A stretch of DNA of 64,000 nucleotides from Trichosphaerium sp. ATCC 40318 (taxonomy: Eukaryota; Protista; Tubulinea): contig JALMLS010000015.1 of assembly GCA_038496445.1 (NCBI GenBank), positions 496,001-560,000 of the forward strand, given 5' to 3'. The notes beneath the pieces are model-generated. The model had not been told where the DNA came from. It saw only the letters and a program-made list of their open reading frames with translations, and searched no databases. The position numbers and the translations under genes were made by a program. Shown piece by piece: positions 1-64,000 of the stretch. Every line of letters starts with the position of its first letter. Position 1 is the first letter of the stretch.

Positions 1-206
1 TCGTACTTATTACGTAATGATAACTACTTGTACTAAAGAAACAATTTCAGCACGAGGTACAGTATGAGATTTGACAGAGCCTCCATCAAACATCAACGAG
101 TACAAGTTAACGTTAATGTAACGGCCAGGAATTGTCATGACATTTAATTAACAATTTGGAATGTGAAAATAGTGCAAGACTATCACTCTTGTTTATTTAG
201 TACGCA

Positions 207-1253
207 ATGTCTCGTAAACTTGACGAACTGAGCCTAGAAGTACAAGCTATCATATTTTCAAGCGTAGAAGAGCAAAGTAAACGCCGTTTAGCGCTTACAT
301 GCAAATCATTCCATAGCCTAATTTTACAGCTTATTGGGTTCGAAAACATATATTGTACGCTAGAAAACGTTGATTGGATAGCTTCTCAGCCAGGTTTAAA
401 AAAAAACACGCGCATTTACGTTAAAGAAGACTCCGTAAGCGATGAAATACTCATAAAACTGGCTGGATCACGCAATTTGTATATCGAGGAGGATATGTGC
501 GACAGTGTAATAACCGACAAAGGTTTTTTGGCTATAGCGAAAGATGTCGAGGTTCTAGTGCTTAGATACGCTTGCCAAGTTACTGATGAAGCGATTAATG
601 CTTTAAAAAACGTGAAAGACATTCATCTTGTCGGTATGAGTATCACAGACAAGGGAATCAAAGCGCTTGCTGGTGTGCCTAAAGTACGTATAAGAGAGTG
701 CAGCGAAATTACAGATGAAGGTGTCAAGGCTCTAGCCGGAGCACACACAGTGCACTTGAGAGAGCTTGGACCTATTAATGAAGGTATCAAATCGCTTGCT
801 GGAGCTTATGAGATTTCATTCCCTCATGGGGTCACGGATGACACTGTGATAGCTTGCGCTGGTCTACACACTGCTGATATACAGTGTTGTGATCTAATAA
901 CTGATAAATCAGTTAAAGCGCTTGCATTAGGAGGAGTTCATACTATTAATCTAAGACGTTGTCTTTCTGTCACTGATGAAGCTATTATTTGTTTAGCTGA
1001 ACAGAACAAAGTGCATTATATTAATCTTTCTATTTGTGATAACGTTACTGATGTTGGATTGGCTGCGTTGGGTAAAACAAATGTTCATACTGTTATTTTC
1101 GATGAAGCATGGAGTATTACAGATGAAGGTGTCAAACATCTGACTGGTTGTCATTATGTTTCTCTTAATGAATGTAGATTGGTTACAAAAGCATCTATTG
1201 AGTTTTTAAGAGAAGCTGGTGTAAAAGTTAGCACTTATCTTGATGAGGAATAG
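207..1253 (+). CDS. Intronless F-box/leucine-rich repeat (FBXL/AMN1-type LRR) protein
   Basis: 348-aa ORF. N-terminal F-box-like LDELSLEVQAIIF...LALTCKSF followed by about 10 repeats of the form (I/V)TD(E/K)G(V/I)KAL-x-G. Confidence 0.85.
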   Translation: MSRKLDELSLEVQAIIFSSVEEQSKRRLALTCKSFHSLILQLIGFENIYCTLENVDWIASQPGLKKNTRIYVKEDSVSDEILIKLAGSRNLYIEEDMCDSVITDKGFLAIAKDVEVLVLRYACQVTDEAINALKNVKDIHLVGMSITDKGIKALAGVPKVRIRECSEITDEGVKALAGAHTVHLRELGPINEGIKSLAGAYEISFPHGVTDDTVIACAGLHTADIQCCDLITDKSVKALALGGVHTINLRRCLSVTDEAIICLAEQNKVHYINLSICDNVTDVGLAALGKTNVHTVIFDEAWSITDEGVKHLTGCHYVSLNECRLVTKASIEFLREAGVKVSTYLDEE

Positions 1254-1388
1254 CACGGGAAAATAAACAAATCACGTTTATCAGTTACTAGTTTTATTTA
1301 CATTTTCCACGAATTGGCGACAATTTTTACAGTTATTCTGTAGCGTTGCCCCAAGTATTTATAAAGTATTGCGCTTCCTCAAACGTGT

Positions 1389-1613
1389 TCATACGAGAAA
1401 GAACAGGTTTACGTTTTGTTTGCGTTTTGTGATTTGTAGTTCTTGTCGTTGATTGATCAAGTTGGTGTAAGGGCGTGCGTTGCTGTAATTAGCTCTCAGG
1501 GCGCTAGCAGCTTCGTTGCGTTCTGTGCGTGTAACTCTGCTTGGACCCATCTGATTAAACCAGGCTGCGTTTTCGCGGAGCATTCTCTCTTCTCTTTGGC
1601 CTCTTCTGTTCAT
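1389..1613 (-). CDS. Small basic hypothetical protein (3' end may be spliced)
   Basis: 74-aa ORF with an A-rich leader (aacaaacaaaATG). A GTATG donor near the end suggests a further short exon. No recognisable domain. Confidence 0.35.
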   Translation of the reverse strand: MNRRGQREERMLRENAAWFNQMGPSRVTRTERNEAASALRANYSNARPYTNLINQRQELQITKRKQNVNLFFLV

Positions 1614-1807
1614 TTTGTTTGTTGTTGTTGAGTGTAGTGTCTTGTAATGATTTATGCTGTTTACTTATTGTCTGAGCTACATTGCTTAACTGCCTGTTAA
1701 TTGAATTGACAATAAAATTGATAAATGCTTTTTTCGAAGAACTCTTCACTTTCAATTAACTTGTAGCATAATGTCTAACTGACAAATCCTCACAATTATT
1801 TTATTAT

Positions 1808-4073
1808 TTACAATACATGCTGTTGATGCCGTATAATCTGTGTTGCATCAGTATTTTGTACACTCATAAGTTTTACTGATTTTACAGTGTTAGGCGGTGC
1901 TCCAATAACCGGTGGGGACATTAGACTACACTCAATATCAAACTCAATATGTGGTGCGTAATGTTTGATTGTAGATGCTAGAGCACTAATACTACCATCC
2001 CACCAGTACGGCAAAGGAACCAAGCATACTCCTAAGAAAGAAATGAGAAAATGAAAAAAAAATTTCTGACGCTACCTGCTACAGCGCAAAAGTGCTTCTT
2101 TTCTTCATCTCGAGCCTCATTCGCTATCAAATTTAATCCTTGAGGGAACAAACCTTCAACATAATGTTGTTCACCTTCAATTTTATGTCAAACAAGAAAG
2201 TAAACAATTAAAGTTACACTGTACCTTGGTATTCAATCGCAAGGCCAACATGAGGTACAAATACATCAACACTTAATGGTGTACCTCCTGTACCACGTAT
2301 ACCTATTACATGTTCTTCTTCAACGGCATGGTGTACAAATAAGGACCGAGTGCCTAAAAGAACTTCCCTGACATAAAAAGTTATTCAAAATGGTACCAAT
2401 TAAACTGAAAAGCCCAACTTTACATGTCAAACGTGATGATTACTATACGAATACATACCATTGCTTGGTCTTTCTTGCACCTTTATAATTTAGCCAATCT
2501 GATTTATACTCTCTAGTCAACAAAGCTAGACTTTGAGAGTATTTAAGATTCCAAGCATATCCCATTTTCTTAAAAGCCTTAACTGACATACGCCGCCTAA
2601 TTAATCACAGTAAGTTAAAGACACAGCGATAATACCAAAATGACAATCAACCAAAACAGTTTGAGTATAAACGGAGAGCAATAAATACGTACCAATTATT
2701 ACCAAAAACATCAGATACTTCTCTAATAAAATCTGTTGCGTTTTGGGTGTATTCCCAATCATTTTCTATTTTCCCTTTTACACTAGCATAAATCTTTCTG
2801 AAATCCTCTGGAGAGAACGTGCTCACTTTCAATACACTAAAAAATTTGTTAAGCATGCAAACAATAGACTTAGCGATGAAGAAAAGCAAAGGTGTTTAGC
2901 CAAAATGAAAAGGGTAAAACGTACTCAACCTTCGTGTTTGAGAATCTCCATGAATTCCACTTGAAATCAGGATATATTATCCTCAATGCATTATATAATA
3001 AACCATCATACATTCTGTTAACTGGGTGAATCTCTGTAGCTGCTGACAGAAAAGGGTGTTGAAGGAAGGGAAAAACAGAATTACCTTGAGAATATATCAA
3101 GATTTTCTTGTTTAACAATATCTTCCATTGTAACTCTATACCAACCACTCAAAGTATGAACTCTAAAATGTGGAGCAATAATATTTAGAAAATCTCTTTG
3201 ATTATCCAAGTCCTTCAACCACGTGCGAGGTGCAAACCTATGCAAAAAAAATTACTTTTTATGAACTAACTACTAATGATTTTAGACTTTACTTGAATTT
3301 CCAAGGACACCACTGATACTCAGGATAAATATGATCCAAAGCCATTTGAAGCGATCCATCATAATAACTAAACAACCAGTTGTTACAATTTCATGTGACT
3401 ACAAAAATCATTCGAATGGCTGGTTTTTTTGTTTCTTTCTTGTACTTGTTTATAATTGCTGTAATAGCTTGGTTTGGTAGATCATGCTTGATTGAGCTAT
3501 ACCAATCATCGAAGGTATAAATTTCTATCTCTTGTGCAACAACATGTTCAAAAAAATCACGTTGACGAGTAATATCATCCCAATAATCTCGAGGAGCATT
3601 TCTAAAACATAAATAAGGTCTCCCGCTCACAAGATCTCAAATCCATCACTTACGAAAACCGCCACGCCTCCCAGCGGTATTTTGGATACAATGCCTCCAG
3701 TGTCTTCGCCAAAGAACGACCATAACTGATAAAACATCAAAAAAAAAATTCAAAAAACTATTTGGGTTTTTGCGTTATTACACACGTGACATACCGAGAT
3801 ATAACGGCATCTGCTCCATAGCGCATAACGTCTTTACACTTGACGCGATACCAATCATCCATAGTCAGCACGTTGAGTTTCCGAGCGACAAATTTGTTCA
3901 AGAATTTGCGATGGTTGTTTATTGTACTATTATAGCGCCACATTCCATGTGGGATAACTGAATTGGCCATTGTAGAGTGTATAGCGTCAATTCGCTTTAG
4001 GTTGGCCTTTCTCAACTTAAACAGTAGATTTGAACTGAAAATAGCATTATAGTAACACTCTACACCGCTAAAA
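1808..4073 (-). CDS. Multi-exon protein: three ~70-aa Trp-rich repeats plus C-terminal Vsr/DUF559/RAP-like PD-(D/E)XK nuclease domain
   Basis: Spliced translation gives repeats P-x3-W...QRxF...DDWY...YxGSL..AL..YP.Y.W..W(K/R)F, then LSVDVFVPHVGLAIEYQG|EQHY...RDEEKKHFC...GVCLVPLPYWWDG. Start codon not located; 5' boundary approximate. Confidence 0.75.
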
Positions 4074-4227
4074 GCTGTTAGACTTCGTTCATGTCACAAA
4101 CACAACAATCGTACCCTTGATATGTACTGGTACAAGTATTGCGCCTTGTTCGTTAGCTTTGTGCTGTTGTGGCTTTTTGTCAAGAGACTTTTGTTGAAAA
4201 TGTAACTTCAAAATCTACATTCAAGCG

Positions 4228-5346
<1,119 letters not shown>

Positions 5347-5559
5347 GCATTGTAAAGAAGAAAGGAGATATTACTCTTTTTTTTTTTTCGCAAAGCCCAA
5401 TATTTCTTCTATCTTACACCATAAAAAAACCATGTAAAATGTCATGTATTGATATACAATCTACAAACCAATTACTAGCAATAAACAAAGGTATTGCTAA
5501 AGATAAAGCCAAAGTCAATCGTTTTCATTCGGTTTTTTTGACAATTTGATGCTGTGGAA

Positions 5560-6490
5560 ATGAGCGAACCACTAATAGAACGTGACGCCACTTTTTTAGA
5601 ATGTGTGAAGGTTATTAATTCGCTTAAAATTGCGTCCTTTAAAAAAGTTTTAGAACTTGTTATTAAGGTGCGTGGTATTGTCTTTTAACGCGTGTAGTAG
5701 CTATACTAGTTTATTACAACAATTACATGTAACATTCCACATAGGACGAACAACTACCTCCAAAACTCGTCCAAGTAGGAAGTTGGATACGCCACATAAC
5801 AGAATTGGCAGGTGCAGAACGATGTTCCCCTCAACAACTTGGTAAGCGTCATTTAGCGTTAAACGCCATCTCTGACCGATTATTTAAGCTAGAGAACTTA
5901 TTGACGACATTGATGAAGACCATGGTAAAGCGTTACTTCGTTATTACCAATATTTTTTGACTGGGCTTGGTAAAAGAGCTGAGCGGCCAGTAACTGTACC
6001 ACGACATTTGGTACGCATAACTAATACAAGTGACACTTTGTGTACAATCTTTCTGAACGGCTGTCAACAGCGCTGACAGATCATCTTCTGACAATTTAGT
6101 ACTTCGTAACATGTCTCAAACTAACGAATTAATAAGGTTGATAACTCTTGGCGTCTACATCTTAATTTGGCCACTGAACAGACTGAAAAAATTCTTGAGC
6201 CATTTGCCATCTTTCAACTAAAACTAGAAGCTCCTTACGAGGACATGGAAGACGTACGTTATAATTTTTTTGCAACAATCGAAAAAAGAAAGTCTGTAAA
6301 TTTTTGAGTTTTATGAACCCGGGTTAACTTTCCAGGGAGTTGTTTACGCGTGTATTCACAGGTTTATGATTGCTTACTATGTTTACAGGATAAAGGAGAA
6401 AAAGTTACAGTTGAATTCAACCATGACGAATTGTACGAATTTTACACTCACTTGGAGGACATACAACAACAGTTGGACTCATTGACTTAA
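5560..6490 (+). CDS. COMMD10: COMM domain-containing protein 10, multi-exon
   Basis: C-terminal exons read WRLHLNLA...FAIFQLKLE...KVTVEFNHDELYEFYTHLEDIQQQLDSLT*, matching the COMMD10 COMM-domain end. Confidence 0.8.
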
Positions 6491-6674
6491 CGTCACCTTG
6501 TAAAAAAACAACACAAAACAATTGTAATAGCGCGTGGGTTTGACCATAGAAGGCCAAACAACGCACCACGTGGCAGCAGTGCAGTAAAAATTTTGATAGG
6601 CAAAAACGTAAAAATCACGAAATTTCTGCCAATGTTTCCTTGTTTATCCTTCCAACTCTAAAGTGATCAACAAC

Positions 6675-8394
6675 ATGTCCAAACCACTCGAAACCTTTTT
6701 TTTCACCAGCGAATGCGTCACTGAGGGCCATCCTGGTAAGTTTGTGGAGTTTTAGACTTTGTTTTAACAAAATTGTTAGATAAGATGTGCGATCAAATTT
6801 CCGACGCTGTCCTCGATGCCTGTCTCGCCGCTGATCCACTCGCTAAAGTAGCTTGTGGTACGTAAATTTTTTTCTTCAACTCTTCTCATAGCTCTAGAAA
6901 CCGCTACAAAGACCGGTATGGTTATTGTCTTTGGTGAAATTACCACTGCATCTGTCTTGGACTACCAAAAAATTGTCCGTGACGCCGTAAAACAGATCGG
7001 TTTCGACGACTCTGCAAAAGGTACTTATAAAGACACCCGTGCAAAGCGTAATAATAATTAGGTTTCGACTACAAAACTTGCAATGTTCTCGTAGCTGTAG
7101 AGCAACAAAGTCCAGATATTGCCCAAGGTGTACACGTAAACCGTGACAACGAGGACATGGGTGCTGGTGATCAAGTACGTAATACTTTTCTTACGTTTAC
7201 TGTTTTACAACGTTTCTACGTTTGTATTACGCGTTATTTGGCCAAACTTGTTACTTATTCCCAAACTAGGGTCACATGTTCGGTTATGCTTGTGATGAGA
7301 CCCCAGAAGCTATGCCTTTGACCCACTCCCTTTGCACAAAGTTGTGCGAACGTTTGACCATTGTCCGCAAGGACGGCACTTTGCCATGGCTCAGGTACAC
7401 CCTCATTTCCCACTGAAAACTCCTACAAGCGTAATTACGTTTTTTATGCTTCGCAAACGAAAAAAGCTTTAAAGTCCATATTCAGCGATTTCTTGCCACT
7501 GACTTTCTTTTTTAGACCTGACGCTAAGACTCAAGTCACTGTTGAGTACAAAAACATTAACGGTGTCCCAACTCCACAACGCGTCCACACTATTGTTATC
7601 TCCACCCAACACTCTGAAGATGTCACAAACGAACAAATCAGAGCTGCCCTTATGGAGCAAGTTATTAAACCAACTATCCCAAAGAAGTTCTGGTCTGAAG
7701 ACATCATCTTCCACTTGAACCCTTCTGGCCGCTTCGTTATTGGTGGACCAATGGTACGTGCCCTCGAATAGGCTTCTTCCTCTTTCTTCTAGTTTTACGC
7801 GTAAAGTGCGAAACAAAACGAGGAAAAACGTAAAAAAAAATCGCTCTAGTAATTTGACTGTTGTACTCACTTTTTTGTAATTAGGGTGATGCTGGTTTGA
7901 CTGGCAGAAAAATTATCATTGACACCTACGGTGGATGGGGTGCTCACGGTGGTGGTGCTTTCTCTGGAAAGGACCCTTCCAAGGTCGATCGTTCTGCTGC
8001 TTACGCCGCCAGATGGATCGCCAAATCTTTGGTTAAGGCCGAGCTTTGCCGTCGTTGCCTCGTACAAGTATCTTACGCTATCGGTATTGCCAAGCCTTTG
8101 TCTATCTTCGTAGACAGCTACGGCACTGGTACGTCTCTTTGCAACAATTGCATCAATCAGCGAACTTTTTTTTTTTTCGTACTCAAACGACTTTACTAAC
8201 GCGGCTTTACAGGTAAAAAGACTGATGCTGAACTCCTCGAAATCATCAACAAGAACTTCGATCTACGCCCTGGAGTCATACTCAAGGAATTGAAATTGCG
8301 TAGACCAATCTACCAAAAGACTGCTTCATACGGTCACTTCGGTAGAGAAGACCCAGATTTCACATGGGAACAACCAAAGAAACTCAACTTTTAA
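6675..8394 (+). CDS. metK: S-adenosylmethionine synthetase, multi-exon
   Basis: [35 protein letters not shown] and YGHFGR motifs across spliced exons. Confidence 0.98.
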
Positions 8395-8859
8395 TTGGCT
8401 CAAAAAGAAAGCTCTTGTACCACGTTGGAAGGTGGTTAGCCACTTAAATAAAAGCCATGAAATGGCAATTTTTAAAATAACTTTAGACTTTTTCGTTACT
8501 TGTACCTTCTTGTTTTGTTGTATTTCTTTACGTGTTGCTCGCGATGACCCCATACAAGACTTGAACACTCACGTTGTTTTAACGTTTTTAACACAAAAAA
8601 ATTACAGTTGCAAACTGGCGCGAATTGCCACAAAAACAAATGATCACGAACGCTACGACAGTCTAACAGTGTAATACGCGCCCACTTCTGTATATTTTCC
8701 CAAAGGCCACCAAAACACAATTTTTACGCTTACAAAACGTACCAACACATATATTACGCCACAATTAGCGATATAACGCACCTACCAGCGAGAAAAAGCA
8801 TAAAAGAAACGCGAATAATAAAATTTTGTTTTTATCTCTTTTTTTTTGATGTACAGGCT

Positions 8860-9304
8860 TTAATAGCGTTGGCGCTTGTGATCATAACCACCAGGTTGTT
8901 CTAGGCTAACGCCAGGGAGGTCACCCATGTCCATCTCGACGAGCATAGCTTTTGTAGCGGCGTCAACATTAATTTCCTCTGTCATCTCCTCCAAAACAGA
9001 TTGTTCAGGGATAAAATTTTCTCTACGCTCACGTTCTTCCTCTTGGAGCTTGAGAGAGATGCCTCTGACTGGTCCACGAGAGATCCGCCTCATCAGGTGT
9101 GTTACGTAACCAGCGATCTTATTTCGCATCCTTTTTGATGGCGTGTATGCTACTTCATCAATAACACGTTTATTGGTTTGAAAATCAAGGGTCAAACGAG
9201 TGTAATACGATTCTACGAGGAGACGTGCTGCTTTCTTGATAGTCTTGGTACGTACTTTACCCTACGAGGTTTTAGGGCAATTCAGAGTTAGAGATACGCA
9301 CCAT
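8860..9304 (-). CDS. RPS17: 40S ribosomal protein S17 (eS17)
   Basis: ATG-only first coding exon (9304-9302), an intron, then [13 protein letters not shown]...[15 protein letters not shown]...[14 protein letters not shown]. Confidence 0.97.
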
Positions 9305-9683
9305 GCTGCAAAAAGAATTTAGTTAGAATACAAAAGTACGGTATGAAAAATATCGCGGAGCGGTCTTACTTAGTCACTAACATTGTGTAATACGGTCTTA
9401 ACGTCGCTCAGGTGGCTTCTCGATACCAAATGATTGTTCGTAAGCGGTGAGATTTTTTTTATTGTGCAGGCCCTTTTTATGATTGTACAGCGCCATTTCT
9501 GGCTCTTTTTCAACTGGCGAGGCCCTTTTTAATGTAGTTAACATTAAATGGAGCAATTTCGCACCAAAGCGTTTAATTGTGCGTGCGGAGCAATCATTAC
9601 CGCTATAACCATCGCGGAATCCGCTTGAGAAGGATTGCAGGCAACAAGTTACTCGTCAACAATTTCTTATGTACAAAGCGTTA

Positions 9684-10769
9684 TCAAGCAACAGTCTCTT
9701 TACAGTACGGACACGAAGTGTGGTTTGAAAGCCAGGTATCTATGCAACCAACCTATCGATTTATTAGCAACTCTATTTCTTGTTTTATCAGCGTACATGA
9801 TACGCGTGGTTACACGGCTTTAGCACTCTAATTTTTTCTCTCGCTTCAAATTGTTGTTGGCAAATTACGCAGCTAGTGACTGATGAGAAGGTACGATAAG
9901 CGATATAATATGGCGTACAAATCATTATAAGATTGAGTGTCACGCTTTTTTGCGTTGAACTTGACAACCTTGTGTTTGCGCATCTGCTTCTTTGACACGC
10001 CTTCACTTTCGAACGTGCCAAAGTCCACATACAATGAGTTGATATACACTGGGGTTACTTGGCTTCTTCTTAGCGTATAAAAGTACAACATTGCATAGCT
10101 GTGGAGAGTTAAAATTTGTTGTTTGAAAATTGCGAGTTTTTATCGACGTACAGAATTGATAGTATCGTTATGAAGAGAGACGCGTAAGAGTAAGCGTAGA
10201 AGAAAGATGTCATTTCATCTTCACCACATTTCCTGACGGATTCTTGCTGTTTAAATCTCAAGAATGGGTAAGCACATATTACAAAACCAAAGCAATCATG
10301 TACAAAATGTAGCATCCTAGACCCTGGAAACCAACGCACATCAAGCCGAGTGTAGATACAATGATTACAGTCAATGTATGCCTAAATGTCAATGAGCATG
10401 GGTGTAAAAAGTAGAGCTTACAAGCATCGTAAGCGAACTGTGCATGATGACAGGATTATTAAAACTGTAAATACAAATGCCGTAAACAGATATGTAGTAG
10501 AAACCCCTAACTATGGATAGTGAGTAATATAAATACTGTATCTTACAACCATAAACACACTAATGGCGATAACACAGCGTGAACGTAGATTCTAAGCACA
10601 GTTAATAAAGTAATCGTTGAAACAAAAAGCGAAACAATTTCTGTAGCCTTTTTAGACTGTCTACTAAAAAATCACGTGCTGCAGCGCTGTATGCGCAATA
10701 ACATCCCGCTGTGAGGAGATACACCATAATTATGGTCGTCCATACACGCAATAAAATCTTTGTAGCCAT
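9684..10769 (-). CDS. Multi-pass membrane RING-H2 E3 ubiquitin ligase, multi-exon
   Basis: Spliced C-terminus CVIC...KPCNHAYH|VGCIDTWLSNHTSCPYCKETVA*, with several hydrophobic N-terminal exons. Confidence 0.8.
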
Positions 10770-10979
10770 CTTTATAGTACACTGATTGGCTACTGTCTAA
10801 AACAACAAAAAAAATGTAAATACAACGCGTTGATGAAATAGTGTCACGTGCAATGTTAGGAAGCGTGGTATGGTAATGAAATAATTTACGACGTCGGTTG
10901 AGAAGCTAATTGTGAAGAGCTTTTTCTGAAAAAAATTTGAGTCCTTTCAAGTCTGAGTGCAGTCAACTTTGTAGGCATC

Positions 10980-13900
10980 ATGAGCAAGCGTAAACGTGAA
11001 GGTTCTGACGGTGGTAAAGTTAAAAAGCGAGTGCGTACATTATAGCGTTATTTCTGGTTGTTTTAAAATTATTATTGCGAAATCATCACGAAAAGCGTAG
11101 AAAACGAATTAAATGAGTGTAGAGACAAATACCAAACGTTGAAATCAAAGCAGAGCGTATTCCAGCATTAGAATTAGGACAAAACCTCTCTCCCGTAGAA
11201 AAAAAGAAGGCTCTTAACTTGAGAAACGTAAAAGATGACATACAATCAATGGAGCTTGTAAAACCATATCATGACCTCAGACTCGAAATTGTACGCGTAA
11301 TACTACATGAAGACAAGAAGAACCGCTTCACAGGGTACATTAAACGAGCATTGGATTTTTTTCTGCAAAACACGGACAACAAAAAACTTGGCGGCAAGAA
11401 AAGCCTTGTATTTCCTTTATTTGAACTTATTTATTATTAAACGGTTTTGTTCGTTACTCTATTGACACATGCTAGAATCGTTACTTTGGTGTTTAAAAGG
11501 CGTTTTGCTGCTTTAAATTCATTAGCTGTTGATTTACCTGCCTCCTTGGGTAATATTAAAGCTGCTTTGATGCTAACACAAGATGTACGCTTTATTTGAT
11601 TTATTTTGAAGTGTTTTTTCGACAATACCGCGGTTTGTATTTAATTAGTTCTTCTTAATAGAGTTGTGACAGTATTCTCGTTACACGTATTGGTGAGGAA
11701 GTTATGGAAGATGATATAGTTGATTTCTTTGACAAGAATGTCGGTGGGGTATCTGGTAGTGTTTTGCTTGGGCGCACGTTTGATACAAATGAGTACGAAT
11801 CAATTCCAGAGGAAAACATAGTTTTTTTTTGATGACATTTGACACTTGTTTCATTGAATTGTTTTTGACATTTATTTTATTAGAGGTATTGCTCGTGTTA
11901 CGTTTGGTGGGGATTCTAAAACTAGAGATACAAGAAGTGTTGCCACAGCGATATCAAAAGCGTTTTTGCTTCCTAGACCTCAGATTCTTGACAGCGAAGT
12001 GGAAATTGAGTTGTCTACGAACATGGCAGATTTTTACGGACCTACGATCGAACCTGGTTGTGCACTTTATGTCAGTTTATTCCCAGCGTATTGGTAAGCA
12101 TATTTCATAATATGAAACCTGCATACAATCACTTCGTGGCGACTTGAAAGAAAAACTTTTCAAAATTGTTACTTAATTCTATTTGAACTATTTCAGTCTG
12201 TTCTTACTTGTATTTTAGGGATGATAATAATTTCAAAGGTACATTCAAAGGTTATAAAGAAGTACATAAAACTGGAGCAACAGGATCGTAAGAAAAAAAA
12301 AGTTTGATGTGACACTAGAGCCTTTAGGAATTAATTCGTTTTTTTTAGAGAAGTTATTGTAGAGTTCGAACGTAAAGAAGATTGTGATCGATTTTGGGAT
12401 ATTCCTAGCTTTTACAAAGATCATCATATTGTAATGAGACCACTTTCAGTACCTAAAGTACGTATAATGAAATACAATTTTCATTTCGATCCAAGAAGAA
12501 TCGCGTGGATTTTTTTTTGTGAAAAAATAAACCTGCACATTGAGGTTTTCTTTTTTGTTGAAAAAATTGTTTTGGTTCTACTCTATGATTATATTTCGTC
12601 CGATCCCCTGATTACTGATTATTCATACGATTGCTGAGAGATTTCCAACACTTAAACTATTTTTACCTTTTCGCACTGGAAGATAGAAGTTTTTCCCTAA
12701 TTTTCTATGTGTGTAGGGCACAGAAAGCATTGTTGTTTACAACTTGCCTTTTTTCCAAAATATTCAAGTACTTCATGATGTGTTTAATAAATACGGTACT
12801 ATTAAAGATGTAAAATACAGAAAAGAAACCAGAGGGTACGTATTTGTAAGGAAATTATTTTTCTCGTTTAATGTGCCTATCAGAACTCGATTGAAAGGAA
12901 ACTTTACAGCAATTGTTACTTTCGATTTATCAGTATCAACACCTAACTTGGACAGACTACTACGTATTGAACATATGCGTGTTTTGTGTACGTTCTATCA
13001 TGTCTTTTTTTTTTCTTTGAGTTTGCAAACAAAAGTCAAGTTTTTTGTTCGCTTTGTTACCTCTTACCACTATTAGCCAACAATCAAATGTTTATCGATA
13101 TCGCTAGAGGAGATGTTGTAGAAACATTTGATAATTATAAAGATATAACAGATACAGAAGACGTTGAGCAACAGAACATTAAAGATTTTTTTATGGCTCC
13201 TCCACCAAAACAAACACAAGCCGAAATACGTGGTGCAGCAAAACTCCGTAAAGAGTTGAAAAAGACACCAACTGCCCAGGATATGTACTTTAACAGAGGT
13301 CAAGATGACGGTGATAGCAATAACAGGGAGCAACCAGAGCCAATGGATGTAGATAGAAGAGATAATTATAATGACTATGGTGATAGAAGAAATCAAAGAC
13401 AACAACAGCGTGATGACCGTCCGCCTTACCGTGATGATCTACCACCTCCACCAAGAGGTTATAATGACGCTCCAAGAGAGCAGGATCGAAGAGATCAACG
13501 TGATGATTATAGAGATGAAAGACAACAACAAAATCAACGTGAGGACTACAGGGATGAAAGACGGCAACAAGATCAAAGACGTCCAGAAAGAGAAGAACGT
13601 CCAGAAAGAGAGGAACGTCCAGATATGATGGATGAAGGTACGAAACAGTTTTTCAATGATTACTTGTTTCTCACCTTTCTCTAGGTGGTGAACGTCCTCT
13701 AGTTGCAGCAGCGGATGCCCCTGAAACATATGGTACTTGTGAAATGATGTAACAAGGGTGTACTTATCGGTTGTTTTTTCTTTAGTACCATGGCCGTTTT
13801 TGCAACATACTGAAGAAGCTAAGAAGAGTGTTCATTTGACAGGCCGATTGAGAAGCTTGACACATCCTGATATTGTCAATTACTTCTCTGATAAGGCTCA

Positions 13901-14501
13901 AGGCGCGGTCAAAGTTTATTATCATACAAAATACGGGAGCAAAGAATTTGATGGGTACAAATAGCAGAAGACTTACTTGGTTGCTGACTTGTTTTTCTTT
14001 TTTTTTAGTTGTTCTGCAACTGTTGTACTACAAACTGAGGAACAAGCAAATTCGTTGGCTAGATTAGGAAGCTGTAATGATTTTGAGTTGGGAAATAAAG
14101 TTAGATGTTACTTACGAAGAGCAAATAGACCAAATGGTACGATTTTTTTTCAGTTAAAAAAAAAAAGCAATGTGAAAAAAAATTTCGTGTTTGTGCTTTT
14201 CTTTCTGTCTCATCTTCTCATTTTTGACTTCTTTTTGGTATTTTTTACTGATGATCATATAGGCGTTAGATCATTGATAATGTCAAATGTACCAATTGAT
14301 CTACCAGATGAGAATATATCAAGGTTTTTCAAACATACAAAGATAAAGTCAATAAGACGTGAGACAGGTGATATTGTAGTTCGATTTAAACATAAGAGAG
14401 ATCTGGAAAGAGCTATAAATATGGATCATGCAAAGATACGATGTGCTAATGAACGATTCAAGCAAGTTTTCTTGTATTGGGGAAAGAAAGAAACAGCATA
14501 A
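10980..14501 (+). CDS. Nuclear multi-RRM RNA-binding protein with R/D/E/Q-rich low-complexity insert (could be more than one gene)
   Basis: NLS-like start MSKRKRE...KVKKR. RRM-like exons (LHDVFNKYGTIKDVKY...AIVTF; LIMSNVP...ISRFF...VVRFKHKRDLERAI). RD/RE-rich exon at 13290-13640. Confidence 0.6.
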
Positions 14502-14904
14502 AAGAAAAAAACCAAGTTCTTTCTTTATGTCAACGAAAAAATAAACTGATTACGCTTGAGTACTTGTAATATTTGCGTCTTAGTTTTGTTCAAGCTGTTG
14601 ATAACATACTACAAAGGTCTTGAAAACGGTATGTTTATCATCGATGTGTCTTGTATAGTCACGTGCCAGAACGTTCGAACAAAACTGAGACGGAAATTTG
14701 AGTGATTGTAAGGTTCTTTGGCGGAACGCAGTAGGTTAATTGTTTTTATGCCTGTGGTTGACTTTATCAGGGCGCAGATAAGGCCGCTTGGGATAGTAGG
14801 TTAAAAGCTGTTTATTAAGTACAACTAAGATATAAGTCACGTGATAATTCGCGTAATATATCTAATCTGAGCGTTACACGCATTAACCTTCTATCGCGAA
14901 ATAC

Positions 14905-16116
14905 ATGAGTCTTAACAAAAACGTGGAAATGACTCTTCATAACCTTCCAGTGGAGCTACAACTCGATATTATGGACTTGGATTATAGTGTCTACATTAAA
15001 TGGCCATTACTATCCAAACAAGCAGCATTGTGTTCAAGGTTTGATAGCGAACTGAAAAAACATGGTAAATGGATGAGATATAACGTCTGTGGCAAGAAAA
15101 TACGCGAGACGTTTTATAATAGTGGGCTAATGGATGGCGTCAATAAAATATGGTGGAAAGGATCGCAGACGGCGCAATCTCATTATGTCAATGATTTACT
15201 TGATGGTGAGTGCAGATTATGGACAATCAAAGGATTCCTAAAGGAACATACGTTTTACAAGGACGGTAAGAAACATGGGGAGAGCAAGCTGTTTAGGACC
15301 TCAGATGGTAAGCTGTACAAGCTCCAACCTTATGTTAATGGGAAGTTACATGGCGAATGTAAGGGGTGGCATTTAAGTGGTAGATTAGAATATGTAACCA
15401 AGTACGTCAACGGTGAGTACATAGAAGGAAAGTCTTGGCATGGAAATGGACAATTAAAATCAGATTGCAGTTTTGTTGATGGGTTCATATCAAGAAAGAA
15501 GTTCTATCAGAGTGGAAGATTAAAAAGCAGGATAGTACCTACGGGGAAGGATGGCAGAAGCGTAGAAGAGGAGTGGTATAAGAATCAGACACAAAAAAGT
15601 TACAGAGTTTATATAAACAACAAGATAGAAGGAGTAGAAAAGTGTTGGTATGGAAATGGTCAGATAAAGAGCCAGTGTGTTTATGCTAATGGTTCGAAAG
15701 AAGGAGATGAAAAACGTTGGCGTGCTGATGGACAATTGTCCATGACACTTAGTTACATCAAAGGAAAGATAGAAGGGGAACTAAAAGAGTACCACAAGAA
15801 TGGGATATTAGCACGTAAAGCAGTTTACAGTAAAGGACGCAAGGAAGGGGTAACGACATGTTTCCATGAAGACAGTACACTAAAGGCACAGTATACTTTT
15901 GTTAACGGACTAATAGAAGGAGAAGAGAAACATTGGTATAAAAGTGGTCAACTGAAGAGCCAATGTTGTTATGTAAATTATAAAAAACATGGAGAAGAAA
16001 ATTGTTGGTATGAGAATGGTGAGTTGATGACTCAACGTGTTTATTTCAAAGGTATACAAGAAGGAGAAGAAAAACATTGGGATAAAAGTGGAAATATGAC
16101 AAGCCCTTGCCATTAA
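14905..16116 (+). CDS. Intronless F-box-like + MORN-variant (YwqK-like) repeat protein, paralog 1
   Basis: LHNLPVELQLDIMDLD N-terminus, then many ~24-aa repeats such as G.EK.WY.NGQL...Y.NGK. Confidence 0.88.
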   Translation: MSLNKNVEMTLHNLPVELQLDIMDLDYSVYIKWPLLSKQAALCSRFDSELKKHGKWMRYNVCGKKIRETFYNSGLMDGVNKIWWKGSQTAQSHYVNDLLDGECRLWTIKGFLKEHTFYKDGKKHGESKLFRTSDGKLYKLQPYVNGKLHGECKGWHLSGRLEYVTKYVNGEYIEGKSWHGNGQLKSDCSFVDGFISRKKFYQSGRLKSRIVPTGKDGRSVEEEWYKNQTQKSYRVYINNKIEGVEKCWYGNGQIKSQCVYANGSKEGDEKRWRADGQLSMTLSYIKGKIEGELKEYHKNGILARKAVYSKGRKEGVTTCFHEDSTLKAQYTFVNGLIEGEEKHWYKSGQLKSQCCYVNYKKHGEENCWYENGELMTQRVYFKGIQEGEEKHWDKSGNMTSPCH

Positions 16117-16495
16117 CTAGAAAGTACATACAGTCTTAAAGTAAGACAATGGCAAAGTCATTGTCAAAGAATCTTCCTGTACATTACATGAAACGTAGCA
16201 TTTAAGTTTGGTTTGGACATTCCGGTTAGAAAAGTCAACTGTAGCCCTATTTTTATTGTGTGAGCGACTCCGACATGATTATTCTGTTTGCTAGAGTGAG
16301 AATGGATGTGTAAGAGGGGCGACAGCTTCTTAGTGAAACGGTCATGAGTTTCATTTTTTAATTTCCACTAGTGCGAAATAGTTGACAATCAAGAGTACTG
16401 CCATTGACTTATCAATACTGTTTTATGGATTTCCACTTGGAATAGGCTATCAAATCGTTGCAATAGGAACCGATAGTAAGTTGTAGAAACCAAAG

Positions 16496-17940
16496 ATGCT
16501 AAATTATTTGGCTCAAGCGCTTGTTTTGTTGTGTCTATTCTCTAAAATACTTAGTACGTTGTTAAAGCATACTTTTCTGGTCAAGGTGTACACATGTTTC
16601 GGCAAAACTAGTTTGCAAATCAAAAACTAATTGTCGTGTAGGTTTACCCTCTGACAACTTTAATGGTAATGCGGACAACTCTGACGAGTGGTGGTATCAA
16701 GATACACAACGAAGATTTTCGTGATAACGATGATCTTTCTATCGGTGCTTGGGTCAAGCTTCAAGACTCGTACTTTCAATATTCACTAAGAACTGGCATA
16801 AACAATTCTTAGCGAAAACTATTACAAAAGTGGTTGTCCTACCGGAGTTTGTGGTATTTTATTTATTTGGTACAAATTAAATTATAGTGTAATATAGTTG
16901 TGATAGTTTTCTTCTAGACTTATGTCTACTTTGCACGTACCTCAACCTGCCAAATTGTATTACAATCTTATCTTGGCAAGAATGACTACAGAGGAGAATA
17001 TGATGTTAAAGAACCGTTGATACGATCAGACCAGGTAATACTTTTCATGTTGATTGTTAGCCTAAATAGAATTTGAAAAGGGCTTTTTCACCATTGGTTG
17101 TCTACTGACATACAACGAAGTACATTGGGGTTTCAGGGTAAACAACATGTACAATATATCAATCACTTGACACACGTGTAGGGAGAAATGGACGAAGTGA
17201 GGATATGGAACAAGTAAGTACAACAAATATTGCTTTGTAAGACTTCAATTTCGTCATATCTATCTTACATTAAGCAAGCACACCTCCTCCAGGTAACTTT
17301 CCGACTCTTGCCCCAACCACTAACGCCCCAACTATCGTTCTCCCAACTACCTTACTACCTCAGTCAAACGATACAGTGGTGATTGGAGGCACCTTTTCTT
17401 TGGTGGACATTACTTTTACAGCACCAGGTACTGCCTACATCACTTTTTTTGCAGCGCTTTAATAGAACTTTACAAGAGATATTCTATTTTCGGAGAACTC
17501 AGTAATAGAATGTCCTATTTTTGAGAAGAAGGTTGTAGTTGATGTGACAGCTGCGCTTGTACAAGTGCGTTAATGTAGTCTTTTGGTTGTAAGAACTAAC
17601 CTTGTACTATTGAAACAATCAAATCGTTGACATTGATAAACTACTCACGCGATTGTGAAACTGATACAACGAATGTGTCACTTACAAATGCAACCAATAC
17701 ATGCTTTCAACAAAGTACGTATTGTTGTTTGCCCAATCAAACATTTGTTCTTGTTGACCGATCAACAGTTGCTTCTTACACTTTGTATAAGACACACGTG
17801 GTCGTTTAATTCTGCTATTTTATACGCCTTGTTCACATAATTCAAGTGGTAGCACAGTTCAAACGATAGAAGTAGCTGCCATTGTTGCACTTATTTTGGT
17901 TGGAAGATTCTGTCATTTAGTTAACATTGTTCACCATTAA
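16496..17940 (+). CDS. Single-pass membrane protein with LamG/concanavalin-A-like ectodomain, multi-exon
   Basis: Signal peptide MLNYLAQALVLLCLFS, LSIGAWVK and FQG|EMDEVRIWN LamG-type motifs, P/T-rich linker, hydrophobic VAAIVALILVG. 3' end uncertain. Confidence 0.6.
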
Positions 17941-18787
17941 AACAGCTCGAATCAAAGCTATACGCTTATCACTAGCAAATATACAGTTGATTCGGTGCTT
18001 TTTCGCTGAAATTGACATATTATAATGATGCTTAGTGCATACCTTGAGATGTTTTTTTTGCAAAGTGAACATTGTGGTGGCGTGATTTGTTGGCGTATTA
18101 TCTATCAAATCCCTCAACTAATGTCTTCGCTTTACAATTCGTACGAATGTCATATTATAAACCACTAGGCCAAAACCTTATTAACACTTTCGCTGTCGGA
18201 GTGAGGTGGGGCCTTATACAACAAACACATGTCTCTTACCATATCAATTTCATCATTTTTGATTTGAGTCAGTTTTTGTGGATCGATATAAACGCCTTGT
18301 ATTTGGCCGGATATTTTGGTAGGAAATAGAGAGAGTCTTACAAACCAATTACGCTTTTAGGTTTTATAGCCCTGGTTAGCCTCGACTTTGTAGACCTTGA
18401 TTCAGTAAAATTTAGTGCTAAACAGCGTTGGACAAGGGCAAACTGGAGCAATCAACATTACAGTTATCACTTTGACTCAAACGTGCCAATACCGGTAAAG
18501 TCTGTGACCAGTTTTCTGTTATCTCTAGTTTAATCAGGTGTATGGTTTTTGGCATCAAAGTCAGAAAGTTGTTCGAAAAAAAGCCTAGCGCTGGTTGTGG
18601 AAACTCAATCGCGGCTCTGGCTACCTCCCCCCAACCCCCCAATAAGTGCCCTATGCCGTCAATCATAAAACTCCTACCCTCCGGTGCACGTTTTTTTACA
18701 GTTTGTCCGCTAGTAACTATTTACCCGATACTTAAACTTGTATCATTTTTAATTCTATCACTTCTTTGGGTACCTCCAGGAGCGTAG
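17917..18787 (-). pseudogene. Possible degraded gene with F-box-like start
   Basis: LLEVPKEVIELKMIQ is followed by a frame break and stop, then further protein-like frames (18418-18666, ~18170-18340). No clean spliced model found. Confidence 0.25.
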
Positions 18788-18896
18788 AAGTTAATTGTAA
18801 GCTTTTGAGGAATCACAAACGTACTAATAGATAATATCTCACTTGAGTTAGCATTGTTCTACAACACCAACAATACAAACAACTACACCCTTAAAA

Positions 18897-19206
18897 ATGA
18901 AACTCTTACTACTCTTCGCCATATTTCTTTGCTTGCTATGCATTATCGAATCCCAGTCAGGCTGTCGTGTATGCTCCAGGAAATACTGTACGTCATAAAC
19001 CCCGCTTTGGTGGTTTTGTTTTAATAAAGGGTTTAGTTCGCAATGGAAAGCAACTATGTAAGGAGCATTATTTTGATTGCCCAAACAAGGATTACCCAGG
19101 TGTATCCAAAAAAACAAATTCAAAAAAATGCAAGTTTTGCTTCGAGCGTGGATGTATAGGTCCTAGAGTAAGGCATAATGATACCTCATACCTTAAATGC
19201 AATTGA
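18897..19206 (+). CDS. Small secreted cationic cysteine-rich peptide (2 exons, 86 aa)
   Basis: Exon 1 18897-18987, GT-AG intron 18988-19036, exon 2 19037-19206. Translation: MKLLLLFAIFLCLLCIIES-QSGCRVCSRKYFRNGKQLCKEHYFDCPNKDYPGVSKKTNSKKCKFCFERGCIGPRVRHNDTSYLKCN. Confidence 0.7.
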
Positions 19207-19469
19207 GCTCAACCAACAGCTAGTTTATTGTTTCGTCAATAAACCCCTCAACATTCCATTTAATACTTTGCACACTCATCTTTTTTGTTCTTCGAACCAT
19301 ATAGTTACAAGAATGACTTGTTTTATTGTTTGACTAGCGTTAATATGCGTTCAACCACTTGCCTATACACTCCGCTCCAGTTACTTGCTTACCTCATTGT
19401 TTCATACTGAATAAAAAGTATAAAGTGCTTTGTCAAACAGTTACTATTGTCACTGACAGAGCACTGTAG

Positions 19470-22400
19470 TTAATGTACTTCTTTACTATCTGTATTGTTA
19501 CTTTCGTTGAAAAAAAAAACCCAGTGGAGGCCCATAAGGTTGAGACAGTTGTCTGAATATGATTTTTTTGTCGCTGGCTAGAACTGGTACCTTCTTCTAG
19601 AGTACTTATGCATCTCTTTCGCCAGTATTTTTATTTGGTCATTCAATAATATTCTGTGAAAGTACGTACTCACTACCAGTGCTAAACTCTACAATTGCTT
19701 GTAACGTTATTTTATTGGACTTATTAGCATCTTTTGCATAAGTGTATTTTGGGTCTTTGTAAGAATAAACCAGTTCTTTTCTTCACCTTTTACACCATAT
19801 AATAAATATGACAACGAGCAACAGCTAAAAGTAAAATAGTTAGACTTTGCTTTAACATAAGTAAAAAAAGATATTCCTGTACCACTACTACAACGCCAAC
19901 AACAACACCAATGGCAGCATAAACGTTAAAAGTACTATCAATACATTTATCAATAACTACCACTTGCAATCTGTGCAAAAACACGTGAGCACTAAGAAGG
20001 TAATAGCAAGTTACATACATTTTCCCATTTTTTTCCGTAGATGCAGAAGTGCATTCATTCTCTCCTACAATACTCGGTGCGCCATCTGTACAAGTGCTTT
20101 CGATAATAGAAAATCTGTCTATGTTCGCTGTTGACACATCAACAAAGTAGTCACCAAGAAAACCACAACCATAAACTACTTTATATTAGTCTCGACATTA
20201 GCTGATTTACTTACCTGTAACTTTGGAATTTGTGTTTCCTTCAATCTGTACTTTTACAGTTCCATTGTTAATAAAATCTCCGCCAACGTTCAAGTGTCCT
20301 GAATTGATGCCTGACGCGAACTCCAAAATACCAGTGTTGATGAAATCACCTTCAACGGTGATTTCTTTGTTCATAAAATCTTGCAGGAAAACAGTGATGT
20401 TACCATTATTGACTAAATCTCCTTTTATCAAAACTTGTTTGTCAATGACAAGGTGATTGGTTGTGTTGACTTTCACTGTTGTACTTATATTATCACATCC
20501 GTCTATAATTTCGCATACTGTATTACTACAAACTACACACTCATCAAGTCCATTGGATGGAGAAGCAGGTGTGCTAGTTGGCATTACTGGTGGAAGGATT
20601 GTTACAGCGCAATCTTAGGAAAAAAGTGAGATTAACAAAACCACTTCCAACAAACATTACCGTCAAACTCGCGAGGTTGCCTATCGTTCGTAGTTTTATT
20701 TCGAGGAATCATATACTGAAAGTTATTAAAACTGAAAACAGCTACAAACAAGTTTATCAATACAAAACGTGACTACAGTTGAACTTACCATCACAACACC
20801 TTTGACCACTTATTACAATTCCAGTTACACATCCAAAGTTACCATCTAACAAACGTAATAAGTAATGAGCGGTCGGAAATAGCAGGTGTTACCAACTGAC
20901 TGAAATGCGATTGAATCCGGACTCATGGAACCTATGCATCCTACATCGAACACTGTCGAAGGTCCTGTATTGCCTAGAAAGTGGTATGAAAAGCCTTGTT
21001 TTGTTTCTATCTATTGTACCATCTGTGCATATACTCCTTGTATGAGTAAGAATAAACAAAACAAAGACCAAACAAATAGCGTACGAAAGATCAAATGTGC
21101 TGTTTTCTTTTCTACTCATTCAAACGTGTCAACTTGATACTGAAAAGAAAATAAATAGGTTACGAACCCTCTGTATATTACATCCCTACAGAAGACAATA
21201 CATTAACAAAGATCATAAAAAGAGGCAAGAAAAACACGTACCCACTACACATGTTGTACTCGAATATTGACCTCTCTATCCTTGTGTCAGGCGCCTCAGA
21301 GTACACGATAGCTCCTTGAAAAGCGTTAGAATAGTCAGACGCTGCATCAAATACGTACCACGTGTTTCATTTGCTAAAAAACCAGGAATGTTGTTTCCAA
21401 CAAATGCAGTGTCTTGCATTAAAAGAGAATATGAAGCAATGTTAACAATACCGCCTATCATTTCTTTACCTACGATTGCGGTGAGTTATATCATAACTAG
21501 ACAACCTTTTTGTACATACACATCGGAGAAACGAGAACTGTATTGTTCTGAAATACACTTTTGGAGATTGCACTCTATAGCATTATTATTAAACAGTTAT
21601 TTTTTATAGAGTGTACGTACTTGCTGAACTTTATGGTATATCAAGCCACCTTCAATAGTACAGTCACCTCCGCCAATTATATTCACAGTGTTAAATGAGA
21701 ATTCACAACGACTGACGTGTGTTGCAGTGTTATTTTCAGCGCTTATTATTCCTCCCTTGACACCACCACTGACTGTGATTTCGTTTCCAACAAAAGTAGT
21801 TTGAGAGATGAACGTAAATACACTAAAACAACATAAGTAAGCATTTCAGTAAAAAACGAAAATCGTTTGCATACACGGACTGAGTAATACGAAGAACAGA
21901 AGCACCACTTGCTGTAATGTCTCTGAACGAACATGACCTTCAAGAGTAGTTTTAGGGAAGTTTAAATGGTACACTACTGAACGATGGTGGCGTACTCTAT
22001 CGACAAGTTTGAAACATTTTCTAACTCAACTGGACACTTAAAGGTTATACCATTGAATACTAGAGTATAGCTTTCCCCGCTGATTACCATTCTCGATATC
22101 CCTGAACAGGTGACATTCGGCATAGATGATGTAGGCCAATAATTAAAAGCTTTCCCTGTAAAGTGGTAAGCAGGTTGGTATGTATTTTGTAAAACAAGGT
22201 AGTGTGTTACTACTTGTAAGCAATCGTACGGAATATGACTGATTTGTTATTTTGAAGAGATATAGGACTGGTAAATACATAATTCATACAAGTCAACTCA
22301 ATGGCACTGTCGTTTAACTCCAAATAACAACTTAAATCGTTTCCACAAACGTGATCATACGATGTAGTAACTAAACGATACAGCGTAAGTTCGCTGCTAT

Positions 22401-22494
22401 CACCAGAGTCAACTGTTGAGCATTTAGTACCTTGCGTTTTGCTTAGCACGCTTATAGATATTAGTACAAACACTTGTATATTCAACCAGAGCAT
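19470..22494 (-). CDS. Large type-I membrane protein with beta-helix-like ectodomain, multi-exon
   Basis: Signal peptide MLWLNIQVFVLISISVLS, FxxN/GG beta-helix-like exons, repeated V.GDFIN.G, TM segment AAIGVVVGVVVVV. 3' end approximate. Confidence 0.6.
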
Positions 22495-23250
22495 GTATTG
22501 TGTATGTGGCAGTAGTCTTATATGAATAGCTCTTATGGATTTATTCAGTGAACAGCCTTTGGCAGCTCCTTCTGAATGGCATTTTTTTGGAGCTCCATGA
22601 GAACTATGCGAAAAAGTAGTCGTGAGAAACGACACGAACTGCATGGTTTAACCATCACTGTATTGTCTGTATCATTCAACTTTGCAACAGGTTTGGCAGA
22701 AGTATAAAAGAGTAAGATCTTGCAAGAACTGACAGCTTTGATAACAACTTGGTGGAACCAGAGCAATGTGAATGCAGCACATTCTGTAACTCATGACAGC
22801 GTACCGTGCTTGCCGTCCTTATGTACATTAAGGCAAGATGAAAAAGCACTGTCAAAGTCACATCATCTAACAAGATGATCGCAGTATTTTAGGTGCGCTC
22901 TCATTACTACTCGCCAAGGAGCCATAACAACGGCACGAATTAATAATGATTTGCATGTTAACTTACTAGCACCAACCGCGAATACTGGCACATATTCAGG
23001 CGTAAAGAGGAGTATAAAACGTGAGATAACGTTAAAACCTCAAAGAAAATTACAAGCACTTCCAAAGTATCTTGCGCTGAGTGTACGGTATTAATATAGC
23101 GTAGTAGTACGTTTTAGAGTATAGGACAACTGCTGGACCTTAGAGGACGTCAACAGAACTGCTAAACTAATGTGCAAAATAAAATAATGGTTAAAAACAC
23201 GTGGTCGCAACACTGTTGTAGACGTGGAATTAGTTTTTTACCAGAACTGA

Positions 23251-23330
23251 CAGATACGTCAGGTCTTGTAGTTTTAACAGATCTTACAAGATCTTGTAAG
23301 AACTAACAGAAGTTGCAAGAACTGTCATAT
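23251..23330. repeat. Degenerate short tandem repeat containing a perfect 20-bp palindrome
   Basis: TCTTACAAGATCTTGTAAGA at 23282-23301. Unit (tc)ttg(c/t)aagaact(g/a)acag recurs here and at 22715-22735. Confidence 0.55.
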
Positions 23331-23749
23331 CTGACTAAACACGAAAACCGAAAGTCACAAACGGCAAAAAGTTGCAAAGTTTTGTAAACTTGAATGATAC
23401 GGACAATAAAGCAACTAGTTTTTTTGGACGATGTGAATGTCTGAATCAATTGTGAGTTGTTTGTGTAAGCTTTCATGTTCAAATACACAAAGTGAAATGC
23501 ACGAAATTGTACAGTAGTTCAAGGAAATCGATGGCGAGCAAATCACGTGTAATTATTGAAGTTCATGCGCTAGCGAAAAAGATAGCACAAGTCAGTCGTT
23601 ATCGCTTAGTCCAAGACTAAAAGCGTAACCCTAGTGATATACCTTCATTAGTCAATTCCATTTAAGTAGCTTTGAGAGTCAAATATCGTCTTTAGTAATG
23701 TACACGTGTACCTTTTAGTCTTACTCTTTTTTTGTTTTTATTTCCCTTT

Positions 23750-25129
23750 ATGGCGTCCACACTTGTTCAAGTCTTATTATTGGTATTCCCATTGTTGTTC
23801 TCTCTTACTTTATGCGAAACATGGATCGGAGCTCAGGGAGCTTGTCTTAGAAGGTACTACTATCACGTGATGTTATAAAAGTGGCTAAACTTCAAAAAAA
23901 AACTCCGAGGGCAAAAGACTTGGCGACTCCCTTTTTGCTCTACTTCTAATACTCATAACGTTAAAGGCAGTCTAACAGAATAGAAGTATTGAATAATAGA
24001 GACTTAAAAAGCTTGCCATTGCCACCGTTAGGTGCTGGATATTGGCTAGGCGCTAAGAGAGAAGATACAGCTACACAATACAACGAATTAACATGTAGCA
24101 CGTGTAAACAAGGAGGTTCTTGTGATGAGTGTTACGAAGCGTTGTCGACGATTATATGGGTTGAAAGTAACACCTCCATGACAAACACGGAGCTATTTCT
24201 GGAGACTTCTAATAATGATACGCTCACGTTTGTAAAAACTTTCTTTACAACATTTGAGCCTACGTTCTCTTCTTTACTAGGCCCCGAAAATTGTATTGAA
24301 CAATGGATAGACTTCACTGGAAAACTAGGTACATGATAGTTTCACAATTTTGTTCAAAAAAACCGAAGGTGATTATCACGGTATAGTAACTATTGTCATT
24401 ACAGGGTTTAATGATGTGCGATGTGACAATACAGCAAGGAGTGTAAAGTGTACGCTGGATTTGGAAACAAGTATTTCTGATACCTTTATAATTGATGACA
24501 CGATAATTGATTTCCCAGGTAAAAGTCGTAAAAACAATCATTATTGCAAAAAAAACTGAAGTCACAGAGTCGTACCTTTTGGCTCATTTTTGTACTTGTA
24601 GGAAATGTCATTTTTAACAATATAACTATTTCCGTTGAAAGTGATGTCATTGTACAGATTGAGGGTTGTTTACAATTCATTGGTAATGTCACAATTGAAC
24701 CACTTGCTGTACGTTTTGTTCCGTTCTAAGACATCATTTTTTTTACTTTCTTCAAAGGACGTTGCAGTGGTTTCATTCAACTACAGTAGCTTCTGTAATG
24801 TATCAATTGACAGCGTGGCGATTCCATCAGGATCGTGTTTGAAACAGAACAGTTAGTAGACTACTGTCTATTTGTTTGTGTCAACTTATGCTTTGATAGA
24901 TGAGGGTGGTATTTTGACCATATTTCTTGGAAAGTCATGTCAACAAACGGATGGTAATAACAGTGGTTCATTTCCAATCATTGTAGTTGTTGTTGTACTG
25001 GCTATAATTGTGATAGTTGTAGTATCAGTTTCTATTATTCTTCTTGTACCTTCATTCCGTAAACGTGTATTTCCTATTCAACTAAGGAGCCGTTCAAAAG
25101 GAAAAACAGCCTCAACTATTACTTCGTAA
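23750..25129 (+). CDS. Single-pass membrane protein with C-type-lectin-like ectodomain, multi-exon
   Basis: Signal peptide, TWIGAQGAC, YWLGA, WVES...ENCIEQW, TM IIVVVVVLAIIVIVVVSVSIILLV, basic cytoplasmic tail. Confidence 0.65.
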
Positions 25130-25473
25130 ATGTTCTCTGAATAAAACAATACAATGTGCACACAAAATGTCATGTAGTTTTTTTCTTTTGACATTTCTGT
25201 TGAAATGTTATTCAATCATTCGGGTATTTGATTTTTATTTAACAAAGTAACCGTCCAAATATAAACGTCTTGACAGTTCTATTCTTTTCTAATAAGCACG
25301 CGATATTTCAATTTCTGTACTAGCAACAAAGTCGTGGGTGACTTGTGAAACAGGAAATCCCACCGCTTACAGTCTTGCTTGTGGATAACTTGGTGTCTGT
25401 GCTTAACCAGGATACTAATTCAATTAAGAGCTAAGGTGACTCCTTTTGCTGTAAACATAAAATTTCAATCTGT

Positions 25474-26159
25474 TTATTTATCGTGCCACGTGCTTAGAGT
25501 GGCAAGTAAAGAAACAGAAGCTCCAGATACAAAACAAACAGAGCCGATCATCCATGCTACTGCAAATCCATCAAGCTCCAGTTGTGATAGCACACCACCG
25601 ACAATGAAAAAGATAGAACCAAGCATATACCTTTAATGACATTAAAAAATAGCATAAGTAATCGTTTGGCGCACCATACTATTGCTGTAAGCCAAACCCA
25701 TTTCATGACACTTTTTTTTTTAGGTTTTCGGTTTAAAAGAGGGTCAATCATTTGTAAACTCTTATCACGTGCTTTACACAATCCCAGAGTATAAATGGCA
25801 GTACAAGCACCCAACAAGTATGAAATACAGCCAAATCTGAATAACCACGTGCCAGCAATCAGCATGTTTGCTGGTAGTGAAGGCCAATACAAGATTGAAG
25901 CGATTTCAAATAAAGTTCCTCCAATAAGCATAAAAAGGGCCGTAATACGCTGAATGAGCGTAGATTTACCGTCTATTAGCGCAGCAACGAAATCTACCAT
26001 ACCACCACTGAAAAGTAAGCCACACGCCAGTATGTAACAGAATACACCAGATTTATAAATTAGAGCATCAGAAGGGAAAAAACAAGCTGTGCCTGGAATA
26101 GCGAAAAAACATCCTAAAAAATAAAGAGAGGCTGATGCTAGTGCTCGCCAGGATCCCAT
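25474..26159 (-). CDS. YrhK-like multi-pass membrane protein, copy A (one intron)
   Basis: Repeated paired helices of the F.IG(G/S).LF...G.WLF..GS..(F/Y) type. Spliced end ...AWMIGSVCFVSGASVSLLATLSTWHDK*. Confidence 0.75.
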
Positions 26160-26902
26160 GATTTATGAAAAGGGGAAAGTAAATTCTTAAGTTTCCTGCC
26201 AAATTTGGTACGAGAACTGTTCCCATTGTGAGGATATACCTCTTTATGGATATTAATGGAGCTCTTACTTTTCCGGTACAAACCGGTTAACCGTTAGGTT
26301 TAAAAACCGGCTTCTTATCGACTATGATTCAGTGAAATTTGTACAGAATTCGTGAGACAAGGCAGCTTTTTGGGAAACGAAAAGATGTAAACATACAGTT
26401 TTCAAAGCCACTTGGCCGTGGGCGATGCCATATGTTGTCTTTACTTGGTTTTAATGCTAGTACTGGTTTGGTTTGCGTCTAACTGTTTATTCGTACGTCG
26501 CGCCTACAAGCAGTACGTGATAGCGATGGGACATTTTAATAAGTGGTTTTGTTGAGATTTGTGAAGATCTAGAAAATTGTCACGTGATTGGGCGTAAATG
26601 TCAAAAAGACGTCGCTACAGGCATATTTTCGCATAAAAAATGTAGCCGCTATACACAGCAGACTATAGTATACCGCTAAAAATTATTTTGGTTAAACACA
26701 CTCAATAATTAGGCTTTCAGCAGCTCAACGAGTAGAACTTTGTATTTTAAAGTGTGTGAGAGTAGTTTGGATTAAAAACAAGCGTCTGGTGGCTGACAAT
26801 GAACCCAACAACGCTCAATATAACACAACCGTAACCGCTTACGAATTGGCAAACAAGCTAAGTCGATAACCGTTTTCTTCCCATCTAGATATTAACCCAA
26901 AA

Positions 26903-27400
26903 CTAGTAATTTTTTTTTTTGCAGCTCTGACTTAGAAAAGTTTCCCTGTAAACATATGCGTTGCAACAGGTAGTATTACAGAGTTTGTTTACCTTGGCAG
27001 TATCAGTATCAATAACACTGTATTCTGTTATCACATCTAGTTCCCACAAGTATTTTTGGAGGTTGTATCCCGCATATCTTTCAATCAATACCTGTCTGTT
27101 TCTTTGCTTGAGATTCAATGTACTGAATCTCTTGTAAGAATGTTGTTATTTTCTAACATTTCCGGGGTCAGCACGTACTTTAAAACTTCTATAAAGTTCT
27201 TGACAAACATCACAGACCACACATTACAAATCGCATCGTATCATCGCTTTGCCTTTTACTTCTTTTCTACTGTGTTGGTAATCTTCAACACAATGAAATT
27301 CCTATCCTTCTGTGATGTTTACCTAAAGATGCTTTCTGCCTTTTCTTCGCCATTATGTTCTTGGGTGGTCCTCACACAACTCTTGTGCTAACGCAATATT
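26903..27400 (-). pseudogene. Possible decayed coding sequence between the duplicated genes
   Basis: Protein-like frame (HKSCVRTTQEHNGEEKAESIFR*TSQK...EKK*KAKR*YDAIC...) interrupted by in-frame stops, with intron-like signals. Confidence 0.25.
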
Positions 27401-28000
27401 GTTGCCAATACCATGTCGTAACACTTCCGTGACAAAAAAACTGAGATAGTCCACATATTTTTTCATAATCAGACAAACACAGGCAGGAGTCTGTTTTGGT
27501 TCACCAGAGCCCTACCCTCAGAGTAAGTTTTCGTTTGTTTTATTGAGATGCTTTGCAGCAGGTTTATCATGCTACGTGAAGAGTTTTTGAAGATTAATAC
27601 GAAGTGTTGACATTGTTTTGCTATTGCGATTTTTTGATACATTGTTCAAGCTAGAATAAATGTAGTTATTGTTCAACGACATTAACAATACTAAGTATTC
27701 TAAGCCCTTTTGTTTCTTGAACGTAACAACGTTTCCGCAATCCTACGATAGCACCCGCCCCACAACCAAATCGAAGGCTTTCAAAAACAGGAAAATAAAT
27801 AACAAACAAAAATCTACAAAATTATCAAAAACAAAGTAGAATACGCTGAGGAGTCAACATGGAGTAGAAATTTTCTATCTCGCAAGCTACAAACAACAAA
27901 ACTTTTACTCTGTAAGTGTTCTTATTAATAAATTTTTCAACTTAGTACCAGTAAAGAGTTAAGGTACTCCTTTTGCTGTAAACATAAAATTTCAATCTGT

Positions 28001-28686
28001 TTATTTATCGTGCCACGTGCTTAGAGTGGCAAGTAAAGAAACAGAAGCTCCAGATACAAAACAAACAGAGCCGATCATCCATGCTACTGCAAATCCATCA
28101 AGCTTCAGTTGTGATAGCACGCCACCGACAATGAAACAGATAGAACCAAGCATATACCTTTAATAACATTAAAAAATAGCGTAAGTAATCGTTTGGCGTA
28201 CCATACTATTGCTGTAAGCCAAACCCATTTCATGACACTTTTTTTTTTAGGTTTTCCGTTTAAAAGAGGGTCATTCACTTGTAAACTCTTATCACGTGCT
28301 TTACACAATCCCAGAGTATAAATGGCAGTACAAGAACCTAACAAGTACGAAATAGATCCAAATCTGAATACCCACGTGCCAATATTAGGCATGTTTGCTG
28401 GTAGCGAAGGCCAATACAAGATTGAAGCGATTTCAAATAAAGTTCCTCCAATAAGCATAAAAAGGGCCGTAATGCGCTGAATGAGCGTAGATTTACCGTC
28501 TATTAGCGCAGCAACGAAATCTACCATACCACCACTGAAAAGTAAGCCACATGCCAGTATGTAACAGAATACACCAGATTTATAAATTAGAGCATCAGAA
28601 GGGAAAAAACAAGCTGTGCCTGGAATCAAGAAAAAACATCCTAAAAAATAAAGAGAGGCTGATGCTAGTGCTCGCCAGGATCCCAT
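28001..28686 (-). CDS. YrhK-like multi-pass membrane protein, copy B (one intron)
   Basis: Near-identical to 25474-26159 at a constant offset of 2527 nt. Confidence 0.75.
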
Positions 28687-28935
28687 GATTTATGAAAAAG
28701 GAAAGGAAATGTACTGTGAAAATCAGCTTAAAAAGGTTAAAGCATGAATTCGTTTTCTCTGAAATACAAGCACTGCAAAATGTATACTAGTTTACCATCC
28801 TTGCCTAAGAAGTAATTGAGTTTATTTGCCGCACTAGCTGCATTAACTGGGTTACTTATTGCGTGTAAGTGTACATTGTTATCTAACTTATTGGTAAAGC
28901 AAAAATCTATCTTGCTTTTTTTTTATTTAACAGAA

Positions 28936-30077
28936 TTATACAGGCTGATACTCAACATCGTCTATCTCCTGTAAACTGTTGTTATTGTGGTGCTTACTAT
29001 ACTTTTCTTCTTTATATAGTTTCCAGCTTGACCATGCAAATCTTAGTAGGATCAAGAGATAGAGACCAAGTTGTCCAACATAGGCTGCAATGTTCATATA
29101 AAATACAGTGCTAAGCTTTGAATAACCAAGTAATGCCAACCACGCATCAGATCCATCACCGGCTAGCTGGGTTTTCTTGAATGCTGGGAAGATTAATGAC
29201 ATACTGCCAGGAGTAAAACCGTAGAATAGTCTATTGACATTGACAAGGTAAAAGAGAAATGCAGTTATCAAGAGACAAACACGATTTAGCTTTCGTGTTT
29301 TAATTCTTCGAATGAAAAAGGATAGTCTGAAAAAGTACAGTAGTGCCACTAGCGCGGCCAACATAGGCCATAGTAAAAACTTTTTTATGATTGAACCATT
29401 CATAAGCTTATTATAAATCCTAGTAAGCATTCCAGTGATAGGAAATCCTACGAAAAAAACCGTTACGAAACAAAGCAGAAAAAAAGTAAGAAAACCAAAA
29501 CAAGAGCTTGTTTTACACTTGGATGTGAAACTACAAATTCAAAAATAATCTCAAAGAACCCATAAATATAAGTGATACACTAATACGGAAGAAATTAAAA
29601 GTTGGTCAGGCGACCAGTCAAAATTATGTGAAAGAAAAAAAAAGTTCGTTACTAAAAGTTGAAGTAAAATGTACCTAGTCTGCGATAAAAAAATACGATT
29701 GACAGCCATACTAGACCACCTGCCATTACAGCAAGTACTAAAAACCCATAAAAAGACCCAGACATAGCTAACCATGCGCTTTGAATACCATCTGTTTGTA
29801 TTGTGTATGTACAATAACCTTGTTGTAGTACAAACGAATAAAAATACTCAGGACATACAGTAATGGTACTGTTGGTATCAATAGAGTACCCTTCTATTAT
29901 ACTACACCCTAAAAAGAGCTGAGGGTGTTTATCGCCTAGCATTGCCGCTGTGATGCAATGACCGCCCTCATGAGCGAATAAATAGATCATTGGGACTATC
30001 CATAAACCAAATACTAGCACAGCTCCTCTCCATGCTAGAGCGAACGCCCATGAGCCAAGACAAGACGCAGATACCAT
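28936..30077 (-). CDS. Membrane metallopeptidase, M50/M50B-like, multi-exon
   Basis: HEGGH zinc motif next to a TM helix, many TM segments, and a later GDGSDA motif that could supply the third ligand. Confidence 0.7.
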
Positions 30078-30492
30078 GTTTCAGCGATTTTCTGTCAAAT
30101 TAAAAGGAGATTATTTGAATTGTTCTCAAAATTTAAGGGTGGTTCCGAAAAAAATACGAAAGGAGATCACTCCCGTACCATCATTGCGCTCATTTAGAAC
30201 GTTGAAGTAGGCCGACATTAAAGCGACTTTTTGCGAGCATTGTCGTTTCTCTAACCAAACATGACTGTTGAGATAGCTACGTTTTACAAGTAAAACTCTA
30301 TCTTGCAGTTTAACCCTGTTACAACAATAGCGTAAACGTGCATGTTCTACCAATCCGGCTTGTTTGACCCAAACAATACATAGCTTGACATTTTACCCTC
30401 TTGTAGCGCTGTTGAATGCCAGGTTTCGTGTCAAAGTAAGAGTAAGTACATCCAGTTTTAGGTAATCTATGCAAAAAAAAAATCCAAAAAAA

Positions 30493-32079
30493 ATGGAACT
30501 GTCACTTAAGTTTGACGTTATAGAGCCGTGTCTTAATATCTCGCACCAGATGAGGGACGTACGCATTGCTAAAACATACAGTACCAATGTAAAAGGCTGG
30601 TGGATTGCTATTTGTACTGTACTAGCGACTTCAATTATTTTGTTTGCGTTCCCGTTTTATAGTTCGGATACGATAGTTCCACCGGAAAGTAACGCACGTG
30701 AGACAGCCCTATGCTTAATTTAATGATTTTTAGTCTAAGTCCATTGAAGGTAGCTCTTCTGGATGTGAGGAGTTATCAGAGGTTGTAACGTCTCCACTAT
30801 GGCTAAAAGGAACAGAAGTCGTTGTTGTACGATTGATCGATAAACTTACTTCTCAAAAATCACGTGTAGGCAAACATTATTCCATCTTTATTATACGCCA
30901 TTCCAAGTAGTGAGTCTGAGTGCAGTAACTCAATAGGGAGCGCAGTTAAGTAAGTACAGAGTAAAACTTGTGTATCGACTTTTTTGGCGCGTGTCACTAA
31001 CACCTTTGTAGAAAAACAGGAGTGTTCGCACCGTACGAAGCTTTGATTATGTACCATGTATTAGTACGTTCTCTTGAAACTTAACGTTGTGTACACTGTT
31101 GACATTGGTTCGTTTTCAAGAAAGATAAATGCAAAGAAGATCCAAATACAATCGTTTATGATGTTGGTGCTAACATTGGTTTTTTTTCTATTTTGGCAGG
31201 TTTGATGCGAGAAAATTTTATTGGTTTTGTGTTCTCCTTGCTTTTGTTCCTCATACTTTAGTGTAGCGAAATTGGGATGTAAAGTATTCGCTTTTGATCC
31301 ATCTAATTGGCACATACAGCATGTAAAATTAAGCAGAGCGTTGAATAACATACCGTTTGGTCAGCTACAAGTATTTAAGCAGGCAATTGGAGATGAAGAA
31401 AAGTCTGTTAATTATAACTTTGATTGCACACATACAGGTACACGTGACATAGTGTGAATATAATGGAATTCAATTTCATTTATTAATAAACTTGTTGTTA
31501 AGGTGCTTCTAAGGTAAGCGATAAAAAAACTGATGAATCGGAGATGGTGGAGCAAATAACTCTTGATGGGTATGTTGTTTTTGAGAAATCACTAAAAATT
31601 AATAGGTTCCGAAAAACACATGGTGTTCCTTATTATTTAAAAATAGATGTTGAAGGCTTTGAACACTTTGTATTTGAGGGCGCTAAGAAATTGATAGATG
31701 AGAATATTAACACCATAGTGTGTGAGGTATGCTTCAGTGTTTGGTGCAAGTTTTATCTTTTTTTTTCCTGTTTACGTAAAGTTTAACACCTGTCTTAGTT
31801 TAAATTTGCTATAGAACGTGATTTAAAGTTCAAGCTTATTAACGATTTTATGGACAAAGGATATACAGTCTTTACTTATGCAGAAGCGTACAAATGAAAT
31901 AATTTTTTTATTATTTTGGATAATTCTCTAACTTTAGTTCTTAAAGGTATGATAAACCTCTACGATCTTGGAAGTTGAAAAGTGTAAGAAGAAAAAAAGT
32001 GGAAGGAACCCTTATAACTAGAATGTGGGAAGATATTGTAATAACTAAAAATCCAATACTAATTGACGCATGGCGTTGA
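30493..32079 (+). CDS. FkbM-family SAM-dependent methyltransferase, type-II membrane anchored, multi-exon
   Basis: IVYDVGANIG, KVFAFDPS and LKIDVEGFE motifs, with an N-terminal TM helix. Confidence 0.85.
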
Positions 32080-32582
32080 CAAGGATTTTTTGTTCTACAT
32101 AAATACAAATAAAACACAACGACGATTGTATACTTGACAAGTAATAAATAGCGGCACGTGGTGGTGAAATTAATGGCATGGGAGATAAACGTGTGATACA
32201 AAAGGCAATATTAATGCTAATGACATCGTAAACGGAGATTATACAATGGCATAAAAATAATTAACTTTAGGTGCTAAAAAAAGAAAAATAGTTAAGTGTC
32301 ATAAATAGCTGCTTAAGTACGACAATACTGCACCCGAATCATTGGCAGTACATGAGAAGATCATACGACGAACCTCCACTATTACTTCTGTACGTGCCAT
32401 AACATTAAAACTGGTACTAAACAGTATTTTCGAAAAAAACCAAACAAAACTTTAACATTTTCTCCACATTTTTCTTTTTGGCGTTCGGAATGTCATACAT
32501 GACGCGACTCTTCGGACCACGTGATCTTTTTGTGTTTTGTTTTATTTAATTAAAACAGCTCAAGATTAATTTTAGCTTTAGG

Positions 32583-33437
32583 TTAGATTTACCTGACGAT
32601 ATACTAAACGCGGTTAAGAGCATAGACAAGTCATTTAAATCAAAACTTGAAACGTTATGGCCTCAACTTTGTACAGCAGCTGCACAAGCAGGTAAATACG
32701 ACTCTGAAAGACGTCGTAACGGTAATTTCATATACCGTTTTCCAAGCGGACAGCTGCGTATTTGTTCTTCTTACAACCACGGAAAAAAGCACGGTAAAGT
32801 CAAAAAGTGGGCTGACGATGGTCAAATGATAAAACATTATTCTTACAAACACGGTATGAAAGACGGCGAATGTTGGCAATGGCTTCCAAACGGACAACCA
32901 AAAATCCATTATATATACAAGTTAGGTATCTGTAGGGAGTTTAAACGATGGTATCCTAATGGAGGAGTTGAAGAACATTGGAAAATGAACGGTAGGTGTA
33001 AGTTATGGTATGATAATGGGAAGATAAAATCAATGCACACTTATCGTGATCATCAAATAAATGGAAAATGTAAAATATGGCGTCCTAACGGTAAACTACT
33101 ATCTAAGTTTTATTGTACAGATGGTATAAATGATGGTGAGTTTAAACAGTATCATAAAAACGGTAGAATACAACTAGAGTGTAATTGGACGAACGGTAAA
33201 TTAGACGGAGAATATAAGAAATGGTTTGATAATGGACGTTTACAGAAACATTGTTTTTACAATGAAGGTCGTCTTACTGGAAAGTATAAAGAGTGGTATT
33301 TTACAGGTGAACTTTATAAACAATGTAAATATAGAAAAGGTAAGATTGATGGTGACTTTAAACAGTGGAAGATAAGTGGAAAGCCGGACTTTAAACTCGA
33401 AGTATCAATGTCAACAAAAATTGTAACGGATTGGTAA
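32583..33437 (+). CDS. F-box-like + MORN-variant repeat protein, paralog 2 (start codon unresolved)
   Basis: The frame of ORF 32826-33437 stays open upstream to 32550 and encodes LDLPDDIL...LWPQLC...KYDSERRRNG, homologous to the N-termini of paralogs 1 and 3. No in-frame ATG there. Confidence 0.8.
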   Translation, partial: LDLPDDILNAVKSIDKSFKSKLETLWPQLCTAAAQAGKYDSERRRNGNFIYRFPSGQLRICSSYNHGKKHGKVKKWADDGQMIKHYSYKHGMKDGECWQWLPNGQPKIHYIYKLGICREFKRWYPNGGVEEHWKMNGRCKLWYDNGKIKSMHTYRDHQINGKCKIWRPNGKLLSKFYCTDGINDGEFKQYHKNGRIQLECNWTNGKLDGEYKKWFDNGRLQKHCFYNEGRLTGKYKEWYFTGELYKQCKYRKGKIDGDFKQWKISGKPDFKLEVSMSTKIVTDW

Positions 33438-33957
33438 AAAAAATCAATAAAAATAAAAAATTGTTTATACGTACACGTGTTTATTGATCTGAAGTGGTTA
33501 ATTGCCCGTGTTAGACGGGGTAAGGGAGACTAGTCTTTGTTGCAGTCGTATCTAATCCCCATTGAAAATGTCATCACTGATGACAACATGGTAGTACACT
33601 AGTGACACTTTTGTTTTCTTTTGTGGATGTTATTCAATTCGTGTCAGCGTGATAGCCAGGACGTTTTACGACGGATTCAATCTTATTACCCAAACAAATC
33701 GTACACAGCTCTGTGGCGAGAAAAGTGTGGTCAGTTCTGAATTCTAGAAATTCGGTAAAGTCCATCCTAGCATTTCGAAAGCTGATGATGGAATCCTACA
33801 TTTGTTTTTTGCTGTGATGGCTCTTACGTACCTATCCAGTTACCAAAGTGTATCTATTGATGGTCCAGTAAAAGTGCCAAGAATGACGTCAATGGCGTAT
33901 TTGCCTTATAATTCCGTATTTGGTCAATACGTATTTATTGCTAATAAAACTACGAAA

Positions 33958-35419
33958 ATGGCATTCAAAGTCGCATTGGTAGTACATAATGCCAAAGAAC
34001 TAAAGGCTGCTGATTCTAATGGGTACTCAGACCCTTTTTGTACTGTTCATGCTGCAAACTCTCCAAAACAGGTTCAAAAGACTATAGTACGTACTAGTAA
34101 ACGTAAAACAGCGTTAATAAAGCGATAGACTTACAAAAAAATTCTGAACCCTCAATGGGTGAAATTCTTTCTTATTGAGAACCTGGGCCCATCAGAGGAC
34201 ATTGTATTCACTCTCTGGGATAAAGACCTCATCGGTAAAGACTTCCTTGGCGAAGCGCGTATAAACGCAGCTGATATCACCGAAGACAGAGAAATGAAGA
34301 AGCTTATACTTAAACCACGCGAAGGAAAGAAAGATAAGGGCATTACGGGGTGTCTTTATGTCAGCATCAATAAGGACACTGTTGACACCAAGTACGTTGA
34401 TACAGTCAACTTACTAAGCTACAAGAAGGAGTACACAAGAACTTGTAAGGTATTGGAAAAAATATTCCACAACAAACGTACGTAAACAACACCAAGACTA
34501 AAGAAATTTCTACCCGAAACGGTCGGGTTTTTTTTATATATTTCAAGTCCAAAAACCGACTTCGGTTTTCGTAAATATTTGGTCGTCACATCACGTGATT
34601 TTGTATTGTTTTATTACATTGAATTTTGAACCCACTTGGTTTGTTGTTTAAAATTATTTTACGCACGTGATATGTAAGAAATGTAAAAGAAAATTTGGAA
34701 GTTTGATTTAAATCTGGAAAAAATCTGGAAGAATGCTCAAGTGTTTTTCTCACCACACTATAAATAAATATACCAATAATCTTCCCCCCCCTTGAGGCCG
34801 GGATGCTATATCGCATGTACGGCGACTGAGGACTCAATTTGTTGATGGTGGGGAGCAAATCACTTCCAGCATTCTTTCAGATTTTCCCTTAGTAAGAAAA
34901 TAGTTTTTTGTTTCTGAAATTTTTTTTGTTGATAAAAAATTGATCACGTGATCTCTTATAACGAACAGACAGTTCGTTTAGCATCATCTAAAGACATTAC
35001 AATTTTCAGATATTCTTCCGATTGTCGAACGACAAAAATCTGAAGGCCTTGTTGTCTTCTTTGTCTTTTAATTTTTTTGTTTGTTTTCTAAATATTGTTG
35101 TGTAGGAGGACTTGGTAATGATGCTCTTAACTTTGATTACGCTCAATCTAACTGTAAAGATAACTGGGAAGAGATCCTGAAGTTCGGTGAAGGCGTCAAA
35201 TCAGTATGGAATCCATATGATTGCGCACCTGCTGATCCAAATGCACCAGAATGGACAGCTGATAGACGACCTCTTATTTCATGGCCACTTGGTTCCGGAT
35301 TCAAATTCTTGTTTAAGGTAGCCATGGAAGACAAAAGCTGGAGGAAAGTCCGTGCTTGTGTCATGGTAGAGCGTACTACAATTTACCCTATCAAGATGAC
35401 TATCCTCCCAAAGGAATAG
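33958..35419 (+). CDS. C2-domain (Ca2+/phospholipid-binding) protein, 3 exons with one long intron
   Basis: AKELKAADSNGYSDPFC, LNPQW, LWDKDLIGKDFLGE. Last exon ~35107-35419. Confidence 0.82.
34790..34927 (+). ncRNA. Candidate structured ncRNA inside the long C2-gene intron
   Basis: GC-rich nested stems (CTTCCCC/GGGGAG, TTGAG/CTCAA, GCCG/CGGC, ATGC/GCAT) and a second stem TTTCAGA/TCTGAAA. TATA-like TATAAATAAATA lies ~30 nt upstream and a T-run follows. Confidence 0.35.
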
Positions 35420-35792
35420 TAAACAAGAAATACATCTTTATGAATAAAATTGTCACACGCGTTACTTAGTGATAGTCTTTCAAAGAGTTAAAAAAAAAAG
35501 CATCAAGGCTACATTTGTATGCGACTCTGAGAGAACATTGTTATTTTTGGTTATAAAAAAGATCCACTTGTGGTCGCTGATTTCAACCTAGAACATCTTT
35601 TGTCTTATGGCTTTGAGCCTTTTTTTTGTTGCCCTAAAGTGTTTGTCTTGAAGACAATTACCGTTGAATCTACCTTGACTGTTAAAGCCTAAAAACTCTA
35701 CAGTTTGAAGATTTAGATAACTGTTGCGACATTAGAAAGGTGTGGCTGTATCACGTGATATAGATATTTAAGTTAAAGAAAATCAAGAAAAT

Positions 35793-36470
35793 ATGGAGTA
35801 TTCTCACCTTTTACGCCTACCAGTAGAGCTACAGCTTGATATAGTAGACTTGGACTTTGAATCTTATCTAAAGTTCCCTCTGTTATCAAAACAAGCAGCA
35901 ACAAATACAAGGTATGACTGTGATTTAAACAAACATGGTAAATGGCTGAAGCAAGGTATTACCTATTTCACAAAAGAAAAAGTAATCATAGTTCAAGAGC
36001 ACTACAGAAACGGCAAATTACATGGAGAGCGTAGATGTTGGCATGCAACAGGAAGTTTAGAATCAACTTGTACTTTCATCAATGGCAAAAAGGAAGGAGA
36101 GTACAAGGGATTCTTTCGAAGCGGTGTAATGCTTGAGAAGCGAAATTATGTTGGTAACAAAAGAGAGGGAGAGTATAAGTTGTGGTGGGCAGATGGAAAA
36201 TTGAGTAAACACTGTGAGTATTGTAACGATTCGAGAAATGGAGAGTTTAAGAGTTGGTATCCAAATGGTCAATTGTGGGAGCATTGTAACTATGTTAACG
36301 GTGTAAGACAAGGAAAATATAAAAGATGGCACACGAATGGGCAACCTGAAGAAGAGTATCACATAGTCAATGATAGAAAGGAAGGAGACTATAAACGTTG
36401 GGCCAAAGATGGTACTCTTGAACAACACAGGTACTTTGATAATGGTCAGTTTTTAAAAGACTACTTGTAA
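35793..36470 (+). CDS. Intronless F-box-like + MORN-variant repeat protein, paralog 3
   Basis: LLRLPVELQLDIVDLD...PLLSKQAA...KHGKW closely matches paralog 1, followed by MORN-variant repeats. Confidence 0.88.
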   Translation: MEYSHLLRLPVELQLDIVDLDFESYLKFPLLSKQAATNTRYDCDLNKHGKWLKQGITYFTKEKVIIVQEHYRNGKLHGERRCWHATGSLESTCTFINGKKEGEYKGFFRSGVMLEKRNYVGNKREGEYKLWWADGKLSKHCEYCNDSRNGEFKSWYPNGQLWEHCNYVNGVRQGKYKRWHTNGQPEEEYHIVNDRKEGDYKRWAKDGTLEQHRYFDNGQFLKDYL

Positions 36471-36578
36471 CAGCTTAAAGGACTATCTGTTAGTAAATCT
36501 CATATTAATTTGTGCTAATGGAAGTTAATTAAAGCTACAGTCGTGAGCAAAACTTTTTTGGTTGGCGTATTGCAAGCT

Positions 36579-36719
36579 CTAGGATGAATTCGATGTAATG
36601 CCCAACGGGTTCCAATACATCGGATTCATCTTAGTATCACGTTTGCAGGTGTACCAGAGTTAAAGGATACACCTGCATATGCAAGGTGTACCTTAACGGC
36701 GACCTGCAAAGTGACATTG
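36579..36719 (+). ncRNA. Candidate two-hairpin ncRNA (H/ACA-like or pre-miRNA-like)
   Basis: 19-bp stem 36579-36597/36616-36634 with two G-U pairs, then a long hairpin 36637-36714 with an internal loop, then ACA and a T-run. Confidence 0.45.
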
Positions 36720-37321
36720 TTTTAGAGTTTTTTTTTTTTTGAATGCCAAAGAACATGACTCCTACACAGCAGCTAACTTCTGCTGCGGAACAATTGTCAT
36801 TTCTTTGGGCTTTGGTAGAAATAATAGTAGAAATAATGGGGATAAGGCTAGAAAGCCTTTGTTAAATTTTAAAGACTTCCACCCTTCCCGCTTTGCAACA
36901 GGAAGGGCGGAAGCGTTGAATGCTTGCCGCCACAAGAGATATCATAAGTATCCTCCAAAATCTTAAAAAGTATCCAGAAAAAATAATTATGGGATACACA
37001 GATTAGTGCGTTACGCTGATGTAAATAAGTTGTAAACACTTAAAGTAATTATAATCAATACACGTAAAAATGTCTCATTAAAACAACACCAGGAACGTAA
37101 TGCAAGAATGTTGTAAAGAAGCTAGCGTAGTTCACAGTAACGGTCATCACTTAACTAAAAACCTGGTCGTTAAGTCTTACTTCTTATCATTAGCATTGAT
37201 TCGAGGTCAACAAGTTCCAGTCCAAAAAAATACTATTAATATACATGTATACAGGATTTATTACGTAATAGACTACGTCTTCACGTGTCAAAAAACTTAA
37301 GTACAAAAAAAAAATCAAGTA

Positions 37322-40300
37322 TTATTCTACAGGTGTCTTGCTTGATTTATATATTACCTCTGTTATTTCTTCAAAGGATGGTCTTTTTTCAGGATTAATA
37401 TCCCAACAAGAAAGCATTAGATCATGTAACCATTTTGGTGTACGCTTTGGTATTTTAGGGTGGTACCCTTCGTCTCTGATTTTGATTATAAGAGACAGTT
37501 GATCATCGTCAAAACGATGAGGTTCATTTCCTGCCTATGTAAAGTTGTTAGGTACTGGCGTTGTATGTAACAACTTACCAAGCATTCGTAGCATACGCAA
37601 CCAAACGTCCATGCGTCAGACGCCGTAGAGTACATTTTACTGCCTCCAAGCGATTCTGGAGCCATCCATCTAGGTGCAAAGTGAGTAAGGTAAAACTACT
37701 CAGATATGTGATTGTTACCTTAATGGTCCGGTTGTACCACGCGTTGTGCCCTTGTCTTTTGTCACAGTTCTGGACAGGCCAAAATCCGATATTTTAGGTA
37801 CGTGCTTACGAGTAAGCAAAATATTTCGGCATGCCAAATCCCTGGAGAGAAAAAAATAAGAATATGAACACTTAAAACAAATCAAACCTATGAATAATCT
37901 TCTCTTTGTGTATATGTAAAACACCACGTGATACACCATATAAAATTTTCATACACTTCTCCATTTCAATTAGAGGTTTTTTGAACGCTACAGTATCAAG
38001 AGAACCTCCAGGAAGGAACCTAGATAAACCATTAATAAAATGAGATACCAAATTCTTTCAGTGAAAACATTTCAGCACAGTACGTACTCTATAACAATAG
38101 CTTTTGTTTCTTGTTCTAATATAACACCATATAGTTGAATTACGTTAGGATGAGGTCTCAAAACACTCATCATCCTGACTTCAGCCATAAAATCTTCAAG
38201 TGATTCCTTCTTAACAACAAGTCCCATTTTAACAGCAACTTCGATAGCACGCCATTTCCTTTAACAACCATTAATACTCAAGAAAAGCAACTACAAACAA
38301 ACTCATCAACGTACCCACGATAGACAATACCATAATTGCCGCGCCCAAGCTCTGCACCCACACTAATTTCAGAGAGAGGGATATTCAACTTTGTAAATCC
38401 AGCTGACATAAAAGTACTTTCTTCATCTCCTGTAGTTATTGTCTCAATAACAGCATTGTTCTCATACGTTGTAGATGCACCATCTAGTAATGTATTAATC
38501 AGTATATGAGTTAATAAGAGGTAGCATACGTGTTGGCTTTGAGCTGCGTTTAGGGTAGAACCATAAAAGCAATAAAGCGATAATAGCCAAAAAAAGTACT
38601 ACAGCAAAACCAGAAACGCTGAAAATGACGACATCTTGATGGAGTTAACAATCTAATCAAAACAAAAAATTATCGTTTAGTACTTGATATTCCTCCTTTT
38701 GGGGACTCTAATAAACTGACAGTAGGCACTTGAGATGTAGGGATGGTTGCAGAAGAAAACACTAAGCATAATACAAGTCAGGCTCTAAAACAATACGAAA
38801 AATCTGAGATTTTTTTTCGGACGCACAATTCCATTCTTGTATGAACATCACTGTTCTAGATGCGCTCTCTACTTTTGGAGTATCCCATTGGTTAGAAAAA
38901 GCGAAGAATACTTCCGAAGAATCCTTAAAGACAATAGAGCCACCATCTAGAAAAAAAAGTTAGTATGCTTCAAATCAAAAGCTCCTCCAAAACACAAAGT
39001 TTACATACGTCCTACGGCGTCTATTCCTCCAGAATTTATTCCCTGGGATACATGTAATATTTTAGTATCATTTTCTTGAACCCATACGTATATAGGCTCA
39101 TATCTTCGTGCACCATCTTTAATATCTTCAGCACGGAAATTTAGAGCAAAAATGAAGCTATCATTTGTAGGCGAAATAGCGTGTTCTCCGAAACCGTGCA
39201 AGGGGAATATATACTCTATATCAGTTACATCAATACTGTAAAGCAATTTCACACTATCATATCCTAGATAGTCAAGGATATACACCGTAACTATAAAAAG
39301 TAAACATCTCATTCAAGAAAAAAACATCGAACCTTTGGTGTCATTGTTTGCTCCACTAAATATTCCTCTATCTCTAGGTACAGGCGCAACTATTTAATTT
39401 TCCATTAGTATACTTATTACAGTTAAATATGATGTATGTACCAAGAACTAAGCGATTTTTATCTGCACCTCGAAGAGGGAAAAAATGGCTCATCATAATT
39501 AAATCTTTTTTTTCAAAGTCACCCTCTAGATCAATAAAGGTAATCACAGGACCTAGCGGTTCAAGTGTATTCGGATCTAGAGACTGTATATAAACAGTAG
39601 AATTATCAAGCCATGCAATAACAATAGTGTTATTAATATAAGCAATCTTTGGAGACTTGATTGTTGTATTCTTTTGGAAAGTTTTTGTTATTTGTATGGT
39701 TTGTCCTTTTATTTTATAAAGGTATATTATACCATCTCTAAGGGTTATATCAGGGTTGCTACCATCAATGCGCATAAGAATAAGACTATCTCTTTCATCA
39801 AGTAATGTATAAGACAAATCCTGTAGACCAAAGAATCGAATATTTTCCCTAACACGTGTTAAGCAAAATTGGAAAAATTCTTGAAATAACAATAAGTTCG
39901 AAATTACTAGGGAAAAGCAAAGTTTTACGAAACGGTCGCGTTACTAACTGTTACTAAACAGCAGCCGTCTGTGTAAAATGTTAACAACAGTGCCCAAACC
40001 ACGTGTTTTTCTTTGACACCTTTTGTTGAAAAGTAGCGCTGAAACCCTTGCAAACATACGCGTGCCAGTAAGGGTGCCTATATTTTATGCACGTACCATG
40101 CACTAAATTGATAGATCAATGTATTTGTATGAGTACCAGAAGATAACGAGCTTGTGGATATGATAACAGTATAAGTTCCCCCAGATACTTCAGTTCTTAT
40201 ACAATAAACATCGTCCATACTATCGTCAGTGAATGTACAATAGACCATTTGTTCCTGAGAATGGATAAACCTAGGAAAAATAGGTTTAGAGCTAAAGAAG

Positions 40301-40663
40301 CGTATAACTTCTATTCTCGTACCAGCAAGGCTCTACGAGCGTTAAATTGCGCGTATTTACGTCAAGTTTGCTTATTAAAACGCAATGAGCAAAGATTTCC
40401 GTATTGCCACCGCTGTTCGTTGTTCTGCGAAAATAAGGGCTTATTAGGTATAATTCATTGTCATTTAGGCTATTTGATATAAAAAGCGGTATTCCTGAAT
40501 CCCATATTTCTAGCAATAACGCGTAAGGTTCGTTTGTTACATCCCACGTACGGTTTTCCGCCCCTTCGATGGTACCATTGTACATACGAATTTGTTCTTG
40601 AGCATTAACATGTAAAACGCACACCAATAGGGCGCTTAATATGAATAGGCACCAAATATTCAT
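37322..40663 (-). CDS. Receptor-type tyrosine-kinase-like protein kinase, multi-exon
   Basis: Signal peptide, long ectodomain, TM, then LGRGNYG, VAVK, RDLACRNILL, KISDFGLSR, GPLRWMAPE, CWDINPEKRPSF. Confidence 0.88.
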
Positions 40664-40891
40664 TTTTATTGCTTTTGCGCCATTTTTAATAGTTCTGCGC
40701 AGCGGAATTACAAAACAAGCGAATTTGGCGCCCAAAAACCATCCAAAAAACAGTTGTGGTACACAAAGCAACCATATTTCTTAACACAGGCGTAACGTAA
40801 GATTGTTATTTAGGTTTAGTTACAAACCGATTATACAAGATTTGCAATCAGTTCGATGAACGTTTTGTCAAGAAACAATTTATTTACATAA

Positions 40892-42725
40892 TTACACAGT
40901 TCGTGTAGTTGATAGAAACAACCATAGGTACGTTCCAGCCCGAACAATACATCCTAGTATACTCCAGCGATCATTCTTACGAACTACTATCTGTCTTTCA
41001 TACTTGGCCATGAATTTTGCTGCGCCCACATGCTCTACACGTGCTAAATGTATGTATTAACATCAAAACTGTTTCAACTTATTTTGTTTTACTTGTACCT
41101 CCTTCAAACTGTTGCAACTGCTGCATAGACAGTTTAAGTGCTTCAACAGCAGCACACGTATCATTACTTCTTTCATTTATAGAGAATTGTGAAGTTGCTT
41201 GTTCAAGCGCGTTGGCTATATTGTCTTCCAACCGCTGCTTTTCATAAGTACGGAACTCTAGTTCAAGTTGTTCCTAATGTTTAATATTACTCTTCAATTG
41301 AAGTTGCTGTGTACACAAAACGTACGGTCAATGCTCTGGTTGCAAGGTCACCATATGGAGCATGCCTTATAACTGATCCCATATGGTGCTTGTGGAGTAT
41401 CTTGAAAATGTAAGATACTTTCACTGCTAAGTAGTCGTACCATTAATGTCTCTTCAGTCAAAGGAACAACTAGCTCATTTAAGCTCTTTTTCATGTTCTC
41501 GTTGTATTTTGCTACACTTTCTTCTATTTGAGCTTCAAGGAGAGGTTGAATTAATGAAGTTACATCAACATTTGTCTTTGGTGAAGGCCAAAGACTTGAT
41601 ACAATGCTTTCAAACATTTCAATAAAGTCTAAAGTTACAGTTTATAACAGTAGACAACAGTTGCTGGATTACGAACCTGATGGCGTTATACATCTATCAT
41701 CATCAATAGCGTATTTTATCTTCATCCTTTGAGTGAATAGGTCTCTAAATTCTGGGAGTTGAAGTCTGTACAAAGGCGCTAATTCTTTTGTTTTCAAAAC
41801 TGAACAATCTCTCGTAGTAATCTCATATGCATGACAATCAGGTAGTGTTGTAGAACTTACAAATAGTGTTAGTAAACACCAATACAAACAACATTGTATT
41901 TTACATACCAAGGCGCTTTACATTCCATTCCATGTTCAGTCAGTTTATCACCAATATTCTTACGAACTAAAGCCTCATCTGCGTCTTCAAACTATAGTTT
42001 TTGTATTAGCATTCTCATTATTAGGTATGGCAACATTGTACGTATTCGCGTCTGTTATCAACCGCTTGAATTATCACGTGACTATCAGGTAATGATACAG
42101 AGTTGTTGAATTCACGTTTCAACGCTGCAGCATATTGCCAAAGAGGTTTCAACAAAGGTAGAGAACTCAGCTGCGAGTACTTCTCAATGATATAAATATT
42201 TGAACCCATAAGCATAGCTAGTGCAATTAGACGCCTGTCAGTATCGTCTCCGGTTAACCTTTTTGAAGTTAGGGACTGTGAATTACAAAAAACTCTAATA
42301 ATTGTGTTTACCCTTGTGTATCGATAACCAAGTGATTGACAAGCTTCCCAGTTGTTCTATCAGTCACTTCTTCAATCCAACCTTGAAGCCCTGATGTAGC
42401 TCCAAACCATGTCTCACTACTATAGAATAGGCCAGGCCTCTCAAGAACCCTGTTGAGGGTGAAGCTTTTACCTAATAAAGTCAATTCAATCTATCAACGG
42501 TTGATTGAAAAAGCAAGATAGAGTACCTGAGCCTCTTACTCCAATAACAACATCTACTGCTAGACAGTGTTGTTTCATTGCACGCATTTGTATCTTCGTG
42601 TTGGAGGGTATAAAATCTTTTTTATATGTGCTGAATTGTACTAGCTTGAACGGCTTGTTTGGGTATTGTTTTGCTTCATACAGCGCTATGGTAAGAAGAA
42701 CAAAAATAGCGGAGAAGGTGCGCAT
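40892..42725 (-). CDS. Guanylate-binding protein (GBP/atlastin-type) GTPase with N-terminal signal peptide, multi-exon
   Basis: VIGVRGSG|KSFTLN P-loop, VIDTQG, DRRLIALAMLMGS, helical C-terminal half. Confidence 0.72.
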
Positions 42726-43098
42726 TATGTTAGTGTGAATGAAAACTGAAACAAAGTGTATCAATCATGACTTCTCGTTGACTACTAAAAAAAATAGCGG
42801 ATTGATTGAAAATTACAAATTCAACACCAAGTAGATCGATAAATAACCTAACAAAAACGAAGACAATCGAATATACAATTTCCGATGCGGCATTTAGTTG
42901 AAAACAAGAAAGAGGTTTGATTGAAATGAAAAATTTTTGGATCAATCAGAGCTCAAAGTATTTATGGAAAAAGCGCTCCACGACACATGTAAGTGCTCAA
43001 CACTTAATAAACGCGCTTTGGTTGCTTGCCAATCCAACGATAAATTGATTGATACCTTGTAGCGTTCACAATGTCATGTGATTTGATTGATTGTTTAT

Positions 43099-43914
43099 TC
43101 AAAAATAATTGGTGACGATCTCCATGGCTTGTTGTAAATTAAGTTCTGCGAGTTGATAAGCCCATAGCATGAATGTAGCTTGGAATGGTAGACGGAAAAG
43201 AGCACTTCCTAAAGCCATGCCTGAAAAGCGTTAGATTGATGTCTACGGCTATCGAAGCAATTACCTACTGCTTCTCTTCTGCTAGGCATAAGCACTGGTA
43301 CGATATTAGCTGGGAAAACGCCCACAAGCGTTGCAAGTGTAAGCCACACGCCAATCTCAGTTGTCTATGTATTTTTTTGAGTCAGCTTTCGTACGCTTAA
43401 TGAGGGTCCTCTTATATCGTACAGGAGGTATAACTATTAGGATACCACATAGTACTTCCACTACACCGCTGATATGAACCCAGAAATCCTACGGATAACT
43501 TTATTTTGAGAGTTTTTGGAAAACGTACTGGAAACGGAAAAACGGGCGGCATCAACGCTCTATCAAAACCGTTAGAGTTTGTTATAGATATTAGCCATAT
43601 TGTGCATCACGCTCGAGCTCTTCAGGTGAAATAAATCGCACAAAAAAGGACTTACTTGTAAAACGGCATCATAGCCGGGTTAAAGTGTGCTAAACCTGCC
43701 ATGAACATGAATACGCCAAGCATTACACCAGAGCCAAGTTTTACAAGCCGGTTTGATGGGAAAAATGCTACGCAATGTCAAAATGTCAAGTAGAATGTAA
43801 TTTCGTACCTACTAACGCGATACAAACCAAATGAAGAGCAAGCCACATCACAAATGTTTTCTTGAAACCTTTAAGCGCCTCCCTAGTTTGTTTTGGCATA
43901 GTGTTCCCTCTCAT
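43099..43914 (-). CDS. DoxX-like (COG4270-type) membrane protein, multi-exon
   Basis: AGLAHF...MPP.FPFP...SGVVEVLCG...VFPANI...RLPFQATFMLWAY. Confidence 0.75.
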
Positions 43915-44022
43915 GGCGAACGAATTGGTTTTCGAAATAAAAGCCTCGACTAGACACTTTTTGACTTTATTGTTTGCTATCGCTTTGCCTTATGAGTGTC
44001 ACATAGCTACATTACGAACAAA

Positions 44023-44412
44023 ATGAGCTCCAAAGGGAATGTCAATACTACTGAACAAAAAAGCTGTAAATACAACTACAGGAGCAATTCTAATCTCGTC
44101 CTACGCCCAAGAAAGATGCAGAGAATGGAAAAAACTACTTCAGTGATCAATACCCCGACAGTAGCAAAAAGCAAACCTAAAGATACTGTAAAACATCTCA
44201 AGCGCGTAGAAACTCTCAACAGAGGTATAAATCCTACTCTGATGACCGATAAGGACAGTATAAATGACGAACTGTCAAGTTTAAGAGAACTGCATTCGAA
44301 AGGTTTTGTAGGAGATGCTGAATATGAACGAAGATCAAGTCAACTTAAAAATAGCTTAAAACTTCTTGCTCAACTTCCTAGAGTTTTCTTACCTAGATGG
44401 CAATGGCTTTAA
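44023..44412 (+). CDS. Small intronless protein with SHOCT-like C-terminal motif
   Basis: DELSSLRELHSKGFVGDAEYERRSSQL fits the SHOCT pattern. N-terminal YNYRSNSNLVL. Confidence 0.5.
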   Translation: MSSKGNVNTTEQKSCKYNYRSNSNLVLRPRKMQRMEKTTSVINTPTVAKSKPKDTVKHLKRVETLNRGINPTLMTDKDSINDELSSLRELHSKGFVGDAEYERRSSQLKNSLKLLAQLPRVFLPRWQWL

Positions 44413-44924
44413 TTGTGTTAAGTATTGTTGTTTACCTTGGTTGGTTACCAACCAATAAATTGTGTTATCTTTTAGGTCATTTTCGCAGTTTGTGCTCTAA
44501 TTCCTTTGTGCAGAACACGTTGTCTGTAAAGAAATCACGTGCAAGTAACGATAAACATTAGGTCGAATAACAGTTGTTTGCGTCAGTGCTCAGGACCCAA
44601 CGGTATTAGTGTCGCTAACATCCACAGAATAGTTTGTAATGCAGAAGTAAAACAAAACTAAAGGTACGGCAATTTTTGATAATACAAAGAAGGCTCAGCG
44701 CTATCTCAAATCCTTCCTCTTATGAGACGCTTTCATTCGAATCAGTGTCTTCAGAGTCAATGTCATCAGAGCACTGATAGCCTCAATGGTTTCAGTAAAA
44801 AAAAGGATCCAAAAAGCTAGAAGTTTTACTGGGAGCAAAATGTATACGTAACACTGGAAACAAGAAAAAAACCTTAGTCATGATGAGTGAGGGGGATTTT
44901 AGAAATCCAGTTTAGTATGGCAGC

Positions 44925-45701
44925 TTATGGAGTACAAGCGCAGTTTCCGTTATTAGGTAGTACAATAAAAGGACCATTGCCACTATCTCCATCTATAAAC
45001 GCATCGCCAGTCCAACAAAAATGATATCCGTTGTAAACACTAAACTTTGTGAAGCGCCATCCATCGTTGTTGGTAACTTTAACTTCTAGTCCTTGTAAAT
45101 CTCTTAAAGGGTCTTTTGCTGGCTGGCCTGGAATAAAGAATCTATCTACTGCCCCAACCTGATAGTCGTTTATACGAAGGTCATCAACATTGCTACTCCA
45201 TGCGGAAGTTGTAGAATCGGTATAAACGTATCTGTATCTAATATAACCATCAGTACCATCGTTTACTCCAGTTCCAGTTTCAGTCATAACAAACGTGTCT
45301 ACGGTGTCTGTATTGGGCGGCACCTCTTTCGCGAGAACGTCAGTAATAGCGCTGCTCCCTTGGATGAGCACACAGTCGTTCATCATGAATAGCTTGCACA
45401 CGGAGTCGTAAGAGCTGGAAAAGAAGTGGCATCGAGAATCGGCATCGCAGAGGTTTTGGCATTCGGTTTTTGTTACTGTAAAGTCTCTAGGAAAAGAGCA
45501 CTCTCCAGGGCCTCCAACCCAGTCACAATGGGTGACCGTAGATCCAGCGTAATATCCGTTACAATAGGTAAATTGTCCATGATGCATGTGCTTGTGGCAG
45601 CCTCTGCAGGTGAGCGTAGATGAAGTTGATAGAGGGAAGTAGCTTGCGCCAAAGGTAAGCGCTAGTAAAGAAAACAATAGCAGGAGCTGGTGTATCATCA
45701 T
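44925..45701 (-). CDS. Intronless secreted protein with PAN/apple-like and PLAT/LH2-like domains
   Basis: Signal peptide; ECQNLCDADSRCHFFS...CKL (PAN-like); TGTGVNDGTDG...DYQVGAVDRFFI...NDGWRFTKFSV (PLAT-like). Confidence 0.7.
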   Translation of the reverse strand: MMIHQLLLLFSLLALTFGASYFPLSTSSTLTCRGCHKHMHHGQFTYCNGYYAGSTVTHCDWVGGPGECSFPRDFTVTKTECQNLCDADSRCHFFSSSYDSVCKLFMMNDCVLIQGSSAITDVLAKEVPPNTDTVDTFVMTETGTGVNDGTDGYIRYRYVYTDSTTSAWSSNVDDLRINDYQVGAVDRFFIPGQPAKDPLRDLQGLEVKVTNNDGWRFTKFSVYNGYHFCWTGDAFIDGDSGNGPFIVLPNNGNCACTP

Positions 45702-46286
45702 GTAAGCGTTGTAATCTCTTATAATAATCAAGACGATTGGTTTTTATGAACTTTATTTGTATTAATGCAAAACGTGATTTCATTTAATGTTGTGTTTGTG
45801 TGACCTTTTCCATTAATTTTCTGTCCACTTGTTTGACTACTGCCTATTGAATGCTTCTAATGGCGTAAAAATTATTTGGAAAGGTTACGGCGATATTGGT
45901 AGCCAACAAAAAAAAAACACAGATTTCAATGTTTCAGTGATTATTTTGCAAATTGTGTTAAAACACTGAGTTTAGTGTTCTAATGTTTCTAGTAATACAA
46001 TCATGTTCGTTTTGTATGCTCTTAGGAGTAATATTTTCGCTTTGTGCGTAATCACAAAACACGAAAGACAGATAAAGTTCTTGTGATAGAACATTCGTAT
46101 TATTAGTATTTCTATCGCAAACTTTGCTCATATGCCCAACTTTAGGCCTAGCATAGCAAACACTGAAACATCTCCAACGGTAGGAAGCACGTGATAGCGA
46201 AAAATGTTTTTCGGCTGCACAAATTTTTTTTGGTTTGTGTGGATCTTGATTACGGCGTTATGGTGATGTGCATAGTAGTGTAGTGT

Positions 46287-47888
46287 TTAAATTACCGCAA
46301 CCCAGAAGCACAACAAAGTAAGAGTGAAAATTACTACCACCATATGACCGGTTCCAAAGAACTGTACGTATTTTATTGGATATAAGTCAGACAAAATGAT
46401 AAAGATGTTAAATTGCCAATGGCACAGCTAAAAAAATATTTCTACTCCGAGTGTAATAAATCCAAGTGTCATGTTTAGAATCTAAAGAAGCATGAGATGA
46501 ATTTACACAAAAAAACATACCAACGAGGCACTAGCACTTGTTGTATCAGCTTCAGTAGGTGTCACAGGAGAAGTATTTGGAGGTTCGGCCGTCATTGTTG
46601 GTGAGGTAGGCGAATCGGTGGGAGAAGTTGGCTCAGTTGGAGAATTTGGAGTTGTAGGCACTAAAGTAGGGTTATTTCACTTGGATTTGTAGCTCTTGTA
46701 CTTGGTAACGCGGTGGAACCAACTGTCGGTGCAATAGTTGGCATGCTTGTTGACACAAAAGTAGGTGCTACTGTAGTTGTCGCAGTCGGCGCAACAGTAG
46801 GCATGCCTGTTGTGGGCTCAAGTGTAGTAGGAGGAGCCGTAGTTGGAAGAGCTGTTGTTGGAGGAGCCGTAGTTGGCGTACCTGTTGTTGGAGGAGCCGT
46901 TGGCGTACTTGTTGTTGGAGCTGTTGTTGGAGGAGCTGTAGTTGGAGGAGCTGTAGTTGGCGGAGCTTTAGTTGGCGGAACTGTTGTAGGTTCAAGTGTA
47001 GTTGGAGGAGCTGTAGTTGGAGGAGTTGTAGTTGGAGGAGCCGTTGTAGGAAGAGCTGTGGTTGGAGGCGCTGTTGTTGGAGGAGCTGTAGTTGGCGGAG
47101 GTGTAGTTGGAGGAGTCGTTGTAGGTTCAAGTGTAGTAGGAGGAGCTGTAGTAGGAAGAGCTGTGGTTGGAGGCGCTGTTGTTGGCGGAGCTGTTGTAGG
47201 TTCAGGAGTAGTTGGAGGAGCTGTAGTTGGCGGAGCCGTAGTTGGCGGAACTGTTGTAGGTTCCATTGTAGTTGGAGGAGCCGTAGTAGGAAGAGCTGTG
47301 GTTGGAGGCGCTGTAGTTGGAGGAATTGTAGTTGGAAACTCAAAATTGATTGTAGCAACTCCAGTGATAATCCCTGATCCAGATAAAAAGCTTGTGCATC
47401 ACGTAAGTAATGTGGCGTAGTAGCGTAGTACAAACTTACTCAAAAAAATCTGGACCCCATGTCAAAGTTCCAGCAAGAGTGTTTGAGCTGTCGAGAATAG
47501 CATCTAGAAAATAGGTGAAACATTGTTGGACGACCTTGTTATCGTACTTGTAAACTGAGGTGATGTAGCAAAGTCAACTCTGAACGCTACCCCTTGACCA
47601 GCATTTGCACCATCTGCAGTTACTATTGCTCTCGTTTCTTGCACGTCGATAAAAAAATCGTCCATTCTGTTCATTTCTACTGCTGAAAACGATATTGTAC
47701 CAGACAATGGGTCAGCAAAGTTAAAAGTTGATCCTTGTGCTAACAAGCTATAGTTGGCTGCACTTCCTTCAACTAGAGAAGGTTAAGAGCTGTAGAACAG
47801 TATAAACTAGATTCTTACTTATTTGGCTGTGTACCAATACAAATAGCGCTGATACTATAAATGCGGTAATAATCAAACCGTTGTACAT
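46287..47888 (-). CDS. Mucin-like surface protein with P/T repeat stalk and hydrophobic C-terminus, multi-exon
   Basis: Signal peptide MYNGLIITAFIVSALFVLVHS, globular N-domain, PPTTA repeats, terminal VIWVVIFTLTLLCFWVAVI*. Confidence 0.75.
46830..47340 (-). repeat. 15-nt coding minisatellite (PPTTA units)
   Basis: About 30 degenerate copies of CCTCCAACTACAGCT on the minus strand. Confidence 0.92.
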
Positions 47889-48557
47889 GGTATGGAGTTG
47901 TTTGTAGAACGCTATGTTTAATTCGAAGTCAAAGGGTTTTTGCCATATTCACTGAAAGATGGTGAAAATAATCAAGACTGACACTCAAATTGTCCGTTTT
48001 CGCATTAGTTTTCAATCACGTTTTTTGAGATGATTTGTGAACGTAGGTACAAGCTATCCATTGTTGTATCTTAGCGTGGTCAATCAAAAGTCACATGTGA
48101 GCTACAAGTCGGCATAAGTGGCTTTTCAAAAAGTTACTAGTGTTAAATTGCTAAACCATTGGTGGCAAACCCGTTGAGCATGGTCACAATACGACCAATA
48201 GCTCCCTTTAGTTGAGAACACCAAATAGATATTGGCTTGTTTGTCTTTTGTAGCTGTGTGCATCGCAGCACTCAATCTCATCGAATAATTGTTGCGACGA
48301 TTTATTTAGTAAAGACACGTATATGAAGATATTAGTCACCAGAGAAATATAAAAAGAAATGCTAAATGCGCAAAGTGTTGGGGCCTGTTAAATGTTCATG
48401 AACTCAGTTGCACAAGTTCTGTGAATGGCTGCAAATACAAATTAATATAAAGCCATATAGAGCGTAAGCATTGACAATAATTTGAAAAAAGCCAAATTTA
48501 TTGCTTATGTGTGACTTTTGAACTGATAACCATGATTATATAGCCAAGTATAAACAC

Positions 48558-50237
48558 TACAGTGCAAAATAAGTACACAAGAAAAAGTTGAAAAGAGTAA
48601 TGTAAAGAGATGCTTCAAAGTGTTTTCTCAATGCACAGTGCATTAAACTATAAAGTCTGCTTGGATTACTTTGATGCTCAATGGGGAGCTAGTTGGAACA
48701 TACTTCCATAAACAATGGCAGCGATACATATAGTAGACCAAATCATACAACTTTGCATATGGGGCGGAATACCAAGGTTTACTCTTTTTGTTCCTCCTGT
48801 AAAATACTCCTTAGCGTTTTGATATACTTCTTTTACAGATACCTAAAGAATATTATAATATTAGTTTACAATGTACTTCAGCGCCAAAGAAAAGATGGAA
48901 AAAAATAAGAAAACAAATGCAGGTTTTATTGTCACAGTAGCCGCCCATAAAGCGTTTGGTAGCAAGGTTTGATATTTTTTACTTCTTGTCCGATGTTGAT
49001 ATTGTTCGAAAAAGTAAAATAAATAAAGAGGACGTACAACAAAGCCACAAAAAAATCCGTAATCAAATCCGTTTACAGCTATTAGGTAAAGAGAGATTGG
49101 GTAGTAGATGAGTACAATGATTGGTAGCATAATAACATAACAGTATGAGTTATTCAAAGTACCATAAAAGCACCCTACAAGAGGGAAAAAAGGAATCATT
49201 GCAATAGCTAACAAAATTATAAGCCAACATCAATGGGCAAACAGATACTATTGGTACCTGCTACAAGCGATAGAGCAGCTGATACAGACATAATAGGCCA
49301 TCCTATAACAATACCAAGCAAAATAAAAAGCCAAATAGCATCAACATATTGGCAGCAAACGTGAAAGCAGTTTCTAAATAGCATGGTAAGAAATAAACTG
49401 GTCAAAAGAAAGTTTTGAGCTTTAGTACGCACTTGCTCGTTTGTCTAGCTATGACTCTATTCTGTTTTATAGCAACATTACCTATGATTGTAGCTTGCTT
49501 CGCTTTAAGTACATGACATAACAACTCTCTCATATATTCTTCATGCCAGGATGGATATTCGATCTCTTCATCACTTGATTCAGAATCAGAATCTAACTTG
49601 CCATCTCTTTCAATAAACTCTAACTCCGAATCTTTAGAAATAAAAGGGTTCCCTCTCAACTGCGTATTATTGCTTAATGATTTAAGGAATAAATCAACAC
49701 GTGTACGGTCATTAAGGGAAGGCTGCTCTATATCGTCTAACAAGACGTCATAATCTTGATCATCACTGATAACAAGTTAATTACAATCTCCTGCGTATGA
49801 TATTATTACGTACGCATGTTGTAGAAGAGGTACGATAGCTGAAGATTCTTGATGAGAAGCGTTACGAATTTTACTATGTGCTGTAACATTTACCCAACCA
49901 GTTTGAAGTTCTTTAGGAAATGGTTTGACTATCAACTCTCTTTCTGTTGTGTCCTCTTCTTCGGTGCTCTCATCACCAGAAGAATTGCGTTGACCATCTT
50001 CAGTGTATTCTATACCATCTATTTGAGCCACAACTGATCCACCCAATCTACATCTGCTCTCTAGAATAGATGCTCGGCTCTATGACGTTTTGATAAGAGT
50101 TTAATAAAGTTGATGATACACACGTTTGGCATCACTGACCATAGCTCGTCTAACCTGTACGCTTTATTATCAGCATAAACTACAATACATGGACCATCTA
50201 TGAACTTTGGAAGAATATCCCTACTCTCTAAAAACAT
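48558..50237 (-). CDS. Hypothetical protein with acidic N-terminal half and multi-pass TM C-terminal half, multi-exon
   Basis: Consecutive minus-strand ORF pieces joined by short introns. No family recognised; both ends approximate. Confidence 0.5.
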
Positions 50238-51299
50238 GAGAACTCGAATGGAGAAAATACTGCAGTTTATGTTTACTGTACCAAATGCAAGTGTGTTTGA
50301 ACATCTGACGGTAAACGGTTGTACCTGATATTGTACTTTATTATAAACTACGTGTAAGGCAAAATCAGCTGTAGGTCCACCTTAAAACAGGAGTGAGAAA
50401 ATAAAATAGAAAACCGGATTTAAAAAGTGGCGTTTGGGAACACGTGATTGTAGGTGTTTTGACAAAAATTTGTGAACAACAGTTCTAAAACAAATGTTAG
50501 GGCACGTGCCTAATGACTTTTTATGCTTATTTACAGCCAAAGCGCCATGACGGTCCGCGAAGTTATATAATGATTTATACAGGCTCTATACGTTGCGAAA
50601 TAGTCAGCAAAGAGTGTTATATCTTTGCAAAACTTTTGGGAGGAACGTGGATTTAAAATATTCCGGGAGGCGTTAGTTTTATGTTCATTGTAATGTACCT
50701 CACGTAGTGTATGCTCTCCAATTATGTATATACGTATCCTCTCTGAATAAAATGATTTTTTCTTTGTTAGCGAGTGTAATAGCCTACATTGCTCTATAGC
50801 TGATCTATACTCCCTTCCATCCTGTCATAGCAAGTTAATGGGAGCGTGATCAAGTATTGACGTTAATAACGCTCACAGTTGTCAACATCAACATATTCGC
50901 CTGAATTTCTAGTGAGGAAAGCAGTGGGCGCCATAAGAAATCGTCTTGAGCCAAGTTGTAGTAAAATTTGCTAATCTAAGAACAATGAGCATTAAACAAT
51001 ATCTACACAATATATAAGCGTAGACAATCAGTGTCATTAACGTTAAAAACACCCTCGTTTAAAAGGTTTTTATTGTACCTGAGCAACCACTGACAACGTT
51101 GAATAAGCATTACACGTGCTGTATGATAGAATATGTAGTAGGACTTCATCCGGTAGTGTGTTCATAACGGTGACTTGAATTGCTTTTTGTAGTTCATGAA
51201 TACTACCTATGTATAACTATCTTGACTTCGCTGGTTATTATTTTTTATTATCACATTACCAACTTGATAGTACAATTGTAGACTGAATTGGATGGATCA

Positions 51300-53145
51300 C
51301 TTGATTGGATTCATTATATGCTCCAAACAGATTTTGCTTTATCTATCCACGAGAGTAGAGCCAATGTCAACGGATTAACAAGCTGTGCAAATAGTACTGT
51401 GTACTTTTTGAGTTACATAGGTACAAGACAAAGAGGATAGCTACTTTAAATCAGTAGAAACCTAACAGCAAATGTATAAAGAACCGCCAGAGTAGCTGGT
51501 CATTCGTAAACTGTTGCTTGAGGTATTACAATTTTTTAAGAATATGGCCTGGTCAAGTCTTATTTTTATTTATCCTGTATTATTCTAAACAGCTTCTCGT
51601 TATCCATCATATACGTCTCACCATTAAAATAACTAAGTATGTCTCCCGTTATCTTCATATTTCGATCAACATCCTTTTTCACAAAGAACTCGGGATAAAG
51701 AAGGAACAGCCCATGGAATCCCAAGGCATATATACCACCATCACCTAAGCCTAGCAAAACTCTTGGATACACTATCATGGTTGCCCAATGTTGTCTAACA
51801 AAAATGGTAAGTGATGTGTCAAACAAGTGATCAACAAATTTTGGGAAAAAAATGGAATGAGCTTTTTAACTTTTGAAACAATATCAGTGTGTTGATTTAA
51901 GTTTTGTCTTAAATAGTATGTTAGGGTATTAGGTATATCCTTTGATAAACAGTAACAAGCAATCACAATGGCATGGGAGAGCAAATGTTATAAAGTACCT
52001 TTTAGTCAAATCCCATGACCAGAATGTGTTAAAGGTGTAGTAACACAAGAAACCTTTTATGAAATGACAAGCATTTATGTATTCTTCATGCTTTGTTTTT
52101 ATCTCTTCAGCATCATTCCATTCAATAGCATCTTTTGTAAGAACACGAAAAGATTGTCGTGAATTACTTGCACAATAAATAGTATCTGTTTCAGTATCAA
52201 CAGCAATACAGTCTGCTGTATATTTTGTAAACGTTCCTCTATACTGTCTCTGAAGTGTAAATTCATCTCCACCAAAAGGCATAGCATAAAAATCAAGCTG
52301 AGTATTATCTTCCAGCTAAACAACATCAGACACAACAAAAAAAGCAAGATGTGAAACAAAGAAAAAATGAGATCTTTTAAACTCAATTCTTTCAATGGTT
52401 ATCAGCGTTGTAAACAAAATGACATGAAAAGAAAAACAAACAAACAAAAGGGGAACAAATAAAAATCAAGTATACTAATTGCCACAAGTTAGAGATGGCA
52501 GCAACGACGAAAGTTTCCTTTGCATTAAAAAAAAAACTAGCTGATCATTTTTTTTGTGTGAGCGCTATTCCTTGAGTCCTTAATAACGTACAACTGAAGC
52601 CACATATAGAACACCATCTTGGCCATAACAAATGCTTCTTATATTGTTGAAAATACATGGTAATGAAGTAACAGAAAGTTGTTTTGTTTCAACATTAAAC
52701 ATGCACAGGTTTTCCCCATAGTCGTATGTTGACTCATAACTATCTTCTTCCCAGCTATTATCTGAGTCGCATTCTGTGCTAGTAGCCTTTGCAGTCGTCT
52801 TTGCATAGCCAATATATGTCATCTGGTAGTAATTAGTACTGAACAAGATTGGTTTTTGATTTTGCTTGAAACATGACGTACGTGCTGTTTATATGAAGCA
52901 GAGTGTGAGTGTTCAGCTCCGTCTGCTAGTGGAGGTAGTGGCGAAGGTAATGGCACCTCTTCAGCTACAAATTTGTAGGCTACAATGCGTTTTCGTATTT
53001 GTATGTGCCTTACTGCTCTCTTATGCTGTGGGTTCGTATTGTACAAGCCATTGACGCATTTACATGTAAGAGCAAAATCAAGCTTCGAGAGGCCTCCAAC
53101 TCGCTTTAATATTTCTTCTAGTATCTCAACTGGACAATCTTCCAT
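51300..53145 (-). CDS. F-box protein with beta-rich (propeller-like) C-terminus, multi-exon
   Basis: MEDCPVEILEEILKRV...FALTCK F-box. Blade-like segments SICYGQDGVLYVAS and CIAVDTETDTIYCAS. 3' end approximate. Confidence 0.65.
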
Positions 53146-53630
53146 TCTAATACAATTTTAGCACAGTTTTAGAAATTACGCCTTAACTAGGTATTGTTAA
53201 GTACCGAATCACGAAACGACATTTGAGTTGTTTTTGGTTGTTGCCCATGTGGATCATAGAATACTGATACGACAAGTAATACTATTTGTACCTGTTATTA
53301 GGTAGGAGGGGAGCAGGAACTGGAGCTTATCAGGTTTTTTGACATGGAAGTGAGAACAGCATTGTAAACAAAATTGAAACAGAACACCACTGCTCGATTG
53401 TCAAGTACCCTGATGCCGTGGAGTTTAACTAATAAATAATGGTGACAAGAGCATCATGTTCACTGCATACGATACATACTGGGGGGTGTGGGAAAGGGAG
53501 AAACGGAGAAAACAAATAGGAAAATGTTGGCACAGCTCAAACCCGAGATTACTTACCATTAACTTTATATCTTACCCTTTTTATTTGTGAGAACTTGTTA
53601 CAAATGAAAATAAGACAAAGTGGTTTGTAT

Positions 53631-55335
53631 TTATGACTTGAGACATGCTGGTGGATTTACATTGGCAGATTGACCATACACTTTCCAGCAAACAAATTTA
53701 TCACTCCCCTGTACACCATTGTTAGTTAAATACGCATGTATATGATACCAGGTAACAAACAACGTACGTCAGAACGCTTTATGTCAATATCGTGCATGGT
53801 AATAGAAGTGCATGGTACTGTATCAGAGCAAAGAAACACGCCAGCATTCTCCCTATTATTTCTACATAAGAAATATTGAACCATAAATAACATACTTGGT
53901 TGTAGTGCCCTTGATATTAGAGAAATTAATGTCTGAAATCTTTACTGCCTTGAAGTCGGTTAACTCAAATATAATGGTAAGAGGCATAAACATACAGATG
54001 TTTCGTTTTTACACTCTCCGGAATGCTGAGAACTCGGACAGTAATATTGCGTGATAAGAAGCGGATTCTCAACATCTTCAAATGTGAGATCATAGAATGT
54101 GATATTTCTAACCCATCCATCACCGCCTTGCCACGTTTTTATCCTGAAAAATTGAATCAAATTAAAAGTGCATTGACAAAGAAAAGAAACTAACCTTGCT
54201 CCATTTGTTGTTCCATGAAAGGTATTATGTTTAAACGTTATATGTTCAACGTAACCATGCTATTATTATGATAAGCGTACTATTCAAAGATATGATGTTA
54301 CCATTATACTACCGATACTAGCTCCATGTCCATGACCAAAATAATTATTTTCAACAATAATATTACTTGTTGGATTAGATTCATCTTTCGATTCTTCAAT
54401 AGCCACGTTATCATCACCAACATCAATATAGTTATCGTGTATATGAACGTCCTATATAAAATTATTAAATCCGCAAACACACGGGACTGTAACCATACCT
54501 GACCACCAATGTCTATTCCATCAGTATTAGGTGAATCAGACGGAGCAAGAATTGTTAAATTCGAAATTTCACAATGTTGACAAGACAATACCAATTGATG
54601 TTTAGGACTATTTTGAACAGTGATTCCTCTAACCAATATATCAGCAACAATAACATCACATCTCGTACGTAATTATCAAGTTGGTAGAGTCGCTGAAGCA
54701 TATCAGATTAGGAGCAAACGCTGATGGGGTCTTCTTGCGAATTTCCTTTGCAATTGAAGCGTTAACAGCTGTCGGCCGATAACCATGAATCACGTACCCA
54801 CCACTCGCTTCCTCTGCCATCAATTGTTCCTTTTCCTTGTATCTTTATAGTATCAAGATGAGTCCCATGCATAAAGCAAGGGTAGTCATCAGAGTTTGGC
54901 CAGTCCTTAGGTGAGTCCGGTAGAATTATCTGTAAAATAAAAGTTTAAGGTGGCGTCAACAATGATCAGAATATTAGAATATACCTTGGCGTCTTTATCG
55001 AGAGTTACCGTCATGTTACTTCTTGGACTTAGCGGCCAACTAAGAAATGTTCCTTTTGGTACTTCAACTAAAACATAAAAGGTCAACACGTGTTTTCAGA
55101 CTTTGAAGAGATTACCGTTTGAACACTCGTCTATAGCTTTTTGTAGCGCCTAAACCTTTCTATTACTTTCTCACTACGAATACTTTAACTTACCGCGGTA
55201 TCGTTATGTTTACCATCTCCAACAGCGCCGTAGTCCTATTTGAAGTGTCAAACGAAAATTCTTCAAAATACTTTCCTTTACGCTACATGAAAGCACGTAA
55301 GTTGCGAACAAAAGCACTACGAAGGATAATCTCAT
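53631..55335 (-). CDS. Glycoside hydrolase family 28 (polygalacturonase), secreted, multi-exon
   Basis: All four GH28 motifs present (SPNTDGID, GDDNVAI, GHGASIG, RIKTW), plus DYGAVGDGKHNDT and a signal peptide. Confidence 0.93.
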
Positions 55336-55388
55336 TGGTATGAAGCTTTCTGAAATAAAATAGTAAACACTTGTCTTAAGCCGTGTTA

Positions 55389-55409
55389 AGTGAAGTCACG
55401 TGCTTCACT
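55389..55409. promoter_or_regulatory. Palindromic CACGTG-centred element in a 92-bp bidirectional promoter
   Basis: AGTGAAG-T-CACGTG-CTTCACT between divergent ATGs at 55335 and 55428. Confidence 0.55.
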
Positions 55410-55427
55410 CGACATAAACACGTTACA

Positions 55428-58400
55428 ATGCAAGATAAAGCACCAAAGCTTGGTCCTGGCATATCTTGTCGTGAACCTAAGCGTAATTATTATAAGATTG
55501 CGTACACACAAGGTAGCGAAGCTGATAAATTAACCGTGTATATTTGTTTTAACTGTTTTGATACAGAGAGCGATACAGGAAGTACTTGCGTACTTACAAA
55601 TCATAAACCATGGAAATTAACTCCAAATTGTGGCATTAGATACTTCGAGGTAATACCCACGTGATCCACGCGCCGTTAAACATAGTTTACAAAATAAAGG
55701 TTACTATTTTGTCAATAGCTGGTGGAGACAAAGCGTTAGCTGTTGGGTTAGCTTCGGAAAGCTACAGAGTAGCTAGGAACTTACCCGGATGGATGGAAGA
55801 CTCCCTAGGTTGGCATGGAGATGATGGCTGCTTCTTTCAAGCCGGAGTTGATTCTGAGTTTTCTGCTCCTTGGGCCGTTCAATGCGCTACTGTAGGCGTA
55901 GGTATGGATCAATCTGGTGCTGTAAGATTTATTAAATCATTTTCGAGAATTTGTGACAGTATGTGTAGGTCTTTGTGACACTTAATGGAAAATTCTATGG
56001 ATTTAAGAGCATTGTTGGAGAAGGATATCCACATGATTTGTATCCTTCTTTGGGATTTCATACAAAAACAGCAAAAGTTTCAGTAACATATAAACCACCT
56101 TTCGTGTTTAGATTGGACGACCTAGCAGATGTAGCAAAGAAGTTTAACGTATGTTCATCAACTGGTTGTATCGAATTTCGACGCTTATCATTTCTTTTAG
56201 AATGACGTGAAGCACAGGTTTCAACTAATATGTTTTCCGTAAACTTTTACTAAAAGTAACCTAGAATTGTTTCATTTGGGACTGGTGGACAGATATCGAG
56301 TCTGGTAAGTCGCTATTGTTTTGATATACTTTATAGCTGTATAATAACGCTTATTGCCTGTAGGGCCAAGGTCACTTGCAGAATATTTGGTGGCCAACAC
56401 ATATTGGTAGTTTATTACAAACCAGAGTTAAAGCCGTTTCAACTGGGAGTGCACATAGTCTTTGTCTAACAGGTAATTTCTTTACTACACAAACTTTCGC
56501 TGACTAATATTCCTTTAAGATGACGGGAAAGTATTAGCATGGGGTTTAAGTGATGCAGGACAGTAAGTTTTCTGAGAATTTTCTGTTTGATTCGAAGGAA
56601 AAAATAGGGTTGTTGGAGATTCCCGTAATTGCTATCGTTCGCCTCAAACAGTACCAATAAACGAGCGTGTAGAACTTATAAGTGCTGGGTGGCATCATAG
56701 CGCTGCTGTTACCAAATCTCAGAGGATTCTTGCGTGGGGAGAGGTAAAGATAACTTGTTTTTGTTTTGGTTCTTGCTTTGCTAACCAAAGCAACAGGCGT
56801 ATCCTAATAAACCTCCTATGTTTCGACCTACAGAAATAAAACATAACGTAATAAGTGATTTCAAAACATTATCATGTGGTGTTATGACGACAATGCTCTT
56901 GGATCAGTGGGGTTCGTTATACGTATACGGTAAAGTCGGCAGTGCACCACATAAGTACAAAAAACTAAACGTGATAAAACAAATGTCTTACTTCCTCAAC
57001 AGTGGCAAGTTTCAGCATAGCATGGGTCCACTTGATGACTTGGAAGCTTTAAGTGTACGCTATACAACTTAAATCATTGTATTATACTAATACAACTTCC
57101 AGCATTCGGGCGTTTTCTTATCCAGTATGTAAATGAAAAAAAAGAGAAATTATATGTTCTCACGTCATGTAGAAAAGGGAAAGCTGGGAATTGTGGACAC
57201 TGCAACAATAATACCATTATGTGATACTGAGAATTTTGTTCAGTTATGTGGAGATATGGAAGCGTGGGGAGCAATACATGGTATGTACTGATACCAAGGT
57301 TTTTTTTTAATCCAATAACTTGTGAAATAGAAAATGGCGATATTTACTATTGGACATCCCTCAGAAAATATCGTGTTATAAAAAGTAATGGCAGGAAGAA
57401 AGTGAAGATAGGAGTCAACGCTAAGTGTATTATAGCTATTGACGGTATGTTATACAACCCAAATTCACGAGTTCAGAAATTTAACATTTCTGTTTTTACT
57501 TGGTGTTTGCTCATGATTGTACTTATAGATCAGGGTTCTTTGTATTCTTGGGGAGAAAGTGCAAGTGGTCAACTGGGCCTTGGAAAAGATATCAAAACAA
57601 CTGAGGAAGTTTTCATTAAACTACCACAGTTTGATGACCTGAAGTACCACGATGTTGATGTTGGTCCATGCACTAACTTACTCATGACGTCTGAACCTCT
57701 AACACCGCCATGGGGTTTTCCAAAAGCCTTTACGGATACCAATGGATGGATACCAAAAGGTTTTGGTAGACATCCGTACTCGGTTTATCCACTAACAAAT
57801 AATGGTTTATCTTATTGGCAAAACCAAGAATACAGCAAGTTTGCACAGTTCTGGAAGTACACGCCTTTGATCACTTTACAACCTTGTCCTATTTTTAGAA
57901 CCAAGACAACACGTGTTTTTTAGACTAACTATTTCTTGTTTTTTAGCAATAATTTGAATGGAGGCGCTTTTGATGTTGATCAGGTTTACGCTGTTTCAAA
58001 CCCAGAGCTTGAGTCGCAGTTTAAAGTGCAGTATAACAGTTTATTAAATAAGTGGGTAAGAGATAACAATAAGGTGATGTTTGCGCTGTTTTCTTACTGA
58101 TTTTTGTAGTCTACTTCTGAAGCTCTGTTCAAAAGGTACGGTTTTCTCTTATCCCTCACATGCACACGATACACTGCTTGCGTTCGAAAATGTGTCGCGA
58201 GGATTGGTTCTGTTTACTAATAGTTAACTAAACTCAAGAGATCACTGGAAGAAATTATCACAAATTAAAAAGAAACAAAATGTTTATGATTTCTTCCAGA
58301 GTTCATTGGACAACTATGAATTTAACTCAAACAGAAATGTACGCATGTAGTTAATTTCTAAACATAGTTTTAAACTTGTATGCCATCAACTTTTATGTGG

Positions 58401-59568
58401 CACACGAAGGGCCAGAAAAGAACTCACTTTCCATTATAATACAATTTTTTTACACTTTAGCAGATGAAGCTCATGTTGGGCGTTCATGGTACCAGTGAAG
58501 CTGCTGTGTGGAGTATATGCCAATCCGGATTCGCTTCTCTAGCAACAGTAGATGAAGGTTGGTATGGTAGAGGTACACAACATATTTTTTTGGAATGAAA
58601 GTGTAACCAAGTTCAGGAATGTACTTTACAAGCAACGCGAACTATGCAGCCAAGTACTCCAAAGAGAAAGTAAAGATATTCATCATTTCTTATTTGATAC
58701 CTGGTAATATATACCCTGTTACAGAAGAAGCTAAAGGTTCTTCAAATTCATTAGCAGGACGCCCAAGTACGTTTACTTTTTTTACTTTTTTTTCAGCAAC
58801 TTGAGGAAACACTCCATCTATTAGTGTGTCGTTAATTTTGTACAAGGTATATCTGGATATCAATCTCATGGTGTTCTTGTCAATTCTAAGGGAATGATAT
58901 CTAATGGAAAAGGAGTAATATATGATGAACTTGTTGTGTTTCAGGTGAGTGACTGTTTCTAAAGTGGTTTTGTTGAGTTCCGCTAAAACAAGGCGTAGGA
59001 GTCCCAAATTGTACCGAAATATGTTGTCTTTGCAACACATAATAAGGCTAAAAGGAGTCAGCAAAGATCTGAGTCTAGAAGAAAGAATAAAGAAGAAAGA
59101 TTAAAAAGAGAACAATCCAAAAAACAAGAAGAAGACGAGGATGATGAATTATCTGATGATGAATTATCGGATGAAGATGAGTTGGAAGAAAGACAGTTAT
59201 GGGGAGACCCTCTTAAAAAGCAAGCTCCCAAAGAAGAGAAAGAAACAATTGAACTCAAAGCGAGTGGTACAGAGGAAGATCAAGTACTAGAAAACGTCCC
59301 AAAGCAAAGCAACGTAGAACAAACACAAGTCCTTGAAAATGCGGAGGAAGATCAAGTACTAGAAAAAGTCCCAAAACAAAACAAAGTAGAACAAACACAA
59401 GAGCCCGAAACACATGTTGACGAAATTGTGATCAAAGAAGAAGACAGTGAGGTTGTGCTGTTAAGAAGAGAAAATGCTAAACTGAAAGAACAGTTGAAAT
59501 TACTAATAGAAAGAACAGGTGTAGATGCAAAAATTCTTAAAGAAATTGGCATAGACACCTCTTTGTAA
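55428..59568 (+). CDS. SPRY + RCC1-repeat + PARP-type ADP-ribosyltransferase fusion protein, multi-exon
   Basis: SPRY (YFEV, LPGW...GWHGDDG, LYPSLG); RCC1 (VSTGSAHSLCL, LYSWGESASGQLGLG); PARP (HGT at 58485, GWYGRG|MYFT...YA, YDELVVF at 58921); acidic coiled-coil tail. Confidence 0.78.
59272..59410 (+). repeat. 72-nt in-frame tandem duplication (EEDQVLE.VPKQ..VEQTQ x2)
   Basis: Copies start at 59272 and 59344. Confidence 0.85.
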
Positions 59569-59674
59569 ACACATTTCAACCAATACACGTGCTTTTTGAC
59601 AAGAACATCTCAGACAAAACGTGCAAAAACGCTAACTCAACAGATTACTGTTTATTCTCGAACAAATACTTTGT

Positions 59675-62601
59675 TTATATTTTTGTTGTCCATGGAGATC
59701 CTCTGATTTCATCACCGTTGATCTTGACGGAGATTGTGTAATCGCCAGGGTTTGGTAGTTTGTATGTTACAACGTACAATCCATTGTTTTGGTCCATGAC
59801 ATTTACGTCATCAACCTTACCGCTTGGACCTGAGATGGATACATCAAAGTCATCACCGCCGTCGGTCTTAGGGTTGTTGTCTTTATCAACAGCCTTAATG
59901 ACAAAGGAGTATGAATCAATGAAAGTGTTACCAGCATGGGCGCCTACAAAGAAAGTTAACAAAGTTAAATAAAATCTTTCAAAATAATCAACATACCAGC
60001 TCTGACGTTTACGCTCTTTGGACAGTCCTTAAGTGGTTGCTCTTTAAGAGTTGGTTCAACTCTGTGAATACCAGGTCCAATTGGTTGGTATGTGACATCA
60101 TAGGTACCGTCACCGTTATCAACAATATCGGCTGGGACTTTCTCGCCGTTTGGTCCAATGACATCAACTTCGAATGGATCACCGCCCTGAAACTCAAGTC
60201 AACAAACATGCTCTATACTATTTAAAAAAAACGAAACGTACCTCTTTGAGAGGTTCACCATCACAGTCCTTAGCGATGATTTTGAATTCAGCTGGAAGAG
60301 TATCAAAGATACCATCTTCAAGACCTGGACCGAAAGCTTCGCACATGGAAGCATCAGCACCACCCTTGACTGGCAAGTGGATTGGAGAGTCTTTGATGTG
60401 ATCGCAGAAGATTGGGTTTCTTGGGTCGTGAAGAACGACATCAATCTTGTAATCACCAGGAACCTTTGGATAGTATGTGACATCTACAGTGTCACCATTT
60501 GGTTCCATGTCTACACGCACTGGTGATTCACCAGGTGGGAAGACCTCAACAGAGAAAGGATTGCCCTTGAGTTGGACAGGATCACCATTTCTGTTCTTGG
60601 CGTGGATTTTGAAAGTAGCTGGTTCGCCAGTCTTGACACCAGGTTCAACACCAGGACCGCTAGCAGTGCAAAACATTGCATCAGGTTCATCGAGAGGTGT
60701 CAATACATCAACAGTGTATGGTGAATCTGCGACTTGAGCGCCGTTGAGGAGTACCTCAACCTATTTAAAGGTTAGTAGTGAAAAATGCGAAAGAGCTATC
60801 TTACCTTATGTGGTCCCTTGTCTTCTGGGGTGTATTTGACGTCGTATGTACCATCACCATTATCAGTGAAGTCAGTTGGTACGTCATCACCGTATGGTCC
60901 AGTGACTTTGACTTGGTATGGATCACCACCATCAGGGACAGCGTTTCCACGCTTATCCTTAGACTTGATACTAAAGTCGGTTGGTTTACCTTGCTCATTA
61001 CCAGGTTCAATACCAGGACCCTAGTAAGTCGTGTAAGAAAAGTATTGGGGTAAAGCTCTGAAAAACTTACGGAGACAGTAGTATTTCTAGCATCAGGACC
61101 TTCACGGCTAATATTTGGCCTGAAAGGACTTCCCTTGATGTTTTTATCGAGGAGAGCGACAGTCAGCAAGTGGTTACCAGGTGACTTTGGGACGTATTTA
61201 CAAGAGTAAGTACCATCATTGTTGTCCTACAAAATTGTAAGAAAATGCAAACTACGTAGTTTTAATTTAGTGAATACGCACCTGGCAATCAACAGGAATA
61301 TCAGCACCGCTTGGGTCCTTGAGACCGATGTTCCAGTTAATACCACCTTCCTTCAACTGCTCGTTGAAGCAATTTTTGGCAATAATTTTGAATGGAGCGT
61401 CTTCGTATACTTTACCAGCAGTAAGACCAGGACCTACAAAAGCAGTAAGCTACAAGTATATAATAAAGATAAGGGTACCTTCAGCGTAGCAAAAAGCTGG
61501 GTCAGGTGTTTTACGCTTCATTTCGTCATTTCTACGACGATTTGCGGCGTTATCGTAATCTCTGAAGTATGAGATGTAAGTCATAACAGACAATTCATCG
61601 TTCTCCTTGGCGACCATATCTTCTGGTGCAAGAATTTTTGGAATGTCCATATCACTTTCAGCTTTGTCAATACCAAGAGTAGCGTTGCTAAGCGCATTGG
61701 CCTGAGAAGAAGAGTTAGCGTTATTCGTCAAAAGCCAGTGAAGAAAAAAAGGGTCGTACAGGGCTGAGACTATCTCTGTTGCGTGCTGCTTCTGGGATAG
61801 TGTCCGGTTTGAGTGCTTCTACGAGAGCGCACAATGAAGTACCGTCTTGCCAGCTAACAAGTTTGTAAGAAATTGTTTTTTTCAAATCAGCGTTTCGTCA
61901 CCTGTTAGTGAAGTTCTTGACTCCTTTGTGTGGGATCTTAGATTGTACCCACTTCAAGAGATCGTTCTTTGCGTTTGGAGATACTAATAACATCGTTTAG
62001 TTTTGGTTTTTAACTACTTGTAAAATACTACGTACCACCGCCCTTTTGGATATGGTAGCGAAGGATGAGTGTCCAAATCATACCAAGGATGAGTTTGAGC
62101 TTTTTATCGACGATATCTGCCGTACGCGTTAATTATAAGCGCGTAGTGCGTATAAACCACGTACCTTCTGGACCGATACCAACAAGACGGATTCCTTCGT
62201 CGCTGATAAATTGAAGAGCGAAGTTGTTGTTTTCAAGCTTTTGTACTCTGATCCTTGGCTTTTTGTTGTATACACCACGATTAATTTGCTTTGCTACGGA
62301 AATACCGTAAGTTCCAAAACAAGAGGTTAATAGTGTCAAACGTACCTGAGATAAGCTCCAAAAGGTTAATGAGGTTGATACCGTCTTCAAAATCATTTTG
62401 AAGGTCGGCAATCTTTAAACCGCGTTCCAAAAGGAATGTGTTGCACCATCTGGTGAACGTCTACAAGAGGAGTAAGATACTACAAATACTAGCGTCGGAA
62501 AAGTTTTCGCCCAAAAGCTGAGCGCAGAATCTACAAAAAGCCTGTACCCTCTTTTGGATCATAACCCATGCGGCAACGTCTGTTTTTTCACCCCAAGACA
62601 T
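59675..62601 (-). CDS. abpC: Gelation factor ABP-120 / filamin-like actin cross-linker, multi-exon
   Basis: WVMIQK.TFTRWCN, LILGMIWTLILRY and DELSVMTYISYF (tandem CH domains), followed by filamin Ig repeats (GPG..., DGTY.V.Y.P...G.Y). Confidence 0.9.
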
Positions 62602-63089
62602 AATGAGTATAAAGGTAGGAAATTACTAATTAAAAAAATCAGTTTACTTTTGTTGAAAGTTGCAACATCGTGCAAGCCGTTTACGTTTGAAATATTTGAA
62701 ATACATTGAACTACTTATGTTTGAATGCTGGATATGTTTGCGTGATGCTGAACGTTGATATAAAATAACATAAAACGTGATATGGTGTTGAGGAGGTAGT
62801 AGCAAGTGTGAAAAGATACGCCGGCCGGCGAATCTATTACGATAAAGGTTTACAGTCAAACTTTAGCATGTGTACGGATCAATCTCGGCGTGCCATAATA
62901 GGACGGTTTGAAAGCTCTAGCAGGTGCGAGAAAGTGGCAGTTTATGAAACACATTGGTAAGGTGTACTACCAGATTAGAGTGCTTTTGCTCTAGAGGGAG
63001 TATATAAGTTGAACTGGTGAGATGCTAGCATTATGTTTGGCGGCGCAAAGAAATACGCTTTCATGTATGTCTACTTTACAAAAGGTTCT

Positions 63090-63464
63090 ATCTTGTTAGG
63101 AGTTGAAGATATTACTGAGATATTTTGTTGCTCCAATGATGACACCCACACTAATGCTTCCATTACAGTCATCTGCGAAAACTAAAAGAGACAGACTAAA
63201 TCACAGTTAGAATACAAAGAGAATTGTTGTACATTGTTAAGTTGTCATGGCAGAATGGAAATTGTACCCTGTTGTTGATCGTTGTTGTTGAGTTTCAACA
63301 CATTCATGATTTGTCGCGTTTATGTTTTCCTCTCCAATGATACATGGACTCTCAATAGCTTTGATGACATTATCAGATGATGTATCAACTCCAGATATAT
63401 CAATGACGAATGAACTGTTTGGTTGTATCACTAGGCATCCTAGATAGCAGCAATTACACGTCAA
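63090..63464 (-). CDS. Fragment of a membrane-protein gene carrying the shared Cys-containing stalk domain (possibly a pseudogene)
   Basis: GCLVIQPNSSFVIDISG...IESPC...HECVE resembles the stalks of the receptors at 16.5-25 kb. TM segment looks truncated. Confidence 0.35.
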
Positions 63465-64000
63465 TAGTTAAAAAAAGCAGTAAAAATATTGCTTTAGCAT
63501 GTACAGTAAATAGGTATTTGAAGAGTACCTTTAACAGTCAATGTGGCACTTTCTTGATCACCAAAGACCAATACAACATCACCATTGTTTATAAAGTTAC
63601 CTTGGTGTGGCTATCTTTTTTTTCTGTATCCTAACCCTTTTTTTTTTTAGTCGCACAACCTGGACAAAGAATCTATTAATTTTGACGCTATGTTTCACTT
63701 TGTCCGATAACAGCAGGAACAAGACAGAATTCTGTGACGCTTATTTACGACGCGTCGGTGATGGTCAAGCAAGCTGCCTTGCAAAGTAAGGTGTATTAAA
63801 GGTGCGTTGAAACAAAACCATAAAACATTATCCTGTTTTTACCTGCTCCTGTTTACTATTACGTATCACGTGATTAATGTTTGATCACAAGCTTATCAGT
63901 AACGTACCAACATTGCGTTTTTACTGACCCATTGTGAAACCAACTTGATAACATTCCTTCTTTTTTACTGTGCCTCCAGTGCTGCTTCTCAAGCATGATT

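Follow-up and report, generated by a model that had tools for sequence, protein, structure and literature searches.

A spliced amoebal gene that joins predicted SPRY and RCC1-like recognition domains to a PARP-type catalytic domain with an intact H-Y-E triad

PARP-family enzymes are defined largely by the modules that aim them. In tankyrase, clusters of ankyrin repeats are coupled to a PARP domain with the His-Tyr-Glu (H-Y-E) triad. Enzymes with this triad can be mono- or poly-transferases, the Glu being needed for elongation of the ADP-ribose chain and insufficient alone. PARP12, PARP13 and PARP14, the closest solved relatives of the domain described here, are mono-transferases or inactive. 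In clade 3 enzymes the Glu is replaced by Ile, Leu or Val, and a single clade 3 protein with Glu has been reported (Citarelli 2010, PMC2964712). Neither SPRY nor RCC1 is mentioned in two wide-ranging surveys of PARP architecture in eukaryotes, the second spanning more than 100 architecture types (Citarelli 2010, PMC2964712; Perina 2014).

Here, both recognition domains were found ahead of a PARP-type domain at positions 55428-59568 (+) of the window, which is the whole 64,000-nucleotide stretch of Trichosphaerium sp. ATCC 40318 DNA that was analysed. The locus holds one gene of 21 exons (2913 nt) encoding 970 amino acids; all of its introns are GT-AG and 44-125 nt long, and the frame contains no internal stop. 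The coordinates of the original prediction proved exact, as the frame opens with an ATG at 55428, is preceded by an in-frame stop and closes with the stop codon at 59566-59568. Its proposal of a single spliced gene running from SPRY through an RCC1-like propeller into PARP was likewise supported, by the gene model, by four paralogs and by L005, an environmental transcript contig that shares 99% identity with the gene and encodes the database protein P0001. The locus is an intact, expressed gene whose product of ~970 aa is most likely a substrate-targeted ADP-ribosyltransferase, in which the SPRY domain and the propeller would hold a single partner protein or a small number of them, and the PARP domain would move ADP-ribose from NAD+ onto these bound partners or onto itself.

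The N-terminal SPRY domain (55428-56148, +) is spread over exons 1-3, whose boundaries are predicted at 55428-55649, 55700-55921 and 55969-56148 (+), and it was scored exon by exon. Exon 2, scored alone and covering only half of the domain, matched Pfam SPRY (PF00622) with an E-value of 1.8e-4 and 22.1 bits, below the cut-off of 26.3, and it aligned with residues 84-128 of the RanBP10 SPRY domain (E 9.6e-5). The exon 3 profile aligned with residues 153-201 of the RanBP9/10 SPRY domain (E 2.7e-4), and exons 2 and 3 taken in turn follow the residue order of that domain. The assignment to the RanBP9/10 and SPRYD3 type draws on these matches and on collinearity with the paralogs; the best SPRY matches were RanBP9/10 and SPRYD3, not the PRY-SPRY (B30.2) domains of TRIM proteins, and no Pfam match to RING or B-box was found in the exons of the gene.

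Downstream lies a divergent RCC1-like beta-propeller of about seven short blades (56265-57700, +; exon 5 to the first part of exon 14), assigned from Pfam, PDB matches and the transcript. Seven units of the form G-x-hydrophobic-x-W/Y-G were counted by eye in this region. RCC1 (PF00415) scored 22.8 and 26.2 bits on exons 6 and 14 (cut-off 21.7) and RCC1_2 scored 25.9 bits on exon 8 (cut-off 22); on P0001, a partial protein, WD40_RLD reached 41.7 bits (E 1.2e-10) against a cut-off of 150. The PDB matches were UVR8, HERC2, HERC1 and RCC2. Two RCC1-like frames near 57100-57200 could be taken for a frameshift or a pseudogene, a reading that we rejected because the transcript shows two small exons there (57003-57054 and 57103-57124). 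The N-terminal domains probably choose the target: recognition modules that would feed an ADP-ribosylating domain are a reasonable expectation from the domain families.

The same architecture recurs in the genome. Four close paralogs (contigs C36, C146, C31 and C70) keep the SPRY→RCC1→PARP order with collinear exons, and two more distant loci carry RCC1 repeats upstream of PARP exons. The family thus counted has five close copies (at least four besides the window gene) and two to three distant ones, the close paralogs being dispersed in the genome, not clustered; a genome-wide SPRY scan was too insensitive, missing even the known paralogs. Calculated from the three closest paralogs, dN/dS was 0.03-0.36 across the structured domains (0.12-0.23 in SPRY and 0.22-0.36 in the propeller) and highest in the tail (0.28-0.64), with no signal of domain-wide diversifying selection among these three. 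Because dN/dS was low while their introns had diverged as much as synonymous sites, every domain is under purifying selection.

What such a protein would be used for can be weighed against these data. According to an immune sensor-effector reading, proteins of a pathogen, or host proteins that a pathogen has modified, would be recognised by the SPRY domain and the propeller and tagged by the PARP domain, within a large amoebal PARP defence repertoire whose sensor modules can be exchanged. Many animal PARPs are antiviral, the His exon of the window PARP type has 119 matches genome-wide, and among the database relatives of the PARP module are fusions with Roc-COR, LRR and EGF modules, all of which would suit this reading, as would the way in which the closest paralog differs from the window copy (32-54% identity in the recognition domains vs 71-97% in the PARP exons). 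Against it, dN/dS in the SPRY domain and the propeller is well below 1 among the three close paralogs, the family is small and its copies dispersed, the flanking genes encode a GH28 glycosidase and a filamin-repeat protein, and the SPRY domain is of the RanBP9/10 type and not the PRY-SPRY type of TRIM sensors. We regard an immune function as unlikely; a regulatory role outside immunity accounts for the data no less well.

A broader proposal would make SPRY-RCC1-PARP one branch of a protist-specific system, an ADP-ribosylation counterpart of TRIM/HERC-type ubiquitin defence, built on a portable H-Y-E PARP module of ~300 aa with interchangeable sensors. The sensors would be the SPRY domain and the propeller in this protein and Roc-COR, LRR or EGF in others, and the targets might be small GTPases that dock on the RCC1-like propeller, for example, or proteins of an invading microbe or giant virus. 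The PARP module is also found as a stand-alone protein (P0151), which is its nearest relative and is of eukaryotic origin since it adjoins a DENN-domain gene. A giant-virus origin of the module was rejected, as viral MAG contigs contain only distant PARP-like matches (29-60% identity over 20-104 residues). We consider the proposal of a portable system speculative and rather doubtful.

Substrate-targeted ADP-ribosylation, which we favour, calls for a working catalytic domain. A conserved pre-PARP segment and the PARP-type ADP-ribosyltransferase domain, together a module of ~300 aa, occupy 57701-59046 (+), from the end of exon 14 to the start of exon 21. Pfam PF00644 scored 42.3 bits on P0001 (cut-off 26.7; E 7.7e-11), and an AF2 model of the PARP module (pLDDT 74, pTM 0.79) had the catalytic domains of PARP12, PARP10, PARP14, PARP13 and PARP15 as its top Foldseek matches (E ~1e-9); by this model, the domain has an ART fold. 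The triad codons lie at 58485-58487 (His), 58622-58624 (Tyr) and 58927-58929 (Glu), and in the alignment with PARP12/13/14 these three residues fall on the positions of the triad, the Glu aligning with a position that is Ile in PARP12. All three residues are identical in the five paralogs, which confirms the intact triad that had been read from the window gene. The retained Glu sets the domain apart from clade 3, in which the third triad residue is aliphatic or Thr/Ser. No Pfam match to the WGR or helical regulatory domains of clade 1 (PARP1-3) was found on P0001, nor to macro, WWE, CCCH or RRM domains on the exons or P0001.

The domain is thus predicted to be active as an ADP-ribosylating enzyme. 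It might instead be a catalytically silent scaffold that binds NAD+ or ADP-ribose or acts as an interaction surface, like PARP13/ZAP: PARP13 is its best PDB sequence match and the Pfam PARP score is modest. However, PARP13 lacks the His and the Glu, whereas the window protein has the His-Gly, the Tyr, a second stacking Tyr and also the Glu, each identical in the five paralogs, and the PARP core has a dN/dS of 0.14-0.20 and the pre-PARP segment one of 0.03. A silent scaffold is therefore highly improbable.

The remainder of exon 21 (59047-59568, +) encodes a basic/acidic low-complexity tail followed by the stop codon, in which no Pfam family was matched. It ends in a short amphipathic helix (59461-59565, +) that, judged by eye, may form a coiled coil, and in-frame 3-nt indels in the tail separate the transcript from the genome.

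The transcript bears directly on whether these parts are made as one protein. L005 begins at 56556, within exon 7/intron 7. From RCC1 exon 8 onward it keeps a single frame across PARP as far as the stop codon, with the 13 introns of exons 8-21 spliced out exactly as modelled; RCC1 and PARP are therefore on one mRNA. Comparison with the gene showed that intron 7 (56563-56607, +; 45 nt) is retained at the 5' end of L005, which is why P0001 was called from an internal Met, and since RCC1 blades 1-2 (exons 5-7) precede its start, L005 is simply truncated. The claim of a single transcript is thus carried by L005 for the RCC1-PARP part, and for the SPRY join by the reading frame, a micro-exon and the order of the paralogs.

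This micro-exon (exon 4; 56201-56217, +) is 17 nt long, goes from phase 0 to phase 2 and bridges the SPRY and RCC1 exons in the sole phase-compatible join. Joins of exons 3 to 5 without it or with other donors were rejected, as they led to stop codons, to introns of 21-26 nt or to poorer donors. Its own donor, GTTTCA, is atypical for the gene. An equivalent micro-exon of 20 nt lies at the same place in the paralogous loci L001, L002, L003 and L004, and it forms a conserved island among L002-L004. With the frame, the 17/20-nt micro-exon and the same order in four paralogs, exons 1-7 are probably on the same mRNA as the rest. There is scant room for further 5' exons, because the start of the GH28 gene, which lies on the opposite strand, is 92 bp upstream.

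Least probable of all is that there are two transcription units, one for a small SPRY protein made from exons 1-3 and another for an RCC1-PARP protein, as might be suspected from the 56556 start of the sole transcript contig found, the weak micro-exon donor and an exon 3 search that returned no relative among metagenome contigs (a set that may omit records near the source genome), given that one unbroken frame leads from the ATG at 55428 to exon 8, where it meets the frame confirmed by the transcript, that two RCC1 blades already lie upstream of the L005 start, that the domain order and the phase-2 micro-exon are common to all five paralogs at 30-90% protein identity, and that the SPRY exons end just 52 nt, the length of intron 3, before the micro-exon.

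As a single protein, the gene product would have an architecture without precedent in the sets searched. Word-index searches with P0001 as a whole and with its PARP region gave 13 and 5 matches, respectively, among which only P0001 itself pairs PARP with RCC1 or SPRY. In an exhaustive search with exon 14, the pre-PARP part was covered by P0001 alone, and the six other matches scanned (five of the 11 best and one lower) were plain RCC1-repeat proteins; a Protein Atlas search gave no usable match. The three-domain order, put forward in the original prediction as undescribed, accordingly had no counterpart, either as RCC1 with PARP or as SPRY with PARP, in the databases and literature searched. 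If the protein is active, it would represent a new targeting logic, in which recognition modules of HERC ubiquitin ligases are placed on an H-Y-E PARP, the Glu of which has been lost in its closest solved relatives. It is also one more member of a PARP repertoire that, in the source amoeba, looks unusually large and modular. Because the ~300 aa PARP module also exists as the stand-alone P0151 and could be expressed and assayed, the gene is a tractable candidate.

Compared with known systems, the protein resembles several in part. Its SPRY exons 2 and 3 have their best matches, in the correct order, in the SPRY domains of RanBP9/RanBP10 and SPRYD3; RanBP9/10, however, go on to LisH-CTLH-CRA modules, which belong to the CTLH E3 complex and are absent from the window protein. 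In the catalytic domain, the closest solved structures are the clade 3 ARTDs PARP12, PARP14, PARP10 and PARP13, whether judged on sequence (E 5e-6 to 3e-4) or on fold (Foldseek E ~1e-9, TM 0.65-0.77 normalised to the target), and a short Tyr-to-Tyr spacing and an N-terminal extension ahead of the PARP core are common to both, but sequence identity is just 15-20%, and where these enzymes carry macro, WWE, CCCH or RRM domains, the window protein has the Glu, SPRY and an RCC1-like propeller. Tankyrase is alike in joining a repeat-based, substrate-recruiting module to an H-Y-E PARP without a WGR or helical regulatory domain; it differs in its recognition modules and in its SAM domain, which the window protein lacks, and the similarity between the catalytic domains is weak (E 0.35-0.7). 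HERC1 and HERC2, finally, are much larger, have another domain order and use a HECT ubiquitin ligase as effector, to which the window protein gave no match, its C-terminus being PARP and the tail; what they have in common with it is an RCC1-like propeller and, in HERC1, a SPRY domain, placed as partner-binding modules before a protein-modifying enzyme.

Read in its three forward frames, the locus resolves into a chain of short exons, and the full model of the PARP fusion gene comprises 21 exons (2913 nt, 970 codons plus stop), with no internal stop in any exon and an in-frame stop upstream of the ATG at 55428; its limits agree exactly with those of the original prediction, 55428-59568 (+). When the largest exon (57531-57854) was searched against 1.84 billion proteins, one protein with 99% identity emerged, P0001 (638 aa), encoded on an environmental JGI transcript contig, L005 (2218 nt). 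Aligned to the window, L005 falls into 14 blocks with 13 GT-AG introns (44-125 nt) between them, differs from the genome by 8 SNPs and in-frame indels within the acidic tail, and carries a 3' UTR extending to 59660. The spliced-out introns, the SNPs and in-frame indels and the UTR thus indicate that L005 is not a gene prediction but an assembled mRNA from a closely related strain. The contig begins at 56556, inside exon 7, and retains the 45-nt intron 7 (L005 1-52 corresponds to 56556-56607), which led the gene caller to place the start of P0001 at a Met within the protein; P0001 is therefore an N-terminally truncated call, without the SPRY domain and first RCC1 blades. Upstream of this Met, the same frame runs through exon 8, which is spliced to exon 9. 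Altogether, this splicing and the continuous frame place RCC1 blades, PARP domain and tail on one mRNA. A frameshift near 57150 was ruled out by the transcript, two small exons (52 and 22 nt) being present there instead. The tail indels between genome and related-strain transcript are 3-nt, in-frame changes in an Asp/Glu/Ser run (59139-59165).

The single spliced gene originally proposed is thus established by transcript from exon 8 to the tail; for the SPRY exons and the first RCC1 blades, sequence evidence supports the assignment of exons 1-7 to the same gene. Their frame leads into that of confirmed exon 8 via introns of 45-59 nt, the exon order is the same in four paralogs, and the neighbouring gene, a multi-exon GH28 (polygalacturonase-like) glycoside hydrolase (53960-55335, minus strand), opens with a signal-peptide-like segment at 55335, leaving only 92 bp up to the ATG. 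To link SPRY to RCC1, the model requires a micro-exon of 17 nt (56201-56217; phase 0 to 2), whose GTTTCA donor is the sole atypical splice site in the gene; each of the four paralogs has a 20-nt equivalent in the same phase, and three of them share it as a conspicuously conserved stretch. In three paralogs (L003 2848-2940 and its L002 and L004 equivalents), the intron following this micro-exon would be ~39 nt, below the shortest confirmed intron of the window gene (44 nt), and a separate counterpart of exon 5 is apparently missing. Given the 92-bp head-to-head spacing, the GH28 and PARP genes probably share a promoter region. On the other side, a filamin/ABP280-repeat gene (59675-61169, minus strand) lies tail-to-tail with the PARP gene, its last coding exon ~15 bp from the end of the PARP 3' UTR.

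Domain searches were run exon by exon or with P0001, the natural transcript product. P0001 scored 42.3 bits against PF00644 (cut-off 26.7), and the nearest PDB sequences to its PARP part are PARP13, PARP12, PARP14 and PARP15. The predicted intact H-Y-E triad held: aligned with PARP12, the protein has its Glu at the third triad position, occupied by Ile in PARP12, and also retains the His-Gly, the G-M-Y-F Tyr and the second stacking Tyr; H, Y and E are identical in all four paralogs. An AlphaFold2 model of the pre-PARP and PARP segment from L005 (pLDDT 74, pTM 0.79) best matched, by Foldseek, the catalytic domains of PARP12, PARP10, PARP14, PARP13 and PARP15 (E ~1e-9). RCC1 repeats exceeded the Pfam cut-off on single exons, and seven blade-like units were counted by eye in the propeller. 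Exon 2 matched Pfam SPRY below cut-off (E 1.8e-4) because it holds half a domain; it also matches RanBP10 SPRY 84-128 and SPRYD3, and a five-paralog profile of exon 3 matches RanBP9/10 SPRY 153-201. Exons 2 and 3 thus match successive parts of the solved SPRY, in that order, which points to a RanBP9/10-type SPRY rather than a TRIM-type B30.2. Neither the exons nor P0001 yielded a match to a WGR, helical regulatory, macro, WWE, RING or HECT domain.

From this anatomy we infer a targeted ADP-ribosyltransferase, its candidate activity, product length and targets all being putative: SPRY and propeller would provide two partner-binding modules, the conserved H-Y-E module, apparently competent by prediction, would be the catalytic part, and a variable charged tail would end in a terminal helix. 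Such a protein may act in defence, as first suggested from its sensor-effector layout. Exon probes of the host assembly (70.3 Mb, 642 contigs, roughly 37% GC) identified the four close paralogs on C36, C146, C31 and C70, all collinear for SPRY, RCC1, pre-PARP, PARP and tail exons. Three share 80-85% DNA identity over ~4 kb with unalignable flanks, and are therefore true dispersed paralogs. Among these three, Nei-Gojobori dN/dS was 0.12-0.23 for SPRY, 0.22-0.36 for the propeller, 0.03-0.04 for pre-PARP, 0.14-0.20 for the PARP core and 0.28-0.64 for the tail, with no domain-wide diversifying signal; divergence outside coding blocks approximates that at synonymous sites, which argues that every domain is maintained by selection. 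Two distant loci (C107 and C61) carry RCC1 repeats upstream of same-strand PARP exons, and a probe of the His exon returned 119 matches genome-wide, placing the PARP module in a very large family. Its scores were identical at C61:99222-99323 and C397:22519-22620, and the C397 locus could represent a duplicate, or a haplotig, of that on C61. A defence role would fit this large modular PARP repertoire and the comparison of old paralogs, where divergence is far greater in the recognition domains than in PARP; however, the recognition domains of the three close paralogs are under purifying selection, copy number is small, the genomic context is dispersed and non-immune, and the SPRY is of RanBP type. 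These last four observations do not favour defence over an ordinary regulatory role.

Word-index searches returned 13 matches with whole P0001 and 5 with its PARP region; the PARP relatives stand alone or are fused to Roc-COR, LRR, EGF or PH domains. P0001 was the only protein combining PARP with RCC1 or SPRY in these searches; in an exhaustive search with one exon, exon 14, it alone covered the pre-PARP part, and the six other matches scanned were plain RCC1-repeat proteins. No publication uniting SPRY, RCC1 and "PARP catalytic" was found in a literature search, and SPRY and RCC1 are absent from both broad PARP surveys (PMC4245714; PMC2964712), in line with the initial view of this three-domain order as undescribed. 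Closest in the databases to the pre-PARP and PARP module is P0151 (42-43% identical), a stand-alone, intron-free protein of 366 aa (159-1259 of L006, an environmental contig of ~37% GC); an adjoining uDENN-DENN gene (1346-2848) indicates eukaryotic origin, so that the module also exists unfused in another eukaryote. Giant-virus MAG contigs gave distant PARP-like matches only. Such segments occur on 14 IMG/VR viral contigs (L008-L021, several labelled GVMAG), with the same Y-G-R/K-G-x-Y-F-T motif and 29-60% identity over 20-104 residues. Loss of the Glu is reported for almost every clade 3 enzyme (Citarelli 2010, PMC2964712), which makes a clade-3-like domain that keeps it unusual.
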